Below are positions 1 through 56,522 of a stretch of DNA of 56,522 nt, piece after piece (within the stretch, counting starts at the first letter, position 1; every line of letters begins with the position of its first letter). The stretch covers positions 1-56,522 of the forward strand of contig JAUYAT010000057.1 of the NCBI GenBank assembly GCA_030693295.1, in the 5' to 3' direction. Made by a program: the position numbers and the translations under genes. The notes beneath the pieces are model-generated. The model ran no database searches. It had not been told where the DNA came from and saw only the letters and a program-made list of their open reading frames with translations. The DNA comes from a bacterium. Lineage in GTDB: Bacteria > Patescibacteriota > Patescibacteriia > Patescibacteriales > VMTK01.

Positions 1-146
1 CGCGCGTAAAATAAAGAAATGTAGAGAAAATTTTTCTGCGAGGCAGGCCGCCGTCATCGGCGGCAGGCGGCGGGGCGGAGCGAGTGGATTTTTTCAAGAA
101 TTTTTGATAAAGTAGGTTCGAGCGAAATCGTAAATATACTCAATAG

Positions 147-175
147 TTGACATTAAAATGATAATAAGCTAATAT
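147..175 (+). promoter_or_regulatory. sigma70-like promoter upstream of rpsP
   Basis: TTGACA (147-152), 17-nt spacer, TAATAT (170-175), about 40 nt upstream of the rpsP ATG. Confidence 0.45.
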
Positions 176-216
176 TCTAAAAGAGTTAATTTATTAACGC
201 ACTAACTATTTAAATT

Positions 217-567
217 ATGCTGACAATAAGACTATCAAGAATAGGAAAAAAAAATCAGCCGCTTTACCGCCTAATAATCTCGGAAAAAACAAAGGATCCT
301 TATGGCCGCGCGCTGGAAATTTTGGGCTCGTACAATCCATTTACAAAACAACTGCAGGCGAAAAACGATAGGATTAAATACTGGCTGAGCAAGGGAGCGC
401 AAATGTCTCCTACGGTTAATAACCTTTTAATTGAAAAAAAGATTATTGAAGGAAAAAAAGTAACCGCTTCAAAGCCGGGGGAAAAGAAAAAGGCGGCTAA
501 GCCAGGCAAAAAAGACGAGACAAAAGCGAAGGAGACAGAACCGGAACAAAGCATATTGACAAATTAA
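217..567 (+). CDS. rpsP: 30S ribosomal protein S16 with lysine-rich C-terminal tail
   Basis: N-terminus MLTIRLSRIGKKNQPLYRLII..YNP..KYWLSKGAQMSPTV is the canonical S16 signature. It sits in the conserved rpsP-KH-trmD-(rplS) neighbourhood. Confidence 0.95.
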   Translation: MLTIRLSRIGKKNQPLYRLIISEKTKDPYGRALEILGSYNPFTKQLQAKNDRIKYWLSKGAQMSPTVNNLLIEKKIIEGKKVTASKPGEKKKAAKPGKKDETKAKETEPEQSILTN

Positions 568-686
568 AAATTTATTGTATACTATAATAGAACCCTTTAA
601 CAATGGGGCAGTTAATAATTAAGAGCTCTTTCAAATCTGACTGGATGTAATAATTTAATAGTCAATTTGGAAGAAAAAGAAAAACT

Positions 687-1007
687 ATGGAGCAAGCTGT
701 CAAAGACAAAGAATTTTTAGAGTACATCGTTAAAGCCATTGTCAGCAACCCTGACAAAGTATCAGCGGAAAGAACAGTGGACGAAATGGGCGTTTTATTA
801 ACATTAAAAATCGACCCGTCCGACATGGGTTATGTTATCGGCCGAAGAGGCCAGACTGCCCAGGCTATCAGAACTTTATTAAAAATTGTCGGAGCTAAAA
901 ATCAGGCTCGCATTAATTTAAAGATCTATGAGCCGGAAGGATCCCGAAGGCCAAGCAGAAGGAGCGAAGACATTGACACTTCAAGCGTTGATGACTTAAA
1001 AATCTAA
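687..1007 (+). CDS. KH-domain RNA-binding protein (YlqC/UPF0109 type)
   Basis: Motif VIGRRGQTAQAIRTLL (the GxxG KH loop). Conserved position between rpsP and trmD. Confidence 0.85.
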   Translation: MEQAVKDKEFLEYIVKAIVSNPDKVSAERTVDEMGVLLTLKIDPSDMGYVIGRRGQTAQAIRTLLKIVGAKNQARINLKIYEPEGSRRPSRRSEDIDTSSVDDLKI

Positions 1008-1031
1008 ACAAAAAATAAATTAAATATTCGC

Positions 1032-1062
1032 AAAGCCACAGAAAATTCTGTGGCTTTGTGTT
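1032..1062 (+). terminator. rho-independent terminator-like hairpin
   Basis: AAAGCCACAG / CTGTGGCTTT stem followed by a T-rich tract, directly after the KH gene stop. Confidence 0.5.
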
Positions 1063-1073
1063 ATAATTAAACT

Positions 1074-1790
1074 ATGACTTTTCATATCATTACAATCTTC
1101 CCCGATATTTTTAACTCTTACTTTAACGAGAGCATTCTTAAGCGCGCGCAAGAAAACAAACTGATTAAAATTAAAATACATGATTTGCGCGACTGGACAG
1201 CCGATAAGCATAAAACAGTTGATGATACGCCTTATGGCGGAGGAGCCGGAATGGTAATGAAGGTTGAACCGATATACAAAGCCGTAAAGGCTTTAAAGTC
1301 CCAAATCCCAAATCCCAAATCCCAAATAAATTCAAAATTCAATCCGCCAGCTGGCGGACAAAATTCAAAATTCATACTTCTGTCTGCCAAAGGTAAAACA
1401 TGGAATCAGCAGATGGCGAAAAAGTATTCAAAATTGGATGAAATAATTTTAATCTGCGGCAGATACGAAGGGGTGGACGAGCGGGTTAAAAAATTCGTTG
1501 ACGAGGAAATTTCAATCGGCGATTATGTTTTAACCGGCGGAGAAATTCCGGCAATGGCGATTGTTGATTCAGTAACGCGCCTTCTGCCCGGCGTATTGGG
1601 CAATATTGAAAGCGCCAAATATGAATCGCATGCCGTTCCAGGAGTTTTAGAATATCCGCAATACACGCGCCCGGAAATTTTTTCCGCCGGCGGCAAAAAA
1701 TTGCGAGTACCCAAAGTTTTATTATCCGGCAACCATAAAGAAATAGAAACCTGGCGTGAGAAACACAGCAAAAAAACTAAAAATTTCTAA
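1074..1790 (+). CDS. trmD: tRNA (guanine37-N1)-methyltransferase
   Basis: [13 protein letters not shown]..., [34 protein letters not shown] and LLSGNH motifs are typical TrmD. An extra loop (residues around [26 protein letters not shown]) is encoded by a repeat. Confidence 0.95.
1299..1374 (+). repeat. in-frame heptamer run plus palindromic mini-insertion inside trmD
   Basis: About 4 tandem TCCCAAA heptamers (1299-1327). Then the 14-nt direct repeat AAATTCAAAATTCA (1328-1341 and 1361-1374) flanks the perfect 16-nt palindrome TCCGCCAGCTGGCGGA (1343-1358). Confidence 0.6.
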
Positions 1791-1811
1791 CATTAAAATT
1801 GGTTTATCAGT

Positions 1812-1840
1812 TTGACACTATTTAATGTATGTTATATTAT
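1812..1840 (+). promoter_or_regulatory. sigma70-like promoter upstream of hicB
   Basis: TTGACA (1812-1817), 17-nt spacer, TATTAT (1835-1840). Confidence 0.4.
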
Positions 1841-1862
1841 AATTAATAATAATGCAGCTAAT

Positions 1863-2138
1863 ATGCAAAAGAAAAAATTACAATATCACGCAATATTTGA
1901 ACCGGCTGAAGAAGGCGGGTACAATGTTTCATTTCCGCAATTTCCAGGGTGTGTGACCTTTGGACGCACCTTTGAAGAAGCTAAAAAAAAGGCGCAGGAA
2001 GTTTTAGAGTTGTGGCTGGAAGAATTGGCTTCCGAAGGAAAAAAAATTCCTGTTTTTAAACTTCGCCCGATTATAGATGAAGTCCAAGTATTTTTACCTC
2101 CAAAAGCCAAAATTTCTTATGCGTCCAATAACTGCTAA
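1863..2138 (+). CDS. hicB: type II antitoxin, HicB family (UPF0150 fold)
   Basis: YHAIFEPAEEGGYNVSFPQFPGCVTFGRTFEEAKKKAQEVLELWLE matches the HicB N-terminal domain. Internal ATG at 1863 chosen over the ORF-track start at 1812. It overlaps the hicA start. Confidence 0.8.
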   Translation: MQKKKLQYHAIFEPAEEGGYNVSFPQFPGCVTFGRTFEEAKKKAQEVLELWLEELASEGKKIPVFKLRPIIDEVQVFLPPKAKISYASNNC

Positions 2139-2331
2139 AAAATTAATCAAAATACTTCTTGATAATGGTTTTATTTTATCAAGACAAAAAGGCAGCCATG
2201 CGATTTATCACCATCAAAATTCAGGAATTATAGCGCCGGTTCCTTTGCACGGTAAAAACAAACCGATTCATATTGGTACGCTATCAGCCATAATCAAACA
2301 ATCAAAAATACCTAAAGAAAAATTTAAATAA
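2119..2331 (+). CDS. hicA: type II toxin, HicA family mRNA interferase
   Basis: KKLIKILLDNGFILSRQKGSHAIYHH is the HicA/YcfA signature. ATG at 2119 overlaps the hicB 3' end by 20 nt. Confidence 0.8.
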   Translation: MRPITAKKLIKILLDNGFILSRQKGSHAIYHHQNSGIIAPVPLHGKNKPIHIGTLSAIIKQSKIPKEKFK

Positions 2332-2552
2332 TAAACAATATTATTCAATATTAGCAAAAAATTCGTCAGCCACCTTGACGATTTTTTTATTTTATGCTAT
2401 TGTAAAATATTAAAGTCGGTCTTATATCCTTCTGCTTTTCATCGCGTTAACAGACATTACGCGGTAAAAGGCGGAAGGATAATAAGGTTCGGCTTTGTCG
2501 GACCTTAAAAATTAAATAAAAAAATATTGCCGAATGGCAAGAGGAGGAAAAG

Positions 2553-3224
2553 ATGGGCGCAATTAAAGATTTTCTAAAAGATTTTGGAAGTGATATGTTA
2601 GCTGAATTTTTTAGCATGGGGGCGATGAAAAAAATATTAACAAAAGGCATGGCACAAAAAACGGCTGAAAAAGTTGAGGCAAAATTACCAGAAATTAAAT
2701 TCGGAGGTATTTTAGATCTCTCTGATGAAACAGCATTTTTTGGCATTATAGGCAAACTAGAAGCGGAACCGGATTGCAAAGATTATGCTGAAAAAATAAC
2801 AAAATTTCTAAATTCACTGGATTATGATTGGCAAAGAAGAAAATTTCGTGTTGTTATTGGAACGCTCGCTAACATAGAATACACAAAAACGATAACAAAG
2901 GAAAGTGAAACAATACCAAGTCAAAAAGGCGGGCCTACTAAAAAAGAAAGGGTTACTGAAATCAAAACTAATCTTGCCATAGAATTTTTAAAAAGCTTTG
3001 CGAGATTCAACGAAAATCAAATGAAAGAAGTATGCGAAGCGGCTGGAATTATGGATTCTTCCTTGGATACTGTTAAAAAAGGAATAAAAAATGTACTTAG
3101 TGTGGCAAAACACATTGAAGAAAGTGAAGCCGCTCAAAAAGTAATGACTAGTTTGGCAGACAAAATGAGAGCAAGAATAAAAACTCTAAGAAACCGTGCA
3201 AATAACGATATTATAATAAGATAG
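2553..3224 (+). CDS. hypothetical soluble protein (no recognisable domain)
   Basis: 223-aa ORF with strong RBS (GAGGAGG 8 nt upstream). Helical, charged composition; no motif I recognise. Confidence 0.55.
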   Translation: MGAIKDFLKDFGSDMLAEFFSMGAMKKILTKGMAQKTAEKVEAKLPEIKFGGILDLSDETAFFGIIGKLEAEPDCKDYAEKITKFLNSLDYDWQRRKFRVVIGTLANIEYTKTITKESETIPSQKGGPTKKERVTEIKTNLAIEFLKSFARFNENQMKEVCEAAGIMDSSLDTVKKGIKNVLSVAKHIEESEAAQKVMTSLADKMRARIKTLRNRANNDIIIR

Positions 3225-3236
3225 GGAGGTGGCAAA

Positions 3237-4208
3237 ATGACTATCTGGGAATTTTTAGTGTTAACCTGGCAATGGCTTGGCGTGGAGTATGAAGACGGGC
3301 AAATTGCAAATCTACGCGAAGTAATTAACGATTCTCGCGATAGAGTGGAGCAATGGTGGAGATGGGGACGCAGAATAACATTATTGGTTATCATTATCTC
3401 TTTTGGCCTTTCTTTGATTAGTATTGGCCTTGGGGTGTGGCTTAAAAATGGAGTTCCTAACGCTATTGTAGGTATCTTGATAGCCCCTTTTCTATTTATA
3501 ATGGTGGTGTGGTGGACTCCGCTTGCGTCTATTTTCGGAGTAGTGGTTGAAATTATATACTTACGCTTTAAAACTGCTCCTGAAAAAGCATTGCAATATG
3601 CCAAACTATGGCTGGGAATTGTGGCAAGTATCCTGATGTGGGAACTGATAATCTGCTTTGCTTTCACTTATGTCCCTTATTGGAATAAGCCGTCCAGAAT
3701 CCCCGGCATGTTGCTTTGTTCTTTGATTATTGCCATTACCGGGATAAAATGGATGAGAAAACCGTGGTATAAAAAAATAATAACTGCCATGGTTATATTC
3801 ATGCTTGCTGCTAATGTTGTAGCTTGTTTTCTACCAAAAGCAGCGCAGGCGGTACCCGAAAGAATTAGCAAAATAGATGAAAAAGGCGCCACAATACTTC
3901 GGGAGGGATGGCCTCAAAAACCAGAACCTACTTGCACGTCACCGCGCGACATCAGCTGGATGACCTTTAAGATAACTCCCGCAAAACAGGATTTTTTCAG
4001 AGTTTACGCGGGAGATACCATCTACTATTTCGCTGACAAAGGATTTTGGGTGGAATACGAAGATGGCAACAAATATTTCAATAATCCATCATATGATGGC
4101 CAGATGATGGAATTTACAATAACCACTGCCAACGAAAAGGGGGAAATTGCGAGAGTATGGAGCGATGAAACGCTCCAACTCAAATATAGAGTAAAAAGTC
4201 GCGGATAA
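3237..4208 (+). CDS. hypothetical multi-pass membrane protein with C-terminal soluble beta-rich domain
   Basis: 323-aa ORF with RBS GGGAGGTGG and a 12-nt gap after the previous ORF. Several hydrophobic segments, then a 110-aa Y/W/F-rich tail. Confidence 0.6.
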   Translation: MTIWEFLVLTWQWLGVEYEDGQIANLREVINDSRDRVEQWWRWGRRITLLVIIISFGLSLISIGLGVWLKNGVPNAIVGILIAPFLFIMVVWWTPLASIFGVVVEIIYLRFKTAPEKALQYAKLWLGIVASILMWELIICFAFTYVPYWNKPSRIPGMLLCSLIIAITGIKWMRKPWYKKIITAMVIFMLAANVVACFLPKAAQAVPERISKIDEKGATILREGWPQKPEPTCTSPRDISWMTFKITPAKQDFFRVYAGDTIYYFADKGFWVEYEDGNKYFNNPSYDGQMMEFTITTANEKGEIARVWSDETLQLKYRVKSRG

Positions 4209-4227
4209 ACCAATATCCGCGACTTAA

Positions 4228-4270
4228 AGGGGCGAGTTACTACAAAATAACTCAACGCCCCTTTTTTATT
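4228..4270 (+). terminator. rho-independent terminator
   Basis: AGGGGCG ... CGCCCCT stem followed by TTTTTTATTT. Confidence 0.6.
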
Positions 4271-4329
4271 TATTAAAATAATGCTAAAATTTAAATATAA
4301 GATTTATGTTAATAACTTTTATTAATAAC

Positions 4330-4698
4330 ATGAAGAAAATAATATTATTTTTATCTTTTTTCTCGCTTTTAATCCTTCTAACCTCAGTGGTGTCTGCTGC
4401 GACACAGACTAATCCTCAACCAAGCGCTACGGCCGGCACCGTCTCCCTCACCAACCCTCTCCCTGACACCTCTCCCCAAAAACTTATCGGCCTCGTTATT
4501 AAGGCCGTGTTGGGCATTGTCGGCTCTCTTGCCTTGGTTATGTTTATCTACGGCGGCTTTTTGTGGATGACCAGCGCCGGCAACGCGGAACAAGTGCAAA
4601 AAGGCAAAAATGTTTTAATCTGGGCAACGCTCGGGCTGGCTGTTATTTTTTCCGCCTACGCGCTGGTAAACTTTGTCATTAAAGGAATTGGAGCATAA
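4330..4698 (+). CDS. TrbC/VirB2-like (T4SS-pilin-like) small membrane protein, paralog 1
   Basis: Signal peptide, then two TM helices flanking YGGFLWMTSAGNAEQVQKGK. The same core is shared by eight other ORFs in the window. Start uncertain (4306 or 4330). Confidence 0.75.
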   Translation: MKKIILFLSFFSLLILLTSVVSAATQTNPQPSATAGTVSLTNPLPDTSPQKLIGLVIKAVLGIVGSLALVMFIYGGFLWMTSAGNAEQVQKGKNVLIWATLGLAVIFSAYALVNFVIKGIGA

Positions 4699-4728
4699 AA
4701 CAAAGAACATAAAACATAGAACAAGGAA
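4696..4728 (+). repeat. AACAT-type heptad repeat block (left arm of four-helix-bundle cassette)
   Basis: AAAACAAAGAACATAAAACATAGAACAAGGAA. Imperfect inverse of the block at 5148-5184. Confidence 0.6.
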
Positions 4729-4732
4729 ATAT

Positions 4733-5098
4733 ATGAGTTTTTATGATGATTTAAAAATTAAAATGCATCAGTATGTCAAAGATATTTATAAAGTTAGCAA
4801 AAATTTTCCTAAAGAAGAACTATATGGAATAGTGTCACAATTAAGAAGGGCGGCACTTTCAGTAATTTTAAATTTTATTGAAGGATATGCCAGAAGAAAG
4901 GGAAATAACTGCAAAGTATTTCAAAATTTTCTAGAAATTTCTTATGGCTCTTTAAAGGAATCAAAATATTTAATCTACTTTTCATACACAGAAGGATATA
5001 TATCAAAAGAAAATTATAATAAGTTATTAGTTATGGCTGATGAGATTGGAAAGATGCTTTGGAATATAATATCAAAAAACCCAAAACAAAAAACATAA
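4733..5098 (+). CDS. four-helix-bundle protein (23S rRNA intervening-sequence protein family)
   Basis: KNFPKEELYGIVSQLRRAALSVILNFIEGYARR....FLEISYGSLKESKYLI is the family signature. ATG at 4733 chosen. Confidence 0.85.
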   Translation: MSFYDDLKIKMHQYVKDIYKVSKNFPKEELYGIVSQLRRAALSVILNFIEGYARRKGNNCKVFQNFLEISYGSLKESKYLIYFSYTEGYISKENYNKLLVMADEIGKMLWNIISKNPKQKT

Positions 5099-5184
5099 AA
5101 CAAGCAACGAAAAATAAAAAACATGCGCAAATCTCCGCATGTTTTTTTGTTTCTTGTTCCATGTTCTATGTTCCATGTTCCATG
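5085..5184 (+). repeat. AACAT block, hairpin and inverted CCATGTT heptad block (right arm of cassette)
   Basis: AACATAAAACAAGCAACG, then hairpin AACATGCG..CGCATGTT with a T-run (5115-5147), then GTTTCTTGTTCCATGTTCTATGTTCCATGTTCCATG (5148-5184). Confidence 0.6.
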
Positions 5185-6017
5185 AGCAGCGCCGCGCCAA
5201 TCGCCCCGGCATGCTCGCCTAACTTGCCTTTTATTACTTTTATCTTTTTGGATTCAGTTGAATGAATATATTCACGCATAATTTTTTTTATTTTTGACAA
5301 AAACAAATCGCTTGATTCAATTACTCCGCCTCCGATGATAATTACTTCCGGATCAACTATATTAACAATATTGGCAAAAGCTATTCCTAAATTATAGCCG
5401 ACTTCCTCAAACACTTTTTCCGCCAAAACATCGCCTCTGTACGCTTCGTCCGCCAAAGCGGCAGGATTATTTTGCGTAAGCTTATGGTAAGCCGCTTCAA
5501 GGCTAAGCCCTGTTTCCACGTCAATCACCATCTCGCCCGGCTCGCCGGCGCCGCCGTGGCTGCCTTGATAAATTTCACTATTAAACCACCAAGCGCCGCC
5601 GATGCCTGTGCCGATTATTATGCCGTAAGCATTATTATATTTCCGCCCCGCTCCTAATTTCATTTCCGCGCGCAAAAAGCAACTAACGTCATGATCCATA
5701 CTCACCTGCATGCCTAATTTCTCCTCAAGTTGGCTGGCTAATTTTACTCCGTCAATTATATGCGCATTATTGCAAGTTAATATTTTTTTCTCTTTATAAT
5801 CTATGGTGCCGGGGATTCCTAGCCCTATGCCTTTAATTTTAACTTTATCATTATGTGCCTTATCAACTAACGGCTCAATCAAGGCGTTCAGCATAATCAT
5901 AAAATGCTCCAAAGTGTCTTTCGGAGTCGCCAACTTGTAGTCCATTATTATTTTCTCGCCGTCAAAAAGAATGGCCTTCATATTTGTGCCGCCTATGTCT
6001 ATGCCTATAGTGTACAT
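5166..6017 (-). CDS. ROK-family sugar kinase (glucokinase-like)
   Basis: MYTIGIDIGGTNMK N-terminal ATPase motif, GIGIPG, GTGIGG. Start at 6017 preferred (6035 possible). The last five codons and the stop lie in the CCATGTT heptad repeat. Confidence 0.85.
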   Translation of the reverse strand: MYTIGIDIGGTNMKAILFDGEKIIMDYKLATPKDTLEHFMIMLNALIEPLVDKAHNDKVKIKGIGLGIPGTIDYKEKKILTCNNAHIIDGVKLASQLEEKLGMQVSMDHDVSCFLRAEMKLGAGRKYNNAYGIIIGTGIGGAWWFNSEIYQGSHGGAGEPGEMVIDVETGLSLEAAYHKLTQNNPAALADEAYRGDVLAEKVFEEVGYNLGIAFANIVNIVDPEVIIIGGGVIESSDLFLSKIKKIMREYIHSTESKKIKVIKGKLGEHAGAIGAALLMEHGT

Positions 6018-6051
6018 TTTATTTTCTTTAACCATAGAATAAATAAATTTT

Positions 6052-7050
6052 TTAAAACAGCTTTTTCGCCTCTTCCCACAATTGCCCATCCCCATTTGCT
6101 TCGCGCTCCCAGTACCACCACTCTACTCCCCATAAATAAAACTCTTTAAAGCCGGAAAGGCGGGCAAACTCAATAATTTCCCTGAATTTTTCCAAATTCA
6201 TGGTTCTGTCACGCTCTTCTTTTGATAAATTCTGGTAAGGAACCGGCCCCCACGGCTCCGCCTGCAGTTCAATTACAACCCATTTATCAGGTTTGGCGAA
6301 TAAGCGGGTTATATTTTTCTTAAAGCGGAAAAATCCCGGGGCGATTGGATAATGGATATACATTTTCAAATGCCGCGAATAGGTGTCGCGGTACATTGTC
6401 GTGCCGAAAATATCGGCGCGCCTTGCCGCGGGAATCCAAACAGACAACTCGCCTGAATCAGTAACCACAATCGGCCGGACATCCAAGCTTCTTGTTAAAG
6501 CGATCTCTTTGTCCAAAAATTCACCGTCTACTTCGGGGCAATCGCCAAAATGAGCTAAAAAAGGCTCATTTTCCACCTGCCAAGCCGCGATGCTCTTATT
6601 TTCTTTATAACGGCTAACAACTTTCTCAATATAACTTAATATTTTAGCTTCTCTTTCTTCTTTAGTCAACCCTTTGGCCCAGCCGGGAAAATGGCATTCG
6701 GGCCAGCGGGGCAAGCGCCCGCCAACAGCCAAAATTATTTCCGCTCCGCGCTCTTCCGCTTCGGCGATCTGCCAGTCCAAATCATCCCAAAAATATTCAT
6801 TGCCGTTTTTTTCAACTTCATCCCAATAAGCCGGCAGGCGTATTTTTTTAACCCCCAATTCGTCCAATGCCGCCAGATAAACTTTGCGCCAGTCCAGACC
6901 CAAGCTTTCAGCCTGCTTTTTGGAAAAAGTTATGCCGTATTCCAGCTCGTTATTGCCGTAAATATGGCCGCGGCTTAATAAAAATATTAAAAATAAAAAA
7001 ATAATTAAAATAAAAAATATTCTTTTTATTCTCCTCGCATTTTTAAACAT
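6052..7050 (-). CDS. membrane-anchored glycoside hydrolase, clan GH-A (cellulase/GH5-like TIM barrel)
   Basis: N-terminal signal anchor. WQVENEP (acid/base NEP motif) and overall beta/alpha pattern. Family assignment is tentative. Confidence 0.6.
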   Translation of the reverse strand: MFKNARRIKRIFFILIIFLFLIFLLSRGHIYGNNELEYGITFSKKQAESLGLDWRKVYLAALDELGVKKIRLPAYWDEVEKNGNEYFWDDLDWQIAEAEERGAEIILAVGGRLPRWPECHFPGWAKGLTKEEREAKILSYIEKVVSRYKENKSIAAWQVENEPFLAHFGDCPEVDGEFLDKEIALTRSLDVRPIVVTDSGELSVWIPAARRADIFGTTMYRDTYSRHLKMYIHYPIAPGFFRFKKNITRLFAKPDKWVVIELQAEPWGPVPYQNLSKEERDRTMNLEKFREIIEFARLSGFKEFYLWGVEWWYWEREANGDGQLWEEAKKLF

Positions 7051-7078
7051 ACAAAATTATATGCATATTTCATAACCA

Positions 7079-7516
7079 TTACCAGACCTCTCCGCTAATG
7101 GCCTTTCTTATCTCGTCAACGACAAAAAGAGTGATTGAAAAAGCCACTAAAATAATCACCAAGCCGATTATGCCTCTTGTAAGCTGGTCTTTGGCTTCCC
7201 TGACTTTTTCTTCATTGCCGGCCGCGGTCATCCATTTATAGCCGGCCGTGATGATGATAACCAAAAATATTATTCCCAACAGGCCTAAAACCACCTGTAT
7301 AATTCTGGCAACAATTACCCTTATGTCTTTTGGCGCGTCAGAACCGTAAACTTCGGTGCCAACCTCGCTTAACCCCCCCTCCTGAACCATGTTCCATAAA
7401 TTATTATCGACCGCGCTTACTTTAACCGCGCCAATGCCGCAGACCAAACAAAACTGCGCTAAAAGAGCGACAAATAAAATTATAAAGCTTAAAAAACGTT
7501 TTTTGGCAATTTTCAT
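7079..7516 (-). CDS. TrbC/VirB2-like small membrane protein, paralog 2
   Basis: Signal peptide plus TAGYKWMTAAGNEEKVREAKDQL core between two TM helices. ATG at 7516 chosen. Confidence 0.75.
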   Translation of the reverse strand: MKIAKKRFLSFIILFVALLAQFCLVCGIGAVKVSAVDNNLWNMVQEGGLSEVGTEVYGSDAPKDIRVIVARIIQVVLGLLGIIFLVIIITAGYKWMTAAGNEEKVREAKDQLTRGIIGLVIILVAFSITLFVVDEIRKAISGEVW

Positions 7517-7586
7517 ATTGTTTATGTTATAATTAAATAAGACTATAATTATATTATACTTAAAATCAATAAAAACTACAATCTTT

Positions 7587-9020
7587 ATGCGTTTATCCAC
7601 GAAAGTGGCCTACAATACGATAATACAAATTATCAGCAAAATCATTGCCACGATTTTGGGCCTGATAGCCATCGCCGTAATGGCGCGGTATTTGGGCCGG
7701 GAAGGATTTGGCCAATACACAACCATTGTCACATTTTTATCTTTTTTCGGCATTATAGCCGATCTCGGGCTTACTCTCATCACAGTGCAAATGATCAGCC
7801 AGCCGAATGTTGATGAAAATAAAATTTTAAGCAATCTTTTCAGCTTGCGCTTAATTTCAGCCGTTGTTTTTTTGGGGATCGCGCCTCTTACGGTAATCTT
7901 CTTCCCTTACGAGCCGATTATTAAGCTTGGCGTGGCAATCGCCTCGCTTTCTTTCTTTTTTATCGCTCTGAACCAAATTTTAACGGGTTTGTTCCAAAAA
8001 AATTTGCGCATGGACAAGGTTTCCATCGCCGAAGTGGCCGGCAAGATTATTTTAGCGGCGGGAGTAATTTTGGTTTATTATCTTGACCTGGGACTGCTTA
8101 ATATGCTCGTTGCCGCCGTCGCGGCCAGCGCTGTTAATTTTTTATTGCATTATCTGTTTTCCCGCCGGTTCGCCCGCATTAAATTGTGTTTTGATTTCGC
8201 GGTCTGGCGCGAAATCGCGAAAAAATCATGGCCGCTGGCAATAACCATTATTTTCAATCTGATTTATTTAAAAACCGACACCTTGCTTTTGTCGCTGATT
8301 AAGCGGCCGTCTGAAATCGGCATTATCGCCGAAGTCGGAATTTACGGCGCCGCTTATAGAGTTATTGATGTTTTGATTACTATGCCCTTTATGTTCGCCG
8401 GTCTTATCCTGCCGATCTTAACCGCCCGCTGGGCAAAAGGCGAAAAACAGGGCTTTAACAATGTCCTGCAAAAATCATTTGACATGATGGCTATGTTCGC
8501 CATCCCCTTGGTTGTCGGCGCGCAATTTACGGCTAAAGATATTATGGTTTTAGTGGCCGGGCCTGACTTTGAAGCATCCGGCCCGATTCTGCAAGTCTTA
8601 ATCGCGGCGGCCGGCATTATTTTTCTCGGGTGCATGTTCGCCCACGCGATAATAGCGCTTGACAAGCAAAAGAAAATAATCGGCTTTTATATTTTTACCG
8701 CTGTTACGGCGGTTATCGGCTATTTAATCCTTATACCCCGCTACTCCTATTTCGGCGCGGCCTGGGTGACAATCTACAGCGAGATTACTATCGCTTTGGC
8801 TTCTTTCTATTTGGTTTGGAAATACTCCGGATTTCTGCCGAGCTTAAAGCCAACCGCGAAAATTTTAGCCGCTTCGTTGGTTATGGCGGGCGCGCTTTAT
8901 TCAGCTTCCGGCTGGAATCTATTTTTAGCTTTAGCGCTGGCAACGGCGGTGTATTTTATAACGCTTTACTTATTTAAAGGGATAACAAAAGAGGATATAA
9001 CGAGCTTATTGAATAAATAA
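7587..9020 (+). CDS. MOP-superfamily polysaccharide/oligosaccharide flippase (Wzx/MurJ-like)
   Basis: 477 aa with about 14 TM segments. N-terminal pattern A.N...Q.....I...L......R.LG...G.Y is typical of the polysaccharide biosynthesis protein family. Confidence 0.8.
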   Translation: MRLSTKVAYNTIIQIISKIIATILGLIAIAVMARYLGREGFGQYTTIVTFLSFFGIIADLGLTLITVQMISQPNVDENKILSNLFSLRLISAVVFLGIAPLTVIFFPYEPIIKLGVAIASLSFFFIALNQILTGLFQKNLRMDKVSIAEVAGKIILAAGVILVYYLDLGLLNMLVAAVAASAVNFLLHYLFSRRFARIKLCFDFAVWREIAKKSWPLAITIIFNLIYLKTDTLLLSLIKRPSEIGIIAEVGIYGAAYRVIDVLITMPFMFAGLILPILTARWAKGEKQGFNNVLQKSFDMMAMFAIPLVVGAQFTAKDIMVLVAGPDFEASGPILQVLIAAAGIIFLGCMFAHAIIALDKQKKIIGFYIFTAVTAVIGYLILIPRYSYFGAAWVTIYSEITIALASFYLVWKYSGFLPSLKPTAKILAASLVMAGALYSASGWNLFLALALATAVYFITLYLFKGITKEDITSLLNK

Positions 9021-9022
9021 TT

Positions 9023-10192
9023 ATGCCTAAAAACATTCTAATTATCAACTCTTCCGCGGAAAATAATCAGCCCTTGTTTAATCTTTTTGAAGAATTAAAA
9101 CAAAGGGGCCATTTATTATATTTGCTTTCCGCAAGCTCTGATTTATTAAACTATTTTAATGAAAAGCGCTGGCCGGCGGAAAAAACATACTTCGGCCCGA
9201 AATTAAACAGCCGATTTAATCAAATGATATTTTTTGTCTTATTGCCGGTATTGTTTTTGCTATCCGCGGCGATTTTATTGTATTACAAAAAAAGCAAAAA
9301 AATTACAACCGCGATTTGCCTGAACTGGAATGAAAAAATAATCATCGCGCCAATCGCGAAAATTTTAAAAATTAAAACCATTTGGCTTGAACGCCCTGAT
9401 CTTGATTACAAACTCTTGCGCAAACCGCTGTTTCAGTTTTATAAATTATTGTCAAAGCGAGCAACGCTGATAACCTTTACCAATCTCGCTAAAATTCAGC
9501 TGAAAAATTTTGGTTTTAATGAAAATAATATAAAAACCATTTCACCCGGCATTAGATTAAACCAATGGAAATACCAGGATACGATATTTGATAAATTGGC
9601 CCAAACAGACAAACACAGCCGCAAGCGCAAATATTTTGCCATAGGCACCGTTGCCGACTTAAATCCCGAAAACTCGGGACAAAAGATTAAAAATCTGCTT
9701 GAAGTTATTAAAGTTTGCCTGACGATCATCCCCGATTTGCAGTTAATCGTTGTCGGCGGCGGCGCGAAAAGAAAAAATTTAATCTGGCTTGCCAAAAAAA
9801 TGGAAATTGACAATTTAGTCTGGTTTGTTGGAGAACCGGACTCGCCGAGCCAAGGCGAACATGCCCATTTAAAAAAATGGCTTGATAATTTTGATATTTT
9901 TGTCGTTTCCGGCGAAATTCCCGGCTTAACCGCTTTTGAAATATGCCTTAACGCCATGGCTGCCGGCTTGCCGGTTATCGGGCCTGGCGGCCTTGGCTTT
10001 GAAGATATGATTCATAACCGGCAAAACGGAATATTGGTTGAAGCGAACAACAATGAGATGCTGGCGCGGCAAATTATCGCGTTATACAAAAACAAGCGCC
10101 TGCGCCTTGAGCTTGGGGAAAATGCCAGAAAAATGGCCGGCGAACATTTTACTATTGACAAAATGGCGGAGGAATTTGAAAAAATAATATGA
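9023..10192 (+). CDS. glycosyltransferase, GT4/GT-B fold
   Basis: C-terminal half VGGG...L..LA........V.F.GE ... E..G....EA.A.GLPVI.....G..D.I....NG.LV is the GT4 nucleotide-sugar binding pattern. Confidence 0.8.
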   Translation: MPKNILIINSSAENNQPLFNLFEELKQRGHLLYLLSASSDLLNYFNEKRWPAEKTYFGPKLNSRFNQMIFFVLLPVLFLLSAAILLYYKKSKKITTAICLNWNEKIIIAPIAKILKIKTIWLERPDLDYKLLRKPLFQFYKLLSKRATLITFTNLAKIQLKNFGFNENNIKTISPGIRLNQWKYQDTIFDKLAQTDKHSRKRKYFAIGTVADLNPENSGQKIKNLLEVIKVCLTIIPDLQLIVVGGGAKRKNLIWLAKKMEIDNLVWFVGEPDSPSQGEHAHLKKWLDNFDIFVVSGEIPGLTAFEICLNAMAAGLPVIGPGGLGFEDMIHNRQNGILVEANNNEMLARQIIALYKNKRLRLELGENARKMAGEHFTIDKMAEEFEKII

Positions 10193-10908
10193 CTCAACAA
10201 TACCAAACTATCTACGAAGACAATAATTATTTAATAATCAACAAGCCGGCCGGCCTGCTGGTTCATGGCGCCGAGCATATTAACGAACCGGCTTTGTCCG
10301 ACCAATTATTGGAAAAATATCCCAAGCTGGCTAAAATAGGCGAGGACCCGAGCCGGCCCGGGATTATGCACCGCTTGGACAAGCAAGTGTCGGGGCTTAT
10401 GGCAATCGCTAAAACGCAGGAAGCGTTTGACCATTTAAAAAAACAATTTAAAAAAAGAACCGTGGATAAAAAATACATCGCTTTGGTTTACGGCAGAATC
10501 GCCAGGGATGAGGGCGTGATTGATTTCCCGATTGAACGAAGCGTCAGAAGCGGCAGGATGGCGGCCTTGCCCAAAACCGTCAAGGGCGAGCTTGAGCTAA
10601 GAGGCAGGCGGGCGGTTACGGAGTTTGAAGTCAAGCAAAGGTTTATAAATTACACCTTGTTAAAAATAAAAATCAAAACCGGGCGCACCCACCAGATAAG
10701 GGTCCATATGTCGGCTTACGGCCATCCGGTAGTCGGCGACGATCTGTACGGAACAAAAAAAACAAGGGAAAAAAACAAAAAACTAAACTTTGGCAGAATA
10801 TTTTTAGCGGCGAGAGAACTGTCTTTTGACGACTTGGCCGAAAAAAGGCGGCATTTTAAAGCGGGCCTGCCCGAGGAATTAAATATGTTTCTGCAAAAAT
10901 TAAAATAA
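10189..10908 (+). CDS. RluA-family pseudouridine synthase (RluD-like, lacks S4 domain)
   Basis: INKPAGLLVHG, HRLDKQVSGLM (catalytic Asp), KYIALV, GRTHQIRVH. Confidence 0.9.
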   Translation: MTQQYQTIYEDNNYLIINKPAGLLVHGAEHINEPALSDQLLEKYPKLAKIGEDPSRPGIMHRLDKQVSGLMAIAKTQEAFDHLKKQFKKRTVDKKYIALVYGRIARDEGVIDFPIERSVRSGRMAALPKTVKGELELRGRRAVTEFEVKQRFINYTLLKIKIKTGRTHQIRVHMSAYGHPVVGDDLYGTKKTREKNKKLNFGRIFLAARELSFDDLAEKRRHFKAGLPEELNMFLQKLK

Positions 10909-10933
10909 TTATTATAAATTAAGCTTCGCGCGT

Positions 10934-11521
10934 ATGTCTAATATTTTCATTATCTCCGGCCCGTCCGGATCGGGCCAGGACAGTGTTATTGAAGGCCTGC
11001 GAAAAATACTGCCGATTGAGCGGGTAATAACCGCGACAACCAGGCCGATGCGCCCCGGAGAATCGCAAAAAAATCCGTATTATTTTATTGGCAAAACCGA
11101 ATTTAAAAAAGCCATAAAAGAAAATAAATTTTTTGAACACGCTGAGGAATACAACGGCCATTATTACGGAGTTGCGCGCCGGGAAATCAACAGGGCAAAA
11201 CGAAGCAAAAAAATCAACATTTGGAAAATGGAATATAAAGGGGTGATAACCGCTAAAAAATTAATACCCGGCATAACGGCTATTTTGATTTACGCCCCTT
11301 TAAAAAATCTGGAAAAAAGAATCAGGCAAAGAGGGAAAAACGTTTCTGAAAAATTTATCAAGGAAAGAATGGATTATACCAAGCAGTTTCTCAAACATAA
11401 AAATATTTATGATTATAAGGTGATAAACAAAGAAGGCGAATTAAACAAAGCCGTAAACGATGTTGCCAAAATCATAAAAAAGAAGCTGAAATTGCGCCCT
11501 GGCCGGCTTGACAAATCATAA
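10934..11521 (+). CDS. gmk: guanylate kinase
   Basis: ISGPSGSGQDS P-loop, TTRPMRPGE, YYF and EYNGHYYG motifs. Confidence 0.9.
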   Translation: MSNIFIISGPSGSGQDSVIEGLRKILPIERVITATTRPMRPGESQKNPYYFIGKTEFKKAIKENKFFEHAEEYNGHYYGVARREINRAKRSKKINIWKMEYKGVITAKKLIPGITAILIYAPLKNLEKRIRQRGKNVSEKFIKERMDYTKQFLKHKNIYDYKVINKEGELNKAVNDVAKIIKKKLKLRPGRLDKS

Positions 11522-11536
11522 AAATTATTATAATAT
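11508..11536 (+). promoter_or_regulatory. sigma70-like promoter for rplS inside the gmk 3' end
   Basis: TTGACA (11508-11513), 17-nt spacer, TAATAT (11531-11536). Confidence 0.45.
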
Positions 11537-11619
11537 TTTTAGGTAATAAATAACTTTGATTTAATCTAAAAATAGGACTTTAGTGTTCTATTTTTAAATT
11601 TAAATTACCGAATAAAATT

Positions 11620-12000
11620 ATGAGCGAAGAAAAAAAGGCGGAACAAAAGGATAAAAAAACAGCCGATGAGCCGAAACAGCGCATTATTCCCGATATTAAG
11701 CCGGGAATGACCGTCAGGGTGCACCAAAAAATTAAAGAGCTTAACCCCAAAGGAGAAGAAAAGGAAAGAATACAATATTTTGAGGGCATGGTTATAGCCA
11801 AAAAACACGGCAAACAAGCCGGCGGCGCCATCACGGTCAGGAAAGTAAGCGATGGAGTCGGCGTAGAAAAAATTTTTCCTTTAAACCTGCCGACTATTAC
11901 TAAAATTGAGATTAAAAAGCAAGCCAAGGTCTGCCGCGCCAAATTATATTACCTGAAACGCGGCTATAAGAAAAAATTAAAAGAAGTGAAGGCCGCTTAA
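11620..12000 (+). CDS. rplS: 50S ribosomal protein L19 with N-terminal lysine-rich extension
   Basis: IKPGMTVRVH.KIKE...ERIQ.FEG.VIAKKH.....ITVRK...GVGVEKIFPL..P.I..IEI is the L19 signature. Confidence 0.95.
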   Translation: MSEEKKAEQKDKKTADEPKQRIIPDIKPGMTVRVHQKIKELNPKGEEKERIQYFEGMVIAKKHGKQAGGAITVRKVSDGVGVEKIFPLNLPTITKIEIKKQAKVCRAKLYYLKRGYKKKLKEVKAA

Positions 12001-12006
12001 AACTTG

Positions 12007-12090
12007 GGGCATGTGGAGAAATTGGTAAACTCGCCAGCTTGAGGGGCTGGTGCTCGCAAGGGCTTGGAGGTTCGAGTCCTCTCATGCCCA
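12007..12090 (+). tRNA. tRNA-Leu(GAG), class II
   Basis: Acceptor GGGCATG/CATGCCC, anticodon arm CCAGC-TTGAGGG-GCTGG, long variable arm, T-arm GGAGG-TTCGAGT-CCTCT, discriminator A. No encoded CCA. Confidence 0.9.
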
Positions 12091-12097
12091 CGTAAAA

Positions 12098-12282
12098 GGG
12101 CGCGTAGCTCAGCTGGTTAGAGCGCTTCGTTTATTCACCCGCCTAAAATTTTGGGCTCGTAGCTCAGTTGGTTAGAGCGTCTCGTTTACACCGAGAAGGT
12201 CTTCAGTTCGAGTCTGAACGAGCCCACAAAAATTTTGGCGGGCAAGCCGAAGAGGTCCAGGGTTCGATCCCTTGTGCGCCCA
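12098..12282 (+). tRNA. tRNA gene (Ile-like body) interrupted in the anticodon loop; outer member of a nested tRNA pair
   Basis: 5' half 12098-12129 (GGGCGCG, D-arm GCTC-AGCTGGTTA-GAGC, CTTCG). 3' half 12248-12282 (CGAAG, AGGTC, CAGGG-TTCGATC-CCTTG, TGCGCCC, A). All stems pair. 118 nt lie between the anticodon-stem strands. Confidence 0.6.
12153..12226 (+). tRNA. tRNA-Val(UAC), located inside the interrupted tRNA
   Basis: GGGCTCG/CGAGCCC acceptor, GCTC/GAGC D-stem, TCTCG-TTTACAC-CGAGA anticodon arm, TTCAG-TTCGAGT-CTGAA T-arm, discriminator A. Confidence 0.9.
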
Positions 12283-12287
12283 CAAAT

Positions 12288-12320
12288 AAAGACAAGTTCA
12301 ACAAAGCTTGTCTTTATTTT
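12288..12320 (+). terminator. rho-independent terminator after the tRNA cluster
   Basis: AAAGACAAG ... CTTGTCTTT stem followed by ATTTT. Confidence 0.6.
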
Positions 12321-12347
12321 ATGTTGATAATAAGATAAAATATTATT

Positions 12348-12812
12348 ATGGGACATATTACCAACTCGGAAAAAGAAACATTTAATTTCGCCAAAAAATT
12401 CGCTAAACGGCTTAAAGGCGGAAAAATCATCGGCCTTACAGGCGATCTTGGCGCCGGCAAAACCGTTTTTGCCAAAGGGCTGGCGGCCGGCTTGGGCGTT
12501 AAAAAAAATATAACCAGCCCGACTTTCGTATTGATGAAGGTATATCAAACTAAATATCCAAATATCAAATATTTAATCCATATTGACGCTTATCGCCTTA
12601 AAACTCCTCAAGATTTAATCGCCATCGGCGCGGAAGAATATTTTAACCGGCCCGATGCCGTAACAGTTATAGAATGGGCTGATAAAATAAAAAAAATCTT
12701 GCCTAAAAAGACAAAATATATTGGAATAATAAACAAGGATGAAAATAAAAGAATAATTATTTTTTTACCACTTGTCCGCCGACAGACAGGATCAGCCATC
12801 CCAAGCCGATAA
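12348..12812 (+). CDS. tsaE: tRNA t6A37 biosynthesis ATPase TsaE
   Basis: GDLGAGKTVFAKGLA P-loop, SPTF, HIDAYRL, EW motifs. The 3' end overlaps convergent lspA, so the true stop context is uncertain. Confidence 0.85.
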   Translation: MGHITNSEKETFNFAKKFAKRLKGGKIIGLTGDLGAGKTVFAKGLAAGLGVKKNITSPTFVLMKVYQTKYPNIKYLIHIDAYRLKTPQDLIAIGAEEYFNRPDAVTVIEWADKIKKILPKKTKYIGIINKDENKRIIIFLPLVRRQTGSAIPSR

Positions 12813-13203
12813 CTCCTCCGACAATCATAACATCGGCCAAATTAAAAACCGTAAAATATTTTAAATCAAAATAATCAATTACATAGCCGTACCGCAGGCG
12901 GTCAAGCAGATTGCTGATAGCGCCAAAAATAATAAAAAGCAGATAATCGGCTTTTTGATAATCTCTTTTTTTAATAAAATATAATAAATTATAAATTAAA
13001 GCTAACACCAAAAAAATAATAATAACATTCAACCAGAAGCCGGCAAGGGGCAAGGAAAAAGCGATATTAAAATTGCCCACAAAATTTAATTTAAACGAAT
13101 CGCCTATTATTTCCATCGGCTTGCTGAAAAAATCATTAACCGCCAAAAACTTAAAAAAACGATCAAAAATAATAAGGATGACAGTTAAAATATAAGCTGT
13201 CAT
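12757..13203 (-). CDS. lspA: lipoprotein signal peptidase II
   Basis: FGAISNLLDRL and FNLADVMIVGG motifs, four TM segments. ATG at 13203 chosen. Confidence 0.85.
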   Translation of the reverse strand: MTAYILTVILIIFDRFFKFLAVNDFFSKPMEIIGDSFKLNFVGNFNIAFSLPLAGFWLNVIIIFLVLALIYNLLYFIKKRDYQKADYLLFIIFGAISNLLDRLRYGYVIDYFDLKYFTVFNLADVMIVGGVIGLGWLILSVGGQVVKK

Positions 13204-13407
13204 CCTTATTTTATATTTTGAATAGGGACTATTGCCGAATGTGCTTTTGAGCATAAATTTTCATTTTTTGAGGAAATTTTTTAAAATAATTTTTGAGGTT
13301 TATATGAAATATAAGCTGAAAAAATTTTTTGAAAAATTTACCAAAAAATGGGAATTTAGGACAAATCGGGCATTCGGCAACAGTCCCAAATATGTTAAAA
13401 ACATAAA

Positions 13408-13779
13408 TCAAACTGATTTTTGCAATTCGTTTTTGCACTTTACGCAGGCGCTGGAAACAGGCCGCGCCATTAAACGCTCCTCGTCTATTTCTTTGCCGCA
13501 ATATTTGCAAGTGCCGTAAGCGCCTTTCTCTATGCGGTTTAAGGTTTCTTCTATGTCGCGCAATGTTTTTTCTAAAATTTTCTCCGTTACCAAATTAGTG
13601 GAATATTCTCCAACCTCCTGCACATTTTCATCGCTTTTGCTTCCGTAGTCGGGGAATTGAGTTCTGTGCTCGTCTTTCTCATGCTGGTCTTTTTTAGTAA
13701 AAGCCGCCAGATCTTCTTCAATCTGTTTTTTGCTTTTCAATAAATCTTTTCTTATTTTTTCTATTACCTTTTTGTCCAT
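13408..13779 (-). CDS. DksA/TraR-family C4 zinc-finger protein
   Basis: C-terminal CKYCGKEIDEERLMARPVSSACVKC four-cysteine finger preceded by a coiled-coil region. Confidence 0.8.
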   Translation of the reverse strand: MDKKVIEKIRKDLLKSKKQIEEDLAAFTKKDQHEKDEHRTQFPDYGSKSDENVQEVGEYSTNLVTEKILEKTLRDIEETLNRIEKGAYGTCKYCGKEIDEERLMARPVSSACVKCKNELQKSV

Positions 13780-14284
13780 ATTTTTTGAAAATTAAAACCC
13801 CAATTTAATCAGGATATATCATCTTGGCTTCATTGTATAATAAAAAAATTTTTTTTGCAAGCTGTTTCGAGTAAAAAAAGAGGGGCCCAGGAAGGGCCCT
13901 TCTTTATATAAGAAATGAATTTATGACCCAATATACTGAGCCCCATCCCTAAGCAGTTATTTCTTGGCTCATCATTTTATTGATAAGCAAGAAAATCATC
14001 CTCAGGGAAAATTTGGAGCTTTATGTCGAATTTGTTAAAGCTGCTTTTTACCAATCTTTGGTAAACCTCTTATATTATTAATTTAAAGAGTCTACCGTTT
14101 TTTTGTTTTTATTTTTAATAATGATCGTATTCAACTCCGATCAAGCAGATTAGTAAGAAGCGTTATTATTAATATACCATAAAATAAACAATCAATCAAG
14201 CCGAAAAGAAAAATAATTATTATTACAAACAATATACTAACATTAGCTAAATTGTATATTAATATTTTTTTATATACTTTTAAA

Positions 14285-14458
14285 GTCTACAGTTTTGTAG
14301 ACTTTAAATTAATAGTTATCCACATTCTTAACAATTTATCCACAGTTATCCACATACTTTTAGTCTACATTGCTGTGGACTTTAAATAATAATAACTGAA
14401 TATTCTACAAATAACACATTATTTTATTAAAATATTTAAAGTCCAGATTGCTGTAGAC
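14285..14458. repeat. three GTC(T/C)ACA-N4-TGT(A/G)GAC palindromes with TTTAAA flanks
   Basis: 14285-14302 GTCTACAGTTTTGTAGAC, 14363-14380 GTCTACATTGCTGTGGAC, 14441-14458 GTCCAGATTGCTGTAGAC. The same motif recurs at 35277-35358. Confidence 0.65.
14316..14354 (+). promoter_or_regulatory. cluster of three perfect DnaA boxes (TTATCCACA)
   Basis: Exact TTATCCACA at 14316-14324, 14336-14344 and 14346-14354, all in the same orientation. They lie inside the largest non-coding, AT-rich gap of the window (13780-14476). Confidence 0.6.
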
Positions 14459-14476
14459 TAAAAATGTTATATTATG

Positions 14477-14547
<71 letters not shown>

Positions 14548-14599
14548 GATATGTTTTCTACACTCTCAATATAACAAAATTTTAGCTTAATAACAAGCT

Positions 14600-14632
14600 C
14601 TATAAAAAAAACAAAATCCCCGCAGCAGGGGA
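14600..14632 (-). terminator. terminator-like hairpin with U-tract (minus strand)
   Basis: On the minus strand, TCCCC-TGCTGC-GGGGA followed by TTTTGTTTTTTTT. Confidence 0.45.
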
Positions 14633-14657
14633 TAATTGTTGTGAGTTTTGCGTTTTT

Positions 14658-14759
14658 GCGGACGGGATACAGAGCCCTGATGGGCGAAGTAGCCCGTACG
14701 CATCCGCCACGAACATTGCATAACGCGTACGGGCTACTCCCTTGTCGTATCCCGTCCGC
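14658..14759 (-). other. GC-rich 102-nt compound hairpin (candidate structured RNA / 3' UTR element)
   Basis: 13-bp outer stem GCGGACGGGATAC/GTATCCCGTCCGC, side hairpin GCCC-TGAT-GGGC, 13-bp inner stem GTAGCCCGTACGC/GCGTACGGGCTAC, 23-nt apical loop. Strand assignment comes from context only. Confidence 0.35.
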
Positions 14760-14768
14760 GTTATGTGC

Positions 14769-15347
14769 TTATTCCAATACTTCAATTTTGGCTACTTTAA
14801 CGCCGAATTGTTTGGCATCCTCATAATTTATCATCCAAATATCCAAGCGATTTTTATGCCTTGGGTGCATTCTGTCGCGCACAACAAACACCCTGTCGCC
14901 GAATAAATCGGGAATTCTCACTTTGGCGCCGAATGGCAAAAAATTAGCCGCTATAGTGTCTTCTACGCCATTCTTGCAAACATTAAAGCCGTTCGCTGTA
15001 ATGCAGGGGCTGTTATCGGTTTGCCCCGCTTCTGAATTATAAGCGGTAATAGTATAATGGCCGGATAATTTCACTTCCTTGAGATCGTTATTAGCCGGCA
15101 AATGATTTTCTTCTTCTTGGCTGTTGTTTGAAAAAACAGTTTTACTTATTGCGCCAACATCTAATATTTTCATTAAAATTACTTGTTTTTCAATAATATA
15201 ATTATTATTACCCGTGTCGGCTTGAGCAATGGCTGGCAGGGGATAAAGCAAATAATCAAATAATAAAATAAAAATCAGCGCTAAGTCTAAATATTTAGCT
15301 AATTTAAGCGAAATAATATGTTTATATTTTTTTCCTTTTTTTCTCAT
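14769..15347 (-). CDS. 3D-domain (MltA/YocH-like) cell-wall protein with signal anchor
   Basis: C-terminal TITAYNSEAGQTDNSPCITANG.......IAAN.LPFGAKVRIP.....VFVV.DRM..R....LDIWM matches the 3D domain pattern. Confidence 0.8.
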   Translation of the reverse strand: MRKKGKKYKHIISLKLAKYLDLALIFILLFDYLLYPLPAIAQADTGNNNYIIEKQVILMKILDVGAISKTVFSNNSQEEENHLPANNDLKEVKLSGHYTITAYNSEAGQTDNSPCITANGFNVCKNGVEDTIAANFLPFGAKVRIPDLFGDRVFVVRDRMHPRHKNRLDIWMINYEDAKQFGVKVAKIEVLE

Positions 15348-15553
15348 AAATTGTTATTTTTTGGCTAAACTTAAATTAAATCAAAAAACCCTATCAATAA
15401 ATGATAGGATCACTTTAAGAAATCATAGTATCGTAGCAAATTATTCAAAATATGTCAAGCTTGACAGGCGAAGAAAAAAATGATATTGTTTTATATTACT
15501 GTACCTTGCAAATTTTAATAAAAATAAAAAATAAAAAAATAGGGGGGATTATT

Positions 15554-16021
15554 ATGAAAACAAAAATTTTTGCAGGAATCGCAGTTGTGGCAGTAATGTT
15601 GCTGGGGCTCGCTGGATGCGCACTCTATGGCAACGAGGCGCAGTATGCCCAAGGGGACTGGTATTTTATAGCTGGTTCCGAAGAAGTTACCCGGATTCAG
15701 CAAGACAAATTGGCTTTTAAAAAACTTGAGTCTCAGCCGGCTCAAGTTGCTTTTAAAGAAGGTGTTCCGCAAGGTTATAGCGGTCTTGTAATCAACCTAA
15801 GCAAATATACCCGCTATAATTTTATAATTTCCGGTCCTGAGCGTAAGGGCTATTTGTTAGGACCTAACGAATCGGTAGATGACAATCTTATACCAGGCAC
15901 ATATGCCTGCGCGGTGTACCGGGCTGGACGGCAAATAGGCCAACCTTGGGTATTCCACGTTACTGCCCAAAAACATATTTTTATGGGCAAAGAGTACCAC
16001 TGGTACATTTACATGGAATAA
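15554..16021 (+). CDS. hypothetical lipoprotein
   Basis: MKTKIFAGIAVVAVMLLGLAGC lipobox. RBS AGGGGGG 6 nt upstream of the ATG at 15554. Confidence 0.65.
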   Translation: MKTKIFAGIAVVAVMLLGLAGCALYGNEAQYAQGDWYFIAGSEEVTRIQQDKLAFKKLESQPAQVAFKEGVPQGYSGLVINLSKYTRYNFIISGPERKGYLLGPNESVDDNLIPGTYACAVYRAGRQIGQPWVFHVTAQKHIFMGKEYHWYIYME

Positions 16022-16034
16022 CTTATTACGGCCA

Positions 16035-16065
16035 CTCCTGGATTCCCGCTTCCGCGGGAATGACA
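16035..16065. repeat. palindromic repeat family A, single unit
   Basis: CTCCTGGATTCCCGCTTCCGCGGGAATGACA. The same unit occurs at 16965-17037, 27331-27404 and 39240-39382. Confidence 0.8.
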
Positions 16066-16081
16066 ATTATTCAATCAAAAA

Positions 16082-16120
16082 AGAGGTAAAATCCAAAAGA
16101 TTTACCTCTTTTATTTTTAT
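16082..16120 (+). terminator. bidirectional rho-independent terminator
   Basis: AGAGGTAAA(A)TC-CAAAA-GATTTACCTCT followed by TTTATTTTT. A-run on the other side. Confidence 0.6.
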
Positions 16121-16136
16121 TTGGTGTATTTTAAAT

Positions 16137-16562
16137 TTATGGACCGCCACCCGGACCAGCGTTGCCAGCCACTCCTCCCAAATTCTTAAACACAAAATAG
16201 GTAATGGCGTAGGCGGCGATTATGATTATTAAACCGATGATCGCCCGCTGAATCGTATCTTTGGCTTTCCTTATTTTTTCTTCGTCTCCGCCCGCGGTCA
16301 TCCACTCATAGCCGGCCGTAATCATTAAAATCAAAAAAATTATTCCCAAAAGCCCTAAAAACGCTTGAACTACCACGGCGATAACTCCGCCTATTGTGGT
16401 AGAGTCATCAAAACCGGCAAAAGCGCTAAAACCCTGCGCTTGCGATTCAATATCAGACGCGGTTTCATTACTTAACAGCCCTGCGGAAACAAAATTAAAA
16501 TTTAACAACAAAACTGCCGCTGGAATAATTAATAAATTAAATTTTTTAACATATTTATTCAT
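16137..16562 (-). CDS. TrbC/VirB2-like small membrane protein, paralog 3
   Basis: Signal peptide. Core TAGYEWMTAGGDEEKIRKAKDTIQRAIIGL between two TM helices. Gly/Pro-rich C-terminus. Confidence 0.8.
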   Translation of the reverse strand: MNKYVKKFNLLIIPAAVLLLNFNFVSAGLLSNETASDIESQAQGFSAFAGFDDSTTIGGVIAVVVQAFLGLLGIIFLILMITAGYEWMTAGGDEEKIRKAKDTIQRAIIGLIIIIAAYAITYFVFKNLGGVAGNAGPGGGP

Positions 16563-16571
16563 GCTGATTTT

Positions 16572-16958
16572 TTAACTTTCTATTAAATACTTAAAAACAA
16601 AATTCCAAATCGCGTAAGATCCGACAATAATAATCAAGCCGATAATCGCCCGCCACAGCGTGTCTTTCGCTTTCCTGATTTTTTCCTCTTCCCCGCCGGC
16701 AGTCATCCAGTTATAGCCGGCATAAAGAATCAGTATTATAAAAATAATGCCCAGTAAACTCAAAAACGCCTGAACTATTGTGCCGGCCATTACGGCAAAA
16801 GTTGTTTCGCTGTATGGCGCGTAGCCTCCTTCGCCTTCGCCGACTTTCTTCAGCTTGTCTAACGGCGCCGTGCTTTGCTGGGCAAACACAAAATAGGGCA
16901 AAATCAGTATCCCTACCAAGCAAGTTAAAATTAAAATTTGTTTAAATATTTTTTTCAT
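16572..16958 (-). CDS. TrbC/VirB2-like small membrane protein, paralog 4
   Basis: Core YAGYNWMTAGGEEEKIRKAKDTLWRAIIGL. The ORF-track N-terminus MTMD is read from a family A repeat, so ATG at 16958 is preferred. Confidence 0.8.
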   Translation of the reverse strand: MKKIFKQILILTCLVGILILPYFVFAQQSTAPLDKLKKVGEGEGGYAPYSETTFAVMAGTIVQAFLSLLGIIFIILILYAGYNWMTAGGEEEKIRKAKDTLWRAIIGLIIIVGSYAIWNFVFKYLIES

Positions 16959-16964
16959 ATCCAT

Positions 16965-17037
16965 TGTCATTCCCGCGAAAGCGGGAATCCAGATTCTATG
17001 CGCTAACTCCTGGATTCCCGCTTTCGCGGGAATGACA
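16965..17037. repeat. palindromic repeat family A, inverted pair
   Basis: TGTCATTCCCGCGAAAGCGGGAATCCAG, 14-nt spacer, CTCCTGGATTCCCGCTTTCGCGGGAATGACA. Confidence 0.85.
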
Positions 17038-17065
17038 GAATAGAATTATTCAATACTCTCAACTT

Positions 17066-17497
17066 CTATTGCGTTGATTTCAATGTTTGTTCGCCCAGCA
17101 TTTGAATCACGAAATAACTGATTGTATAAGCGGCTAAAACGATAATCAAGCCAATAACGGCAGCGGTAAGCAAATTTTTCGCTTTTTCCACTTGCTGTTC
17201 ATTGCCCCGCGCCGTCATCCACAAATAGCCGCCGTAAATAGTTAAAAGCAAAAACACAATGCCTAAAAAGGAAAGAGCGGCTTGGATTATTTTGGCAATC
17301 ATAGGCTCTATTTCGCTTTCAGTAAGCTTATAGCCGGCTTTATCCGCAACTTGCATAAGCGGTTGTTTTTCGTCCGAGGCATCAAACGCGTCTTTTAAAT
17401 TAGCGGCTGATATGCTCTGGCTGAAAATAAAAACAAACGCGCATAATAAAATTAAACTTGCTGTTAATATTAATTTTTTTGATAAAATTAAATTCAT
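17066..17497 (-). CDS. TrbC/VirB2-like small membrane protein, paralog 5
   Basis: Core YGGYLWMTARGNEQQVEKAKNLLTAAVIGL. Signal peptide. Confidence 0.8.
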   Translation of the reverse strand: MNLILSKKLILTASLILLCAFVFIFSQSISAANLKDAFDASDEKQPLMQVADKAGYKLTESEIEPMIAKIIQAALSFLGIVFLLLTIYGGYLWMTARGNEQQVEKAKNLLTAAVIGLIIVLAAYTISYFVIQMLGEQTLKSTQ

Positions 17498-17499
17498 AA

Positions 17500-17889
17500 C
17501 TAATTCGGCAAAAAATTATAGATTGTATAAGTTATCCCGTAAGCCGCCAAAACCACAATTAAGCCGATTACAGCGTCTTTAATTACGCCTTTGGCTTTTT
17601 CCACCTGCTGTTCATTGCCGGCCGCCGTCATCCACAAATAGCCGCCGTAAATCATTAACATTAAAAAAATTACCCCTAAAAACGCCAAAACTCCGTTAAC
17701 GGCTTGCCCTATTAATTCGGCAGGGGTTTTATCTTTTAGCCCCGCCATTTCAGCATGCCCGGTGCCTTCAGCAGTGGCCTTTAGGCCTTTTTCAAACTGG
17801 GTTTCCGCAAAAATAAAATTTATATTAAATATGAACAATAAGCTAACTGCAATAAATAAACGCGCGGATATAGCCAATAATTTTGTCAT
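17500..17889 (-). CDS. TrbC/VirB2-like small membrane protein, paralog 6
   Basis: Core YGGYLWMTAAGNEQQVEKAKGVIKDAVIGL. 2-nt gap to the next paralog implies co-transcription. Confidence 0.8.
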   Translation of the reverse strand: MTKLLAISARLFIAVSLLFIFNINFIFAETQFEKGLKATAEGTGHAEMAGLKDKTPAELIGQAVNGVLAFLGVIFLMLMIYGGYLWMTAAGNEQQVEKAKGVIKDAVIGLIVVLAAYGITYTIYNFLPN

Positions 17890-17970
17890 AATTAGTTACT
17901 GCGTAAAAAATCTATTTATCAAAATTTTTTCTTCAACAGGCTTTAAGCTTGAATTACAAAATATCTATTT

Positions 17971-18354
17971 CTACCCGCCGCTGGTCTGGCCGAATATTCC
18001 GCCGACATATTTTGTTATGGCGTAAGCTGATAAAACTATCACCAAGCCGATTACCGCTGAAATAATCAAATCCTTTGCCTTGGTAACCTGCTGTTCATTG
18101 CCCCGCGCCGTCATCCATAAAAGCCCGCCGTAAATAATCAAAAGAAAAAAGATGACGCCGATAAAAGCCAGGCCGGCGCCGACAACTTTACCGATTGTTA
18201 ACGATATGTCTTTATCTTTCGTAGACAATTCGGCCGCTCCGGCAGTTGCCTCCAAGCCGTATTTATCATCCGCTAAAACAATACTTTGAGTTAACGCGAA
18301 AAAAGCCAAAAGCAATAAAATAATGATTAAAAAAATTTTTTTCTTAATAAACAT
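17971..18354 (-). CDS. TrbC/VirB2-like small membrane protein, paralog 7
   Basis: Core YGGLLWMTARGNEQQVTKAKDLIISAVIGL. The ORF-track N-terminus MEHEKF.. is read from the heptad repeat, so ATG at 18354 (MFIKKK) is preferred. Confidence 0.75.
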   Translation of the reverse strand: MFIKKKIFLIIILLLLAFFALTQSIVLADDKYGLEATAGAAELSTKDKDISLTIGKVVGAGLAFIGVIFFLLIIYGGLLWMTARGNEQQVTKAKDLIISAVIGLVIVLSAYAITKYVGGIFGQTSGG

Positions 18355-18381
18355 AAAATACAATATTTTATCAGCTATTCT

Positions 18382-18475
18382 TTGCATTACCCCTAACACA
18401 AATTTTTCATGTTCCATGTTTTATGTTAGCGGCAATGCAGAGATATTTTATATCTCCGCATTATTTTATTTTAAC
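18382..18475. repeat. intergenic module: GCATTACCCCTAACACAAATTTTT, CCATGTT heptads, GTTAGCGGC, hairpin
   Basis: Shares its order and most bases with 18951-19075. The heptads are the same family as at 5148-5184. Confidence 0.65.
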
Positions 18476-18490
18476 AAACTGTTTTATCAA

Positions 18491-18880
18491 CTAAACATTG
18501 GCAGTCGCTTCAAGCAGGATGTCGATAACGTATGTTGCCAGACCCCAGGCGGCTAAAATAATTATCAAGCCGATTACGCCGGCGGCCAGTAATTTCTTGG
18601 CTTCAGCCACTTTATCTTCACTTCCGGCCGCTGTCATCCATTTGAAGCCGGCAAACAAAATAAGCACTACGGCGATGATGCCCAGAAAGCCCAATGCCAC
18701 ATTAATCACGCTGCCGGCGATTACTCTCGGATCTTCAGTGCCTAAGCCGATCTCGGCTTCAACAGCTTCTTTTGTTCCTCCCCATGGATCCACTTGGGCT
18801 AAAACCGGGGTGGCGACCGTGAGCGCAATCGCCATTACCATGGCAAAGGCGATTAAATTTTTAAATAATTTCTTGTTCAT
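18491..18880 (-). CDS. TrbC/VirB2-like small membrane protein, paralog 8
   Basis: Core FAGFKWMTAAGSEDKVAEAKKLLAAGVIGL. Signal peptide ending VLAQ. About 85% identical (hand count) to paralog 9. Confidence 0.8.
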   Translation of the reverse strand: MNKKLFKNLIAFAMVMAIALTVATPVLAQVDPWGGTKEAVEAEIGLGTEDPRVIAGSVINVALGFLGIIAVVLILFAGFKWMTAAGSEDKVAEAKKLLAAGVIGLIIILAAWGLATYVIDILLEATANV

Positions 18881-18950
18881 TTGTCACCCCCTTTCTTAAA
18901 TCAGTCGTGAAACTGAATTTTAAGAATTAATTATATATTATTTATTTTAT

Positions 18951-19075
18951 TCTCCGCATCACCCCTAACACAAATTTTTTTATTCCATGTTCTATGTTCC
19001 TTGTTTTATGTTTTATGTTAGCGGCAATGCAGAGATGTAAAACATCTCTCTGCATTGTTTTTATTTTAATAAACC
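18951..19075. repeat. second copy of the heptad/hairpin intergenic module
   Basis: TCTCCGCATCACCCCTAACACAAATTTTT, TTCCATGTTCTATGTTCCTTGTTTTATGTTTTATGTTAGCGGC, hairpin GCAATGCAGAGATGT-AAAA-CATCTCTCTGCATTG, T-run. Confidence 0.65.
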
Positions 19076-19091
19076 GTTCTGTTAACTATGG

Positions 19092-19481
19092 TTAGACCGC
19101 GCCAGTTGCTTCAAGCAGGATGTCTATAACGTAAGTGGCCAATCCCCATGAAGCTAAAACAATTACCAAGCCGATTACGCCTGCGGCCATCAGCTTTTTG
19201 GCTTCAGCCACCTTGTCTTCACTGCCGGCCGCAGTCATCCATTTGAAGCCTCCCAGTAAGACAATAACCACTGCGATAATACCCAAAAAGCCCAGCATTA
19301 CATTAATTACGGCGCCGGCGATTACTCTCGGGTCTTCGCTGCCTAAGCCGATTTTAGTGTCAACAACATCTTTTGTTCCTCCCCATGGATCCACTTGGGC
19401 TAAAACCGGGGTGGCGACCGTGAGCGCAATCGCCATTACCATGGCAAAGGCGATTAAATTTTTAAATACTTTCTTGTTCAT
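19092..19481 (-). CDS. TrbC/VirB2-like small membrane protein, paralog 9
   Basis: Core LGGFKWMTAAGSEDKVAEAKKLMAAGVIGL. Recent tandem duplicate of paralog 8. Confidence 0.8.
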   Translation of the reverse strand: MNKKVFKNLIAFAMVMAIALTVATPVLAQVDPWGGTKDVVDTKIGLGSEDPRVIAGAVINVMLGFLGIIAVVIVLLGGFKWMTAAGSEDKVAEAKKLMAAGVIGLVIVLASWGLATYVIDILLEATGAV

Positions 19482-19769
19482 TTGTCACCCCCTTTCTTGC
19501 GGCGATTAAGGCGGGAACAGGACAATGTCCTGTTCCTACGGATTATCGCCGTCTTAACCCGTTATACAAACGTATAAATTTTAATACCTAGTACTAGGCA
19601 AAAACTTGAAAAATCTTTTTATTAGAAATTTCCAGTTTTATTTATATAACGAGTATATTAAATTATATATTTTATTTTTTTAACGTTATTAACAACTTAC
19701 GCTATGTTTATATTTTACCATTTTTTAATATTTAATACAACAAGCGCCGCAACTATTTGCCGCGCGCGA

Positions 19770-19798
19770 TTGAATTTGGCTGATAAACTTGCTATAAT
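19770..19798 (+). promoter_or_regulatory. sigma70-like promoter upstream of the PBP gene
   Basis: TTGAAT (19770-19775), 17-nt spacer, TATAAT (19793-19798). Confidence 0.5.
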
Positions 19799-19837
19799 TA
19801 TAATGATATTTCTATAAGCTAACCGATTACTTAACTT

Positions 19838-22768
19838 ATGCCTATACCGCAAATATCCCATAAAACCAAGTCGCCGCAAGGCTGGCGGAATAAAAAGAAA
19901 AAATATTATTTAAGCCGGCCCGAATATAAAACTAATCAATTCGGCAAAAGCGGCGGCAATTCAAAAAGCGTTAAAGCCGGCTCGGCTAAAATAAAAAGCC
20001 GGCTGTTTCAATTGGCAAGCCGTTTTATAATCGGCTTAATTGTCTTTAGCGGCCTGGCCGGGCTTGTTGCTTTTGTTTGGCTGTCGCGCGGCCTGCCTGA
20101 TCCAAACCATCTGATTGACCGGCAAATAGCTCAAAGCACCAAGATTTTAGACCGCACCGGCGAAAATATTCTTTATGAAATTTATGGAGCGGAAAAACGC
20201 ACTTTGGTTAACCTGGATGAAATACCGCAATACTTGAAAGACGCCACTATCGCGATTGAAGACAAAGATTTTTATAAGCACGGCGGCTTCAGCCTTTGGG
20301 CGATGTTCAGAACGGCTGTTACTAATGTCTTGCGCAGGCAAAAAGCCGGCGGCTCAACGTTAACCCAGCAGCTTATTAAAAATGCCGTCTTAAGCTCTGA
20401 AAAAACCTATACCAGAAAAATAAAAGAGCTGCTTTTGTCCTACAAAGTAGAAAAAAAATTCAGCAAAGACGAAATTTTGCAGATGTATCTTAATGAAATA
20501 CCCTACGGCTCAACCGCTTACGGCGTTGAAGCCGCCAGCCGGCGCTATTTTGGCAAAAGCGCGCGCGACACCAGTTTAGCTGAAGCGGCTGTTTTAGCCG
20601 CCTTGCCGCAGGCTCCGACCCGCTATTCGCCCTACGGACCCAACAAAGACTTGTTGGTGGAAAGACAAAAATATATTCTGGACTTGATGGTTGAACAAGG
20701 CCGCATCAGCCAAGAAGAGGCGGAAGCGGCCAAAAAGCAAGAAATTAAATTTAAAGAGCAAACCGACAATATCACCGCTCCCCATTTCGTGATGTATGTC
20801 AAAGAACTCTTGGCTGAAAAATACGGCGAAGCCATGATTGAGCAGGAGGGGCTGAAAATTTATACAACGCTGGATTTGTACAAGCAAAAAATCGCCGAGG
20901 AAGTTATTGCTGAAATCGCGCCTAAAAATCAGGAAAAATACAATGCCTCTAACGCCGCCTTAATTTCAATTGACCCTAAAACAGGGCAAATTTTAGCCAT
21001 GGTCGGCTCGCGCGACTATTTTAACGATGAAATTGACGGCCAGGTTAATGTCACTCTGCAGTCCCGCCAGCCGGGATCTTCATTCAAGCCGATAGTGTAC
21101 ACAGCCGCCTTTATCAAGGGCTATACTCCGAATACCGCGCTTTATGATTTGGTAACCAACTTTTCCACCGATCCGGCAAAACCCTACGAACCGCATAATT
21201 ACGACAGCCAAGAACGCGGCCCGGTTACCATCAGAAAGGCCTTGGCCGGCTCGTTAAACATTCCGGCGGTTAAAGCGATTTATCTTGCCGGCATAAACAA
21301 TGTTCTGAATTTAGCGGATGAATTGGGCTATACCACGCTGAAAGACCGCTCCCGTTTCGGCCTGTCTTTGGTTTTGGGAGGCGGCGAGGTTAAGTTGATT
21401 GAACATGCCAATGCTTATTGCGCTTTCGCCCGCGAAGGCAGGCTGCAGCCAATCGCGGCAATACTTAAAATAGAAGATAAAAACGGCAAAATCATTGAGG
21501 AATTCAAGGAAAGCGGCGGTAAAAAGGTGCTTGACGCCAATTTCGCGCGCATGACCAATAGTATTTTATCCGACAACGGGGCGCGCGCTTATGTCTTTGG
21601 CGAATCCAACTGGCTTACCTTGGGTTCGCGGCCCGTGGCGGCCAAAACCGGCACCACCAATGATTACAGAGACGCTTGGACAATCGGCTATACGCCCTCA
21701 ATTGTTACAGGAGTCTGGGTCGGCAACAATGACAATACGGAAATGAAGCGGGGAGCCGACGGCAGCGTTGTGGCGGCGCCGATTTGGCACGAGTTTATGA
21801 AGCGAGTATTGGGCGACACGCCGATAGAATATTTCAAAGAGCCGGAAATACCGAAAACCGGCAAGCCGATTCTGGATGGCGACACCAACTTTGAAACTAT
21901 CGTAAAAATTGACAAAGCTTCCGGCCTGCTGGCAACGGAATATACTCCGGAGAATTTTATTGAAGAAAAAAAATACAGAAAAGACCATTGTATTTTATAT
22001 TATATTAACAAAGACGACCCGCTCGGCAAACAACCCGATAATCCCGCGAACGATCCGCAGTTTGAACTCTGGGAAAAACCGGTGCTTGCCTGGGCGGAAA
22101 AACAGGGCCTTGCCAGCTCAACCCCGCCGACCGAATATGATAATTTACACAAACAGGAGAATAGGCCAACGGTAGAAATAATACAGCCGGCGAACAATCA
22201 AACCATTACCGACCCTATATTGCTTGCTGACATAAAAATTTCAGCGCCGCGCGGCATTAACCGCGCCGAATATTACATTGACGACAATTTGCTTGCGGCT
22301 AATTACTCTTACCCGTTTAATTTAGCCAAAGAAATAAACTTCTTAAACAACGGCTTCCATCAGCTCAAAATAAAAGTATGCGATGATATTGACAATTGTT
22401 CCATAGAAACAATGGAATTCAATTTAAACTTGAGCGAAGCGCAAAAAAATAATGAGATCAGTATATCCTTTATTGAACTTTCCGATGGTTTGGCAACAAC
22501 AAATTTTGATTTTCCATTGACCTTAAAGGTTGATATAAAAAACGCCCGTCAGGTTGCCAAAATAACTTTTTATTATTCGGCTGAGGGCGAAAAAGACGCA
22601 AAAACTATCGCTATTTTACAACCGGTTGAAAATAGCCAAGCAGCTGTCCGGTGGCAGCAATGCCCGCCTTCCGGCGCTTATAAGCTTTACGCCGAGGCGC
22701 GCGGCTGGAACGGGCAGGTTGCCAAAAGCGATGAAATTACGATTATAGTTAATAACACGAGCGAATAA
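19838..22768 (+). CDS. class A penicillin-binding protein (glycosyltransferase GT51 plus transpeptidase) with about 250-aa C-terminal beta-rich extension
   Basis: AIEDKDFYKHGG, GGSTLTQQL and RKIKE (GT51 motifs). SSFKP, SLN and KTGTT (transpeptidase motifs). N-terminal TM anchor. Confidence 0.92.
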   Translation: MPIPQISHKTKSPQGWRNKKKKYYLSRPEYKTNQFGKSGGNSKSVKAGSAKIKSRLFQLASRFIIGLIVFSGLAGLVAFVWLSRGLPDPNHLIDRQIAQSTKILDRTGENILYEIYGAEKRTLVNLDEIPQYLKDATIAIEDKDFYKHGGFSLWAMFRTAVTNVLRRQKAGGSTLTQQLIKNAVLSSEKTYTRKIKELLLSYKVEKKFSKDEILQMYLNEIPYGSTAYGVEAASRRYFGKSARDTSLAEAAVLAALPQAPTRYSPYGPNKDLLVERQKYILDLMVEQGRISQEEAEAAKKQEIKFKEQTDNITAPHFVMYVKELLAEKYGEAMIEQEGLKIYTTLDLYKQKIAEEVIAEIAPKNQEKYNASNAALISIDPKTGQILAMVGSRDYFNDEIDGQVNVTLQSRQPGSSFKPIVYTAAFIKGYTPNTALYDLVTNFSTDPAKPYEPHNYDSQERGPVTIRKALAGSLNIPAVKAIYLAGINNVLNLADELGYTTLKDRSRFGLSLVLGGGEVKLIEHANAYCAFAREGRLQPIAAILKIEDKNGKIIEEFKESGGKKVLDANFARMTNSILSDNGARAYVFGESNWLTLGSRPVAAKTGTTNDYRDAWTIGYTPSIVTGVWVGNNDNTEMKRGADGSVVAAPIWHEFMKRVLGDTPIEYFKEPEIPKTGKPILDGDTNFETIVKIDKASGLLATEYTPENFIEEKKYRKDHCILYYINKDDPLGKQPDNPANDPQFELWEKPVLAWAEKQGLASSTPPTEYDNLHKQENRPTVEIIQPANNQTITDPILLADIKISAPRGINRAEYYIDDNLLAANYSYPFNLAKEINFLNNGFHQLKIKVCDDIDNCSIETMEFNLNLSEAQKNNEISISFIELSDGLATTNFDFPLTLKVDIKNARQVAKITFYYSAEGEKDAKTIAILQPVENSQAAVRWQQCPPSGAYKLYAEARGWNGQVAKSDEITIIVNNTSE

Positions 22769-22777
22769 ATATTAACC

Positions 22778-23947
22778 CTACTGTTTTATCGGCATTATAA
22801 TATATAAATAACTCTCGTCTTTCTCCTTGCCCGCCGAAGCTTCAGCAGAGGCGGACGGCTTTAAAATGCAAGGAGTATTGTTGTCTATTATTTCTATGCT
22901 TATTTCTTCTCCGTCAATATTATTCAGGCCATCCAACAGATAACGGCAATTAATCACCATGCCATTATCCGATCCGTTTATTTTAGCGTCTAACTCAGTA
23001 ATATTTTCTCCTGTTTGGCCGGATACGGAGGAAACTACAACTTTGTTTTTACTTGCCGGAAAATCCAAATTAATGTCGTTGATGCCGGTTTTTGAAAAAA
23101 TCGCCGCCACCTTGACCGCCCTGACAAGTTCAGCCCGGTCAATTTTAATTTTTGTTTTGGCGTTAGCCGGAATAATCTGCTCGTAATCCGGATATTGGCC
23201 TTCAATCAGCCGTGAAACCAGTTCGGTTGAGCCATAGGTGAACAAAATTTGGTTTTCTGAAATATAAAATTTTATTTCATCGTCTTTTTCCATATTTTCC
23301 AAATCCTTCGCGCCCGATAAAATCCTAATCAGCTCTTGAAGCGTTTTCGCGGGAATAATAATCCTTTTTTCTTCCTCGCTGTTTGTTTTAATATTGAGTT
23401 TTTTTTCCGCCAAACGGTAACTGTCGGTAGCCGCCATTGTTAACCCGCCCGTTTTGGCGTTATTGTTTAAAACAAATAAAACCCCTGACAACTCCAGCCT
23501 GGATTCATTTAGCGAAACGGCAAAAATTACTTGGCTTAAAGCTTTTTTAAATTCATCCGCTTGGACGCTGTAAAAAATTTCTTTATCCACTTCCGGTATT
23601 AAGGGAAAATCCTCCGCCGGCTGGCCTTTTATTTTTGTTTTGTAATTTTCGCAGTCAACCACCAAGCTTCTGTCTTTTAATTCTATATTGATTTTTTTAT
23701 TCGGCAGCAAATTGACGCAGTCGGAAATTATTTTTGAATCAACAGTAAAGCTTCCCTCATTTTCTATTTTGCCGCGGATCGTGTTAACAACCCCCATTTC
23801 TAAATTAGTGGCGATTAATTTTATATTTCCTTTTTCCGCTTTTAAAAGCACGTTGTTAAGTATGGGCAGATTAATATTTTTGCCGGCGATATGGCCCACG
23901 GTAAAAAGCCCTTGTTTTAAATTTTCTTGCAAACTGATGAATTTCAT
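22778..23947 (-). CDS. dnaN: DNA polymerase III beta sliding clamp
   Basis: MKF....L...L......I....N.PIL..VL..A.......ATNLE pattern, three-domain length, position directly downstream of dnaA. Confidence 0.95.
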   Translation of the reverse strand: MKFISLQENLKQGLFTVGHIAGKNINLPILNNVLLKAEKGNIKLIATNLEMGVVNTIRGKIENEGSFTVDSKIISDCVNLLPNKKINIELKDRSLVVDCENYKTKIKGQPAEDFPLIPEVDKEIFYSVQADEFKKALSQVIFAVSLNESRLELSGVLFVLNNNAKTGGLTMAATDSYRLAEKKLNIKTNSEEEKRIIIPAKTLQELIRILSGAKDLENMEKDDEIKFYISENQILFTYGSTELVSRLIEGQYPDYEQIIPANAKTKIKIDRAELVRAVKVAAIFSKTGINDINLDFPASKNKVVVSSVSGQTGENITELDAKINGSDNGMVINCRYLLDGLNNIDGEEISIEIIDNNTPCILKPSASAEASAGKEKDESYLYIIMPIKQ

Positions 23948-24197
23948 AATTTTAAGTTATTATATATTATATAAATATTTAAATAATAACAGTAATAATA
24001 AGGGGTGTTGAAAAAGTGAAAACGCGGTTAAATTTGGCTTATTTTTAAATAAAATGTTCTTAAACAAACTGTGGATTTAGCTGTAGACAACAAGGGCGGA
24101 GCTGTTGGCGGAATTTGGATAAGTATTGAATTTTTTAATAAATAAAGGTTTATCCAAAACAACCACAGTGTTTATAAACAGGGTTTAACACCGGTTG
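23948..24197. promoter_or_regulatory. candidate oriC segment in the dnaA-dnaN spacer
   Basis: Very AT-rich run (23950-24000) plus degenerate DnaA boxes TGTGGATTT, TTTGGATAA and TTATCCAAA (each 7-8 of 9 to consensus). Confidence 0.35.
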
Positions 24198-25553
24198 TTA
24201 ACAGTTGTTGTAGATTAGCTGTTTGATGGAATTTATGTTTTGTTTTGTTCTTTCGTTTTCTTTAACTTCTTTGCGGATTTTATTGTGAGCGTGCATAGCC
24301 GTGGTATGGTCGCGGCCGCCTATTTCATGTCCGATTGTCGGAAAAGAGGTGTTAATTTCCTCTCTCATTAAATACATTGTGATTTGGCGCGGAACAACCA
24401 ATTCTTTTTTGCGGCTTTTGCCGATTATGTCTTTGATGTGAATATCAAAATATTTTGACACCGCCTCAAGTATAATTTTTGGCGTGGTTGACTTGGATTG
24501 ATAATCATTAATAATATTACTTAGAATGCTTTGAGTGGTTTCAATAGTGGGTATGGAATTATTAAATTCATAATAGGCGATTAAGCGGTTTAACGCTCCT
24601 TCCAGCTCTCTGACATTGCTTTGGATGTTATTAGCGATATAATTTAAAATATTTTCTTCAAGGAGGTAGTTTTTTTCTCTGCACTTAGCTTCAAGTATGG
24701 CCATTCTGGTTTCCAAATCGGGTAATGATATATCCGCTATCATGCCCCATTCAAAGCGAGAAAGCAGTCTTTTTTCCAGCGCGGGGATGGCTTTGGGCGG
24801 CCTGTCGGAAGAGATTACAATTTGTTTGTTGGTTTGGTGCAGTTCGTTGAAAGTATGAAAAAATTCTTGCTGGGTGCCGTCTTTGCCGCCCATAAACTGA
24901 ATGTCGTCAATCAGCAGCAAATCAACGTTGCGGTAGTGGTCTTTAAAATCCTTGGCAAGGCCGTTGCGCACCGCCTGGATGTAGTCATTGGTGAATCTTT
25001 CGCAAGTTACATAAAGAATTTTATCCGTTTTTTTTGACAGCTCGTGGCCGATTCCCTGCAAGAGATGGGTTTTGCCCAATCCCACGCCGCCGTAAATAAA
25101 AAGAGGATTATAGGCGTAGCCCGGGTTGGTGGCGACCGCCTGGCAGGCAGCGTGGGCCAGCTCGTTGTTTTTGCCTACTATAAAATTATTGAAAGTATAG
25201 CGGCTGTTTAAGCCAAAGCGGTTAACGGCGATGGGTTTGCTGGCAATAGCGCCGTCTTTTTTTATATCCATTTTTTTTAAAAGTTCGCTGATCGTGCCGG
25301 CTTTTTTAGTTTCAACTTTGTAAAAAATTTCTTTTATATTTTCTCCGGCGATGTTGTTGATTGCGCCGGCTATTTCTTTATGGTATTTTTTTTCCAGCCA
25401 AGCTTTTGTAAAAGCGTTGGGAACGCTGATAACGATTTTGCCGTTTTCATAAGAAGAAATGAAAGTGTTTTTAAACCAAGTGGTAAAATTAGCTTTTGAT
25501 AAATTTAGCTCTATTTCGCCTAAAACAGCTTGCCAAAGTTGTTCATTATTCAT
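24198..25553 (-). CDS. dnaA: chromosomal replication initiator DnaA
   Basis: NPLFIYGGVGLGKTHLLQ Walker A, LLIDDIQF Walker B, SSDRPP, VRELEGAL, C-terminal DNA-binding helix GGRDHTTAMHA. Confidence 0.97.
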   Translation of the reverse strand: MNNEQLWQAVLGEIELNLSKANFTTWFKNTFISSYENGKIVISVPNAFTKAWLEKKYHKEIAGAINNIAGENIKEIFYKVETKKAGTISELLKKMDIKKDGAIASKPIAVNRFGLNSRYTFNNFIVGKNNELAHAACQAVATNPGYAYNPLFIYGGVGLGKTHLLQGIGHELSKKTDKILYVTCERFTNDYIQAVRNGLAKDFKDHYRNVDLLLIDDIQFMGGKDGTQQEFFHTFNELHQTNKQIVISSDRPPKAIPALEKRLLSRFEWGMIADISLPDLETRMAILEAKCREKNYLLEENILNYIANNIQSNVRELEGALNRLIAYYEFNNSIPTIETTQSILSNIINDYQSKSTTPKIILEAVSKYFDIHIKDIIGKSRKKELVVPRQITMYLMREEINTSFPTIGHEIGGRDHTTAMHAHNKIRKEVKENERTKQNINSIKQLIYNNC

Positions 25554-25795
25554 AGCATGAGGAAGTTAATTATTAAAAGTATTAATTGAATATTTTTAGC
25601 CTGCGGCCAAGGCGCGATTGCCTAAAAGCATTATAACAGCAAAATAATAATTGTAAAATACCCGGCAATGTTTACAAGCTGTTGATAAAAAGTGGATAAT
25701 AATAAATTAATAATAAATCGCGGTTGACCAACTAAAACAGAAGTGTTATGCTTTGTAATAAAGAAATTAAATTTTAATTCGTAATTCAAAGTTAT

Positions 25796-25933
25796 ATGCC
25801 AAAAAGAACATATCAGCCCAATGTTAAGCGCGCCAAAAAGAAACATGGCTTTAGAAAAAGAATGCAAACCAAAAATGGAAAAAACGTGATTCAAAGGCGA
25901 AAGGCAAAGGGCAGAAAAAAATTGACAAAATAA
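25796..25933 (+). CDS. rpmH: 50S ribosomal protein L34 (not in ORF track; 45 aa)
   Basis: Hand translation [45 protein letters not shown] is the L34 signature. The stop is 2 nt before the rnpA ATG. Confidence 0.9.
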
Positions 25934-25935
25934 TT

Positions 25936-26277
25936 ATGTTGCCTAAAATTAACTGTTTAACAAAAGACAAAGAATTTAATAATGTTTTTCAACACGGGCA
26001 AGCCGGTTTTAATAAGATTATTGGGGTTAAAGCGGTACGGAACCAATCAGACAAAAGCCGTTTTGGCATTGTAGTTAGCGCTAAAATCAGCAAAAAAGCC
26101 GTTGAACGCAATAAAATTAAAAGACAAATCAGAGAGATAATAAGGGCGCGATTAGATAAAATAAAATCCGGCTATGATATTATGATTATCAGTTTGCCGG
26201 ATATTTTGGGCAAGAATTATCAGGAGATAGAGGAGTCAATTAGCCGGCATTTTAAAAGATTGGGGCTGTATAAATAA
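25936..26277 (+). CDS. rnpA: ribonuclease P protein component
   Basis: [27 protein letters not shown] (the RNR motif region) and position after rpmH. Confidence 0.9.
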
Positions 26278-26281
26278 ATAT

Positions 26282-26530
26282 ATGTTAGCTCAATACCCGC
26301 GTTATTTTGTAATTAAGATATTAAAATTATATCAACGGACATTATCTTTTGACCATGGTTTTTTCAAGGCGCTTTTTCCTTACGGCTATTGCCGATTCCG
26401 CCCCACTTGCTCGGAATACGCCATAAAAGCCGTGGAAAAATATGGAGTGATAAAAGGCGGCGCAAAAGCCCTGTGGCGAGTAACGCGCTGCAACCCCTGG
26501 AATAAGGGAGGATGGGATCCGGTTAAATGA
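26282..26530 (+). CDS. yidD: membrane protein insertion efficiency factor YidD
   Basis: CRF.PTCSEYA..A....G...G......R..RC.P....G.DPV signature. Confidence 0.9.
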
Positions 26531-26556
26531 TTTTTGATTTAGAATTTTAGAAAATT

Positions 26557-27297
26557 ATGTTTCAGACATTTTTCTATCAGCCGATATTCAATCTTTTGAT
26601 TTGGCTATATAATATTATTCCCGGGCACGATCTTGGCTTGGCGATAATCGCTTTAACCGTAATTATAAAGTTAGCCCTGTTGCCGCTGTCCAAGCAGTCA
26701 ATCAAATCGCAGAAAGCATTGCAGGAACTTCAGCCAAAAATTGACGAGATAAAGAAAAAGTACGCTGATAAAAAAGAAGAGCAGGCGAAAGCGATGATGG
26801 AGCTGTATAAGCGGGAAAAAGTCAATCCTTTTTCTTCCTGCCTGCCACTGATTATTCAGCTGCCGTTTTTATGGGCGGTTTTCCAAGTTTTTCGCGACGG
26901 TTTAAACGGAGAAGCTTTGGATTTGGTTTATTCTTTTATCAGCAGGCCGGAAGCATTAAAAGTAATATCTTTTGGTTTTCTTAATTTGTCGCAACCCAAT
27001 ATGGTTTTGGCTGTTTTAGCCGGGCTTGCCCAGTTTTGGCAGGCGAAAATGATGATAACCAAGCGCCCGGAGATAAAATCGGAAGGTTCCAGAGATGAAA
27101 ATATAATGGCGATTATGAACAAGCAGATGCTGTATTTTATGCCTATTTTAACCGTTGTGATCTGTATGCAGTTCTCCAGCGGCCTGGCGCTTTATTGGCT
27201 TACTACCACAATTTTAACCGCTTTTCAGCAATTGTATATTTTTAAGCGCAAAGAAGTTAAAAATGATAAAGTTATTGAAGGAGAAGTAATTAAATAG
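26557..27297 (+). CDS. yidC: membrane protein insertase YidC (short Gram-positive-like form)
   Basis: LLPLS.KQ..S......LQP....I..KY........Q..M.LYK....NP...CLP...Q.P pattern and synteny. Confidence 0.9.
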   Translation: MFQTFFYQPIFNLLIWLYNIIPGHDLGLAIIALTVIIKLALLPLSKQSIKSQKALQELQPKIDEIKKKYADKKEEQAKAMMELYKREKVNPFSSCLPLIIQLPFLWAVFQVFRDGLNGEALDLVYSFISRPEALKVISFGFLNLSQPNMVLAVLAGLAQFWQAKMMITKRPEIKSEGSRDENIMAIMNKQMLYFMPILTVVICMQFSSGLALYWLTTTILTAFQQLYIFKRKEVKNDKVIEGEVIK

Positions 27298-27330
27298 TTA
27301 ATCAATTTGAATTGCGAAACACTATTTTAC

Positions 27331-27404
27331 TGTCATTCCCGCGAAAGCGGGAATCTAGGCGTTAAGCGAATAAAATCTGGATTCCCGCTTTCGCGGGAAT
27401 GACA
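27331..27404. repeat. palindromic repeat family A, inverted pair
   Basis: TGTCATTCCCGCGAAAGCGGGAATC, 21-nt spacer, CTGGATTCCCGCTTTCGCGGGAATGACA. Confidence 0.85.
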
Positions 27405-27556
27405 AAGCAGAGCAAAATTAATTAAAGGCGAGATTCGTAAGTCTCGTTTTATTTTATTTTAAGGAAAATTATTAATAAATATGTTATAGTGAAAATAAAT
27501 ATTAATATTAATTATTCGCACTTTCAAATAAAAAATAAAAAAAGGGGGGATATAAA

Positions 27557-28639
27557 ATGCCGTTACCAAAACTTACTATCAGAGGGAGAGAAATCGCAAC
27601 ATCCATAGTTCAAGGCGGCATGGGCGTTGGAGTATCGTGGCTGGATTTGGTTGTTGCCGTGATTATGGAGGGCGGGCTGGGAACGCTTTCCAGCGCGGCC
27701 ATTGACAGACTTGTGTATTTTGAAACAGGGAAAAAAATGCCGACACGCGAGGCAACTTGCTGGGCGGTGAAAGAGGTTAAAAGGAGAACCGGAGGAGGAT
27801 ATGTCGGGATAAATATAATGCAAGCCCTTGTTAGGGATTATGTAGATTCCGTGCTGGGCGCCGTAGATGGAGGGGTTGATTTTATTATGGCAAGCGCCGG
27901 ATTGCATTTAAGATTGCCGGAAATTGTTGGCAATAAAGATGTTGCTTTAATACCGATTGTTTCTTCAGATAGGGCTTTAAAAATTATTTGTGGTAGATGG
28001 AAAAGCAGGCATAATCGTTTGCCTGATGCGGTAATTTTGGAAGGTCCCCAATCAGCGGGGGGGCATTTGGGGGTTAAAATAGGAGAAATAGATTTAGAAG
28101 AAAATAAGTTGGAAAATTTATTTCCACCTATAAAGCAATATGCCAACTTTCTTGGTATTCTGGTAATTGTGGCGGGCGGGTTATTTTACCATACTGACAT
28201 TTTACGCTGGCATGCCTTAGGCGCTGATGGCGCGCAGTTCGGCACAAGGCTTCTTGCCACAAAAGAAAGCGGAGCAAGTCCGCTGTTTAAGCAAGAGCTT
28301 GTCAAGTGCGGCGCAGAAGGCATTATTGTTGCATACCCGACTCAAAATTACCCGGGATCGTCAAGCGGGCTTCCGTTCAGGGTGATTAAAAGTTCTCCCG
28401 CGTTTACGCATAATCAATGGCGCAAAAATATTTGCGACAAGGGCTATATAAAACCCAAGGACAGAGATTGTCCGGCAAAGAGCGATCCGGAGCGTCATTT
28501 TTGCATCTGTAATTCGCTGTTAGCCGCCATCGGATATGGCGATGGCCTGCCACTTTTTACGACAGGAACTAACGGAGCGTTAATAAAAGAAATCTCCACC
28601 GTTGCTCGGGTAATGAAAGAGCTTAGGGGAGAAATATAA
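27557..28639 (+). CDS. FMN-dependent oxidoreductase, nitronate monooxygenase / FabK-like family
   Basis: IVQGGMGVGVS N-terminal motif, EGP.SAGGH, AGG.....D.......GADG.Q.GT.. pattern. Cys-rich C-terminal extension. Confidence 0.7.
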   Translation: MPLPKLTIRGREIATSIVQGGMGVGVSWLDLVVAVIMEGGLGTLSSAAIDRLVYFETGKKMPTREATCWAVKEVKRRTGGGYVGINIMQALVRDYVDSVLGAVDGGVDFIMASAGLHLRLPEIVGNKDVALIPIVSSDRALKIICGRWKSRHNRLPDAVILEGPQSAGGHLGVKIGEIDLEENKLENLFPPIKQYANFLGILVIVAGGLFYHTDILRWHALGADGAQFGTRLLATKESGASPLFKQELVKCGAEGIIVAYPTQNYPGSSSGLPFRVIKSSPAFTHNQWRKNICDKGYIKPKDRDCPAKSDPERHFCICNSLLAAIGYGDGLPLFTTGTNGALIKEISTVARVMKELRGEI

Positions 28640-28672
28640 ACAAGAGGCTTGCTAGCAATAGCGAGCCTCCTT

Positions 28673-30160
28673 TTAAATCGCTTTACTGATATAGTAATCC
28701 ACCGGCGCGTAATCATCAGTTAAAATCGGCATATCGGCATCAATTTCTTTTTTCCACAGATGTTGCAAATATTCATTTAGTTTCGGGTCGCTATTATTAA
28801 AAACTTGATCATTTTTTGATTTTAACGCCACTAAAATTATGTTTTGGACTTCTTTTCCGTCAGCAGGTTGTCTTACCGGGAACAAATAAACTTGCGGAAA
28901 AATACTTTTGTAGGTTGCGTATTCCGCTCTTAAAAATTCCCCCTTCTTGCCTTCAATTGAAGAAATAATATTCAAAATGACAACCCCGTTATTATTCAGT
29001 ATATCATATTTTCTTTGCGCCGCTTCTTTTGTTGTTAATTGGTACGGCACGGAATAATGCGAGCCAAAAGCATCGCCAAAAATCGCGTCATACTTTTCTC
29101 GCGTTTTGTTTAAATACACTCTGCCGTCTTCGTGATAAATGTTTAATCTTGGGTTTTCTTTTAAATTAAAATATTTTTTCGCGAGCTCGGTAACCATCGG
29201 ATCTATTTCAATCACATCTATTGTGTTCTGCGGGTACTTGTTTAAATAATCTTTCGGATATGAATATCCCGCTCCGCCAAACATTAAAGCTTTTTTGAAA
29301 TTGGGATTAAAGTGTTTTGCCAAGTGATAATATTTTGTGTACTCGTTAACCAGATCATCGCTATCCAAAAACATTGATGATTGGTTTTCGTTGTTAATCC
29401 CCATTATTTTTACTGGTTTGTTTGTTGTTGCGTCTTTGTGGTTATAAATCCAAATGCGATTATAGGCGGTGTCAATGTCCGCGAATTCATTTTTTTCAGA
29501 TATAAAATTAAATCCGCTAATCGTTAACAAGCCGAATAAAGCGATTATTAAAGCGTATAATTTAATTTTAATAAATTGTTTCGCGGAAAGAAGCATGGAA
29601 ATAATAATTAATGTTATTGACAGTATAATCAGCAATTTGTTCGTCCCGAATCGCGGAATTAAATAAAATCCGGAAAGAAACGTGCCCACTATGCTTCCGG
29701 TGGTGGATATCGCGTAAAGATTTCCCACCATTGAACCGGAAGTGCTTAAGTCGTCTATTTTAAGTTTCGCGGCATAAGGAGAAACCATTCCCAGCAATAC
29801 GCTGGTTGGCAAAAACAAAATCAAGGACGCGAGAATTGATCCTGTTTTAGCGCCGGTAAAATTATTCTGCAAAATAAGAAGCAGGGGATCCTTAATAATA
29901 ATGGCAAGCCCGATAAAAATTGATGATAAAAAAATAATCAAAGATAAATTATGAAAACTGGGATTTTTGTCCGCGATTTTTCCGCCAAGATAGTAACCCA
30001 AGCTAAGGCTTCCCAAGATAATGCCTATTAAGCTAGTCCAAACAAAAATAGAGGTCCCGAAATACGGTCCAAGCACTCTTGAGCCGACAAGCTCAAAAAT
30101 CATAACAACCGCGCCGCAAGTAAACACCGTCGCTTCCAATATGTATTTATAAATTTTCAT
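28673..30160 (-). CDS. fused membrane domain / spermidine-synthase-like SAM-dependent aminopropyl- or methyltransferase
   Basis: About seven N-terminal TM helices, then GGAGYSYPK, IDVIEIDP and DAIFGDAF motifs of the spermine/spermidine synthase fold. ATG at 30160 chosen because the upstream codons are read from a REP. Confidence 0.75.
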   Translation of the reverse strand: MKIYKYILEATVFTCGAVVMIFELVGSRVLGPYFGTSIFVWTSLIGIILGSLSLGYYLGGKIADKNPSFHNLSLIIFLSSIFIGLAIIIKDPLLLILQNNFTGAKTGSILASLILFLPTSVLLGMVSPYAAKLKIDDLSTSGSMVGNLYAISTTGSIVGTFLSGFYLIPRFGTNKLLIILSITLIIISMLLSAKQFIKIKLYALIIALFGLLTISGFNFISEKNEFADIDTAYNRIWIYNHKDATTNKPVKIMGINNENQSSMFLDSDDLVNEYTKYYHLAKHFNPNFKKALMFGGAGYSYPKDYLNKYPQNTIDVIEIDPMVTELAKKYFNLKENPRLNIYHEDGRVYLNKTREKYDAIFGDAFGSHYSVPYQLTTKEAAQRKYDILNNNGVVILNIISSIEGKKGEFLRAEYATYKSIFPQVYLFPVRQPADGKEVQNIILVALKSKNDQVFNNSDPKLNEYLQHLWKKEIDADMPILTDDYAPVDYYISKAI

Positions 30161-30186
30161 TTTGACAATGCAAACAATAATTAATT

Positions 30187-30310
30187 TGGTCTCGGCACAG
30201 TCTCCTCGCAAGGGACTGTGCCGCCGTGAATTTTTATTTTAATAATTTTTTGGTCTCGGCATTTTTTGGTCTCGGCACAGTCTCCTCGCAAGGGACTGTG
30301 CCGCCGTGAA
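30187..30310. repeat. two tandem REP hairpins plus a partial copy
   Basis: TTGGTCTCGGCACAGTCTCCTCGCAAGGGACTGTGCCGCCGTGAA at 30187-30230 and 30267-30310. Partial TTGGTCTCGGCA at 30250-30261. Confidence 0.85.
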
Positions 30311-30315
30311 ATTTT

Positions 30316-30867
30316 TTAAAAATCCATAATATCTACCGCGTAATACCCCTTGCCTAAAATATAATTAGACGCGCTTGAATATAAGTATTCTTCCGGATTC
30401 TCCGCTAAACCCCATTTTTCATGGCAAGGGTTGTTATGAATATAATTTAATTTCTGTAAAAAGAATTTTTGCGACTGGATTATTAATGAATCAAACCTTT
30501 TCTTAAACACTTTATGTTTTGCGTTACTCTTGACATCGGCCTTTGCTTTGAAAAAATTCAGCATTTCTCTATTTCCGTCCTTTTCCAGTTGAGCCACTAT
30601 TCCATAGGCTAAAAATCTTTTGGCGTTTTGCGTTAATTTTGAAATATCCGGCGCTGCTGTTGACAGTTTAATTATACAATGCAGATGATTGGGCATTATT
30701 ACATAGCCGTAAATTTTATTGCCGTATTTATCGCGCATGTAATCAAACCATTTATAAACCAATGAGCAATATTTATCGCTGATAAAAATATGCTTCCAAT
30801 CTAATATTGTAAAAGTAACAAAATATATTTCATTATTTGTATTTGTTATTTTAACCCGTACTGCCAT
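30316..30867 (-). CDS. IS200/IS605-like Y1 (HUH) transposase, RAYT type
   Basis: YVIMPNHLHCII (HUH motif) and YIHNNP (catalytic Tyr region). 183 aa. Confidence 0.85.
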   Translation of the reverse strand: MAVRVKITNTNNEIYFVTFTILDWKHIFISDKYCSLVYKWFDYMRDKYGNKIYGYVIMPNHLHCIIKLSTAAPDISKLTQNAKRFLAYGIVAQLEKDGNREMLNFFKAKADVKSNAKHKVFKKRFDSLIIQSQKFFLQKLNYIHNNPCHEKWGLAENPEEYLYSSASNYILGKGYYAVDIMDF

Positions 30868-30892
30868 AAATTAATATTTTTACTGCTCATTG

Positions 30893-30934
30893 CCGCGGCA
30901 CAGTCCCTTGAGAGGAGATTGTGTCGAGACCGAA
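30893..30934. repeat. inverted REP copy upstream of the RAYT gene
   Basis: CCGCGGCACAGTCCCTTGAGAGGAGATTGTGTCGAGACCGAA, an imperfect reverse complement of the 30187 REP. Confidence 0.8.
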
Positions 30935-30992
30935 TGTAATAAAGTTCAAGTGCAATGTGGTCGGAGCAAAGCGGAGAAGTTGCCGAGCCGAG

Positions 30993-31244
30993 CTATTGCT
31001 GTATCTCTTCACATTCTGAAATCATTTTTGGGTTATCTTTAAAGAAATCTATGCATTTTTGTGGACCGTTATTCGCGCTTAATATAACCCAACAACTAGG
31101 CTTGTCAGACGGTAGGGTGGTGCACAAATTGCAACAATTTTTTTCAGTATCAGAATCGGAAACACCTTGATCTTTATTAATGCATCCCGCAATTAATATT
31201 ACTGATGCAAATAATGCGATTAATAATAGTAATTTATACTTCAT
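30993..31244 (-). CDS. small Cys-rich lipoprotein, hypothetical
   Basis: MKYKLLLLIALFASVILIAGC lipobox. Eight cysteines in the 60-aa mature part. Confidence 0.55.
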   Translation of the reverse strand: MKYKLLLLIALFASVILIAGCINKDQGVSDSDTEKNCCNLCTTLPSDKPSCWVILSANNGPQKCIDFFKDNPKMISECEEIQQ

Positions 31245-31337
31245 AGAAATATAATAATTATTATGTTAATAAATTTTTTGCTCGGCTCGACAATTATGCC
31301 TAACAAATTATATGTGAACTTATTAATTTTTTTATTT

Positions 31338-31559
31338 AACTTCGCGAACAAGACGTTTACGATTAAATTAAAAACTTCGCTGGCTCCATAGTTCCCGACG
31401 CTTCGGGACTGTGGAGCCCGAGTGCGGGCCTTTTAATATTCTAAAAATCATTTTATTATCCGCCGAGGCCTGCATTTTAGCTCCATAGGGCTGCGGCCAC
31501 TATGGAGCCAGCGCGGGTCTAACTTCGCAAACAAGACATTTGTGATTAAATTAAAAACT
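31338..31559. repeat. 39-nt direct repeats bracketing two REP-like hairpins
   Basis: AACTTCGCGAACAAGACGTTTACGATTAAATTAAAAACT (31338-31376) and AACTTCGCAAACAAGACATTTGTGATTAAATTAAAAACT (31521-31559). Hairpins CTCCATAGTTCCCGACGCTTCGGGACTGTGGAG and CTCCATAGGGCTGCGGCCACTATGGAG lie between them. Confidence 0.7.
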
Positions 31560-32300
31560 CCTGCCCTTGCCCACGATGACATTCAGCTTCTGCTTGGCAA
31601 TGCTGATTTCCGCCGGAGCCGGAACCTTGATTGAATTATCAAGAATGATGGGATGGCTTTCATTGAGGATGGTTAATGTTTTAAAAGGAAAAACCGATTG
31701 GCCGGTTATTTTTTTAAAAAAGCTTTTTGAATCTTTGGTTTTGATAAAGAGCTCCAAGATTCCATCTTGCGGGTCAATTTTAATTTTTTCAGGCAAGGGC
31801 TCGTTGTTGATATTTAAATTAATAATATTTATTTCGCCCGGACCCATAATTTCAATTGAATAATTTTTGTCAATTTCAACAACCGTCCCCTTGTTAGTTA
31901 TGGCGGCTTTGGCCAAAAAATATAAATTATTGGCTTGGCCCAAATTAAGCTTGGTGATTCTTCTGGCTGATAAAATATCACAGGCCTCTTCTTCCAAGCC
32001 AATGCCTAAACCGGCGGCAATCAGGTTGTTGTCTTTGCCCATCGGAATAATTCCCAAAGGAACGCTGCTGCCGGCCATTGAATTTATTACTTGGCTTACG
32101 GTGCTGTCATTGCCGACCGCGACAATGGTTTTCGCTCCCCGCTTAAGTTCGGTATCCACCAAACTAACAATGTTTTTCATTAAACCTAAGCGGCAAATTT
32201 TGCCGTTCAAGCCAAGATCGGTGATGCGGGTTTCAATAGAGGCCAAAAGTTTGTCGTATTTTTTTTGATTCACATAAGAATCGTAGATATAGACGTGCAT
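31551..32300 (-). CDS. diacylglycerol/lipid kinase family protein (YegS/BmrU-like), divergent
   Basis: DAGK catalytic-domain layout: IVAVGNDSTVSQV in place of GGDGT, then PLGIIPMGKDNN. Confidence 0.7.
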   Translation of the reverse strand: MHVYIYDSYVNQKKYDKLLASIETRITDLGLNGKICRLGLMKNIVSLVDTELKRGAKTIVAVGNDSTVSQVINSMAGSSVPLGIIPMGKDNNLIAAGLGIGLEEEACDILSARRITKLNLGQANNLYFLAKAAITNKGTVVEIDKNYSIEIMGPGEINIINLNINNEPLPEKIKIDPQDGILELFIKTKDSKSFFKKITGQSVFPFKTLTILNESHPIILDNSIKVPAPAEISIAKQKLNVIVGKGRSF

Positions 32301-32303
32301 ATT

Positions 32304-32684
32304 TTATTCTTTTTCCTTCTTAGCGTTAGCCGCTCCTTCTGCTGCCATTGTGCATTTGCCGTTTAAGATTGCTCCGCGCTCAATTGACAGGATTGACGCT
32401 TCAACATCGCCGAAAATTTTAGCCGCGGCCATGATTTCCAAATAGCCCTTGATTTTAACATTGCCGTTAACCTGTCCGCTGATTTTCGCGTCACCGGCTT
32501 CAATTTCCGCCGTAACTTTGGCTTTATCTCCGATATGCAGGCTGCCCTTGGTTTTTAAACTGCCTTCAACAATGCCTTCAACAACAATGTTGCCCTGGCT
32601 GTTAAAATCGCCTTTGACTTTTACAGAGGGGCCGATAATCGTTTCAACTTTTTTAAAACTTTCTTCTTCTTGGCTTTTAAACAT
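32304..32684 (-). CDS. bactofilin-family cytoskeletal protein
   Basis: Repetitive beta-helix pattern VKGDF.S.GN..VEG.VEG........L.IG..A.V.A.I.A....I.G.V.GN. Confidence 0.85.
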   Translation of the reverse strand: MFKSQEEESFKKVETIIGPSVKVKGDFNSQGNIVVEGIVEGSLKTKGSLHIGDKAKVTAEIEAGDAKISGQVNGNVKIKGYLEIMAAAKIFGDVEASILSIERGAILNGKCTMAAEGAANAKKEKE

Positions 32685-32884
32685 ATGCTTGTTTAACGGC
32701 GCGAATAAGCGTATATTAGGTGTATTATACGCGCTGTTTATTAAATAATTAAAATCCCCTCCCGTATTTTAATTTTAGCAGGGTTTTGCCGTTTGTCAAA
32801 GTAAAAAAAATATAGTAATATATAATTATTCTGAATTACAGAGCTTTTAAAAATAAAAATTTGTATTAATAGTAGAAAAAATAG

Positions 32885-33029
32885 TAATATTAGCAAAATA
32901 TTTATTATGCTGTATTAAATTTTCTTTAATATTAGCGATATTATTTTTATTTTTGTTTAATATTAGCGATATTATTTATCATTTTACCTAATATTAGCCA
33001 TATTATTTATAGTTTTGTTTAATATTAGC
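32885..33029 (+). repeat. iteron-like TAATATTAGC(G/C)ATATTATTTAT repeats, four copies at an exact 31-bp period plus one upstream
   Basis: TAATATTAGC at 32885, 32927, 32958, 32989 and 33020. The last ends 15 nt before the nested tRNA locus. Another copy is at 34921-34930. Confidence 0.8.
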
Positions 33030-33044
33030 GATTAATTCCTTTTT

Positions 33045-33255
33045 GCCCTCGTAGTTTCCGCCCAAGGCGGATCAGCCTCTGGCTGACAATAGGTACCTGC
33101 CCGCCATGGCCTGAGCCCCCGTAGTTTAATGGATAGAATAGGAGACTCCTAAGCTCTAGATAGAGGTTCGATTCCTCTCGGGGGCACAGGCGATGGCAGG
33201 CGGGGAATAGGAAACTCCTAAGCTTTATATAGAGGTTCGATTCCTCTCGAGGGCA
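33045..33255 (+). pseudogene. tRNA-Arg(CCU)-like gene split in the D-arm; outer member of a second nested tRNA pair, anticodon stem degenerate
   Basis: 5' piece GCCCTCG-TA-GTTT (33045-33057). 3' piece GAAT-A-GGAAA-CTCCTAA-GCTTT-ATAT-AGAGG-TTCGATT-CCTCT-CGAGGGC-A (33205-33255). The acceptor stem pairs perfectly, with a compensatory T5/A68 change relative to the inner gene. Confidence 0.5.
33115..33186 (+). tRNA. tRNA-Arg(CCU)
   Basis: GCCCCCG/CGGGGGC acceptor, D-arm GTTT-AATGGATA-GAAT, anticodon arm GGAGA-CTCCTAA-GCTCT (one A-G mismatch), T-arm AGAGG-TTCGATT-CCTCT, discriminator A. Confidence 0.8.
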
Positions 33256-33326
33256 CATTTATTATTTTAGATTGATGATTTAGATGTTAATTAGGTTGTT
33301 CTATGTAGAAAAATAAGTATAAAATA

Positions 33327-33470
33327 ACTCCGCCCTGCCCCTCCTCTTATACAAGAGGAGGGAACAATTCCCCAAGCCATCTCCTTAAATAAGAGGAGGG
33401 AATTATGAGCAGGTGTTATTTCATCCCCTCCTCTAAGATTAGAGGAGGGCAAGGGAGGAGTTGACGGACG
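33327..33470. repeat. composite hairpin repeat family B, unit 1 (upstream of DUF559 gene)
   Basis: AACTCCGCCCTGCCCCTCC...GGAGGGCAAGGGAGGAGTT outer inverted repeat encloses three CCCTCCTCT-N-AGAGGAGGG hairpins. Confidence 0.8.
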
Positions 33471-33513
33471 GGAAGACAGCATATGGTATTTAAAAAAAAC
33501 AAACAATCATCTT

Positions 33514-33903
33514 ATGTCCCAAGTATTTAATTTGCCACATCAAAAAGCATTAAGAAGAAAATTAAGGAAGCAGGAAGTTGGAGCAGAAAAGAAATTATGG
33601 CATAGATTAAAGCTTGATCAACTTGGTTTTAGATTTCGCCGGCAATACGGAATTGGAAAATATATAGTGGATTTTTATTGCCCATTATTAAAATTAGCGA
33701 TAGAGCTTGATGGTGCAACCCATTCTACCAATGAAGAAATAAAAGATGATATTAAAAGGCAAAAATATTTAGAAAATTTAGGATTAACAGTTAAAAGATA
33801 TTTAAACATTGATGTATATGAAAATTTGGACACGGTGATTGATGATATTTATAAAAGTTGTATATTTTTAAAATCAAAAATAAAAGATGGGAGCGAGAAG
33901 TAA
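33514..33903 (+). CDS. DUF559 / Vsr-like endonuclease-domain protein
   Basis: E..LW..L......G..FRRQ..IG.YIVDFYC....LAIELDG..H pattern typical of DUF559 (restriction-endonuclease-like fold). Confidence 0.85.
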   Translation: MSQVFNLPHQKALRRKLRKQEVGAEKKLWHRLKLDQLGFRFRRQYGIGKYIVDFYCPLLKLAIELDGATHSTNEEIKDDIKRQKYLENLGLTVKRYLNIDVYENLDTVIDDIYKSCIFLKSKIKDGSEK

Positions 33904-33910
33904 GTTTTTT

Positions 33911-34125
33911 TACTCCACCCCAGCCCTCCTCTTAAACAAGAGGAGGGGGTTACTTCACCCCGTCCTTTCTCTTATCAAAGAGGAGGGAACTATGAGCAGG
34001 TATTATTTCGTCCCCTCCTCTAAGATTAGAGGAGGGCAAGGGAGGAGTTGACGAACGTGCTTTTACTCCGCCCTGCCCCTCCTCTTATACAAGAGGAGGG
34101 AACTATATTAAACAAGAAGAGGGGA
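33911..34125. repeat. composite hairpin repeat family B, unit 2 plus a partial unit 3
   Basis: 33911-34056 is a direct repeat of 33327-33470 with scattered substitutions. 34063-34110 repeats the first hairpin again. Confidence 0.8.
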
Positions 34126-34196
34126 TGAGCGCGTATGTTTGCAAAATGTTAATAATATATTATACTTAAAAATAGCATAAATCAAAAATTTTAAGC

Positions 34197-34270
34197 GGGC
34201 CATTAGCTCAGTTGGCTAGAGCGCTTCCATGGCATGGAAGAGGCCAAGGGTTCAAGTCCCTTATGGTCCA
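34197..34270 (+). tRNA. tRNA-Ala(GGC)
   Basis: Acceptor GGGCCAT/ATGGTCC with the G3-U70 Ala identity pair, anticodon arm CTTCC-ATGGCAT-GGAAG, T-arm AAGGG-TTCAAGT-CCCTT. Confidence 0.9.
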
Positions 34271-34296
34271 CATTGGTATATGTATCTACATAATTT

Positions 34297-34875
34297 ATGC
34301 AAAAAAGAATTTTTATAATTCACGGTTGGGACGGTTATCCCGAAGAAGGGTGGTTTCCTTGGCTTAAAAAAGAATTAGAAACAAGGGGATTTGATGTTTT
34401 CGTGCCGCAGCTTCCTAAACCGGATGAACCGAGAATCAATAGTTGGGTGCCAAAACTTAAAGAGGTTGTAGGAATTCCAGATGATAAAACTTATTTTGTC
34501 GGTCACAGTATGGGTTGCCAGACAATTGCCCGCTACTTGGAAACATTGCCAGAAAACACAAAAGTTGGTGGCGCGGTTTTTATTGCCGGTTTTTTTAAAC
34601 GGCTCACAAATCTTGAAGATGACGATGTTGTCCGCAGTGTTTCTGAAGAATGGCTTAAAACGCCAATAAATCTCAAAAAGGTAAAAACTCATCTCAAAAA
34701 GAGCGTGGCTATTTTTTCTGACGACGATCCGTATGTTCCTTTGGATAATAAAGAAGAATTTGCTGATGCGTTGGGGGCAAAAATAGTAATTGAACATAAC
34801 AAGGGGCATTTTTGTGATAGCGTTGATATGGAATTATCAGTTGCTCTTAAGTCAGTGCTGGAAATAGCCGTATAG
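34297..34875 (+). CDS. RBBP9/YdeN-family alpha/beta serine hydrolase
   Basis: IFIIHGW...PEEGWFPWLK..L, nucleophile elbow GHSMG, C-terminal D...GHF. Confidence 0.8.
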   Translation: MQKRIFIIHGWDGYPEEGWFPWLKKELETRGFDVFVPQLPKPDEPRINSWVPKLKEVVGIPDDKTYFVGHSMGCQTIARYLETLPENTKVGGAVFIAGFFKRLTNLEDDDVVRSVSEEWLKTPINLKKVKTHLKKSVAIFSDDDPYVPLDNKEEFADALGAKIVIEHNKGHFCDSVDMELSVALKSVLEIAV

Positions 34876-34935
34876 TCTTTTGCTCCACATAGAATATATT
34901 AAATTTTTTATTTATTCGTGTAATATTAGCAAAAT

Positions 34936-35250
34936 ATGATATTTACTGATCAAAATTTTAATCAAGAAGTTGAAAATTATAACGGATTGGCATTAGTGGA
35001 TTTTTTTGCGGAATGGTGCGGGCCTTGCAAATTATTGGCGCCGGTTATTGATGAGTTGATTGAAGAATATAAAGGCAAAAGTGTAAAAATCGGCAAATTA
35101 AATGTTGATGAAAATAAAGAGATTGCCGAGAAATATAATATTATGGGCATACCCGCGATAATTATATTTAAAGAAGGGAAAATTGTCGTACAATTAACCG
35201 GCTATCAGCCGAAAGAGACATTGAAAGAATTGATTGACAAAAATATATAA
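34936..35250 (+). CDS. trxA: thioredoxin
   Basis: VDFFAEWCGPCKLLAP active site, 104 aa. Confidence 0.92.
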   Translation: MIFTDQNFNQEVENYNGLALVDFFAEWCGPCKLLAPVIDELIEEYKGKSVKIGKLNVDENKEIAEKYNIMGIPAIIIFKEGKIVVQLTGYQPKETLKELIDKNI

Positions 35251-35276
35251 ATATGTTTTTATATAAATTATTATAA

Positions 35277-35358
35277 TTTAAAGTCTACATTTTTGTAGAC
35301 TTTAAATTGTTTTTGCTTAATTTTGGCTTAAAGTGGATAAGTCCACAATACTGTGGAC
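35277..35358. repeat. second locus of GTC(T/C)ACA palindromes plus a DnaA-box-like site
   Basis: TTTAAAGTCTACATTTTTGTAGACTTTAAA (35277-35305). AGTGGATAA (35332-35340, 8 of 9 to TGTGGATAA). Perfect palindrome GTCCACAATACTGTGGAC (35341-35358). Confidence 0.65.
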
Positions 35359-35450
35359 TAAAAATTGAGTGATTGGCTAATGTTAGCTAATTTTGTTTTT
35401 GGGGATAATCTGGGGAAAAATAGAAAAAATAAGGAATAAATAAATTTTTT

Positions 35451-35495
35451 AACTCCACCCCAACCCTCCTTTTATACAAAAGGAGGGAATAATGT
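35451..35495. repeat. solo partial copy of repeat family B
   Basis: TTAACTCCACCCCAACCCTCCTTTTATACAAAAGGAGGG. Confidence 0.7.
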
Positions 35496-35522
35496 TATAA
35501 TTGTATAAAGCAAACAATAAGT

Positions 35523-37061
35523 ATGAGATATTTTAAAAATAATTTGGGCAATCTATTTTTTTCAAGCGCTGTTATTTTTTTCGCGGCAGTTATTTTTTTG
35601 CCGGCCGTTTATATTTTGACTTATTTTTTTAAAACGGAAATTTTTGTTACCAAGGAAATCGTTAAATCAATAATTTTATCCTTTGAAATCGGGCTGATTG
35701 TAACTTTTATTGACCTTATTTTCGGCCTGCCCTTGGCATGGAGCTTGGTTAGAAGCAAATCAAGGTTTATTAAATGGCTTGACAGCTTGATTGATCTTTC
35801 ATTGGTGATGCCAACCGCCGCTTTGGGTTTTTCCGTTTATTTGTATTGGGGCAGTAAATTCGGCTTGGCGCGGCTTTTAGGGCTTGAGGGCGGAATTTTT
35901 TCCAAAGGGCCGATGCTGATTATTTTATTGCATGTTGTTTTTACCCTGCCTTATATGGCGCGCTCAATCGCCGCCGCCATTGCCCAGATTAATTTAACTT
36001 ACGAGCAGGCCGCGCTTACATTGGGGGCGAATCCTTTTACGATTTTCAGGACCATTTCCCTGCCTTTGTTTAAAAACGGCGTAATTACCGGCTCAATTTT
36101 GTCTTTTACCAGAAGCCTTTCGGAAACCGGCGCGACCATGATGGTGGCCGGCGCTTTTACCACCGCTCCGGTATTGATTATCGGATTAAAAGAAGCGGGG
36201 CAGATTCCCCAAGCCGCCGCAGTAAGCGTTATTTTAATATTAAGCGCGATTATTATTTTGTTTTTGGCGAAATTATTGTTAAAAGAAAAAACAATTAATT
36301 TGGAAAAAGTTTATCCTGTTTTTGAAAAATCGCTTTTAAATTTAAAAGCGATAAAAAATATAGCCGTGGCCCTGTTTTTTGTTTTTGTTGTTTTTTTGCC
36401 GACAATTTTTATCGTTTTTTTCAATTTAACCAATTTTTATTTTTTTCTTAACAGCATTTTGTTTAAAAGTTTGATTATATCTTTTGCCATCGCTTTTTTA
36501 GTTACATTGGTCAATTTATTTTTTTCAATTCCGCTGGCTTATTTGATCGCCCGCAACAGATATCGGATGGGAAAATTATTGGACAGCTTGAGCGAAGTGG
36601 TGCTGTTGGTGCCGACCAGCGCTTTGGGGCTTTCTTTGGTTTTGTTCTGGCGGCAATTTTTAAACCAGGAAATTTTAATTTTAATTTTAACCCATCTGAG
36701 TTTTTCTTTCCCCCTGCTCGTTAAGCCTCTGGCGGCCGCTTTTAAAGACATTCCTTTGTCTTTGGAGGAGGCATCTTATTCTTTGGGCACGAGCGGCAAG
36801 GAGATGTTTATTAAAATTCTTTTGCCCTTGATCAAGCCGGCTATTATCGCCGGTTCAATAATGGCGTTTATGCGCAGTCTTTCGGAAACCGGCGCCACTT
36901 TGGCCGTGACGGGTAAAATTAAAACCATTCCGATTTTAATCGTTGAATTTGTTGAAAGAGGGGAATTTAACCAAGCCGCTTTTGCCTGCGTTGTTTTATT
37001 TATAATCGCGTTTGCTTTTTTAATTATTTTAAAGCATAATAAATTCAGTAAAACATCTTAA
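35523..37061 (+). CDS. fused two-domain ABC importer permease (CysTW/ModB/FbpB-like)
   Basis: 12 TM segments. Two copies of the EAA-loop pattern (A..LGA.....F..I.LP and SLSETGAT). Confidence 0.8.
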   Translation: MRYFKNNLGNLFFSSAVIFFAAVIFLPAVYILTYFFKTEIFVTKEIVKSIILSFEIGLIVTFIDLIFGLPLAWSLVRSKSRFIKWLDSLIDLSLVMPTAALGFSVYLYWGSKFGLARLLGLEGGIFSKGPMLIILLHVVFTLPYMARSIAAAIAQINLTYEQAALTLGANPFTIFRTISLPLFKNGVITGSILSFTRSLSETGATMMVAGAFTTAPVLIIGLKEAGQIPQAAAVSVILILSAIIILFLAKLLLKEKTINLEKVYPVFEKSLLNLKAIKNIAVALFFVFVVFLPTIFIVFFNLTNFYFFLNSILFKSLIISFAIAFLVTLVNLFFSIPLAYLIARNRYRMGKLLDSLSEVVLLVPTSALGLSLVLFWRQFLNQEILILILTHLSFSFPLLVKPLAAAFKDIPLSLEEASYSLGTSGKEMFIKILLPLIKPAIIAGSIMAFMRSLSETGATLAVTGKIKTIPILIVEFVERGEFNQAAFACVVLFIIAFAFLIILKHNKFSKTS

Positions 37062-37065
37062 CAAT

Positions 37066-38160
37066 ATGCCAGAGGTTGAAATTAAAAATTTAACGAAAAA
37101 ATACAAATCGCAAAAAGGCGAAAAAATCACGGCCATTAATGATGTTAATTTAAAAATAGAAGATAAGCATTATAATACTTTATTGGGGCCTTCAGGGTGC
37201 GGTAAAACCACTTTGCTTAGGATTATCGCCGGCTTAATCAAGCCGACTTGCGGCAAAATTTTATTTGACGGCGAAGATGTTACGGATGTTTTGCCGGAGG
37301 AGAGGAATATCGGTTTTGTCTTTCAGGATTTCGCGGTATTTCCCCATTTGGATGTTTGGCATAATGTAAGCTACGGGCCGACAGTCAAGGGCTGGCCAAA
37401 AGAAAAAATAAAAAAAACAACCCAAGAAAATTTAAAATTAGTCGGACTTGCCAACAGGCCGAAAGCTTTGCCGAAAGAATTGTCCGGCGGCATGCAGCAA
37501 AGATTGGGCCTGGCCAGAGCGCTTGCAACGCAATCAAAGCTTTTGCTTTTAGACGAGCCGCTTTCCGCTTTGGATGCTAAAATTGGAGCGTATTTAAGGT
37601 ATGAATTAAGAAAGATAGTTAAAAAGAATCATCTAACCGCTATTCATGTTACCCATAACCAAGAAGAAGCCATGACTATTTCAGACAATATTATTTTAAT
37701 GAGGGGCGGGGAGATTGTTCAGACAGGCAGTCCGGAAGAGCTTTACCAGCGGCCAAATTCCGTTTTCGCCGCCAATTTTTTAGGCAAATGCAACTTTTTC
37801 AAATGCGACAAAATATCAAGCCATAAAGCAAGTTATCACGGTAAAATTATTAAAACGGAGAAAGAGATAAAAGATAAAAAAATAATTTTGGGAATCAGGC
37901 CGGAGAAAATACATCTTGAATCAAATATTGACGAGGGCATGATTACCGGCAAAATTGAGCTGATAAATTTTTTGGGTCATCTTTATGAATATAGGATTAA
38001 TGTCAACGGAGCGACCGTGAAGGCCTATAAAAGGTATAAAGAAGAAAAAGTAAGGCGCAAGTTTAAATTAGGCGACAAGATATCTTTTTGGTTTCATCCG
38101 GAGGATGTGTTAATTTTTAAAGAGCCGAATGATTTTAAAAAGGAATTGAGATTGGATTAA
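37066..38160 (+). CDS. ABC transporter ATP-binding protein with C-terminal TOBE-like domain
   Basis: GPSGCGKTT Walker A, LSGGMQQR signature, LLLDEPLSALD Walker B, H-loop TH. Confidence 0.9.
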   Translation: MPEVEIKNLTKKYKSQKGEKITAINDVNLKIEDKHYNTLLGPSGCGKTTLLRIIAGLIKPTCGKILFDGEDVTDVLPEERNIGFVFQDFAVFPHLDVWHNVSYGPTVKGWPKEKIKKTTQENLKLVGLANRPKALPKELSGGMQQRLGLARALATQSKLLLLDEPLSALDAKIGAYLRYELRKIVKKNHLTAIHVTHNQEEAMTISDNIILMRGGEIVQTGSPEELYQRPNSVFAANFLGKCNFFKCDKISSHKASYHGKIIKTEKEIKDKKIILGIRPEKIHLESNIDEGMITGKIELINFLGHLYEYRINVNGATVKAYKRYKEEKVRRKFKLGDKISFWFHPEDVLIFKEPNDFKKELRLD

Positions 38161-38183
38161 TTAATAAATTAATAAATTTATCT

Positions 38184-39134
38184 ATGTACGACACAATAAT
38201 AATAGGAACAGGGCCGGCTGGGTTTACCGCCGGAATTTACGCGGCGCGCCGGGAAATGAAAACTTTGATTATCGGCAAGGAAATGGGCGGGCAATTGATT
38301 TGGGCTTCGGAAATAGAAAATTATCCGGGCTTTAAATCAATCAGCAGTTTTGATTTGATCAATAAGATGAATGAGCAAGTCAAGGCGTTGGGCGTGGAAA
38401 TAAAAAGCGATGAAGTGAAAAAGATAGAAAACAAGGATAATAAGTTTGTTTTGCATACCAGCAGGGATATTTATGAGGCCCGCACCGTTATTTTAGCCAT
38501 GGGCTTGTCGCCGCGCCGTTTAGCTATCCCCGGAGAGGAAAAATTAACCGGCAAAGGAGTTTCTTATTGCGCCAACTGCGACGGCCCTTTTTACAAAAAT
38601 AAAACCGTGGCTGTCGTGGGCGGAGGCAACAGCGCCCTGGACGCGGCTGAAATTTTGTCCAAGATTGCTAAAAAAGTTTACTTAATCCATCGCCGGGACG
38701 AATTCAGGGGCTTTGAGTCGTTGGTTAACGAAATAAAGGCAAGGAAAAATATTGAGCTTGTTTTAAACAGCGAGCCGAGAGAAGTTATCGGGGAAAATAA
38801 ACTGGAAAAGATAAAAATTTTTAACAATAAAACGCGGAAAGAAAAAGATTTGGAAATTGACGGCTTGTTTGTGGAGATCGGCCGCATTGCCAACACTGAT
38901 TTAGTGGCTGATTTGGTGAAGCGCAATGAACGCGGTGAAATTATCGCGGATGAAAAATGTATGACCAATTGTCCGGGCATGTTCGCGGCCGGCGATGTAA
39001 CGCCGGTTGAATTCAAGCAGATTACTATCGCCTGCGGCCAGGGTACGATCGCGGCTTTGGCGGCTTACCAGTATTTGCGGCTGAAGCAAGGCGAGAGCGG
39101 AGAGGTTGTTGACAGGAGCTATATGAAAAAATAG
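38184..39134 (+). CDS. trxB: thioredoxin-disulfide reductase
   Basis: IIGTGPAG FAD motif, redox-active CANCDG, VVGGGNSA NADPH motif, GDV. Confidence 0.92.
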   Translation: MYDTIIIGTGPAGFTAGIYAARREMKTLIIGKEMGGQLIWASEIENYPGFKSISSFDLINKMNEQVKALGVEIKSDEVKKIENKDNKFVLHTSRDIYEARTVILAMGLSPRRLAIPGEEKLTGKGVSYCANCDGPFYKNKTVAVVGGGNSALDAAEILSKIAKKVYLIHRRDEFRGFESLVNEIKARKNIELVLNSEPREVIGENKLEKIKIFNNKTRKEKDLEIDGLFVEIGRIANTDLVADLVKRNERGEIIADEKCMTNCPGMFAAGDVTPVEFKQITIACGQGTIAALAAYQYLRLKQGESGEVVDRSYMKK

Positions 39135-39239
39135 AAACCCGCCCTTTTAAATTTATAAAAGATCAGTTAAAATATAGTCATGCATGCGTAAATAATAATA
39201 AATTTCGCATAATGAGAGCGTTGAATAATTCCTTCTCTT

Positions 39240-39382
39240 TGTCATTCCCAGCTTGACTGGGAATCCAGGAGTTAGTGGTATGAATAAGAAAATAGATAAA
39301 AGTATTAAAAGTATTAAACTTTTTATTAATTATTCGCGTTTCTGCGGTTCACTCCTGGATTCCCGCTTTCGCGGGAATGACA
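39240..39382. repeat. palindromic repeat family A, inverted pair with about 80-nt spacer
   Basis: TGTCATTCCCAGCTTGACTGGGAATCCAGGAG (variant loop) and CTCCTGGATTCCCGCTTTCGCGGGAATGACA. Confidence 0.8.
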
Positions 39383-39467
39383 ATGGAGGAGGTAAATTTA
39401 ATTATTCAACAGTCTAATAATATACAAATTTTGTATATTATCCGTTAATAAGTTCGCATATTAACGA

Positions 39468-39560
39468 GTTATGCCGAAATCGCTCGCTCCCCCTCGCCTG
39501 CGGGCTCGGGTCGCTCGCTCCTTTTCGGCATAACGGCTTCGGAAATAATTCCGGTTATGC
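39468..39560 (+). repeat. GC-rich block bounded by GTTATGC / GCATAAC / GTTATGC core-like motifs (degenerate attC-like remnants)
   Basis: GTTATGCCGAAA...TTTCGGCATAAC palindrome (39468-39534). Short GCATAAC..GGTTATGC palindrome (39528-39560). Confidence 0.35.
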
Positions 39561-39588
39561 TCCGCCGCTCGCTTTCGCTCGCGACTTC

Positions 39589-39671
39589 GCATAACACGGA
39601 ATACGCGAAATGGCCTCTCGCCGCACTGCGGTGCGGCTCCGGCCACATCGCTTATTCCGAAGCCGTTAAAC
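39589..39671 (+). repeat. attC-like structured site 1
   Basis: GCATAAC ... GTTAAAC. Folds as AAC/GTT box, 1x5 internal loop, 7-bp CGGAATA/TATTCCG box and a long imperfect terminal hairpin. It ends 24 nt before the next ATG. Confidence 0.45.
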
Positions 39672-39694
39672 GAAAAAAATTTTATCCTAGTGCT

Positions 39695-40324
39695 ATGAAA
39701 ACATTAATTCTCACTTCAAGTGGACAATTTATCACCGCTAATAATGTGGATGATTTTTTGCCGAAGAAAATAACCGATTGTAAAATCGCGTATATTATAA
39801 CTGCATCAAAAAAAGTGTCGGATACTGGATATATTGATAGACATCGGCAAAAAATGGACGAGCTGAACTTCTCCTATGACGAGATTGATATTGCTGGTAT
39901 GAATGAAAACGAATTAAAAAAGGCACTCGACGGGCATGATATTATTATGGTTGAAGGTGGCAACACATTTTATTTATTAAAAGCTATTCGTGAAAGTGGC
40001 TTTGAAAATGTTGCAAAAGATTTAATTGAGAGGGGTGTGGTTTACATTGGTTCAAGCGCTGGCTCTTATGTTGCGTGCCCGTCGATAATTGTATCAACTT
40101 ACGCCAAGAAACAAAAAGACAGGTGTGGCGTCACGGATCTTACAGCTATGAATTTAGTGCCTTTTTTAATTAAGGCTCATTACACTCCAGACATGTTGCC
40201 AGATTTGAAAGATATCAAAAAAAATATAGAATACCCGTTGCATGTTTTGAATGACCAGCAAGCTTTATTAATCAGGAACGGAGAAGTTCAGCTCTTAGGT
40301 GGCGGTGACGAAATAATATTATAG
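39695..40324 (+). CDS. peptidase E / S51-family (type 1 glutamine amidotransferase-like) protein
   Basis: MVEGGNTFYLL and YIGSSAGS (nucleophile Ser) motifs. ATG at 39695 chosen because the upstream part of the ORF is read from GC-rich repeats. Confidence 0.8.
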   Translation: MKTLILTSSGQFITANNVDDFLPKKITDCKIAYIITASKKVSDTGYIDRHRQKMDELNFSYDEIDIAGMNENELKKALDGHDIIMVEGGNTFYLLKAIRESGFENVAKDLIERGVVYIGSSAGSYVACPSIIVSTYAKKQKDRCGVTDLTAMNLVPFLIKAHYTPDMLPDLKDIKKNIEYPLHVLNDQQALLIRNGEVQLLGGGDEIIL

Positions 40325-40356
40325 GTGGGCTAACAACGACGGATAAAATTTTCATC

Positions 40357-40484
40357 GTTTAACACGGCATATCCGGTTCAGGAATTTCTCGCATTTATAA
40401 TTCAAGGTAAGAAAAATTCCTTCTCCCAAATTTTTGTTCCGCTATCGCTGCACAAAAACTTCGGATGATGCCGATACGTTATCG
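40357..40484 (+). repeat. attC-like structured site 2
   Basis: GTTTAAC (fits RYYYAAC) ... GTTATCG. AAC/GTT box, 1x4 internal loop, CGGCAT/ATGCCG box, one extrahelical G, ATCCG/CGGAT box, about 80-nt variable terminal structure. Confidence 0.5.
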
Positions 40485-40516
40485 GAAATTGAAAAAATTT
40501 TATCCCTCTCAAATCT

Positions 40517-40981
40517 ATGAAAGTATTTATTGAAAACGAAGCTGGTAGTGACCAAAAAAATCTCTACAATGAGAAAACTTTGAAATACAAAAAAACTGTT
40601 ACAGTATCGAGAAAATATCCCTACCCTTATGGTTTCATTTTGGATACAACTAGCGGAGATGGCGATAATGTGGACGCCTTTATCATCACTGACAAATCGC
40701 TGAAGTCTGGGCAGATTGTTGAATGTGAACCTATTGGACTCATGGAGCAAATGGAAAAATCGTGGGATGAATCTCGGGGCGATACAGAAGAAGTCGATCA
40801 CAATGTTCTTGCGGTGTTGTCAGGAGATGATCAGAATGTTGTCAGTGATGAAGTAAAGGCTCGTCTTACGGATTTCGTGCTTCATGTCTTCGACCACATT
40901 CGTCCTAACAAAAATCGGGTAGGGAATTTTCTCGATAAGCAGGAAGCGTTAAAGTACATTGAAAGCTGTAAGGATGGATAG
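40517..40981 (+). CDS. family I inorganic pyrophosphatase-like protein (short)
   Basis: YPYPYGFILDTTSGDGDNVDAFII matches the PPase Y-P-x-N-Y-G-F-I-P / D-G-D-P-x-D core. Confidence 0.7.
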   Translation: MKVFIENEAGSDQKNLYNEKTLKYKKTVTVSRKYPYPYGFILDTTSGDGDNVDAFIITDKSLKSGQIVECEPIGLMEQMEKSWDESRGDTEEVDHNVLAVLSGDDQNVVSDEVKARLTDFVLHVFDHIRPNKNRVGNFLDKQEALKYIESCKDG

Positions 40982-41010
40982 CCATGACGGGATAAATTTT
41001 TTTCAACATC

Positions 41011-41088
41011 CGATAACACGGCATATCTGGAAAAAGTTTTTACAAAACTTTTTCGCAAATTGCTACGCACTTCGGATACGCCGATACG
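41011..41088 (+). repeat. attC-like structured site 3, left part (interrupted by IS)
   Basis: CGATAACACGGCATATCTGG ... CTTCGGATACGCCGATACG. Continues at 42416-42430 with ACCGATTCGTTAGCC. Confidence 0.45.
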
Positions 41089-42415
41089 CACTAGTGTCGC
41101 GTTAAAAATCAAATAATCTTAGCTGTTTTTTTGAAAATTCATCGCAATTTTGTAATTCCGTTTCAGAAAGCAGCGTATTTACGAGGGTTTTCTCGAATTG
41201 GGATACTGACAAAATTTGTAGAATTTCGTAGAGATTTCTCTTGATGCCTAATTTCTTTTTCATAATAGCAACCAGTAGAAAAGCGCACAAAGCGATGCAG
41301 ATTTGCGTCTTGACCGCGTTCGCCGAATAGCCCCAGAATACTTCAATCCGCAAATGCTGTTTAATCCATTTAAAGAATAATTCAATCTGCCAGCGATGCT
41401 TGTATAAGTCTGCGATTTTCTTCGCGTCAAGATTGAAGTGATTCGTCAGATAAGTATAGTATTTGCTCGTTTCAACGTCATAATATTTTATCCGCCTCAA
41501 TTTTTTCGGATAATATTTTTTAGAATAAAAGTGTTTCAGTTTAATAATCTGATCGCAGCGCAGTCCGGTTGATTTATCAACTTTATTTGAATACATTCTC
41601 TTGCATGATAAACTGCCTTTCGCGCGAATAACAAAAAATGCTTTTTGCCGATCGATTTTGAATAATCTCTCGAAGTCGAAGTAGCCGCGATCCATTATGT
41701 AGAACGCGCCTGCTTCAAACTCGAGAACATCCAGAAAGTTAACATCATGCGTTTTGGCCTCTGTTATGAGGAAAAACGAAGGAATATTGCCGCGTAAATC
41801 CAGTTGCGTATGAATTTTTACCGCTGATTTTCCCAGTTCGAAATAGGCCCATTTGAATGTCGCCAGGCACAACTCAATTACCGTCGAATCGAGCGCGTAA
41901 ACCGCGCCGTCAAGTTCGATGCTGAAATCATTGTCGTTGACATATAATTTTCTAGCCCGTCCAATTAATATTTGAGCCAAATCCCGATAGATCTGCCAGT
42001 CGCGATTTTCATTAGCGCGCGCCAATGTCGACAACATGAAATTATCAATTTTAAAGCCGAGGTGATACAATAAATTTGAATGAGCGTTCAAACACAAGAC
42101 GATGTTGCGCAGGCTGTGCAAGTTGGTCAGCTGACCGAACGCCAACGCGAGGAATTGATCACGACAGCTTAAATTACGAACACGATTGTTGCCGCAGTAA
42201 CGTTTAACGCATTTATCGAGTTCATATTGAGTGACAAATTCAATGATTTGCGCAAAAATATATTTTCCTTGGTTCATAGATAATTAACTTAATTTATTAA
42301 ATTATGCGCTAATTATCTCATTGAAAATTCAAATCGTAAAATTTTAAAAAGAGCAATTTATATTTAATATTAAATAATATTTTTTAAAATCTTTTTGCTT
42401 AACGCGACACTAGTG
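41089..42415 (-). mobile_element. IS4-family insertion sequence (1327 bp)
   Basis: Perfect 17-bp terminal inverted repeats CACTAGTGTCGCGTTAA (41089-41105) and TTAACGCGACACTAGTG (42399-42415). Flanks GCCGATACG / ACCGATTCG look like a decayed 9-bp target duplication. Confidence 0.85.
41102..42277 (-). CDS. IS4-family DDE transposase
   Basis: N-terminal MNQGKYIFAQIIEF..F.C.DQFL...FGQL....SLR pattern, DDE residues (YALDST, IMDRGY) and the IS4 hallmark Y-(2)-R-(3)-E-(6)-K in YKHRWQIELFFKWIK. Confidence 0.9.
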   Translation of the reverse strand: MNQGKYIFAQIIEFVTQYELDKCVKRYCGNNRVRNLSCRDQFLALAFGQLTNLHSLRNIVLCLNAHSNLLYHLGFKIDNFMLSTLARANENRDWQIYRDLAQILIGRARKLYVNDNDFSIELDGAVYALDSTVIELCLATFKWAYFELGKSAVKIHTQLDLRGNIPSFFLITEAKTHDVNFLDVLEFEAGAFYIMDRGYFDFERLFKIDRQKAFFVIRAKGSLSCKRMYSNKVDKSTGLRCDQIIKLKHFYSKKYYPKKLRRIKYYDVETSKYYTYLTNHFNLDAKKIADLYKHRWQIELFFKWIKQHLRIEVFWGYSANAVKTQICIALCAFLLVAIMKKKLGIKRNLYEILQILSVSQFEKTLVNTLLSETELQNCDEFSKKQLRLFDF

Positions 42416-42430
42416 ACCGATTCGTTAGCC
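42416..42430 (+). repeat. attC-like site 3, right part with GTTAGCC core
   Basis: ACCGATTCGTTAGCC. The GTT lies 30 nt before the next ATG, the same spacing as at the other sites. Confidence 0.4.
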
Positions 42431-42453
42431 GAAATAAATTTAATTTTTCTTTT

Positions 42454-42762
42454 ATGGATTTCAAAGAATTGCAAAACAAAGTCGTGCAAAACGCCATAAA
42501 TTACGGCAAGAAATACAATGTTCAAATTGACGAGGATTTCGCGCTGTTAAAATTATACGAAGAAGTCGGTGAATTGGCTCAAGCGGTTTTGATCCACAGG
42601 AAAAAGAGCCGGCCGGAAAAATATGTTTCGGAGGAAATTTCAAAAAAAGAGTTGGGGAAAGAATTGGCGGATGTTGTCGGTATGGCAATAATTAATGCTC
42701 ATTTGTTGGGAATTGATTTAGAAGAAGCGATAGATAAAAAATGGATTAATAAAGAAAAATAA
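42454..42762 (+). CDS. MazG-like nucleoside triphosphate pyrophosphohydrolase domain protein
   Basis: L.EEVGELA ... ELADV pattern (the EExxE...D metal site of all-alpha NTP-PPases), 102 aa. Confidence 0.7.
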   Translation: MDFKELQNKVVQNAINYGKKYNVQIDEDFALLKLYEEVGELAQAVLIHRKKSRPEKYVSEEISKKELGKELADVVGMAIINAHLLGIDLEEAIDKKWINKEK

Positions 42763-42858
42763 AAATTTACATAAATTTATTTTTGTCCTTTAAAACTTAA
42801 AAATTAGAATTGGGCGAAAAGAAAAATAAAAAATACAAAACAAAAGGAGGGAAAGAAG

Positions 42859-43143
42859 ATGAGCGAGAAGTTAAAAGAGCTTTTTCCTGGCGCAAAAATA
42901 ATTAAGTTGCCGTCGCTTGATCCTGAAATAGAGAGAGCGTTGCAGGAGTCTTGCGGAAATTTTAACAGAGCGTTAAAAAGGAGCGAGGAATCGTCTAAAA
43001 TTCCAGACATCAATTCTTGTGGGAAATGCCCAAGTTGTGGCAGTAGAAATTATTTTCCATTGTGGGGCGGCAGCTGTGATAAACAATGCGCAGATTGCAA
43101 AACTGCATACGATTGTGTAAACATGGAGGGTTGTCATGAATGA
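42859..43143 (+). CDS. hypothetical Cys-rich zinc-ribbon protein
   Basis: RBS AAGGAGGG. CGKCPSCGS ... CDKQCADC ... C..C cysteine pairs. No family recognised. Confidence 0.5.
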   Translation: MSEKLKELFPGAKIIKLPSLDPEIERALQESCGNFNRALKRSEESSKIPDINSCGKCPSCGSRNYFPLWGGSCDKQCADCKTAYDCVNMEGCHE

Positions 43144-43387
43144 GAAAAAGATTTCGGATTTAAAATTAATTCATACTATGACAGAGAAATAAAAGGAGAA
43201 GTTTTGTAAATTCCAAATGGAAGCGATAAGAATACCGTTAAGGAAGTCACAGCACTGGAAAGACACGGCATTACAAAGAGTAGGCGATACCGTTGTTTGG
43301 TATAAAGTGGGATTTTTTTAATAATTCCTTTATTAGTTTCCGCCGCAGTCTCTTTCAAAAAGAACTGCGGCATTTTCATTAAAAAAA

Positions 43388-43720
43388 TTAAACGTTTAGC
43401 CGCGCCGCGAAATTAAAGGCGTAAAAATATTTTTGCCATTGCTTGTCCGTGGAACAATAAATATTTTCTCCGGCAAAATAGTCAGCAAACACTTCTCGCG
43501 CTCTTAAAATTTCTTTTAATCTCTTTTTATTTTTGCCGTCAGCCACGGTTAAATCAAAAAGCTCCAGCGCTCTTATAAACGCTTTTTCAGCGTATTCCCC
43601 GCTGTTCTTATTTTTCCATTTTATGGCTCTTTCAACTTCACTGCCGATATTCGCCATTTGCTCAAAAAAAGAAAGTTCCTGCCATCGTCCGCCGGCTAAT
43701 TGTTGGTGTTGTATTGTCAT
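43388..43720 (-). CDS. hypothetical helical protein
   Basis: 110-aa ORF opposite to its neighbours. Helical composition; no motif recognised. Confidence 0.5.
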   Translation of the reverse strand: MTIQHQQLAGGRWQELSFFEQMANIGSEVERAIKWKNKNSGEYAEKAFIRALELFDLTVADGKNKKRLKEILRAREVFADYFAGENIYCSTDKQWQKYFYAFNFAARLNV

Positions 43721-43815
43721 TTGGTTATGTTATGGATTATTGTTAATGATAAACGAAAAATAATATATAGTCAATGAGTAGGGTATGCATAATGTATTTG
43801 TGCTATAATTAAAGC

Positions 43816-44451
43816 ATGCTGGATCTGATTGAGGAGCAAAATTTATTTAATGAAGGGTATAAATTGGTGGCAGGCATTGACGAGGCCGGGCGCGGACCAT
43901 TGGCCGGACCGGTAGTGGCGGCCTGCGTTATATTCAAGCCGGGTTTCAAGATGGAAGATTTGGAATTTTCCGAATTAAGATTGGTTAATGATTCAAAAAA
44001 ATTAAATGAGAAGAAAAGAGAAGCGCTTTTTAAGGTTATTAAAGAAGAGTGCCGCGGAATCGGCGTAGGCATCTGCGACCATAAAACGATTGACAGAATA
44101 AATATTCTGCAAGCGACATTTTTAGCGATGAAAAAAGCTATTGGAGCGCTGAAGGAGAAGCCCGAGTTTATTATGGTGGACGGCAAATTTTTAATCCCCA
44201 ATTGTTCATACAAGCAAAAGGCGATAATAGGCGGCGACAAATCGGTATTTTCCATCGCCGCCGCTTCAATTATCGCCAAAGTGACCAGGGACAGGATTAT
44301 GCGGAAAATGCATGAGCAATATCCCGACTACGGTTTTGACAAGCATAAGGGCTATGGCACAAAACTGCATTTAGCATGTTTAAAAAAATACGGGCCGTGC
44401 GAGATACATCGCAGAAGCTTTGGGCCGATTAGGCGAGTAAATAGTAAATAG
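43816..44451 (+). CDS. rnhB: ribonuclease HII
   Basis: GIDEAGRGPLAGPVV, DSKKL, ASIIAK, DKHKGYGT motifs. Confidence 0.92.
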   Translation: MLDLIEEQNLFNEGYKLVAGIDEAGRGPLAGPVVAACVIFKPGFKMEDLEFSELRLVNDSKKLNEKKREALFKVIKEECRGIGVGICDHKTIDRINILQATFLAMKKAIGALKEKPEFIMVDGKFLIPNCSYKQKAIIGGDKSVFSIAAASIIAKVTRDRIMRKMHEQYPDYGFDKHKGYGTKLHLACLKKYGPCEIHRRSFGPIRRVNSK

Positions 44452-44528
44452 TAAAATTCATAAATTCTTGTTAATAATAAAAAAATAGCTTATAATATAA
44501 ATAGCTTTATTTCATAACATTAAATTTT

Positions 44529-45083
44529 ATGCCAAGTATTGTGGGAGGCAATGCGCTGATTGATGTAAATTTAATAATAGACAAAGCGGGAATCGGCGAT
44601 AAAATGAAGATAGCCGATTTAGGCTGCGGCTCTTCCGGCCATTTTGTTTTTGCTCCGGCCCGGCTCGTAGGCAAAAAGGGCGCAGTTTACGCCGTTGATA
44701 TTTTAAAGCCCATATTAGAGACAATTAGTAGAAGGGCTAAGCAGGAAAATTTAGCTAATATTATTATTGTTTGGAGCGATTTGGAAATTTTTGGCGCGAC
44801 CAAAATAGAATCCAACAGCTTGGACGTAGCTTTATTAATAAATACATTATATTTATCGCGCAAAAGAGCGGAAATACTGCGCGAGGCGATTAGAATGGTA
44901 AAAAAGGGGGGCAAGCTGATTGTGGTTGAATGGAAAAATATCGCTTCGCCGCTCGGCCCTCCAGCTGAGGAAAGAGTAAAAAAGAATCTGCTTGAAACAG
45001 CGGCGAAAAAATTAAGCCTGAATTTAGATGAGGAGTTTGAAGCCGGAAAGTACCATTATGGAATGGTGTTTACTAAATTATAA
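44529..45083 (+). CDS. class I SAM-dependent methyltransferase
   Basis: ADLGCGSSGHF motif I, then VYAVDI and later GGKLIVVEW. Confidence 0.75.
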   Translation: MPSIVGGNALIDVNLIIDKAGIGDKMKIADLGCGSSGHFVFAPARLVGKKGAVYAVDILKPILETISRRAKQENLANIIIVWSDLEIFGATKIESNSLDVALLINTLYLSRKRAEILREAIRMVKKGGKLIVVEWKNIASPLGPPAEERVKKNLLETAAKKLSLNLDEEFEAGKYHYGMVFTKL

Positions 45084-45096
45084 ATATATTTGTTTT

Positions 45097-45486
45097 ATGA
45101 ACGATTTATTATCATTAAAATTTTGGTTTAATACCAGGCCGGGAATGCCGGGGGTTTTATATCAGCGCGGCTTTTTTGTTTTTATCGGAGTTTTAATTGT
45201 TTGCGCCTTTATTTTCGCGCTTTTGCGGGCGCGCGATAAAAAGAACTTGTATAATCCTGTTTGGCAAAAATTTTTTTCTTTCAGCTTGACCAACGCGATT
45301 ATCGGCTTGATTTTACTTTTTTTCACCTATGAATTAATCCCGGTTTTATCGTCGCGATTTTGGTTTTTATTTTGGGGCATAGAGATGATAATCTGGCTTG
45401 TTTTTATCGGCAAAACATTGGCCGGCATCCCGCAAAAAAGAAAACAACTGGAACAAGAAAGAGAATATAAAAAATATATCCCGTGA
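45097..45486 (+). CDS. hypothetical membrane protein (3 TM)
   Basis: ATG at 45097 chosen. Three hydrophobic helices, basic C-terminus. Confidence 0.5.
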   Translation: MNDLLSLKFWFNTRPGMPGVLYQRGFFVFIGVLIVCAFIFALLRARDKKNLYNPVWQKFFSFSLTNAIIGLILLFFTYELIPVLSSRFWFLFWGIEMIIWLVFIGKTLAGIPQKRKQLEQEREYKKYIP

Positions 45487-45500
45487 CGCGGGAGTGAAGT

Positions 45501-45860
45501 ATGAATTATAATCAAAAGGTCGGGCAATTCGGCGAAGAGCTGGCTAAAAATTATTTAGTTAAACACGGATATGTAATTGTCGCCCGCAATGTTAAAACTA
45601 ATTATCAGGAATTGGATATTGTCGCCAAAAAAGAGGATGTTTATGTGTTTGTTGAGGTTAAAACCCGCACGTCCGATACATATGGAGAGGCGGACGAGGC
45701 GGTTGACTATAGAAAGTTAAATAATTTAAAATACGCCGCGCAGAACTATTCATTCAGTAATAAAATATTTGAAGAAGATGTTAGAGTTGACCTTATTTCC
45801 GTGGATATTGATAAAGGTAAAAAAACAGCTAAAATAAAGCATTATCAAGGCATAGTTTAA
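45501..45860 (+). CDS. YraN-family (UPF0102) endonuclease
   Basis: G...E..A..YL...GY.I.ARN........E.DI.A......VFVEVKTR pattern. Confidence 0.85.
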   Translation: MNYNQKVGQFGEELAKNYLVKHGYVIVARNVKTNYQELDIVAKKEDVYVFVEVKTRTSDTYGEADEAVDYRKLNNLKYAAQNYSFSNKIFEEDVRVDLISVDIDKGKKTAKIKHYQGIV

Positions 45861-45885
45861 TATTCGTTGCGCGCTAAAATCGGAT

Positions 45886-45906
45886 TTATCCCCATTTTTA
45901 TCCACA
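45886..45906 (+). promoter_or_regulatory. two tandem DnaA-type boxes
   Basis: TTATCCCCA (45886-45894, 8 of 9) and perfect TTATCCACA (45898-45906). Confidence 0.45.
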
Positions 45907-45980
45907 AAATAATTAAGTTTTACCCCCAGATTGTCAACTGTCCATACACTTGACCGAATAATTTTATATAAGCTAAACTG

Positions 45981-46012
45981 AAAATACCATTAAAATGGTA
46001 TTTTATTTTTTT
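45981..46012 (+). terminator. rho-independent terminator
   Basis: AAAATACCA-TTAAAA-TGGTATTTT followed by ATTTTTTT. Confidence 0.5.
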
Positions 46013-46132
46013 CTTTTCCTATAACAAGGATTGCATATCAGGGTTGACGAGGTAGATTGGGTACGCCTAAAATACACCCATCAACCCTGATGTGAATAAT
46101 TTATCGTATTAGGAGGGGTGCGGCATAGTATT

Positions 46133-47221
46133 ATGGCCAAATACGCGAAAGCTTTAATTTTTTTATTTATTTTTTTCATTGGTTTATTGTTCGCGGCAAC
46201 TCGCGAAGTTCAGGCTGATGGCGTAAGCGCCTTAACAATACCGGCTCCAACCATAATTGAGCCGGATGAAAATACTGTAACCGGCAAGCTGAAGCCCTTG
46301 ATAAAGGGTCTTACGATCAACGGAACATTTGTTCGAGTTTACATTGACGGCGTTTATAACGGCAAGACTGATGTTTTAACGCATAATAGCGGCACGGCTA
46401 ATTTCGCTTATCAGCCGTTTTTAAATTTAAGCGAGGGGCGGCATATGGCTTGGGCCGTAGCGGAAGACGAAGCGGGCGAAAAAAGCGGAGTTTCCAATGT
46501 TTTAAGTTTTAAAATTGAAAAGCCGATGCCGGCGCCGACAATCTTTACTCCGGTGGTTAACGGCAATACTTCATATAATCGCCCTTTTATCGCGGGGTTG
46601 GCCAAAAACGACAGTTTGATTAAAATTTTTATTGACCATAAATTAGACGGCCAGTTTACAATAACAAACCATCAGTCAGGCGCGGCCAGCTTCGCTTATT
46701 CGCCGTATTTACCCTTGACAGGAGGCGGGCATTTGGTGTATGCTGTGGCAATAGATAATCGCGGCAAAGAAAGCAAATGGTCAAATATCGTTTATTTTGT
46801 TGTTAAGCAGCCGGCTGTCGCGCAAGTTGCCATGGAAGAAACCGTCCGGGAGACCGAAGTTGTTTCAGACGAAGAGAAAACTGAAGAGAAAATTCAAGCC
46901 GAAGAAAAGATAGCCGATGAAGAAATTCAGAAAATAATCGCGGAAGGCATTGAAAAAGAAAAGCCAAAAGAGGGCTTGATTAACGAGGATAAAGAAAAGC
47001 AAAGCAAATTGAATCTTAATTTGATTATATTTATTGTTTTTTTGCTTGCCGTGGCGGGCTGGATATTTTGGGTGAATCGAGAGCTAATTAAAGAAAAGCG
47101 CGGACAAGCCAAAAATAAAGGAGATGAAATAAATAAGCCGGTTATTAAAATTGAAGAAAAAGCAAAAACTGAAAACAAAGACAATCTATTTCCGCCACAG
47201 GAACAGCCGCCGCTAATTTAA
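46133..47221 (+). CDS. secreted/anchored protein with two Ig-like repeats, acidic linker and C-terminal TM anchor
   Basis: Signal peptide. Two about 90-aa internal repeats (..V.IYIDG...G......SG.A.FAY.P.L.L..G.H...AVA.D..G..S..SN...F.). EEK-rich linker and a TM near the C-terminus. ATG at 46133 preferred to the GTG at 46118. Confidence 0.65.
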   Translation: MAKYAKALIFLFIFFIGLLFAATREVQADGVSALTIPAPTIIEPDENTVTGKLKPLIKGLTINGTFVRVYIDGVYNGKTDVLTHNSGTANFAYQPFLNLSEGRHMAWAVAEDEAGEKSGVSNVLSFKIEKPMPAPTIFTPVVNGNTSYNRPFIAGLAKNDSLIKIFIDHKLDGQFTITNHQSGAASFAYSPYLPLTGGGHLVYAVAIDNRGKESKWSNIVYFVVKQPAVAQVAMEETVRETEVVSDEEKTEEKIQAEEKIADEEIQKIIAEGIEKEKPKEGLINEDKEKQSKLNLNLIIFIVFLLAVAGWIFWVNRELIKEKRGQAKNKGDEINKPVIKIEEKAKTENKDNLFPPQEQPPLI

Positions 47222-47325
47222 TTAAACATTGAAATTAATTTATATAGTTTAATAATACAGCCCAGGAAGGCCCTTCTTTATATAATAAAACTCCTTGCCA
47301 TAATGGTATGGAGTTTTATTATTTC

Positions 47326-47411
47326 AACTCCTCCCTTGCCCCCCTAATCTTAGAGGAGGGGATGAAATATAATTCCCTCCTCTTGTATAAGAGGAGGGTT
47401 GGGGTGGAGTT
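47326..47411. repeat. repeat family B copy, inverted orientation
   Basis: AACTCCTCCCTTGCCCCCCTAATCTTAGAGGAGGGG...TTCCCTCCTCTTGTATAAGAGGAGGGTTGGGGTGGAGTT. Confidence 0.75.
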
Positions 47412-47479
47412 AAAAAATATTGCAAAAACATAATAATAAATGTTATTATAATAATAGCAGTTTATTTCTATTTATCATT

Positions 47480-48688
47480 ATGACTAAATTATTAAAAATA
47501 GTTTTGCCGATTATATTATTTTTTTGTTTTTTAAGGCCCGCGTTAGCCCAAGACAAAGTAAATTTGTATTTTTTTTACGGCGATGGCTGTCCGCATTGCG
47601 CTAAAGAGGAAAAAATTTTAAATGCGCTGGAGAAAGAATATAAAGACATTAAAATTAACAGGTATGAAGTATGGAATAACCGCGATAACGCCCAATTTTT
47701 AGCCATGCTCGGCCGCGAATTAGGGCTGGATATAAGCGGCGTGCCTTTGTTGATAGTTGGCGATAAAACTTTTGCCGGTTTTTACAGCGCCGAAACAACA
47801 GGCGCGCAAATAAAAGCGGCTGTTGAAGATTATTTAACCAATGGCTGCGAGGATGTTGTGGCGCCGGTTTTAAAAAATCAGCAAGACAAGCAAGGACATG
47901 CCGGGAACTGCGACGGGAACTGCGACGGGAAAAAAGAATTGCCGGATAAAATAAATTTGCCGTTTTTAGGCGAAACAGAAATTAAAAATTTGTCTCTGCC
48001 TGTTTTAACTGTTGTGATAAGCGCCGCCGACGGGTTTAATCCATGCGCTATGTGGACGCTTTTATTTTTAATCAGTTTGCTTTTAGGCATGGAAAACAGA
48101 AAAAGAATGTGGATTTTGGGCTCGGCTTTCATAATCGCTTCCGGAGCGGTTTACTTTTTATTTTTATCCGCCTGGCTGAATTTATTTTTGTTTTTAGGAT
48201 TTGTTTTATGGATAAGAATTTCCATAGCCGTAGTAGCTTTAGTTAGCGGCGGGTTTCATTTAAGGGGCTGGTGGCTTAATCGCAAGGGCTGTCCGGTTGC
48301 CGGCGGCGGGAAAAGAAAGCTGATATTTGAAAAAATAAGGATTATTATTCAAACAAAAACATTTTGGCTGGCTTTTTTGGGCATAATTATTTTGGCTTGC
48401 GCGGTAAACTTGGTTGAGCTGGTTTGCTCCGCCGGACTGCCGGCTGTTTATACGCAGGTTTTGGCCTTGGCGCATTTGCCCGCATGGCAGTATTACGGCT
48501 ATTTGCTGCTGTATATTTTTATTTTCATGCTGGATGATATGTTTGTTTTTATTATTGCCATGGCGACATTGGAAATGAAAGCGATAAGCTCCCGCTATAC
48601 CCGCTGGTCAGGCCTTATCGGCGGCATTATTATGCTGATTATAGGTATTTTGCTTTTATTCAAACCGGGCTGGCTGATGTTCGGGTAG
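47480..48688 (+). CDS. thioredoxin-fold domain fused to a CcdA/DsbD-like thiol-transfer membrane domain
   Basis: Signal peptide. YFFYGDGCPHCAKEE (CxxC). GNCDGNCDG linker. Multi-TM region with conserved membrane cysteines (FNPCAMW, VCSAGLP). ATG at 47480. Confidence 0.65.
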   Translation: MTKLLKIVLPIILFFCFLRPALAQDKVNLYFFYGDGCPHCAKEEKILNALEKEYKDIKINRYEVWNNRDNAQFLAMLGRELGLDISGVPLLIVGDKTFAGFYSAETTGAQIKAAVEDYLTNGCEDVVAPVLKNQQDKQGHAGNCDGNCDGKKELPDKINLPFLGETEIKNLSLPVLTVVISAADGFNPCAMWTLLFLISLLLGMENRKRMWILGSAFIIASGAVYFLFLSAWLNLFLFLGFVLWIRISIAVVALVSGGFHLRGWWLNRKGCPVAGGGKRKLIFEKIRIIIQTKTFWLAFLGIIILACAVNLVELVCSAGLPAVYTQVLALAHLPAWQYYGYLLLYIFIFMLDDMFVFIIAMATLEMKAISSRYTRWSGLIGGIIMLIIGILLLFKPGWLMFG

Positions 48689-48693
48689 TTTTT

Positions 48694-49638
48694 TTATTCC
48701 CTGTAATACTTTGCCGCGGTTTCGGGAGGAACCGAATTAATAACTAGTCCCGAGCCCAGTTCAACTCCGGCCCAAATACTGTCACGGGGCTGGATTTTTA
48801 AATAGAAATGCTGGTCTCGATTGGAAATGACTTGGTGCATGAAGAAATTGAAAGCCAGATCAAGCGCGCGCAGTTTAAGCAGGATTTTTTTCAAAGCGCG
48901 GGCGAAAGACTTGAATTCATCGCTGTTTAATTTAACAATATTATCCAGATGCCTCTTGGTAAAAATCCAGGCCTCATAATGATATTCGCTGGCGTAGGGC
49001 GCGAAAGCGGCTATAAACTTATCTTCAAAGATTTTACGCTCGCTTTTCATTTCCTTTTTTATCATATCGCAATAAGCGCAGACTCCGTTTTGAATTTTAT
49101 AATTTTGCGCCAAGCCCAGTTCTTCGTGGACTTCAGGCGGCAGGATTTGCGTGGCGAAAATTTGCGAATGGGCATGCACCATTGAAGCGCCGGCTTTTGA
49201 TCCCTGGTTTTTAAAGCATAAAATATAGTCAATTTTCTTGTTTTTTGACAATTCTTCCGTGCGCCGGGCAAACATTTTTAAAACCTGTTCAATGTGCTCT
49301 TCGGGGAGTTCGGCCAGTTCTTTGGCATGGTCGGGTGTTTCTATGATAACTTCCTGCGCGCCAAAAGCTTTTTCATTGTCTAAAGTCACTGCCGGATAAA
49401 TATTTTTCAGGCATAGCACCTGCCATGTTTTGTCTGATTTTCCGCCCGGGGCCGGAATTTTATCCAAAATTTTATTTTGAGCGATATTTTCCAAACAAAA
49501 CGGGCAGGGCTTGGTCCGCTTGATAATCGTCTGCTCCTTGATATCGCGCGGCCGCGCCAGCCGGCCCGGCGTGATGATAACATACTTATTCAATAAATAG
49601 GATTTGCGAATTTCCGAGTTTTTAGGAATTGGAGCCAT
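48694..49638 (-). CDS. galactose-1-phosphate uridylyltransferase-like HIT-superfamily nucleotidyltransferase
   Basis: N-terminal CPFC zinc motif, FKN.G..AGAS..HAHSQIFA (HxHxQ active site), second half-domain. Confidence 0.7.
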   Translation of the reverse strand: MAPIPKNSEIRKSYLLNKYVIITPGRLARPRDIKEQTIIKRTKPCPFCLENIAQNKILDKIPAPGGKSDKTWQVLCLKNIYPAVTLDNEKAFGAQEVIIETPDHAKELAELPEEHIEQVLKMFARRTEELSKNKKIDYILCFKNQGSKAGASMVHAHSQIFATQILPPEVHEELGLAQNYKIQNGVCAYCDMIKKEMKSERKIFEDKFIAAFAPYASEYHYEAWIFTKRHLDNIVKLNSDEFKSFARALKKILLKLRALDLAFNFFMHQVISNRDQHFYLKIQPRDSIWAGVELGSGLVINSVPPETAAKYYRE

Positions 49639-49684
49639 AAATTTAGTTTAGTTAATCAGCTAATTTCATTATAGCATAAAACAA

Positions 49685-49717
49685 AAACCCCCAATATCTT
49701 TTTAAATTGGGGGTTTT
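49685..49717 (-). terminator. rho-independent terminator after pnp (bidirectional shape)
   Basis: AAACCCCCAAT ... ATTGGGGGTTT stem. On the minus strand it is followed by TTTGTTTT. Confidence 0.6.
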
Positions 49718-49741
49718 AAAATGATTTATATATTTTATTTT

Positions 49742-52009
49742 TTAGAACCTTCCGCGCGGCCTGCCACCTCTGGAATCGCCACGTCCGCCATTGCCGCGCG
49801 GGCTTCTGAAGCCGCCGCCGAAATCGCCGCTTGACTTGCCTTTTTCCTCTTTCCACAGCGGCTCATTTTCCGGAAGGCCTTTCATAGTCAGATTTACTCT
49901 GCCTTGTTCGTCAATTTCTTTAATTTTAACAGTTACGGTGTCGCCTACTTGCAGAAAATCGCTTGGCTTGCCGATATGATAAGGAGCTAGTTCGCTTACA
50001 TGAGCCATGCCGTCATGGCCCGGAGTCAGTTCAATAAAAGCGCCGAAATCAAGCATTTTAACGACTTTGCCGGTAAAAATTTCGCCGACTTCAAATGTCC
50101 TTACAATATTTTTAATCCAAGCGACCGCTTCCTGGCTTTTTTCCGCGTCAACGCCGCAAACCATTACCAAACCGTCGTCTTCAATGTCAATTGATACGCC
50201 GGTAGCGTCAATAATCTCGTTGATAATCTTGCCGCCGGGGCCGATTACTTCCCTGATTTTGTCTATTTCAATATAGAAGCTGACAATGCGCGGGGCGTAT
50301 GGGGATAGATCAGGCCGCGGCTTGTCAATGGCTTTATTCATAATATCTAAAATTTCCATTCTCGCTTCTTTGCCTTGAGTTAATGCTTTTTCAATTATTT
50401 CATCGGTTAAGCCGTCGGTTTTAGTGTCAAGCTGAATAACGGTGATGCCGTCGCGGGTGCCGGCGATTTTAAAGTCCATGCCGCCTTTGCCGTCTTCCAA
50501 GTCCTGCAGATCGGTTAAAATTTCCCATTGGCTCATATCTTCGTTGGAAGCCAAGCCCATGGCGATTCCCGCAACGGCCTTTTCAATCGGCACGCCCGCG
50601 TCCATTAAAGACAAACTTGAGCCGCAGACCGCCGCCATTGACGATGAGCCGTTTGACCCTAATGTTTCGCTTACAACGCGGATAGTATATGGAAATTCTT
50701 CTTTTTCTTGCGGGATAACCGGAACTAAAGCTTTTTCCGCCAGAGTGCCATGGCCGATATCGCGCCTGCCGGGTCCTCTCATAAACTTGACTTCACCGAC
50801 GGAATAAGGAGGAAAATTATAATGGTGCATATAGCGTTTTTTGCCCGTACCTTCCATTCCTTCCAAAAGCTGTTCCACTCCGGGAGGGCCCAAAGTTACG
50901 ATTGACATAACCTGGGTTTCGCCGCGGCTGAACAGGCCCGAGCCGTGGTTTCTCGGCAGAATGCCCGCCTCGGCCTCTAACGGCCGGATTTCATCAAGTT
51001 TTCTGCTGTCAACCCGCTTTTTTTCCTTAAGTATGGCATTGGTAACTTCGGCCTCCACCGCTTTGTCTGTTAATGAGCTTATGGCTTGATGGCGCTTGTC
51101 CTTTCCGACGCCCTGTTCAAATAAAAATTTATCAAGCTCTTCTTTGATCGCCGCGACAGCGGCTTTGCGTTCGCCTTTGGTGTAATATGTTTTATCAAAT
51201 AAAATGTTTTTAATATTTTTATCAAGCCATTCTTTAGCCGCGGCGAAAACTTTTTCTTTTTCTTTTTCCGCTTCAATTTCGTCTTGGCTTAATAGTTGTT
51301 CTTTAATTTTCATTTCGTACATTTTTCCGATTTTCTTTCGCATTTCTTTAATCAGTTCAATTGATTTTTGCAATTCTTTTTGCCCTGCATGAATCGCTTT
51401 CATCATTTCTTCTTCTTTTACTTCGTCGGCGCTCGCTTCAAGCATAATAACTTTTTTTTCCGTGCCGGCGACAATCAAATCCAAATCGCTTAATTCCCGC
51501 TCTTCATAAGTCGGGTTGAATATAAAAGCGCCGTTAGTCCGACTCACTCTTACGCAGCCGATCGGGCCCTGCCAGTTCAGGCCGGAAATAGCCAGCGCGG
51601 CTGATGCCGCGATTAAAGAAACGATATCATAATCATTCTGCTGGTCGGCGGATAAAACCGTGATCACGACCTGGATGTCTTTTCTTGACTCCTCGGAAAA
51701 TAATGGCCTGATTGAACGGTCAATCATTCTGCCTGTTATAACGGCTTCGTCCGACGGCCTGCCCTCTCTTTTAATCCAGCGCGAGCCCTTGATAATGCCG
51801 ATGGCGTAAAGCCGCTCTTCAAAATCAACCATTAAGGGAAAGTAATCAATACCTTCCCGATCTTCTTTGGCTTCAACAACGGTAGCCAAAACAACCGTAT
51901 CCCCGTATTGCACGGTTACGGCCGCGTTGGCCTGTTTGGCCATTTTGCCTGTTTTAATAGTGAGTGTCCGGCCAAGCCACTCGGTAGAAAACACTTGTTC
52001 GTTATTCAT
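49742..52009 (-). CDS. pnp: polyribonucleotide nucleotidyltransferase (PNPase) with RGG-rich C-terminal tail
   Basis: Two RNase PH domains, KH (GPGGK.I..I) and S1 (G.V....FGAF.E) domains. Tail GGFRSPRGNGGRGDSRGGRPRGRF. Confidence 0.97.
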   Translation of the reverse strand: MNNEQVFSTEWLGRTLTIKTGKMAKQANAAVTVQYGDTVVLATVVEAKEDREGIDYFPLMVDFEERLYAIGIIKGSRWIKREGRPSDEAVITGRMIDRSIRPLFSEESRKDIQVVITVLSADQQNDYDIVSLIAASAALAISGLNWQGPIGCVRVSRTNGAFIFNPTYEERELSDLDLIVAGTEKKVIMLEASADEVKEEEMMKAIHAGQKELQKSIELIKEMRKKIGKMYEMKIKEQLLSQDEIEAEKEKEKVFAAAKEWLDKNIKNILFDKTYYTKGERKAAVAAIKEELDKFLFEQGVGKDKRHQAISSLTDKAVEAEVTNAILKEKKRVDSRKLDEIRPLEAEAGILPRNHGSGLFSRGETQVMSIVTLGPPGVEQLLEGMEGTGKKRYMHHYNFPPYSVGEVKFMRGPGRRDIGHGTLAEKALVPVIPQEKEEFPYTIRVVSETLGSNGSSSMAAVCGSSLSLMDAGVPIEKAVAGIAMGLASNEDMSQWEILTDLQDLEDGKGGMDFKIAGTRDGITVIQLDTKTDGLTDEIIEKALTQGKEARMEILDIMNKAIDKPRPDLSPYAPRIVSFYIEIDKIREVIGPGGKIINEIIDATGVSIDIEDDGLVMVCGVDAEKSQEAVAWIKNIVRTFEVGEIFTGKVVKMLDFGAFIELTPGHDGMAHVSELAPYHIGKPSDFLQVGDTVTVKIKEIDEQGRVNLTMKGLPENEPLWKEEKGKSSGDFGGGFRSPRGNGGRGDSRGGRPRGRF

Positions 52010-52100
52010 AAATAGTTTTTATCGCTTGGCCGACAAACTACAGAACTATGAGAATTAAATTTATCCCACAGCACTATCTGTTTGCCGGACAAACGGTTAA

Positions 52101-52595
52101 TTATATTAAAAATTTTTTATTTTCGCTTAAATCAATAAAGTCGTCCGATTCTTCAACAAGCTTACCCGAGGCGGTTTTGCGGAAAGCCATCACCTCCACC
52201 AAGCATCCCTTTGTGTTTTGCAAGTAATTAACTAAAGGAATATAGTCGCCGTCGCCGGTAACTAAAACAATTACGTCCAGCTTGCTTGCCAGTTTTATCG
52301 CGTCAACTGTTATGCCGACATCCCAATCGGCTTTTTTAGCTCCGCCGAAAAAAATCTGCAGATCTTTCATTTTAACTTCAAATCCTTGGTTGCTTAGAGC
52401 TTCAAAAAAAGATGTTGCTTCTTCGGTTTCTGTTTTGACGACATAGGTTATCGCCCTGATTAATTTCCTGCCCGCTACGGCTTCTTTTAAAATTTCCTTG
52501 AAATTAACCCGTTTGTTGTATAAATTTTTCGCCGAATGGTACATATTGGATACGTCAACCAATACGCCCACTCGCTGTTCTTTATGTTTAATCAT
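52101..52595 (-). CDS. NYN-domain (LabA/DUF88-like) protein
   Basis: VGVLVDVSNMY...., KK.DWDVGI..D, LVTGDGDY.PL motifs. Confidence 0.8.
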   Translation of the reverse strand: MIKHKEQRVGVLVDVSNMYHSAKNLYNKRVNFKEILKEAVAGRKLIRAITYVVKTETEEATSFFEALSNQGFEVKMKDLQIFFGGAKKADWDVGITVDAIKLASKLDVIVLVTGDGDYIPLVNYLQNTKGCLVEVMAFRKTASGKLVEESDDFIDLSENKKFLI

Positions 52596-52606
52596 ATTTT
52601 ATTTTT

Positions 52607-52993
52607 TTATTCTTTTGCCTCTTCCGCTTTTTCCGCCGGTTCTTCTTCCTCAATTTTTATTTCTTGCTTGGCTAACATTTCTTGTTCCAACTGTTTTTTA
52701 TCGTTCTCCTCTTCAATCATTTTTTTAGCGATTTTTAATTTTAATTGCTGAGCCAAATCCTTAAAAGATTTTTCATCCTCTTTTTGCAGATATTTCAACA
52801 GGCGGCGCCTTTCCCCCACTTTTTTAAGCAGGCCGCGCCGGGATGAATGGTCGTGTTTGTGCTGTTTCAGGTGTTCTGTCAATTGCTTGATTTCTTCGGT
52901 TAAGATCGCGATTTGCACCTGCGAGGAACCGGTGTCGGTCTTGTGGATTTTGAATTTGTCAATAATTTTTTGCTTGGCTTTTTTGTCTAGCAT
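52607..52993 (-). CDS. rpsO: 30S ribosomal protein S15 with about 40-aa acidic C-terminal extension
   Basis: H..DTGS..VQIA.LT..I..L..HL..HK.D.HSRRGLL..V..RR.LL.YL signature. ATG at 52993. Confidence 0.92.
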   Translation of the reverse strand: MLDKKAKQKIIDKFKIHKTDTGSSQVQIAILTEEIKQLTEHLKQHKHDHSSRRGLLKKVGERRRLLKYLQKEDEKSFKDLAQQLKLKIAKKMIEEENDKKQLEQEMLAKQEIKIEEEEPAEKAEEAKE

Positions 52994-53171
52994 AGTTTTT
53001 TCTCCCAAACCGAGACAGAGGCGACAATGCTCTGACCAAGAGAGGGTTATTTATTACTTTATTTAAGTTTATTAGTTTAACGCTAAAATCATAACACAGA
53101 TTGAAAAAAAACGCAAGATGCCGTAAAATAAAATTAGAACCAAGAATTGCGCGTTGAAATTATGGTTAGCA

Positions 53172-53200
53172 TTGACACGATGAGCTAATTTTGGTAAAAT
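53172..53200 (+). promoter_or_regulatory. sigma70-like promoter (extended -10) for tRNA-Arg
   Basis: TTGACA (53172-53177), 17-nt spacer ending TGG, TAAAAT (53195-53200), 38 nt before the tRNA. Confidence 0.5.
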
Positions 53201-53237
53201 AGTTTAGTTGCCGGAAATTAGGGCAATTTTTGTTTAT

Positions 53238-53309
53238 GCTCCCGTAGTTCAATGGATAGAACACCAGCCTTCTAAGCTGGTTATGAGGGTTCGATTCCCC
53301 CCGGGAGCA
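53238..53309 (+). tRNA. tRNA-Arg(UCU)
   Basis: GCTCCCG/CGGGAGC acceptor, D-arm GTTC-AATGGATA-GAAC, anticodon arm CCAGC-CTTCTAA-GCTGG, T-loop TTCGATT. Confidence 0.9.
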
Positions 53310-53344
53310 CACAATAAACTAATAAATTTAATTTTTATAATCTT

Positions 53345-53872
53345 ATGGCTTTGCTAATAATTTTTACGATTTTATTAATCATCATCGCTTTTTTTCTTTT
53401 ATCGCAGTTTTTCAACATTTTATTCCGCGGCTATGCGCCTTTTATTTCCACCGAATCGGAAGTAATTGAAAAAATTATTAACGAAATAAAAATAGACAGC
53501 GACCCTGTTTTTTATGAATTGGGCTGCGGCAAGGCGAGTTTTCTGCGCGCGCTTGGTAGGAAATTTCCTCAGGCGAAGTTGATTGGCGTTGAGTATTCTA
53601 TTCTGCCCTGGCTAGTCGCCAAGATTCAGACCAGCATGAATAAAAGCAAGATTAAGATAATAAAAGAAAATATATTTAAGATAAATTTGGCTGACGCGGA
53701 TTATGTTTATTGCTATTTGAATATCGCGATGATGAAGAAGCTGGAAGAAAAATTCAAGAATGAATGCAAGCCGGGCGCGAAGATTATCAGCTATTCGTTC
53801 GCCATGCCGAATTTGAAGCCGGAAAAGGTAATTCCGGCGGATGGCAGCAGCATTTATTTTTATACATTATAA
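53345..53872 (+). CDS. class I SAM-dependent methyltransferase with N-terminal TM helix
   Basis: FYELGCGKASF motif I, IGVEYS, later acidic and aromatic motifs. Confidence 0.7.
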   Translation: MALLIIFTILLIIIAFFLLSQFFNILFRGYAPFISTESEVIEKIINEIKIDSDPVFYELGCGKASFLRALGRKFPQAKLIGVEYSILPWLVAKIQTSMNKSKIKIIKENIFKINLADADYVYCYLNIAMMKKLEEKFKNECKPGAKIISYSFAMPNLKPEKVIPADGSSIYFYTL

Positions 53873-53883
53873 TAATTTATTAT

Positions 53884-53955
53884 GGTGGCTATAGTTCAAT
53901 GGTAGAACACCGGGTTGTGGTCCCGGATACGAGGGTTCAATTCCCTCTAGCCACC
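53884..53955 (+). tRNA. tRNA-His(GUG) with encoded G-1
   Basis: G-1 plus GTGGCTA/TAGCCAC acceptor and C73, anticodon arm CCGGG-TTGTGGT-CCCGG. Confidence 0.9.
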
Positions 53956-53956
53956 C

Positions 53957-54031
53957 AAAAAACAAAACCTGCTTTTTAAAAGCAGGTTTTGTAATAGACT
54001 ATATATTAAATGATAGTTGAATATCAATATA
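53957..54031 (+). repeat. 75-bp direct repeat, left copy (includes terminator hairpin)
   Basis: AAAAAACAAAACCTGCTTTTTAAAAGCAGGTTTTGTAATAGACTATATATTAAATGATAGTTGAATATCAATATA. Identical except for one base to 56011-56085. Confidence 0.9.
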
Positions 54032-54037
54032 TTGCAT

Positions 54038-54066
54038 TTGACACCTTGTTTCATATATGATACACT
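54038..54066 (+). promoter_or_regulatory. sigma70-like promoter for abiEi/abiEii
   Basis: TTGACA (54038-54043), 17-nt spacer, TACACT (54061-54066). Confidence 0.45.
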
Positions 54067-54078
54067 ATTGTCATAGTT

Positions 54079-54690
54079 ATGAAAAGTAAAAAAAACCTTT
54101 TAGAACAGCTCAAACCATTGCCCCATTTCAATAAAGACACTGTATATCAGCTTGGCAAACAGTTGGGGCTTAAAGACTCTACGGTTGATACTTATATCAG
54201 CCGATTTTTGAAATACAAAGAAATTTTACAGCTTAAAAAGGGATTGTATGTATCTGTGGATTTTTTTGAAAAAAACAGAACGGATATTTCATACTCGTTT
54301 TACCTCGCTAACATTATTCGCGCACCTTCTTATGTTAGCTCGTGGGCCGCTCTCCAGTATTATAATCTTGCCACCGAAGCAATCCATTCCATAACCTCAG
54401 TTACTCTCAAAGTCACAAGAAACTACCAGACAAAAGCCGGCAACTTTGCATATCAGTCAATTAAGAAAGATCTTTTTTCAGACTTTTCTTTGGCCAAGGG
54501 AAAATTTGATTTTTATATCGCTTCACCATCTAAAGCGTTGTTTGATTTATTGTATTTTAGGACGCGCCAGTTTCGTGGCGTTCAGCCGGGGAAAATTAAA
54601 ATGTTAGTAGAAGAATTACGAATAGATATTGATGAAATAGATAAGAAAGAACAGGAAAAATTTTATTCAATGATTAAAAAATTTATATGA
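54079..54690 (+). CDS. abiEi: type IV toxin-antitoxin system antitoxin, AbiEi family
   Basis: N-terminal winged-helix-like region F....V..L.......TV...ISR.LK...I..LKKGLYV and a C-terminal domain typical of AbiEi. 4-nt overlap with abiEii. Confidence 0.75.
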   Translation: MKSKKNLLEQLKPLPHFNKDTVYQLGKQLGLKDSTVDTYISRFLKYKEILQLKKGLYVSVDFFEKNRTDISYSFYLANIIRAPSYVSSWAALQYYNLATEAIHSITSVTLKVTRNYQTKAGNFAYQSIKKDLFSDFSLAKGKFDFYIASPSKALFDLLYFRTRQFRGVQPGKIKMLVEELRIDIDEIDKKEQEKFYSMIKKFI

Positions 54691-55970
54691 GCGAACAGAT
54701 ATCAATAATCTTAAAAAGAAAGCTTGACGATCTTTCTGCTTATGGCGGAATTGACGCCGAAACCCGCCGCAATGCTCTTAAAGAAGAGTTGCAGTTTTAT
54801 GTTCTCAATTTTATCTACCACCACCCGGAATACAATAAATGGATTATGTACGGCGGTTCCGCGCTCCGTATAATCCACGGTCTTAATCGCATGTCTGTTG
54901 ATTTGGATTTTGAAGTTTCTCATCCGGTGGCAAATAAATTTTTAGAAGAGTTGAAAAAAGAAGTTGAAGATTATTTTGTCAATGCTTACAATGCTGGCGC
55001 TGATTTTTTGACGATAAAAGTAATTGCCGGCAGAGGATTAATTTTGAAATTTCATGTTGGTAAAGAGTTAAGCCTTGGCCATGCTTCAAATCAGGTGCAC
55101 GTAAAGATTGACTTGAATTATTTTGTCGCTCCAAAAACCGTAATAGAACGCAGGCCAATAAATCGCAACCAGCTTTCTTTTGTCATTTTGACATATAATA
55201 TGGGCGCGCTTATGGCCAGTAAACTTGCCGCTATTTTTTTGCGCGGCACTCGCGGCGTAGGAGACGCAGTTTATGAAGAAAAAGGGCGTGATATTTATGA
55301 TCTTCTTTGGTATATGGGAAAAAAAATCGTACCGGATTTTGATTATATGATAGCTAAAGGCATTGATGTAAAAGATCCGCGCGTTCTCTTTGACAAGCTT
55401 ACATTACAGATGAATAAAGTAAGCGACGAAAATCTTAAAAATGATCTATCGCCTTTATTTGTGGACATAACATTTATTACAAATTGGCTTAGAAATTGGC
55501 GAGAGAGTTATTTAAAGCTTTTAGATGAATATAAAATCCGCACCATTAAAGAGCTGGAACGCATTGCGATTCATCAGGATTTTCACTCGGATAATTTTTC
55601 TTTTATTTATTTGTATAAGACGGAAGACGGCGGATCGGCGAGAATCGTTTATACTGTCAGCGATTATTGGATCATATTTAAAGATATAGATTTGTCGATT
55701 GAAATAGACAAAAAGATAGAAGAGAAAATTGACTTTTCCGGCAATGGTTGGAGTTCAAGGTCGATAGATCAGGAAAAATTAAAACGGTACGCCACTCTTT
55801 TTTATCAGAAAACCGAGAATTATTTCAAAAAAACAAACCATATAATGCTCGGCGACAGTATTATTACCAAAGTTATTCGCATGACGGCTGATAATTTAAA
55901 CCAGAAAGAGCAGATTATACTCAATAAGTCAGCCCTGCTTTCCTGCGAACTTGATGATTTATTGAAATAA
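54687..55970 (+). CDS. abiEii: nucleotidyltransferase toxin, AbiEii/AbiGii family, with long C-terminal extension
   Basis: MYGGSALRIIHGLNRMSVDLDFE is the family motif (GG.AL...... R.S.DLDF). Later KLAAIF.R......GRDIYDL. Confidence 0.8.
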   Translation: MSEQISIILKRKLDDLSAYGGIDAETRRNALKEELQFYVLNFIYHHPEYNKWIMYGGSALRIIHGLNRMSVDLDFEVSHPVANKFLEELKKEVEDYFVNAYNAGADFLTIKVIAGRGLILKFHVGKELSLGHASNQVHVKIDLNYFVAPKTVIERRPINRNQLSFVILTYNMGALMASKLAAIFLRGTRGVGDAVYEEKGRDIYDLLWYMGKKIVPDFDYMIAKGIDVKDPRVLFDKLTLQMNKVSDENLKNDLSPLFVDITFITNWLRNWRESYLKLLDEYKIRTIKELERIAIHQDFHSDNFSFIYLYKTEDGGSARIVYTVSDYWIIFKDIDLSIEIDKKIEEKIDFSGNGWSSRSIDQEKLKRYATLFYQKTENYFKKTNHIMLGDSIITKVIRMTADNLNQKEQIILNKSALLSCELDDLLK

Positions 55971-56010
55971 AATTTAATTCTTATGTCAAAGAGAATCGCC
56001 AACAAAACTA

Positions 56011-56085
56011 AAAAAACAAAACCTGCTTTTTAAAAGCAGGTTTTGTAATAGACTATATATTAAATGATAATTGAATATCAATATA
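56011..56085 (+). repeat. 75-bp direct repeat, right copy
   Basis: Same sequence as 53957-54031, with A at 56070 instead of G at 54016. Confidence 0.9.
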
Positions 56086-56098
56086 ATATGTATTCTAA

Positions 56099-56269
56099 TT
56101 AGAATCGTCTTGGACGATCTTGCATTTTTTGCCTGTGACAATCACGGCAAAAAAGTGGCCTGTCTCCGCTCGGTTCAAAAGGCAGCTCGGTGATTGGCGC
56201 CCCGCACTGGGAGCATGTCCAATTACCTTGATACATCTTTCGATCGCCGGAGTTGTCTTGATACGCCAT
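56099..56269 (-). CDS. CxxC-x17-CxxC zinc-ribbon small protein (56 aa; not in ORF track)
   Basis: Hand translation MAYQDNSGDRKMYQGNWTCSQCGAPITELPFEPSGDRPLFCRDCHRQKMQDRPRRF. Shows the W.C..C...I.ELPF.P...RP..C..C pattern. Confidence 0.65.
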   Translation of the reverse strand: MAYQDNSGDRKMYQGNWTCSQCGAPITELPFEPSGDRPLFCRDCHRQKMQDRPRRF

Positions 56270-56522
56270 TGATTTGATTTGTTTTACGTAGATTTACGAA
56301 TGTAAAATGAACGTAAATAATTAAATTAATTATGTTAGCAGTATAGCAAAGTAATTAAATTTTGTCAATAGACTGGCGGAAATTGTAAAGGTGAAATAGA
56401 AATGTCCTACTTTGAGGGATTTAGAAATGTCCTACTTGGGACACTTTTGTTAATTTTTTAAGATATTCTATTTTTTGATATTGACGCCATGGATGGTTGG
56501 CGGGCGGTATATGGGCTGTTGA

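Follow-up and report, generated by a model that had tools for sequence, protein, structure and literature searches.

The window analysed here is a 56,522-nt stretch of a patescibacterial genome (GCA_030693295.1, contig JAUYAT010000057.1). Within it, the ribosomal protein gene rplS (L19; positions 11620-12000) is followed after 7 nt by a tRNA-Leu(GAG) gene (12007-12091, plus strand), which was called by both ARAGORN and Rfam. This gene is the upstream neighbor of a tRNA-Val in the same transcription unit and serves as a synteny anchor, the order L19, tRNA-Leu, tRNA-Val being kept in relatives. In the window, the tRNA-Val position (12098-12282) holds two class I tRNA halves that flank a 113-nt insert (12134-12246) with a canonical tRNA-Val(UAC). 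All features of this locus lie on the plus strand. The 5' part of the disrupted gene (12098-12133) consists of the acceptor strand GGGCGCG, the D-arm, the anticodon-stem strand CTTCG, and loop positions 32-35 (TTTA). The 3' part (12247-12282) contains the C of loop position 38, CGAAG, the variable loop, the T-arm, the acceptor strand, and the discriminator A. The insert comprises a 5' terminus TTCA (12134-12137), a left arm CCCGCC-T-AAAATTTT (12138-12152), the inner tRNA-Val(UAC) gene, presumably the working copy and hereafter called the cargo (12153-12226), a right arm AAAATTTTGGCGGG (12229-12242), and a 3' terminus CAAG (12243-12246); its closed loop reads CAAGTTCA. Only 39 nt lie outside the cargo, and the element has no ORF. 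A hairpin followed by a T-run (12288-12320) is terminator-like as read from the sequence, is conserved in position in two close relatives (L258 and L259), and would close the rplS-tRNA unit.

The inner gene was called by ARAGORN (12153-12226/7, score 122.2) and by Rfam (RF00005, 71.5 bits; gathering score 29), and its cloverleaf shows the canonical conserved positions, above the curated thresholds. With introns allowed, ARAGORN additionally scored positions 12098-12283 at 113.1 as an outer tRNA interrupted by a 111-nt "intron". RNAfold predicted that the outer acceptor strands pair and that the two arms form a 14-bp helix, with an energy of -74.4 kcal/mol for the locus (z = -4.3); none of 200 shuffled sequences folded as well. 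In the predicted fold, an internal loop of 8 x 5 nt is followed by a 6-bp plus an 8-bp helix with a 1-nt bulge, and this arm helix extends the inner acceptor stem coaxially. The chance expectation for a pair of D-arm consensus sequences 36 nt apart is 0.00 per window. The original prediction, in which a complete tRNA-Val(UAC) gene interrupts the anticodon loop of another tRNA whose four stems all pair, is thereby confirmed. Its view that a group I or bulge-helix-bulge intron does not account for the insert also agrees with Rfam and the fold: whether run at the gathering threshold or with E ≤ 5, Rfam returned only tRNAs and no Intron_gpI or other ribozyme, apart from a YrlA match below threshold for which tRNA-like pieces account. 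The arrangement of the window recurs unchanged in an independent assembly (Logan SRR13727537, L001), which makes a mis-assembly very unlikely.

In L258 and L259, in which TsaE is 98% and 92% identical, respectively, the same locus holds an uninterrupted tRNA-Val(UAC) with near-identical flanks (empty junction, TTTACACCGAAG). Alignment of the filled and the empty site shows that TTTA(CA)C became TTTA(TTCA...CAAG)C; the insert thus replaces the CA at tRNA positions 36-37 of the empty loop TTTACAC. Neither a target-site duplication nor direct repeats were found at the junctions. The left junction gains a TT (of TTCA) that is not present in the empty site, a point that we count against the explanation favored below. 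The only other difference within the tRNA gene is A7>G in the outer acceptor strand, and the 3' part (12247-12282) is 100% identical to both relatives. When the flanks were joined through CA, ARAGORN recognized a tRNA-Val(UAC) with a score of 120.7. Judged by these alignments, the interrupted outer gene is the tRNA-Val(UAC) native to this locus and thus of the cargo's own isoacceptor type; it is not the tRNA-Ile(UAU) or tRNA-Leu(UAA) that had been proposed. The more distant relatives L005-L009 have one tRNA-Val(UAC) after tRNA-Leu, and in L002 (a 94% relative) a different insertion occupies the D-loop of the same tRNA-Val gene (GCTCAGCTGG / CCCGCCTCG). In the window, cargo and outer gene are identical at 56 of 74 positions; the cargo is therefore foreign and not a local duplicate.

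The outer gene does not qualify as a functional tRNA as it stands, a Val(UAC) being obtained from the artificial flank + CA + flank sequence only. In single-excision models for elements of this family, removal of the core leaves an anticodon loop of 9 nt and removal of the whole element one of 5 nt, never the required 7. The stems of the outer gene in the window are all intact and carry a single substitution, so that no decay is visible from this copy alone, as expected if the insertion is very young. The original prediction had named an uninterrupted outer tRNA in orthologous loci, an intact gene for the same isoacceptor, and stem-breaking changes in the outer gene as signs of a relic. The first two were found, the intact isoacceptor gene being the inner one, whereas the third does not apply to the window copy. 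The best reading of its outer halves is a young pseudogene, not a split tRNA.

Related inserts were searched for in metagenomes with a pattern that required TTCACCC, GGGCARG, and one D-arm type. At least 120 loci with at least 89 unique copies were obtained; as the pattern fixes the ends and the D-arm type and only the matches listed were evaluated, these counts are biased samples. Among the family matches listed, the cargos were Val-UAC, Val-CAC, Val-GAC, Met-CAU, and Ile-GAU. The ends TTCACCC...GGGCA(A/G)G are common to all copies listed, but are imposed by the search pattern. In an independent genome scan, the TTCA end recurred in eight nested genes and the CAAG-type end (GGGCARG) in nested genes as well; L123 has CTCA at this place, with a clean junction (CTCA / core).

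The junction rule seen in the window holds in the family copies listed. All 89 unique copies listed have an anticodon-arm context beside CA that fits the anticodon of the cargo. Rebuilding flank + CA + flank made 51 of the 89 outer genes callable as tRNA, 42 of these with the anticodon of the cargo, and nine alternative junction models gave 0-5 callable genes each. In two flipped copies that lie in D-loops (L107 and L257), the CA rule holds when the bottom strand is read. Two observations speak for mobility: nearly identical inserts, with the same arms and the same cargo, were found in clearly different outer genes (L022 and L048), and fully identical elements were found within variant outer genes (L140, L148, and L177). 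The cargos show no systematic closeness to their own outer genes or to each other; hence, neither a cargo that is always a local copy nor a single travelling cargo lineage describes them.

The arms of each copy belong together. Among the family copies listed, duplex energies averaged -17.9 kcal/mol for a copy's own arms and -11.1 kcal/mol for combinations with the arms of other copies. At least 74 distinct left arms were present, and arm positions 4-11 covary, with CG, GC, TA, and AT pairs. Pairing is of the Watson-Crick type on both strands, with 7 G.T against 12 A.C in about 780 pairs of the copies listed; this lack of strand bias weakly favors selection on the helix at the DNA level, but is not decisive.

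Outer genes and cargos differ in their state of preservation. In the copies listed, the acceptor stem of the cargo was fully paired in 79 of 79 cases, with zero mismatches, whereas that of the callable outer genes was fully paired in 42 of 51, with 14 mismatches in total. A further 38 of the 89 outer genes escaped calling, being truncated or carrying additional hairpin insertions. Multi-level "Russian-doll" nesting was seen in L107, L257, L019, L191, and L252. The arm helix is retained where the outer gene is degraded (-17.0 vs. -18.7 kcal/mol).

The hits of the genome scan were classed by a two-mode ARAGORN test. Flank duplex energy was dropped as a classifier, as it is unspecific and GC-rich genomes pass by chance. 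Twenty-one clear nested tRNAs resulted, 18 of them from lineages labelled as CPR. The insert family is widespread and occurs mostly in Patescibacteria (CPR). Other insert families with clean junctions were also encountered, namely in tRNA-Thr (TTCG / ... / TAA) and in a D-loop (GGTTA / CCCGCC...GGGCGGG / GAGC). Exact removal would restore a normal tRNA in these families, so that their inserts may be removed at the RNA level. In all fetched loci, a search for joined ends (GGGCA(A/G)G before TTCACCC), as a tandem or a circle would have them, gave one chance match only, and scans of viral contigs for the inserts gave no match.

A second nested pair at 33045-33255, which had been pointed out together with the first, is real according to ARAGORN, Rfam, and the fold (z = -5.9), and an independent JGI contig (L253) has the same arrangement. 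It is the same phenomenon in a tRNA-Arg(CCU), with the insert in the D-loop instead of the anticodon loop; in L254 and L255, a single uninterrupted tRNA-Arg(CCU) lies at the syntenic position. On the plus strand, the 5' part of the disrupted gene (33045-33057, GCCCTCG TA GTTT) is followed by a cargo-less double-hairpin insertion in its D-loop (33058-33086; CCGCC-CAA-GGCGG and ATCAGCC-TCT-GGCTGA), which recurs in the D-loops of unrelated disrupted tRNAs (L238 and L252). The cargo element (33096-33204), supported by the fold, ARAGORN, and Rfam, consists of the arm CCTGCCCGCCATGGCCTG, an inner tRNA-Arg(CCU) (33115-33186), and the arm CAGGCGATGGCAGGCGGG; it is preceded by the D-loop remnant AATAGGTA and followed by the D-stem strand GAAT. 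The 3' part of the disrupted gene (33205-33255) is a direct repeat, 92% identical to the 3' part of the cargo. In L253, a 97% relative, the 3' part still equals that of the cargo; the window copy thus has four extra substitutions, and its outer anticodon stem is weakened (G28.U42 and A30.C40). A site-2-type insertion in L257 has clean junctions (AATGGA / CCTGCCCGCC...GGCAGGCGGG / TAAAAC). The sequence TTCACCCC at 33954 was considered as a cargo-less family member and rejected, being a variant of a different repeat unit.

For the locus at 12098-12282, we regard it as probable that the anticodon loop of the resident tRNA-Val(UAC) very recently received an ORF-less 113-bp element, which replaced this gene. 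The element consists of TTCA, the left arm, a complete foreign tRNA-Val(UAC), the right arm, and CAAG. As no single excision regenerates a 7-nt loop, its insertion would destroy the resident gene, and the cargo tRNA would take over decoding. The cargo may be co-transcribed with rplS and tRNA-Leu and freed by RNase P and 3' processing, with the outer halves as by-products, while the 14-bp arm helix probably shields the cargo cloverleaf from the homologous outer halves. An element of this kind would be hard to lose because it disables the gene it replaces, and repeated invasions would leave layered, decaying relics. Extending this reading, we lean, with reservations, toward regarding the inserts as an undescribed class of selfish "replacement cassettes": ORF-less elements, about 110-130 bp long, that would home to tRNA-gene loops, disable their target, become indispensable by carrying its only working copy, and make Russian-doll loci. 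They would be widespread in CPR and would use a structure-specific chemistry unlike that of known transposons (CA replaced by TTCA-hairpin-cargo-CAAG, on either strand, with no target duplication). In the literature searched, no published description of such tRNA-carrying inserts was found, nor a bacterial equivalent, which agrees with the original prediction.

A true intron or a split tRNA, in which the outer tRNA is still matured by ligation or as paired halves after RNase P and RNase Z cleavage so that each locus yields two tRNAs, is improbable. The four pairing outer stems, the arm helix that brings the halves together, and the clean junctions of the other insert families speak for such maturation. 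Two further observations can be read as selection on the outer structure and thus against an element that merely destroys its target: insertions always lie within cloverleaf loops, and the outer genes of L140 and L148 differ by one compensated acceptor pair. In the window, however, the outer gene would be redundant, being the same isoacceptor as the cargo, and the loops of 9 or 5 nt left by excision do not fit. The insertion is a strain-level polymorphism, so that intact stems reflect youth rather than selection. Moreover, outer genes of the family decay, are truncated, and gain insertions while the cargos stay perfect, the flipped copies obey the same rule in DNA, and a bulge-helix-bulge motif and a ribozyme match are both absent. 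A split or ligated outer tRNA, as considered in the original prediction, is thus unlikely for the window copy.

It is similarly doubtful, and slightly more so, that the insert is a scaffold useful to the host, with outer halves and helix aiding the folding, processing, or regulation of the inner tRNA or yielding functional tRNA-half small RNAs. Persistence of the helix around degraded outer genes and its coaxial stacking on the inner acceptor stem would suit this role. Yet close relatives manage without the insert, the outer halves themselves are not conserved, and arms that are Watson-Crick paired on both strands fit constraints on the element equally well. A local rearrangement without a mobile element, that is, a nested duplication by replication slippage or recombination, is very improbable: cargo and outer gene are nearly identical in L101, L170, L252, and L253, but not in the window (56/74), and one junction rule in the 89 copies listed, search-defined ends that recur in the independent genome scan, and nearly identical inserts in different outer genes are at odds with it. 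An assembly chimera at repeated tRNA sequence is hardly credible, even though in close relatives (L002-L004, L011, and L012) contig breaks frequently fall within this tRNA-Val, given the identical independent assembly, the same architecture in more than 120 contigs from many samples, and a helix and junctions too regular for such an artifact.

If the element reading is followed, the inserts might be mobilized as DNA by a structure-specific enzyme acting in trans, either a nuclease or a transposase; speculatively, this could be an HUH enzyme of the Y1/RAYT type or an endonuclease of the GIY-YIG or DUF559 type. A profile-library scan of twelve window proteins identified a REP-associated tyrosine transposase (RAYT, HUH Y1; 30316-30867, minus strand; NCBIfam NF047646, 88.1 bits at a cut-off of 80), which also matched TnpArep (PDB 4ER8, E = 0.0025). 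It is flanked by its own REP hairpins (approximately 30189-30310 and 30891-30932), whose sequences (GGCACAGTC...GACTGTGCC) are not those of the insert arms. This RAYT represents a candidate class of mobilizing enzyme only: near other nested loci none was found, the sole homologue being in L083, a Sediminibacterium locus without a nested tRNA. A tblastn search of the fetched loci revealed no DUF559 homologue.

Several mechanisms were compared with the junctions and rejected. Two of them, crossover by a serine or tyrosine recombinase with CA as the core and simple cut-and-paste through staggered cuts, should each leave either another CA or a TT where the insert ends on the right; neither was seen. 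Homologous recombination via the outer halves is contradicted by nearly identical inserts that abut different anticodon stems. The arms are inverted repeats, with ends fixed by the search (TTCACCC/GGGCARG) and covarying positions 4-11, but the target-site duplication of classical MITEs and DNA transposons is absent. IS200/IS605 elements insert without duplication, 3' of a fixed tetra- or pentanucleotide already present in the target; the insert shows no duplication and has TTCA ahead of its core, of which only CA pre-exists in the target and the TT is new, and a single helix joins the two ends in place of separate subterminal hairpins. Integrase-type insertion does not fit a 113-nt element without ORF and without direct att repeats.

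If confirmed, the inserts would represent a new route by which a mobile element survives in an essential single-copy gene, namely by bringing a full replacement nested in its target. This strategy is unlike that of introns and inteins, which splice out, and that of integrative islands, which rebuild the gene end. It would also offer the reduced CPR genomes a route by which core tRNA genes are exchanged horizontally, and tRNA genes would join the rRNA genes already known to be insertion-riddled in this group. tRNA finders report the inner gene only, and broken outer copies thus go unrecorded; an earlier survey contained thousands of ARAGORN "long-intron" tRNA calls without a group I intron match (bioRxiv 10.1101/2020.01.27.920355). 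The strand-symmetric junction rule, together with an empty and a filled allele, makes the mechanism directly testable.

Among known systems, group I introns of bacterial tRNA genes (Leu(UAA), fMet, Ile, and Arg) are similar in being mobile anticodon-loop insertions whose damage to the host gene is compensated. They compensate by splicing and have a ribozyme core (P3-P8 of Intron_gpI, about 200 nt or more), whereas the insert has 39 nt besides its cargo, compensates by a whole replacement gene, and leaves an exon junction that cannot be restored. Archaeal disrupted tRNAs (bulge-helix-bulge introns, split, and permuted tRNAs) resemble it in their insertions in D-, anticodon-, and T-loops, in the occurrence of several insertions per gene, and in a helix that joins the flanks. 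They possess the bulge-helix-bulge (3-nt bulges flanking a 4-bp helix); the insert lacks it, resides in a bacterium, carries a complete cognate tRNA, follows a junction rule that is strand-symmetric in DNA, and sits in outer genes that decay.

REP/REPIN elements of RAYTs and PATEs derived from IS200/IS605 share shortness, the lack of an ORF, hairpins, short terminal motifs, and the lack of a target-site duplication; they are mobilized in trans, and a RAYT is present in the window. In contrast to REP/REPINs, the insert is a single end-to-end helix around a gene-sized cargo, its arms are unlike the RAYT REPs, and its TT is new; strict restriction to cognate tRNA genes, which the insert shows, is not known from REPINs. 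Integrative elements and genomic islands likewise target tRNA genes and bring sequence that keeps the tRNA functional. They are of kilobase scale and use an integrase and att recombination with direct repeats at the 3' end, while the insert of 113 bp has neither ORF nor direct repeats and nests a complete gene within a loop of its predecessor.

Intervening sequences of 23S rRNA and CPR rRNA insertions are comparable as helical insertions in loops of structural RNAs and in their enrichment in CPR. Insertions in rRNA genes are enriched in CPR according to a study that does not mention tRNA genes (PMC11270868). The rRNA sequences are either introns or are cut from a molecule that is functional in pieces, whereas a tRNA severed within the anticodon loop is unable to decode. 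Finally, cassettes of a tRNA and a GIY-YIG nuclease in Bacteroidetes loci and in the CPR locus L257 follow the same replacement logic, with a full tRNA beside a broken copy; they contain a nuclease ORF and tandem fragments, whereas in the insert described here the replacement gene is nested within the gene it replaces.

A complete tRNA-Val(UAC) gene (12153-12226; ARAGORN score 122.2, Rfam 71.5 bits) lies inside a second tRNA gene at 12098-12282 (site 1), as the original prediction had read it. With long introns allowed, ARAGORN also recovered the outer tRNA (12098-12283, score 113.1, 111-nt 'intron'), and the fold of the site comprised the acceptor stem of the outer tRNA together with the 14-bp helix on either side of the inner tRNA (-74.4 kcal/mol, z = -4.3). 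A pair of D-arm consensus matches 36 nt apart is not expected by chance in the window, which holds seven ordinary tRNAs according to ARAGORN and Rfam. The gene order is rluD-like, gmk, rplS, tRNA-Leu(GAG), nested tRNA, tsaE, and L19 homologues placed the window in the Parcubacteria/Patescibacteria, i.e., the CPR. Mis-assembly is very unlikely, as site 1 is identical in the independent assembly L001. Separately, a ~108-nt GC-rich structure of nested long hairpins (14652-14759, minus strand; -70.3 kcal/mol, z = -9.6) was seen upstream of tRNA-Cys; it matched nothing in Rfam at a cut-off as lenient as E ≤ 1.

Uninterrupted orthologues, which the original prediction had named, together with stem-breaking changes in this copy, among the observations that would speak against it, were found in two close relatives, L258 (NCBI MAG GCA_022012935.1, TsaE 98% identical) and L259 (JGI 3300038466, TsaE 92% identical). 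The whole neighbourhood is kept in both, the rplS-tsaE spacing being 236 nt vs. 348 nt in the window, and both carry the tRNA-Val(UAC) gene GGGCGCATAGCTCAGCTGGTTAGAGCGCTTCGTTTACACCGAAGAGGTCCAGGGTTCGATCCCTTGTGCGCCCA. Aligned with it, the window differs at two points only: TTTA(CA)C has become TTTA(TTCACCCGCC...GGCGGGCAAG)C, and A7 is replaced by G, so that the outer acceptor stem gains a G.U pair. In the more distant relatives L005-L009 (L19 ~80% identical), tRNA-Leu is followed by a single tRNA-Val(UAC); the contig end of L012 (94%) reads CTTCGTTTAC; and in L002 (94%) the D-loop of this gene has received another, different insertion (GCTCAGCTGG-CCCGCCTCG, the hyphen marking the junction). Because uninterrupted copies exist in L258 and L259 and the other relatives agree, the outer gene is the resident tRNA-Val(UAC), recently hit; it is neither tRNA-Ile, as proposed earlier, nor tRNA-Leu. 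The inner gene (the cargo) is foreign, since it is less like the outer gene (56/74 identical) and the L005 orthologue (55/75) than those two are like each other (63/75). Short-read contigs of the close relatives L002, L003, L004, L011, and L012 repeatedly end within the tRNA-Val gene, a pattern that mixed strains with filled and empty alleles could produce by breaking the assembly graph.

A metagenome scan for TTCACCC + D-arm + GGGCARG, with the outer gene unconstrained, returned at least 120 loci. Combined with earlier loci, at least 129 instances (92 unique) were obtained; removal of three chance matches left at least 89 unique copies. The cargos among the 89 copies listed were Val-UAC (33), Val-CAC (23), Met-CAU (21), Ile-GAU (7), and Val-GAC (5). 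In all 89 the site was a tRNA anticodon arm fitting the cargo's anticodon, and none was intergenic. The junctions follow a single rule, the native CA being abutted or replaced by the element (X): TTTA-X-C for Val-UAC, TTGA-X-T for Val-GAC, TTCA-X-T or TT-X-CAT for Val-CAC, CT-X-TAA for Met, and GAGCG-X-CTGATAA for Ile-GAU. Rebuilt as flank + CA + flank, 51 of the 89 listed outer genes were callable, i.e., recognized as tRNAs by ARAGORN, 42 of them with the cargo's anticodon; nine other junction models yielded 0-5. The window's own outer gene scored 120.7 as Val(UAC) when rebuilt in this manner, and the empty site in L258 and L259 directly confirms the rule. At the left junction, the element has an extra TT absent from the empty site. 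It follows from the CA rule that no single excision can restore the 7-nt loop: removal of CCC...CAAG leaves 9 nt and removal of the whole element 5 nt.

Loci L022 and L048 share nearly identical inserts (same arms and cargo) in clearly different outer genes, the anticodon stems differing up to the junction, and fully identical elements occur within variant outer genes in L140, L148, and L177. Both findings speak against homologous recombination via the outer halves as the route of spread. The two strands of the helix around the cargo (the arms) are diverse, with 74 distinct left arms among the 89 copies listed. In these copies, arm positions 4-11 covary through CG, GC, TA, and AT pairs (82-98% pairing), and the duplex energy was -17.9 kcal/mol with the own arm vs. 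-11.1 with a foreign one. A transcribed RNA helix normally tolerates G.U pairs, on one strand only; the arms of the listed copies are Watson-Crick on both strands (7 G.T vs. 12 A.C in ~780 pairs). Furthermore, two opposite-orientation D-loop copies in L107 and L257 (GCTCAGT-CTTGCCC...GGGTGAAG-(C/T)TAGAG) follow the CA rule at the CCA facing G18-G19, on the bottom strand, as an RNA-level insertion would not do. These comparisons indicate that the insert is mobile and probably acts at the DNA level.

The outer genes appear to be relics. Acceptor stems of the listed cargos were fully paired in 79 of 79 cases, with no mismatch; those of the callable outer genes, the best-preserved set, were fully paired in 42 of 51, contained 14 mismatches in all, and had G.U pairs more often. 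The remaining outer genes (38/89 copies listed) were not callable, some being truncated (e.g., L145) and others carrying extra cargo-less GC-rich hairpins in D-, variable, and T-loops. All eight D-loop hairpin insertions found with one narrow pattern in 1.7 Mb of fetched loci lay within outer genes also holding a cargo insertion, and three-layer Russian dolls occurred in L107, L257, L019, L191, and L252. A 20-bp perfect palindrome, CCTGCCTGCCGGCAGGCAGG, was seen in unrelated contigs including cultured Maribacter (L115 at 1137 and 2042, L145 at 4544, L174 at 162, L196 at 1092, L217 at 2030, and L246 at 784), in a tRNA D-loop, a variable region, a relic anticodon loop, an apparent T-loop (L115), and apparently non-tRNA sequence.

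The second nested pair of the original prediction (33045-33255, site 2) proved real and recurs on the independent JGI contig L253. Its outer gene is tRNA-Arg(CCU), with the cargo element (33096-33204) between the D-loop remnant and the 3' strand of the D-stem, and a separate double-hairpin insertion (33058-33086) earlier in the D-loop. This cargo-less double hairpin, (C)CGCC-NNN-GGCGG-ATCAGCC-TNN-GGCTGA, is conserved in the D-loops of disrupted tRNAs in L238, L252, and the window; the three tRNAs (Arg, Val, and Met) are unrelated to one another. The relatives of site 2 span the same range of states as those of site 1: L254 and L255 (77% identity) have one uninterrupted tRNA-Arg(CCU), L253 (97%) has the same nesting with an outer 3' part that still equals the cargo, and in L257 (71%) three levels are nested, with clean junctions in the D-loop. 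Relative to L253, four additional substitutions have accumulated in the window's outer 3' part; of these, two make the anticodon stem weaker. Contigs L259 and L253 share a sample of origin; the first has an empty site 1 and the second a filled site 2. Directly upstream of the nested tRNA-Arg, 4-5 tandem 31-bp repeats of TTTAATATTAGCGATATTATTT plus spacer (32888-33032), also present in L253, are candidates for a promoter, iterons, or a binding array.

When a single genome from each GTDB species was scanned for pairs of D-arms spaced 20-50 nt apart, at least 120 loci were returned. Counts from this and the metagenome scan are skewed by the search patterns toward a single D-arm type and a single pair of end motifs. 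Among the matches listed, at least 21 were clear tRNA-in-tRNA genes (ARAGORN normal vs. long-intron mode), 18 of the 21 carrying depositors' CPR labels (Parcubacteria, Saccharibacteria, Microgenomates, Berkelbacteria, Woykebacteria, Magasanikbacteria, Nomurabacteria, and Moranbacteria). Most non-CPR matches inspected were another thing, a 5' tRNA fragment ahead of a full tRNA. Where both genes were readable, inner and outer agreed in amino-acid identity and almost always in anticodon. By their ends, several insert types were distinguished: the window type with ends TTCACCC...GGGCA(A/G)G, a Thr type whose junctions are clean (TTCG-CCCGCC...GGCAGG-TAA), a TCCC...GGGA type with positions 36-40 deleted, a long-flanked Ile(UAU) type, an AT-rich type at position 26/27, and a D-loop type, A21-CC(C/T)GCC...GGC(A/G)GG-G22. 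The nested tRNA-Ile(UAU) genes (L018, L086, L096, L101, L121) form a separate family with flanks of 30-45 nt, the shared motifs GAGYGAG, CGAACGAAC, and TATATGTA, and a duplicated anticodon-loop part CTTATA; in L121 the outer anticodon reads UAC.

The insertion at site 1, a recent one into a resident gene by a member of a mobile family with a CA junction rule, would inactivate the resident tRNA-Val(UAC) and make the cargo the working one. The cargo would be transcribed from the rplS-tRNA unit, ending at a terminator-like site (12288-12320), and freed by ordinary RNase P and 3'-end processing, and the arm helix probably prevents mispairing between the inner cloverleaf and the outer halves homologous to it. 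Such an element would be hard to lose, because the sole working copy is on board. Candidate mobilising enzymes are speculative, and no link of RAYT, DUF559, or GIY-YIG to the inserts was found in the fetched loci. The window encodes a RAYT (REP-associated tyrosine transposase; 30316-30867, minus strand; NCBIfam equivalog NF047646, 88.1 bits, cut-off 80) flanked by three copies of its own REP hairpin, GGTCTCGGCACAGTC..GACTGTGCCGCCGTGAA (~30189-30231, 30269-30311, and 30891-30932), which differ from the arms of the tRNA inserts; on the opposite strand, two of the three begin with TTCAC, as the tRNA inserts do. At 260 bp from site 2, with the nested tRNA-Arg on one side and tRNA-Ala on the other, there is a DUF559 (Vsr-like endonuclease) gene (33514-33903). 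It is bracketed by ~140-bp direct repeats of CCCCTCCTCT-loop-AGAGGAGGG hairpin units, and the region (33327-34106) looks like a mobile cassette. In Bacteroidetes (L020, L026, L106, L112), at least one 5' tRNA fragment, a full copy of the same tRNA, and a GIY-YIG nuclease ORF of 80-100 aa recur in this order; similarly, L257 (1337-1600) has a full tRNA-Ala, GIY-YIG, and then a 5'-truncated tRNA-Ala. In these cassettes the same logic of replacement may be at work, here with an ORF on board.

A full-text literature search, which left most subscription journals outside, returned no description of bacterial tRNA genes nested in tRNA genes, and we consider them undescribed with moderate confidence. 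Set against REPIN/RAYT and IS200/IS605-type mobility, the RAYT of the window has REPs unlike the arms, and the insert shows no target-site duplication, with only the CA of its leading TTCA present beforehand in the empty site. The insert is neither a group I intron nor a bulge-helix-bulge intron, in agreement with the original prediction, as the defining tests failed for both, and by their own defining tests it differs likewise from target-site-duplicating transposons and from integrase-mediated integration.

Follow-up and report, generated by a model that had tools for sequence, protein, structure and literature searches.

Positions 33096-33204 of the window, the whole 56,522-nucleotide stretch of Patescibacteria DNA analysed here, probably represent a single member of a family of small mobile cassettes that encode no protein and in which a complete tRNA gene is clamped by inverted arms; any mobilising enzyme remains unidentified. 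Cassettes are discrete, their ends are fixed and at least 27 tRNA species serve as cargo, and the outer tRNA gene copies around them gather breaks, extra hairpins and deletions. The nested tRNA gene appears to be selfish and self-replacing, of a kind not yet described. In the window, a 72-nt tRNA-Arg(CCU) gene (33045-33255) is split exactly between nt 21 and 22 by a 109-bp insert made of an arm, an intact tRNA-Arg(CCU) and a second arm, the 5' arm of 19 nt beginning with CCTGCCCGCC and the 3' arm of 18 nt ending in GGCAGGCGGG. A sequence-only reading had earlier named the outer pieces, two hairpins, an 18-bp helix and an inner tRNA, all of which we found where it had placed them. The features of this nest, and of a second one around a tRNA-Val(UAC), are as follows (Rfam tRNA threshold, 29 bits):

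33045..33057, + strand: outer (resident) tRNA-Arg(CCU) nt 1-13, GCCCTCGTAGTTT (sequence), consisting of the acceptor 5' strand GCCCTCG, TA and the D-stem GTTT; pairs with 33249-33255
33058..33087, + strand: 30-nt double hairpin between outer nt 13 and 14 (sequence, fold)
33088..33095, + strand: outer D-loop remainder AATAGGTA, nt 14-21; inner-gene counterpart AATGGATA (sequence)
33096..33114, + strand: cassette 5' arm (X) CCTGCCCGCCATGGCCTGA; 33096-33113 pairs with 33187-33204
33115..33186, + strand: cargo, intact tRNA-Arg(CCU) (ARAGORN; Rfam tRNA, 62.9 bits)
33187..33204, + strand: cassette 3' arm (Y) CAGGCGATGGCAGGCGGG (fold, conserved ends in metagenomes)
33205..33255, + strand: outer (resident) tRNA-Arg(CCU) nt 22-73 (nhmmer E = 4.7e-10, model 22-73)
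12098..12133, + strand: outer tRNA-Val-like gene, 5' part as far as the anticodon loop (sequence, fold, family D16)
12134..12152, + strand: degenerate 5' arm TTCACCCGCCTAAAATTTT of the Val nest (sequence, fold)
12153..12226, + strand: cargo, intact tRNA-Val(UAC) (ARAGORN; Rfam, 71.5 bits)
12227..12246, + strand: degenerate 3' arm CAAAAATTTTGGCGGGCAAG of the Val nest (sequence, fold)
12247..12282, + strand: outer tRNA-Val-like gene, 3' part (sequence)

In the Arg nest both junctions are found at the blunt base of a single continuous helix of 18 bp, directly across from one another. The helix adjoins outer nt 22 on its 3' side, and its 18 positions comprise 15 Watson-Crick pairs, one G-U pair and two mismatches. 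The nested design is the fold obtained for the 221-nt locus, at -102.8 kcal/mol (z = -6.4); none of 200 shuffles was as good. The nest is real and by no means a product of chance. The 13-nt 5' piece, which that reading had also taken as part of the gene, is not significant alone, at least three matches with two or fewer mismatches being present in 13 of 100 shuffles. We nevertheless take it as real because it pairs with the 3' end and because relatives carry homologous 5' pieces of 21 nt that stop at nt 21. The cargo has no differences between strains, and we infer, without expression data, that it is the functional Arg(CCU) gene. Rfam scans of the nested region, both at the gathering threshold and at E <= 1, returned tRNA only, no ORF was found inside the 109-bp insert, and a promoter and terminator scan around the locus gave no more sites than in shuffles. 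tRNA gene finders list the inner gene only, so that nests are silently overlooked.

With the insertions removed, the outer and inner Arg genes differ at 7 of 72 positions, including the C5T/G68A pair. G30A and C42T weaken the outer anticodon stem, and the spliced outer gene, with its D-loop GG shifted, receives no normal tRNA call from ARAGORN. These observations, and the changes seen in the outer piece of a related contig (L008, below), support the earlier suggestion that the anticodon stem is degraded and the copy decaying; within the mobile-cassette reading, the outer Arg gene of the window is a decaying stage. C5T/G68A had also been read as a sign that the outer gene is maintained, an argument that falls away on comparison with relatives, where both stems are found as two alleles. 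GCCCTCG/CGAGGGC is the acceptor stem of the uninterrupted tRNA-Arg(CCU) in L011, L017, L020, L038, L043 and L044, and GCCCCCG/CGGGGGC (or GCCCCTG) is that of the inner gene in L007, L075, L069, L032 and L081. The double change is no evidence of maintenance because the outer stem is the usual allele of plain genes in relatives. The 30-nt double hairpin, CCGCC-CAA-GGCGG (33058-33070) followed by AT and CAGCC-TCT-GGCTG (33073-33085) followed by AC, is labelled here as a secondary insertion or footprint within the dead outer copy. Similar hairpin pairs are present in outer exons of L097, L115, L201 and L197, and double hairpins are commoner in outer exons than in control windows. The Val(UAC) nest (12098-12282), which the sequence-only reading had likewise proposed, is real by both sequence and fold; precise excision from the outer Val gene gives a 5-nt anticodon loop, and therefore this outer gene is probably dead. 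Going through every splice combination gave no informative anticodon for it.

Two further assemblies of this species, made independently, contain the Arg nest: a Logan assembly (L001) is identical to the window there, and a GenBank MAG contig, JAHIME010000061.1 (L008), shares the layout but carries three substitutions, all of them in the 51-nt outer 3' piece and none in the 215 nt before it. At the syntenic Arg locus, related Patescibacteria have plain genes (most relatives), full nests, half-remnants and one three-to-four-layer nest. The break between nt 21 and 22 recurs in eight further loci (profile search; L081 by direct reading), and 5' pieces of 21 nt that stop at model position 21 were seen in L021, L032, L047, L069, L075 and L010 (profile) and in L081 (direct reading), the outer 5' piece of relatives ending ...GGATA at the same point. 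Half-forms retain either the 5' piece and arm only (L021, L069, L054) or the arm and a 3' remnant only (L012, L025, L020). On the DAGK tree, the nearest neighbours of fully nested loci carry plain genes (62-85% amino-acid identity), except for L032, whose nearest neighbour is L021, with its half remnant. The outer gene of L032 matches the plain gene of L043/L044 at 72/72 positions, and the inner gene of L032 does so at 64/72; the corresponding values for L075 against L076 are 65/72 and 54/72. Cassettes of the window and L075 are 93% identical with a DAGK identity of 47%, and those of L075 and L081 are 91% identical with a DAGK identity of 40%. Judged by these identities, cassette identity is decoupled from host divergence and the outer sequence tracks the host lineage; in L032 at least, the interrupted outer gene is the one resident in the host itself.

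Further loci with a 5' fragment, a complete tRNA and a 3' fragment were sought in relatives and metagenomes, and many were found. Their inserts have terminal sequences in common: the 10-nt end of the 5' arm was found in seven syntenic loci, and when metagenomes were scanned for both arm ends, at least 120 matches came to light, with at least 27 tRNA species as cargo. These comparative data support the recurrent mechanism inferred from the window by the sequence-only reading, in which a small tRNA-bearing unit is put into tRNA genes. Patescibacteria identity is established only for the named MAGs, the hosts of the metagenome contigs being unassigned. The outer tRNA of metagenome cassettes is essentially always of the cargo's type and orientation, and in the arm-end scan cassettes were essentially never seen in intergenic DNA. 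Insertion sites (n = 104) fall in the D-arm/loop (61), the anticodon loop (36) and the T-loop (7); nearly all points are loop-coding or no more than 2 nt from a D-, anticodon or T-loop, and some lie 1-2 nt within the 3' strand of the D-stem rather than in the loop. Neither target duplication or loss nor a fixed target tetranucleotide was found in 115 junction pairs, and no shared flanking sequence was found at cassette junctions; the base before the arm is A in 81/115, a bias confounded with tRNA type.

The arm helix is conserved, including a C-A mismatch, and Ile(GAU) cassettes keep their arm pairing despite changes on both sides. In the unconstrained parts of the arms, duplex energy is -5.2 kcal/mol for cognate and -4.2 kcal/mol for non-cognate pairs, a small difference because most arms have one consensus, and covariation is only modestly positive. 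Identical or near-identical cassettes occur in unrelated contexts, as in L142/L196 and in L176/L177 (differences of 0/73 in the inner gene, 24/34 and 35/62 in the exons). After exact removal of the cassette, ARAGORN called a tRNA across the junction in 64/115 cases, with the cargo's anticodon in 56/115; the remaining 51 outer genes are not callable, and the median identity of outer to inner genes is 0.76. Outer copies in L118, L157 and L185 show damage in the form of a deletion in the D-loop, a mismatch in the acceptor and an internal loss of ~25-30 nt, outer anticodon loops are mutated in L081 (CTTTTAA), L093 and L132, and nests with more than one intact outer layer were never found. Cargo-less hairpins of 30-40 nt with cassette ends (CCTGCCCGC...GCAGGCGGG) are present in intergenic DNA of relatives.

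We propose a mechanism whose steps are all inferred. Insertion would kill the resident single-copy gene, and the cargo, transcribed from the resident promoter and freed by normal 5' and 3' tRNA processing, would take over. The GC-rich clamp would keep cargo folding separate from the near-identical outer halves and may provide an RNase III-type entry site; under such takeover and clamping, only cognate, sense-oriented insertions would therefore survive. The outer copy would decay after insertion, and direct-repeat recombination, either of the outer 5' piece with the inner 5' part or of the inner 3' part with the outer 3' piece, could remove one side or both to give a plain gene, open to re-invasion and hence to layered nests. 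As the outer gene would be dead on arrival, selection would not explain the loop restriction; the most speculative step is therefore that a trans-acting and so far unidentified enzyme, specific for structure, recognises the target when its DNA is single-stranded and folded into the cloverleaf of the gene itself, and that this enzyme would also recognise the cassette stem. It counts against the mobile-cassette reading that no enzyme has come to light, that 56/115 outer genes are restored with the cargo's anticodon, as would also be predicted for a spliced intron, that some insertions lie within the D-stem 3' strand and that arm covariation is modest; how one arm pair enclosed 27 different cargos is left unexplained.

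The same selfish cassette could do without a transposition enzyme and spread by homologous recombination after DNA uptake ('homing by transformation'), with the donor's flanking outer exon pieces as homology arms to the recipient's cognate gene. This would explain, without extra assumptions, why the cargo is the target tRNA in the same orientation and why intergenic DNA is nearly free of cassettes; it also accounts for L010, where nesting lies within the inner copy, and for the 21/22 point common to most Arg cassettes, and the T-stem AGAAG/CTTCT that the inner gene of L032 has in common with the host-type outer gene is expected from recombination or conversion. However, exon-guided recombination cannot give near-identical cassettes at different outer positions (nt 23 in L122, nt 35 in L135), Arg-CCU cassettes at positions 21, 23 and 37 are beyond its reach, and the homology arms are just ~21-50 nt long. 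It also leaves the loop restriction, the conserved arms and the first origin of each cargo type unaccounted for. We regard it as unlikely, if still deserving of attention. A quite improbable reading is a new bacterial tRNA intron, mobile in D-, anticodon- and T-loops, in which the outer gene is functional and the CCUGCCCGCC/GGCAGGCGGG helix marks the intron: an unknown protein enzyme would cut at the helix base, the exons would be ligated, and the nested gene would yield two tRNAs, the inner via RNase P and 3' processing and the outer via splicing. The insertions are indeed exact and loop-confined, like archaeal non-canonical introns, 56/115 outer genes regain a normal cloverleaf and the cargo's anticodon though only ~76% identical to the cargo, the helix with its C-A mismatch is conserved, and the extra outer-exon hairpins recall multi-intron tRNA genes. 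Nevertheless, the junctions lie opposite each other at a blunt helix base without a bulge-helix-bulge; outer copies are often broken, with 51/115 uncallable and anticodon loops mutated; differences between strains and close relatives land on outer exons; half-forms without one exon persist; and no stand-alone tRNA gene broken only by a cargo-less hairpin was found in ~1.7 Mb. In the excised outer gene of the window the anticodon stem is weakened and the D-loop GG displaced, and two genes per anticodon in 27 tRNA species would bring no obvious benefit.

The sequence-only reading had also raised a processing or stability scaffold, in which selection keeps the outer halves and helix to aid transcription, folding and processing of the inner tRNA. 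The nested fold is very stable and the Ile(GAU) arms are still paired after two-sided changes, as a scaffold would require, but most relatives have a plain gene at the syntenic locus, and outer pieces have been lost, degraded or one-sidedly deleted in many relatives with the inner tRNA intact. The outer sequence tracks the host lineage, not the cassette, and the natural half-forms already suggest that the inner tRNA is unaffected by loss of an outer piece; we give this alternative very little credence. As for a local accident or artefact, be it a collapsed tandem duplication (which had been named as a possible refutation), a mis-assembly or a one-off duplication, the mere 7/72 inner-outer differences in the window would suit it, yet three independent assemblies concur, the break is exact and without overlap, and the architecture and arm ends recur across many species and tRNA types, so that it is hardly conceivable.

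Several candidate origins were rejected. As the mobilising enzyme, the DUF559 gene (33514-33903) is present only in this species' loci and is unlinked to nested loci elsewhere; the Y1-transposase-like ORF (30316-30867) is likewise confined to this species' loci and has its own REPs, unrelated to the arms, as are the repeats flanking DUF559; and the IS at 41089-42415 is bounded by terminal inverted repeats of its own, which are also unrelated to the arms. A phage origin was dismissed on 0 matches for the exact-arm pattern in IMG/VR viral contigs. On paper, homologous recombination with a circular or linear cassette would predict a tandem tRNA-Y-X-tRNA arrangement, not nests.

If the mobile-cassette reading is true, then in a large radiation of bacteria tRNA genes are mobile and overwrite their own orthologues again and again, and the cassette is a selfish element able to do without coding capacity, since what it carries is the very essential gene destroyed by insertion. 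It would explain both why tRNA sequences in Patescibacteria turn over rapidly and incongruently with phylogeny and why tRNA pseudogene debris lies beside tRNA genes, would imply that some enzyme yet to be identified recognises either the conserved stem or tRNA-gene DNA in folded form, and would provide a bacterial counterpart to the archaeal debate on disrupted, split and intron-bearing tRNA genes arising via mobile elements. If instead the intron reading is true, Patescibacteria have a so far unknown tRNA splicing pathway. These hypotheses on nested tRNAs can be tested directly on existing metagenomes and metatranscriptomes.

In full-text searches of the literature we found no description of tRNA-in-tRNA nesting or of the cassette arms. 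Phages, ICEs and genomic islands integrate into tRNA genes, bring a replacement for the displaced part and leave a tRNA-fragment scar. Like them, the cassette targets a tRNA gene, supplies sequence for a functional tRNA and makes a tolerated insertion. Those integrative elements, however, are kilobase-sized, encode an integrase, replace the 3' part only and leave a direct repeat (att), whereas the cassette, of 109 bp, encodes no protein, carries a complete tRNA and has no junction repeat, and the whole old gene stays as two flanking halves. The Arg insert does not qualify as an integrase-type element, having no ORF and splitting the outer gene without overlap or duplication. In being small, non-coding, present in many copies and built as an inverted-repeat hairpin, the cassette resembles REP, REPIN and MITE elements, and its terminal inverted repeats do form a hairpin with ends conserved in at least 120 copies; unlike them, it makes no target duplication, carries an essential gene and targets the cognate gene. 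A RAYT-type arrangement was not found, since the Y1-like ORF at 30316-30867 is bordered by unrelated hairpins of a different REP family. IS200/IS605 elements insert without duplication 3' of a fixed 4-5-nt target, and each of their ends has its own subterminal hairpin. The cassette agrees with them in lacking a duplication, but it has no fixed tetranucleotide and its ends pair together rather than forming separate hairpins. In fungal mitochondria, double-hairpin elements and GC clusters are short, GC-rich pairs of hairpins dispersed over an AT-rich genome and present also within its structural RNA genes. The double hairpin at 33058-33087 resembles them, although lineage and sequence differ, and neither kind of fungal element is known to carry genes.

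Group I introns are mobile in bacterial tRNA genes, including tRNA-Arg(CCU), and their removal restores the exons exactly; they are ribozymes of ~200 nt or more in the anticodon loop, whereas the Arg insert has 109 nt and lies in the D-loop. A group I intron was rejected on this length, on the 21/22 site and on the lack of a catalytic core in the Rfam scans. Dada elements are eukaryotic DNA transposons of which each family occupies a fixed site within a particular tRNA or snRNA gene, with a DDE transposase, target duplications of 6-7 bp and a reliance on targets that are redundant in hundreds of copies (PMC3706591). The cassette, in contrast, has no protein or ORF, makes no duplication and supplies its own replacement copy. 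Protein-spliced tRNA introns of archaea and eukaryotes have a bulge-helix-bulge of two 3-nt bulges with a 4-bp helix between them, which is cut by the EndA endonuclease (PMC7714728). This geometry was excluded at the Arg junctions, which lie at a blunt helix base, and no EndA-type endonuclease or RNA ligase was seen among the scanned ORFs, which cover 56 kb of the genome only. In archaea, introns also interrupt tRNA genes at non-canonical positions and have transposed in Thermoproteales, and some tRNA genes are split or permuted (PMC4090602, PMC4390854, PMC3218864). The nests are similar to these in their exact interruptions of D-, anticodon- and T-loop regions, in the related inserts in different tRNA genes and in the GC-rich complementary sequences that join the halves. 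Archaeal introns, however, yield one functional tRNA, whereas the nest has a bacterial host, no bulge-helix-bulge and a second whole tRNA inside, and it is the outer gene that decays.

The window is bacterial (56.5 kb, G+C ~38%) and codes for DnaA, DNA polymerase III beta subunit, a class A penicillin-binding protein, PNPase, ribosomal protein L19, TsaE, TrmD and YidC. Homologues of its diacylglycerol-kinase-like protein (DAGK) are annotated as MAG proteins of Patescibacteria, Parcubacteria or Falkowbacteria, and the species-level match is the GenBank MAG contig JAHIME010000061.1, 'Patescibacteria group bacterium KR13_N2.mb.53' (L008). Every element that a sequence-only reading had listed for a nested tRNA-Arg(CCU) locus at 33045-33255 was found in its place, and the nested Val locus that it had reported is also real, so that the observation of nested tRNA genes is confirmed:

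33045-33057: nucleotides 1-13 of the outer tRNA-Arg
33058-33070 and 33073-33085: two 13-nt hairpins
33088-33095: D-loop-like octamer AATAGGTA
33096-33113 with 33187-33204: 18-position clamp helix (15 Watson-Crick pairs, 1 G-U, 2 mismatches)
33115-33186: intact inner tRNA-Arg(CCU) (ARAGORN; Rfam 62.9 bits)
33205-33255: nucleotides 22-73 of the outer tRNA-Arg
12098-12282: second nest, Val(UAC) in the anticodon loop of a Val-like outer gene

The predicted fold of the Arg region is exactly the nested design (-102.8 kcal/mol, z = -6.4). Freed of both insertions, the outer Arg gene measures 72 nt and is unlike the inner gene at 7 positions, and ARAGORN no longer assigns it a normal anticodon loop. 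Its 3' piece aligns to the tRNA-Arg(CCU) profile at model positions 22-73 (E = 4.7e-10); the 13-nt 5' piece, which might have been a chance match, lacks significance alone, but context and relatives validate it. A collapsed tandem duplication had also been a concern. Because a Logan assembly (L001) is identical to the window at this locus and L008 has the same layout, the nest is not an assembly artefact. The Val nest has degenerate arm ends (TTCACCCGCC / GGCGGGCAAG), leaves a 5-nt anticodon loop after exact excision, and shows paired changes that separate the outer from the inner T-stem and anticodon stem. Immediately 5' of the outer tRNA-Arg lie 4-5 tandem 31-nt repeats with TAATATTAGC(G/C)AT (32888-33032), and near-palindromic GCTAATATTAGC-type motifs occur in several copies beside the tRNA-Arg/tRNA-Ala loci of many relatives (e.g. 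L004, L024, L033, L034, L038); these repeats may form an array of binding sites.

The gene order thioredoxin / tRNA-Ala(GGC) / tRNA-Arg(CCU) / bactofilin / DAGK is conserved, and we used DAGK alignment to take the locus from 80 species-representative genomes, reading each tRNA-Arg(CCU) with its flanks. Most have a plain gene. The full nest is present in six further species (L007, L010, L032, L047, L075, L081): an outer 5' piece ending ...GGATA, the arm CCTGCCCGCC..., the inner tRNA, the arm ...GGC(A/T)GGCGGG, and an outer 3' piece starting GAAC, with the break at model positions 21/22 (profile search; L081 by direct reading). Partial forms retain the 5' piece and 5' arm alone (L021, L069, L054), both arms without the 3' piece (L046), or the 3' arm and remnants alone (L012, L025, L020). 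In L010 (5360-5000, minus strand) three to four tRNA-Arg(CCU) layers are concentric, each older layer being flanked by its own arms and more degraded than the layer inside it. Nests are scattered patchily over the host tree: the nearest neighbours (62-85% DAGK identity) have a plain gene for all fully nested loci except L032, whose nearest neighbour L021 bears a half remnant. Two other tRNA loci were seen among the contigs compared. L013 (7579-7734) has a tRNA-like gene with intact acceptor and T-arm and an ~85-nt AT-rich insert with one hairpin after the D-arm, an interruption different in kind from the GC-rich units described here; L070 (5600-5697) has a tRNA-Arg(UCG) whose acceptor stem is lengthened by a perfect 12-bp leader/trailer helix (CCCGGACATTGC / GCAATGTCCGGG), with arms of another type and no outer tRNA pieces.

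Which copy is resident could be read from plain genes. The spliced outer gene of L032 matches the plain genes in L043 and L044 at 72/72 positions, and the inner gene of L032 matches them at 64/72; for L075 against L076 the values are 65/72 (outer) and 54/72 (inner). The acceptor-stem difference, previously taken for a compensatory double change, is instead a difference between two alleles: the outer stem GCCCTCG/CGAGGGC of the window is the usual stem of relatives' plain genes, and GCCCC(C/T)G/CGGGGGC is common to the inner genes of the window, L007, L075, L069, L032 and L081. Cassettes, by which we mean the arm-tRNA-arm unit (109 bp at 33096-33204), are 93% identical between the window and L075 at only 47% DAGK identity, and 91% between L075 and L081 at 40%; cassette identity is decoupled from host divergence. 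These identities, stems and decoupling indicate that the outer gene is the resident and the cassette the incomer. In pairwise comparison, a cassette identity of 92% or more can go with flanks that do not align and outer exons that differ strongly (differences for L176/L177: inner 0/73, exons 24/34 and 35/62; for L142/L196: inner 1/83; for the window and L075: arms 0/19 and 1/17, inner 7/73, exons 9/23 and 14/52), and a near-same Thr(CGU) cassette (inner 3/74) sits at nt 23 in L122 and nt 35 in L135. On this evidence the cassette is a unit of its own that moves horizontally.

Metagenome contigs were scanned with the pattern CCTGCCCGCC N{52,80} GTTCRA N{15,40} GGCAGGCGGG. At least 120 stretches match; viral contigs gave zero matches. 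Among the matches listed, the arms enclose at least 27 tRNA species (5 Arg, 3 Thr, 4 Leu, 3 Val, 3 Pro, 2 Ile, 2 Gln and 2 Ala, with further Gly, Asn and Cys), which, with the six species, supports the earlier proposal of a recurrent tRNA-bearing unit. Practically always, the cassette is flanked by the halves of one outer tRNA that agrees with the cargo in type and orientation (115 non-redundant copies listed). After exact removal of the cassette, ARAGORN calls a tRNA spanning the junction in 64/115 copies, with the cargo's anticodon in 56/115, and outer-inner identity is 58-99% (median 76%) among the matches listed. Of the 104 clear insertion sites among them, 61 lie in the D-arm/loop, 36 in the anticodon loop (for example Val and Ala at 37/38, Pro, Ile and Thr at 35/36, Cys and Asn at 34/35) and 7 in the T-loop (for example Gln and Gly at TTC|GA), and the point varies within a tRNA type. 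Neither a duplication nor a common flanking sequence was found at the junctions of the 115 copies. Inner arm parts of Ile(GAU) cassettes vary on both sides together (CTG/CAG, TCA/TGA, CCG/CGG), and a global test of cognate versus non-cognate arms was only weakly positive. The cassette contigs listed have 34-51% G+C, the only check made of their hosts.

The suspicion that the outer copy is decaying was borne out. Between the window and L008 there are 0 differences over 215 nt (upstream repeats, 5' piece, hairpins, arms, inner tRNA), 3 within the 51 nt of the outer 3' piece, and numerous ones further on. The outer copies of the close trio L118, L157 and L185 show a D-loop deletion, an acceptor mismatch and an internal deletion of ~25-30 nt, with at most 3/74 nt changed between the cargoes of L118 and L157; that of L081 has the anticodon loop CTTTTAA and T-loop TTGGATT. 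Among the matches listed, 51/115 outer genes are no longer callable by ARAGORN, and in no locus examined is more than one outer layer intact. Outer exons contain small perfect GC hairpins of the kind seen at 33058-33087 (12/115 upstream, 20/115 downstream; control windows 3.6-4.8%), and cargo-less hairpins of 30-40 nt with the same ends occur in relatives' intergenic DNA and T-loops of outer exons. The half-forms are as predicted by recombination between direct repeats removing one side, which could pair the outer 5' piece with the inner 5' part, or the inner 3' part with the outer 3' piece. In L097 (2290-2970), five tandem copies of a 70-nt unit made up of 5' arm, outer 5' exon and double hairpin stand at 100% identity upstream of the functional tRNA-Arg(CCU), and only two 3' arms and exons come after; this converse of half-form loss implies that the layers of the nest recombined unequally or slipped. 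A hairpin TCCGCC-NNN-GGCGGA also lies at the outer anticodon position in Thr-CGU 3' exons of L122, L091, L180 and L207, where L135 bears a near-identical full cassette; it may be the footprint of an earlier insertion.

Other repeats and mobile genes were recorded in the window. A REP-like hairpin, CCTCCTCTTATACAAGAGGAGGG, has six copies at 33327-35493, and a DUF559 (Vsr-like endonuclease fold) gene (33514-33903), missing from the syntenic locus of other species, lies in cassette-like bracketing between 87-nt direct repeats (33384-33470 / 33971-34057, 92% identical). An IS at 41089-42415 has perfect 17-bp terminal inverted repeats (CACTAGTGTCGCGTTAA) and a DDE_Tnp_1 + DUF4372 transposase (41102-42277, minus strand). 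Eight paralogous small ORFs (~130-170 aa) match T4SS_pilin (PF18895; 4306-4698, 7079-7600, 16137-19481), 6/8 arranged head to tail in a single array whose copies are separated by conserved DNA repeats. The ORF at 4673-5098 matches the 23S rRNA-intervening-sequence protein / bAvd-like family (PF05635), which often accompanies diversity-generating retroelements; the window showed no reverse transcriptase. A Y1-transposase-like ORF (RAYT-like; weak PF01797 match; 30316-30867, minus strand, within 30186-30935) was considered as the cassette mobiliser and rejected, its own flanking hairpin repeats (GGCACAGTCYCC...GGGACTGTGCC) being unrelated to the cassette arms.

Taken together, the data demonstrate a cassette without protein and with conserved ends, inserted cleanly into its cognate gene in or beside loop-coding positions, as well as its horizontal spread and the decay and loss of the outer copy. 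We infer that insertion would inactivate a single-copy essential tRNA gene and that the cargo would substitute, with transcription starting at the resident promoter and maturation left to the usual enzymes of tRNA 5' and 3' processing; as the cargo must replace the killed gene, only cognate, sense insertions would survive. The clamp helix would lengthen the acceptor stem, with one unpaired base per side between them, separate the cargo fold from that of the near-identical outer halves, and could serve RNase III as an entry point. More speculatively, the loop bias should reflect the mechanism, because a dead outer gene cannot select for loop positions, and a folded single strand might be recognised by a trans-acting, structure-specific enzyme. 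No mobilising enzyme was identified among the neighbour genes, the Y1-like ORF and the IS of the window.

Purely recombinational spread through exon homology would explain cognate targeting elegantly, but leaves near-identical cassettes at different positions unexplained. The main rival is a spliced intron in an outer gene that remains functional. Exact insertion, loop positions and the many intact outer genes would suit it, yet a bulge-helix-bulge (BHB) is missing, outer genes are often broken, half-forms exist, and no stand-alone tRNA gene interrupted by a cargo-less hairpin alone was found in ~1.7 Mb; we regard it as quite unlikely. The earlier reading's main interpretation is supported, and we conclude that the locus belongs, as one decaying copy, to a widespread class of self-replacing tRNA gene cassettes, in which it is unexplained how one pair of arms came by 27 cargoes. 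The class is apparently undescribed: a full-text literature search of a limited collection found no description of nested tRNA genes or these arms.

Among known systems, the DNA transposons known to insert within tRNA genes are the Dada elements (PMC3706591). Integrative elements likewise target a tRNA gene and bring a replacement, whereas the cassette has no integrase or att repeats. REP/REPIN/MITE hairpins resemble it in form, but it lacks target duplication and a cognate transposase. Its positions recall archaeal non-canonical tRNA introns (PMC4090602, PMC7714728), from which it differs in having no BHB, and the cassette region contains no group I core as group I introns would. None of the known families compared fits, each failing on the defining features tested.

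Follow-up and report, generated by a model that had tools for sequence, protein, structure and literature searches.

A CALIN-like array of putative gene cassettes separated by hairpin sites in a Patescibacteria genome

Introduction

Integrons and CALINs (clusters of attC sites lacking an integrase) are described in terms of the integrase IntI, the attI site and arrays of attC sites, under the definitions of IntegronFinder (PMC4889954, PMC9024848). The published list of phyla with integrons does not include the Patescibacteria (PMC8618304). In archaea, IntIs with the IntI-specific additional domain have been reported, and their attC sites are reported to fold like the bacterial ones (Ghaly et al. 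2022, PMC9668308). The CTX phage integrates via XerCD as a single-strand hairpin, folded so as to mimic a duplex core site (PMC7790495). A description of a system like the one reported here was not found in the searchable literature.

The pdif modules of Acinetobacter plasmids are gene modules bounded by Xer-type sites and shuffled among replicons. The pdif sites are 28-bp duplexes in alternating orientation. We know of no adjacent dedicated recombinase in these modules, and of no chain rule of the kind described below.

Here we analyzed a bacterial DNA stretch of 56,522 nt (the window). The original prediction had placed in it an integron-like cassette array without an integrase, either a CALIN or the distal part of a chromosomal integron, in a lineage where such arrays are poorly documented.

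Results

Layout and genomic setting of the array

A co-oriented, attC-like cassette array spanned positions 39418–43298 (Table 1). It consisted of a head junction, two ORF-less mini-cassettes, an S51-peptidase cassette, a pyrophosphatase cassette with its site split by an insertion sequence (IS), and a unit with MazG-like and zinc-ribbon-like ORFs. Within 3.9 kb, one strand carried three intact sites together with a minimal and a decayed one.

Table 1. Positions of the array components and neighboring features in the window
Feature	Position	Strand	Details
Array head (putative landing site)	39418..39468	+	Palindrome AATATAC-N7-GTATATT, then TTCGCATATTAACGAG/TT; first crossover G = 39468
Mini-cassette 1, ORF-less, GC-rich	39469..39554	+	12-nt terminal inverted repeats TTATGCCGAAA / TTTCGGCATAA; minimal site, supported by fold
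Mini-cassette 2, ORF-less	39555..39665	+	Terminates in W1
Site W1	39589-39671	+	GCATAAC 39589-39595 ... GTTAAAC 39665-39671
S51-peptidase cassette	39666..40478	+	ORF 39695-40324; 23-nt terminal inverted repeats; W2
Site W2	40357-40484	+	GTTTAAC 40357-40363 ... GTTATCG 40478-40484
Pyrophosphatase cassette	40479..42424	+	ORF 40517-40981; 29-nt terminal inverted repeats; W3, IS-interrupted
Site W3	41011-41088 + 42417-42430	+	CGATAAC 41011-41017; GTTAGCC 42424-42430 beyond insertion
IS4-type IS within W3 3' end	41089..42416	-	Transposase 41102-42277; not part of the cassette system
Terminal unit	42425..43298	+	MazG-like ORF 42454-42762; zinc-ribbon-like ORF 42859-43143; decayed site ~43258-43298
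110-aa ORF between array and rnhB	43388..43720	-	Variable region; no Pfam match

No recombinase was found in the whole 56.5-kb window by tblastn and Pfam searches, and the array is CALIN-like for this reason. At least two close, co-oriented sites with no integrase nearby make up a CALIN, an assignment valid only if the sites count as attC-like. The clustering of the sites and the tblastn result supported the prediction of an array without integrase. The other predicted option, the distal part of a chromosomal integron, was not borne out: the array opened with a conserved head junction.

The nearest relatives of the DnaA protein were from Parcubacteria/Patescibacteria. The distance from the array to dnaA and to the minimum of cumulative skew was about 15 kb.

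In relatives, the trxB-rnhB gap was polymorphic, ranging from 12 nt (L093) up to 6.8 kb (L101), and in L101 it contained an array and a recombinase remnant. The array in the window bore signs of decay: the last unit and its site were degraded, and one site was split by the IS. The 110-aa ORF next to rnhB was missing from all syntenic trxB-rnhB relatives compared, and its membership in the array is uncertain.

Hairpin sites

The three predicted hairpins (W1, W2 and W3) were all found exactly in place. A covariance model of the window type (R1) scored them at 56 bits (E 3e-13) for W1, 81.8 bits for W2 and 43.3 bits for the truncated W3. Their bottom-strand folds gave z-scores of -6.7, -3.6 and -4.4, respectively, against shuffled sequences, and none of 200 shuffles equaled them.

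Nine sites, the three in the window and six from related loci, were aligned. The AAC and GTT triplets, AAC first when read on the cassette-sense strand, were invariant in all nine; some sites of further related arrays had ATT instead of GTT. The sites were imperfect hairpins of 75–135 nt, layered into an AAC box, a bubble of 1 x 4–5 nt, a covarying second box, a variable tip and a GTT box. The second box contained six pairs with compensatory changes, and 88% of cells in the nine-site alignment were paired, which was matched by none of 500 shuffles.

The original prediction of an AAC-start/GTT-end arrangement, a layered fold and a second box covarying between copies was thus borne out. The terminal structures in the window measured about 40–95 nt instead of the predicted 50–80 nt. 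The layout is that of attC, with R box, unpaired spacer, L box and variable tip, and with structure kept over sequence.

Chain rule and cassette mobility

The GTT-side box of a site was the reverse complement of the AAC-side box of the following site. We call this the chain rule. The complementarity covered 9/9 nt both from W1 to W2 and from W2 to W3, and 6/6 for mini-cassette 1 and for the pyrophosphatase cassette. In attC arrays, likewise, the start of a cassette complements its own inverse core. Across five arrays, 19 of 27 consecutive junctions were complementary in at least five of six positions, versus 77 of 688 (11%) mismatched pairs (Mann-Whitney p 4e-9); the rule was broken at 8 of the 27. 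The chain rule is a hallmark of cassette exchange at G/TT.

The S51 cassette was 81–91% identical in L001, L003 and L173–L180, with unrelated flanks past G/TT. Besides its setting in the window, it had at least five further contexts, and five different partners followed it downstream. The L001 array also contained the MazG-like gene, with 81% identity at the amino-acid level. Homologous cassettes across loci varied in presence, order and context, with identity breaking at G/TT, the behavior anticipated of mobile cassettes. One relative contained a hybrid site with its breakpoint about 20 nt before G/TT. This suggested that the exchange is not always at G/TT, or that homologous recombination also acts.

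Judged by these sequence comparisons, the segment 39418–43298 is made of genuine mobile gene cassettes with hairpin recombination sites between them, in a Patescibacteria (CPR) bacterium.

Cassettes and array head

Each cassette unit began at the TT within a GTT box and extended as far as the G of the following GTT box, and held one promoterless ORF or none. The next ATG followed the G of each GTT by 30, 39 and 30 nt, within the predicted 30–39 nt. The leaders, of 23–32 nt, are too short for promoters and contained no promoter-like match, as predicted; as to a Pc promoter for the first cassettes, consensus scans were uninformative in this AT-rich DNA (31 matches versus 13.6 expected).

Among the predicted cargo, the S51 peptidase (Pfam Peptidase_S51, 1.5e-34) and the pyrophosphatase (Pfam Pyrophosphatase, 4e-18) were confirmed. 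The MazG-like ORF matched PF03819 MazG at 22.8 bits (cut-off 22; E 1.1e-4) and PF12643 MazG-like at 24.3 bits, under the cut-off of 27 (E 3.7e-5), both weakly, and the zinc-ribbon ORF had no Pfam match. No intact site was found by R1 between these two ORFs. The 'reversed ORF' listed as cargo was actually the IS transposase.

The degenerate end predicted for the array was real. The decayed terminal site read gACACGGCAT...GGCGATACcGTT, and ACACGGCAT occurred in the window three times (0.15 expected), only at W2, W3 and 43263.

At the other end, the GC-rich remnants predicted between GTTATGC and GCATAAC at 39468–39560 proved genuine, and make up the ORF-less mini-cassettes. The first ended in a minimal site, GCATAAC (39528–39534) ... 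GTTATGC (39554–39560). Comparable ORF-less GC-rich elements were present in four copies in L001 and two in L004.

The head of the array, TTCGCATAxTAACGAG/TT with the junction at G/TT, was common to L003 and L173–L180. Homologous heads stood immediately 5' of G/TT and the first cassette in L173–L180, and twice in L003. In L001, L004, L006 and L007 the motif AGTTGGTTTAT-N6-G/TT, or (A/G)GTT(G/A)G..TAT-N6-G/TT, lay about 80 nt from the start of the recombinase gene. The window head resembled this motif weakly, its own conserved sequence being different. Both are putative attI-like entry sites.

Recombinase associated with related arrays

In related genomes a tyrosine recombinase gene, transcribed divergently, lay about 80 nt from the start of the array. 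Five loci (L004, L006, L007, L169 and L170) were chosen by the recombinase alone; L001, which had the full layout of recombinase and array, was reached via the S51 cassette. At the five, R1 sites were found only beside the recombinase gene, on the opposite strand. Three to five R1 matches adjoined the gene in 5/5 assessable Patescibacteria loci selected by recombinase, and L055 had a single adjacent match, at the contig end. The association of recombinase and array suggests, by proximity of the sequences, that the two belong together.

The array-adjacent recombinases in six loci were 278–281 aa long, with invariant catalytic R-K-H-R-H-Y residues and without the IntI-specific insertion of about 55 aa (I2 helix region). 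The recombinase aligned with VchIntI4 (2a3v) in two stretches, skipping residues 181–237, and end to end with XerA (5hxy). It scored 244.8 bits against TIGR02249, under the cut-off of 265, and 211–213 bits against the XerC/XerD models, far under their cut-offs. Against NF040815 (XerA type) the score was 247.9 bits (cut-off 220), which places it in the Xer family. An adjacent IntI with the additional domain, as in a complete integron, was seen neither in the window nor in the relatives.

The recombinase might instead be a housekeeping dimer resolvase and the head a dif site, where cassettes exploiting Xer in the manner of IMEX would accumulate. The XerA-type score and alignment favor this, as does the size of the family, with thousands of Patescibacteria sequences. 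In single-recombinase Xer systems, moreover, dif is kept beside the recombinase gene. The hairpin integration of CTX phage via XerCD is a precedent (PMC7790495).

On the other hand, GC skew had the same sign on both flanks at five of the six recombinase loci, which suggests, the flanks being short, that these loci are not replication termini. The distance of only about 15 kb between the array and dnaA and the skew minimum is suggestive in the same direction. The head motifs were unlike dif palindromes, and co-oriented, promoterless single-gene cassettes obeying a chain rule are of integron style. We regard a housekeeping Xer/dif origin as unlikely.

The Xer/dif explanation shares its mechanism with the best explanation, the chief difference being whether the enzyme is dedicated.

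Relation to canonical attC sites

The array could also be an ordinary CALIN, with canonical attC sites and a bona fide IntI, complete with additional domain, elsewhere in the genome. The R box/bubble/L box/tip layout, the AAC...GTT boxes and the chain rule are those of attC arrays. A stand-in model of canonical attC (R2), trained on 13 attCs from four arrays with a true IntI, recovered seven untrained attCs in four other IntI loci. Its scores did not exceed 12.5 bits in the window or in four Patescibacteria arrays, and it left the sites undetected. Reciprocally, R1 gave zero matches at true-IntI loci.

In the canonical attCs of the four IntI arrays, two loops were of the 2-versus-1 type, the 3' arm of the bottom strand carrying the extra base. 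An extra base on this arm was found in none of the nine window-type sites, and four of the nine had a bulge on the opposite arm. With the recombinases in six loci also lacking the IntI insertion, an ordinary CALIN is quite improbable.

Because the recombinase lacks the insertion, the sites lack the canonical extrahelical bases and the stand-in model is blind to them, the system is not a canonical integron. The term 'integron-like' is apt; 'integron' in the strict sense goes beyond the evidence.

Other mobile elements and intergenic hairpins

The IS encoded a transposase with DDE_Tnp_1 and DUF4372 domains (Pfam). It ended in perfect inverted repeats of 17 nt and was flanked by 8-nt repeats (CCGATACG/CCGATTCG). 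With the IS removed, W3 reads ...GCCGATAC-GTTAGCC, in the layout of W2.

The presence of this IS, together with the 23–29-nt inverted repeats flanking each ORF, might indicate small transposable units moved by a transposase, such as that of the IS. These repeats, however, varied from cassette to cassette and were unrelated to the IS ends (CACTAGTG...). The cassette ends had no target-site duplications, and the units abutted at a shared G/TT within a structured site; the IS, with its own 8-nt duplication, merely interrupted W3. No transposase accompanied the arrays in L001, L004, L006, L007, L169 and L170. Such units are very improbable here.

That the sites are stable intergenic hairpins 3' of ORFs would suit REP-like elements or terminators without a role in mobility, but this is scarcely credible: they had no T-tract and were left uncalled by the terminator scan, cassette-end complementarity and context swaps at G/TT would be unexpected, and R1 (filters off) gave only three matches in the window, all within the array (39585–41088), and two clustered matches across 797 kb of DNA from related Patescibacteria, selected by trxB, while a separate REP-like palindrome family (CTGGATTCCCGC) was dispersed in the same window. 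The confinement to arrays was the outcome that the original prediction had set against an ordinary, scattered REP or terminator family.

Discussion

We consider it likely that the array in the window is a CALIN-like cassette array of an integron-like site-specific recombination system widespread in Patescibacteria.

In our working model, the tyrosine recombinase of the relatives, acting in trans or since lost here, would cut out cassettes as circles through site-by-site exchange, then insert them at head sites. The choice of strand, and of folded versus duplex substrate, is beyond what sequence tells. By analogy with integrons and CTX-phage/XerCD, the bottom strand in folded form is probably the substrate, a single strand being exchanged and replication resolving the product. 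The hairpin could mimic a duplex core site since it is nearly regular. Excision as a circle would bring the 20–30-nt terminal inverted repeats side by side and make the stem longer, which may favor the insertion of free cassettes. Expression of the cassettes would depend on read-through from trxB.

The system is new as a variant, integrons and CALINs being already known. We see an even chance that a sister form of the integron, widespread and so far undescribed, exists in Patescibacteria (CPR), with an IntI/XerA-like enzyme lacking I2, sites lacking the extrahelical bases read by I2, and an extended cassette-end stem, as either a pre-integron survivor or an independent invention. If so, I2 would be unnecessary for cassette arrays on folded sites under either origin, and under the first, hairpin cassette capture would predate the acquisition of I2. 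Such a system would also account for some of the many 'integron-type' recombinases for which no attC is detected by current tools. A short Xer/IntI-like recombinase without the supposedly integrase-defining domain bears on the origins of integrons.

Compared with known systems, the array resembles integrons in its co-oriented, mostly single-gene, promoterless cassettes, its layered AAC...GTT hairpins, exchange at G/TT, and cassette starts that complement their own AAC-side box. Recombinase-less arrays exist in both, and in the relatives a divergent tyrosine recombinase gene starts about 80 nt away from a conserved junction motif. It differs from integrons in the short recombinase without the I2 region, in the 1 x 4–5 bubble, in the opposite-arm bulges of four of nine sites, in the lack of conserved extra bases on the bottom-strand 3' arm, in cassette ends that pair over 20–30 nt rather than 7, in some ATT sites, and in the failure of the two models to cross-detect.

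Like archaeal integrons, these are hairpin-site arrays outside the classical proteobacterial range, from metagenome-assembled genomes; they differ in that the additional domain is missing and the sites have another geometry. The working model would share with CTX/IMEX a Xer-type enzyme without the I2 helix, an unpaired center, one-strand exchange and resolution by replication. CTX, on the other hand, is a whole phage genome at the terminal dif, with no single-gene arrays and no chain rule, and the loci here appear to lie off skew switches. With pdif modules, the sites contrast in being 75–135-nt hairpins in direct orientation; the two share discrete gene modules with Xer-type recombinase sites at their edges.

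Structured sites in the trxB-rnhB interval

The window is low-GC DNA (about 39%) of chromosomal origin. Both dnaA and dnaN lie in it, and the cumulative GC skew reaches its minimum at about 23-24 kb. The proteins nearest to its DnaA (77-80% identity) were named Candidatus Parcubacteria or Patescibacteria. The array is flanked by trxB and rnhB (see table).

The original prediction described three attC-like hairpins, and all three were exactly in place in the sequence. It also described a second box that covaries between copies. Alignment of the three window sites with six from related loci bore this out, with six pairs showing compensatory changes. AAC and GTT were invariant across the nine sites, and 88% of the cells were paired, a value that 0 of 500 column shuffles or slid registers came near. 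Bottom-strand folding gave z-scores of -6.7, -3.6 and -4.4 for sites 1, 2 and 3, respectively.

The spacing of 30, 39 and 30 nt from the G of each junction to the next ATG agreed with the earlier reading. So did the leaders of 23-32 nt between sites and ORFs, in which no promoter-like match was found. The GC-rich 'remnants' noted at the upstream edge resolved into two ORF-less mini-cassettes, each bounded by GTTATGC...GCATAAC. A degenerate downstream end had been suspected, and a copy of the nonamer ACACGGCAT marks a decayed terminal site there. The window holds three copies of this nonamer (0.15 expected), and the other two belong to sites 2 and 3.

The 3' end of site 3 is interrupted by an IS4-type insertion sequence. 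Its excision in silico gave back ...GCCGATAC-GTTAGCC, which is the layout of site 2. The element entered within a few bases of this site's G|TT exchange point, and an imperfect 8-nt duplication flanks it.

Exact-protein look-ups with the window S51 and pyrophosphatase proteins matched no record. The Rfam search returned tRNAs only; Rfam is without an attC family.

Positions of features in the window and in related loci (L-numbers)
Feature	Position	Strand	Remark
Copies of CTGGATTCCCGC	16038-16049, 16981-17021, 27347-27388, 39257-39366		window
dnaA	24198-25553	minus	window
trxB	38184-39134		thioredoxin-reductase-like; array's one flank
Mini-cassettes	39468-39588		two, ORF-less
Site 1	39589-39671		hairpin
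Site 2	40357-40484		hairpin
Site 3	41011-41088 + 42417-42430		hairpin, interrupted
Insertion sequence	41089-42416		391-aa DDE_Tnp_1+DUF4372 transposase; 17-nt perfect terminal inverted repeats
ACACGGCAT, decayed site	43263		array end
rnhB	43816-44451		array's other flank
ORF-less GC-rich cassettes, L001	5320-5535, 6755-6966, 8545-8748, 10735-10939		~200-210 nt
ORF-less GC-rich cassettes, L004	~9285-9160, 8770-8625	minus	~125-145 nt
Site with ORF in its tip, L001	6276-6765		104 aa
Site with ORF in its tip, L101	~12350-13075	minus	~180 aa
Helicase ORFs, short and adjacent, L003	5181-8947		565-kb contig
Retroelement, L171	1213-7178		diversity-generating
R1 matches, L015	11213-13572		Flavobacteriaceae
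R1 matches, L019	9780-9918		Flavobacteriaceae
R1 matches, L021	10763-10868		Spirochaetota

The gene order trxB-rnhB-methyltransferase-membrane protein-yraN was kept in relatives. Window 39135-43815 was compared with the corresponding interval of L093, L104, L156, L099, L089, L097, L102, L112, L125, L130 and L101. L093 had the shortest gap, of 12 nt. Three loci had gaps of 79-374 nt, and in another six, without an array, trxB and rnhB were 1.3-2.4 kb apart. In L101 the gap was 6.8 kb and held an array on the other strand, together with an N-terminal recombinase remnant. This intergenic space is a variable hotspot in the lineage, from 12 nt to 6.8 kb, and most of its fillings are not arrays. The L089 gap contained minus-strand ORFs and another GC-rich palindrome. 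The metagenome scan yielded no close relative by TrxB (identity at most 76%).

The head of the window array (39418-39468) matches a conserved head, TTCGCATAxTAACGAG|TT, with a small palindrome before it. This head precedes the first cassette in contigs L173-L180 and is found twice in L003, without a recombinase in the available flanks. Kinship of the window head with a recombinase-adjacent attI motif was considered and dropped, because these recombinase-less heads matched far more closely.

Complementarity of consecutive cassette ends

The decisive feature was the chaining of the cassettes. Site 1 ends in GTTAAACGA, whose exact reverse complement, TCGTTTAAC, opens site 2; site 2 in turn ends in GTTATCGGA, and site 3 begins with its reverse complement, TCCGATAAC. 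In an inverted-repeat analysis of the window, the complementarity reached 23 and 29 nt at about 90%. Exchange at G|TT produces this pattern, as every cassette then begins with the partner of its own AAC-side box.

At curated junctions in five arrays, at least five of the six variable positions were complementary in 19 of 27 consecutive junctions, versus 77 of 688 mismatched pairs (Mann-Whitney p = 4e-9). The rule was broken at the other eight; with repeated elements counted once, it held at 15 of 23. In the extended repeat, a conserved mismatch of 2-3 nt (GAAAT versus the complement of ACATC) came before 8-15 pairs specific to the cassette.

Two simpler searches were abandoned. A crude scan of this AT-rich DNA for AAC...GTT stems did no better than shuffles (50 matches versus 26-48), and a covariance model was used instead. 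A brute-force inverted-repeat search at [G/A]TT was equally noisy, and the curated-junction test replaced it.

Distribution of the sites

R1, a covariance model of the window-type sites, was run with filters off. In the window it matched only the three array sites (56, 81.8 and 43.3 bits), the next best match scoring 14.3 bits (E = 0.27). In 797 kb of Patescibacteria DNA fetched by the window TrxB, it gave two matches, 1.2 kb apart on one strand of a single locus. The alternative of hairpins dispersed behind core genes was checked, and the family was confined to arrays in the window and these 797 kb.

Unlike the array sites, a palindromic family is scattered over the window at no fewer than four places (15 matches versus 3.4 expected). 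Its members match CTGGATTCCCGC or the complement of it, frequently as inverted pairs. One copy, at 39209-39421, lies between trxB and the array head, inside longer inverted arms; it accounts for the best scores of R1 outside the array.

Homologous cassettes in related loci

The S51-peptidase cassette has numerous relatives in Patescibacteria. In L001 and L003 it is about 81-84% identical to that of the window, with unrelated flanks; the identity begins at G|TTAAAC and stops at the next G|TT. The eight contigs L173-L180 encode one identical S51 protein, and their cassette is 91% identical to the window's, long variable tip included. The MazG-like gene also occurs in the L001 array (81% amino-acid identity).

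Five different partners followed the S51 site on its 3' side. In the window the pyrophosphatase cassette came next. L176 had TTAGGCGAA, with which the Ddl cassette located before S51 in L001 begins. The L173 type had TTAGCTGAAATATTCC..., which in L007 is the cassette next to the recombinase. An ORF-less element followed in L001, and other sequence in L003.

A hybrid S51 site was seen in L173-L175, L177, L178 and L180, some 150 nt beyond the stop codon of S51. Its AAC box, 5' half and tip are those of site 2, and its 3' half reads CGCATATCCCG versus CGGATGATGCCG in site 2. The breakpoint lies about 20 nt before G|TT.

In L001 and L101, the variable tip of one site houses a whole ORF between the halves of the second box, with the inverted motif AATAAAATATTT / AAATATTTTATT on either side of the ORF. 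A nested insertion could explain this, or a different type of cassette layout.

The ORF-less cassettes of L001 and L004 (about 120-210 nt overall) start with TTCAGC(A/G)A, and their two ends directly abut. Each has a long GC hairpin in which AAT...ATT bounds replace AAC...GTT, the R-box change being a compensated one. One L001 copy directly follows the recombinase-side junction. The window mini-cassettes (39469-39665) seem to be elements of this kind.

In L003, RecQ and DEAD-box helicase genes appear as several short ORFs side by side. Pseudogenes, frameshifts or assembly errors may explain this, and tRNA-like and GIY-YIG fragments are present in the vicinity.

A recombinase adjoining the arrays

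The window had been predicted to lack an integrase, and a search for a recombinase homologue across its 56.5 kb found none. Its array is a recombinase-less, partly decayed example. In L001, the gene of a 278-aa tyrosine recombinase is divergent from an array of about 10 kb, whose heterogeneous small genes (HD, Ddl, S51, DUF4037, PAS, methyltransferase and NUDIX) are separated by R1-type sites.

Other recombinase loci were fetched by the recombinase alone. L004, L006, L007, L169 and L170 gave 3-5 R1 matches each (up to 64 bits), only within a few kb upstream of the recombinase gene and on the opposite strand. One match adjoined the recombinase in L055, at the contig end. The single match in L171 was 7 kb from the recombinase, beyond a diversity-generating retroelement. 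L172 was left out of the assessment, as its contig ends 186 nt upstream of the gene. The L171 retroelement comprises an RVT_1 reverse transcriptase, a bAvd accessory protein and a large Calx-beta target protein.

The catalytic residues were invariant in 32 family members. The motif (A/G)GTT(G/A)G..TAT-N6-G|TT was present about 80 nt from the recombinase start codon in four loci. Matches listed in a profile scan with the recombinase alignment were mostly distant tyrosine recombinases (30-48% identity), and the control true-IntI loci were drawn from the same scan.

Weak to moderate R1 matches (16-40 bits) were also seen in L015, L019 and L021, downstream and on the same strand of short tyrosine recombinases (~262-273-aa match) from outside Patescibacteria. 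This hints that hairpin arrays with recombinases without I2, a helix of the IntI-specific additional domain, may not be confined to one phylum.

Proposed mechanism and alternatives

The sites form a structured family confined to arrays, with complementary ends and with homologous cassettes breaking at G|TT, and the arrays show a tight association with a single recombinase family. We infer from these sequences that the recombinase would excise and insert cassettes at [G/A]|TT. If the folded DNA is the substrate, the bottom strand would be cleaved, as in integrons, since each cassette moves together with the site downstream of it and the breaks fall at the GTT box. On the same grounds, we rejected sites inverted relative to canonical attC with top-strand recombination. 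The terminal repeats of 20-30 nt would abut only in the excised circle, lengthening the stem.

The array-adjacent recombinase might instead be a housekeeping dimer-resolution enzyme acting in a Xer/dif system. This was weakened by the GC skew, the sign of which was unchanged across five of six recombinase loci, and by the position of the window array, 15 kb from the origin. The missing IntI domain and the model tests described below weaken the reading as a canonical integron. Terminator or REP hairpins and transposon units both fail on the distribution, the chain rule and the end structure.

Comparison with integrons

We favor a cassette array resembling a cluster of attC sites lacking an integrase, belonging to an integron-like system. 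The recombinase scored 247.9 bits against the NCBI XerA-type model, passing the cut-off of 220, and 244.8 bits, in two stretches, against the integron-integrase model, below the cut-off of 265. Its best solved relative was Vibrio IntI4 (2a3v), in a two-piece match that skips residues 181-237. These residues hold the IntI-specific additional domain, whereas the Patescibacteria recombinase has 14 residues there. It aligned unbroken with XerA (5hxy). Archaeal IntIs are reported with the additional domain (PMC9668308).

The sites differ as well. The consensus of 13 canonical attCs beside true IntIs (from Vibrio, a gammaproteobacterium, an Anaerolineales MAG and a Calditrichia MAG) has a 5 x 5 spacer and two loops with an extra base on the 5' arm of the top strand, which are the extrahelical bases of the bottom strand. 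In contrast, window-type sites have a 1 x 4-5 spacer, no extra base on that arm (0 of 9) and a bulge on the opposite arm in 4 of 9. A stand-in attC model built from the 13 found seven untrained attCs in four other IntI loci, and gave at most 12.5 bits on the window and four Patescibacteria arrays. Conversely, R1 had no match at the true-IntI loci.

No description of integrons in Patescibacteria, CPR or Parcubacteria was found in the searchable literature, subscription journals being outside reach, and a 2021 review omits Patescibacteria from its list of integron-bearing phyla (PMC8618304). The NCBI name of these recombinases, 'site-specific tyrosine recombinase/integron integrase', already hints at the link. 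The system would give these ultrasmall, host-dependent bacteria a dedicated gene-exchange platform. It also points to a blind spot of integron finders. In a permafrost survey, 97.4% of contigs with 'integron-type' recombinases had no complete integron according to IntegronFinder, and the survey's authors suspected attC detection (PMC13323075).

Integron integrases are currently thought to have gone from double-strand to single-strand (hairpin) recombination by gaining I2, which reads the extrahelical bases of attC (PMC7790495); direct proof is missing, since deletion of I2 kills IntI1. Natural arrays of hairpin sites beside an IntI/XerA-like recombinase without I2 make the question directly testable: can hairpins recombine in the absence of I2, and, if so, what determines the choice of strand and the orientation? 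Window-type hairpins are without the bases that I2 reads (PMC7790495). With the I2 region likewise absent from the enzyme, the hairpin may be read as a near-duplex core site, unpaired at its centre, by analogy with XerCD, which recombines the folded CTX-phage site (PMC7790495).
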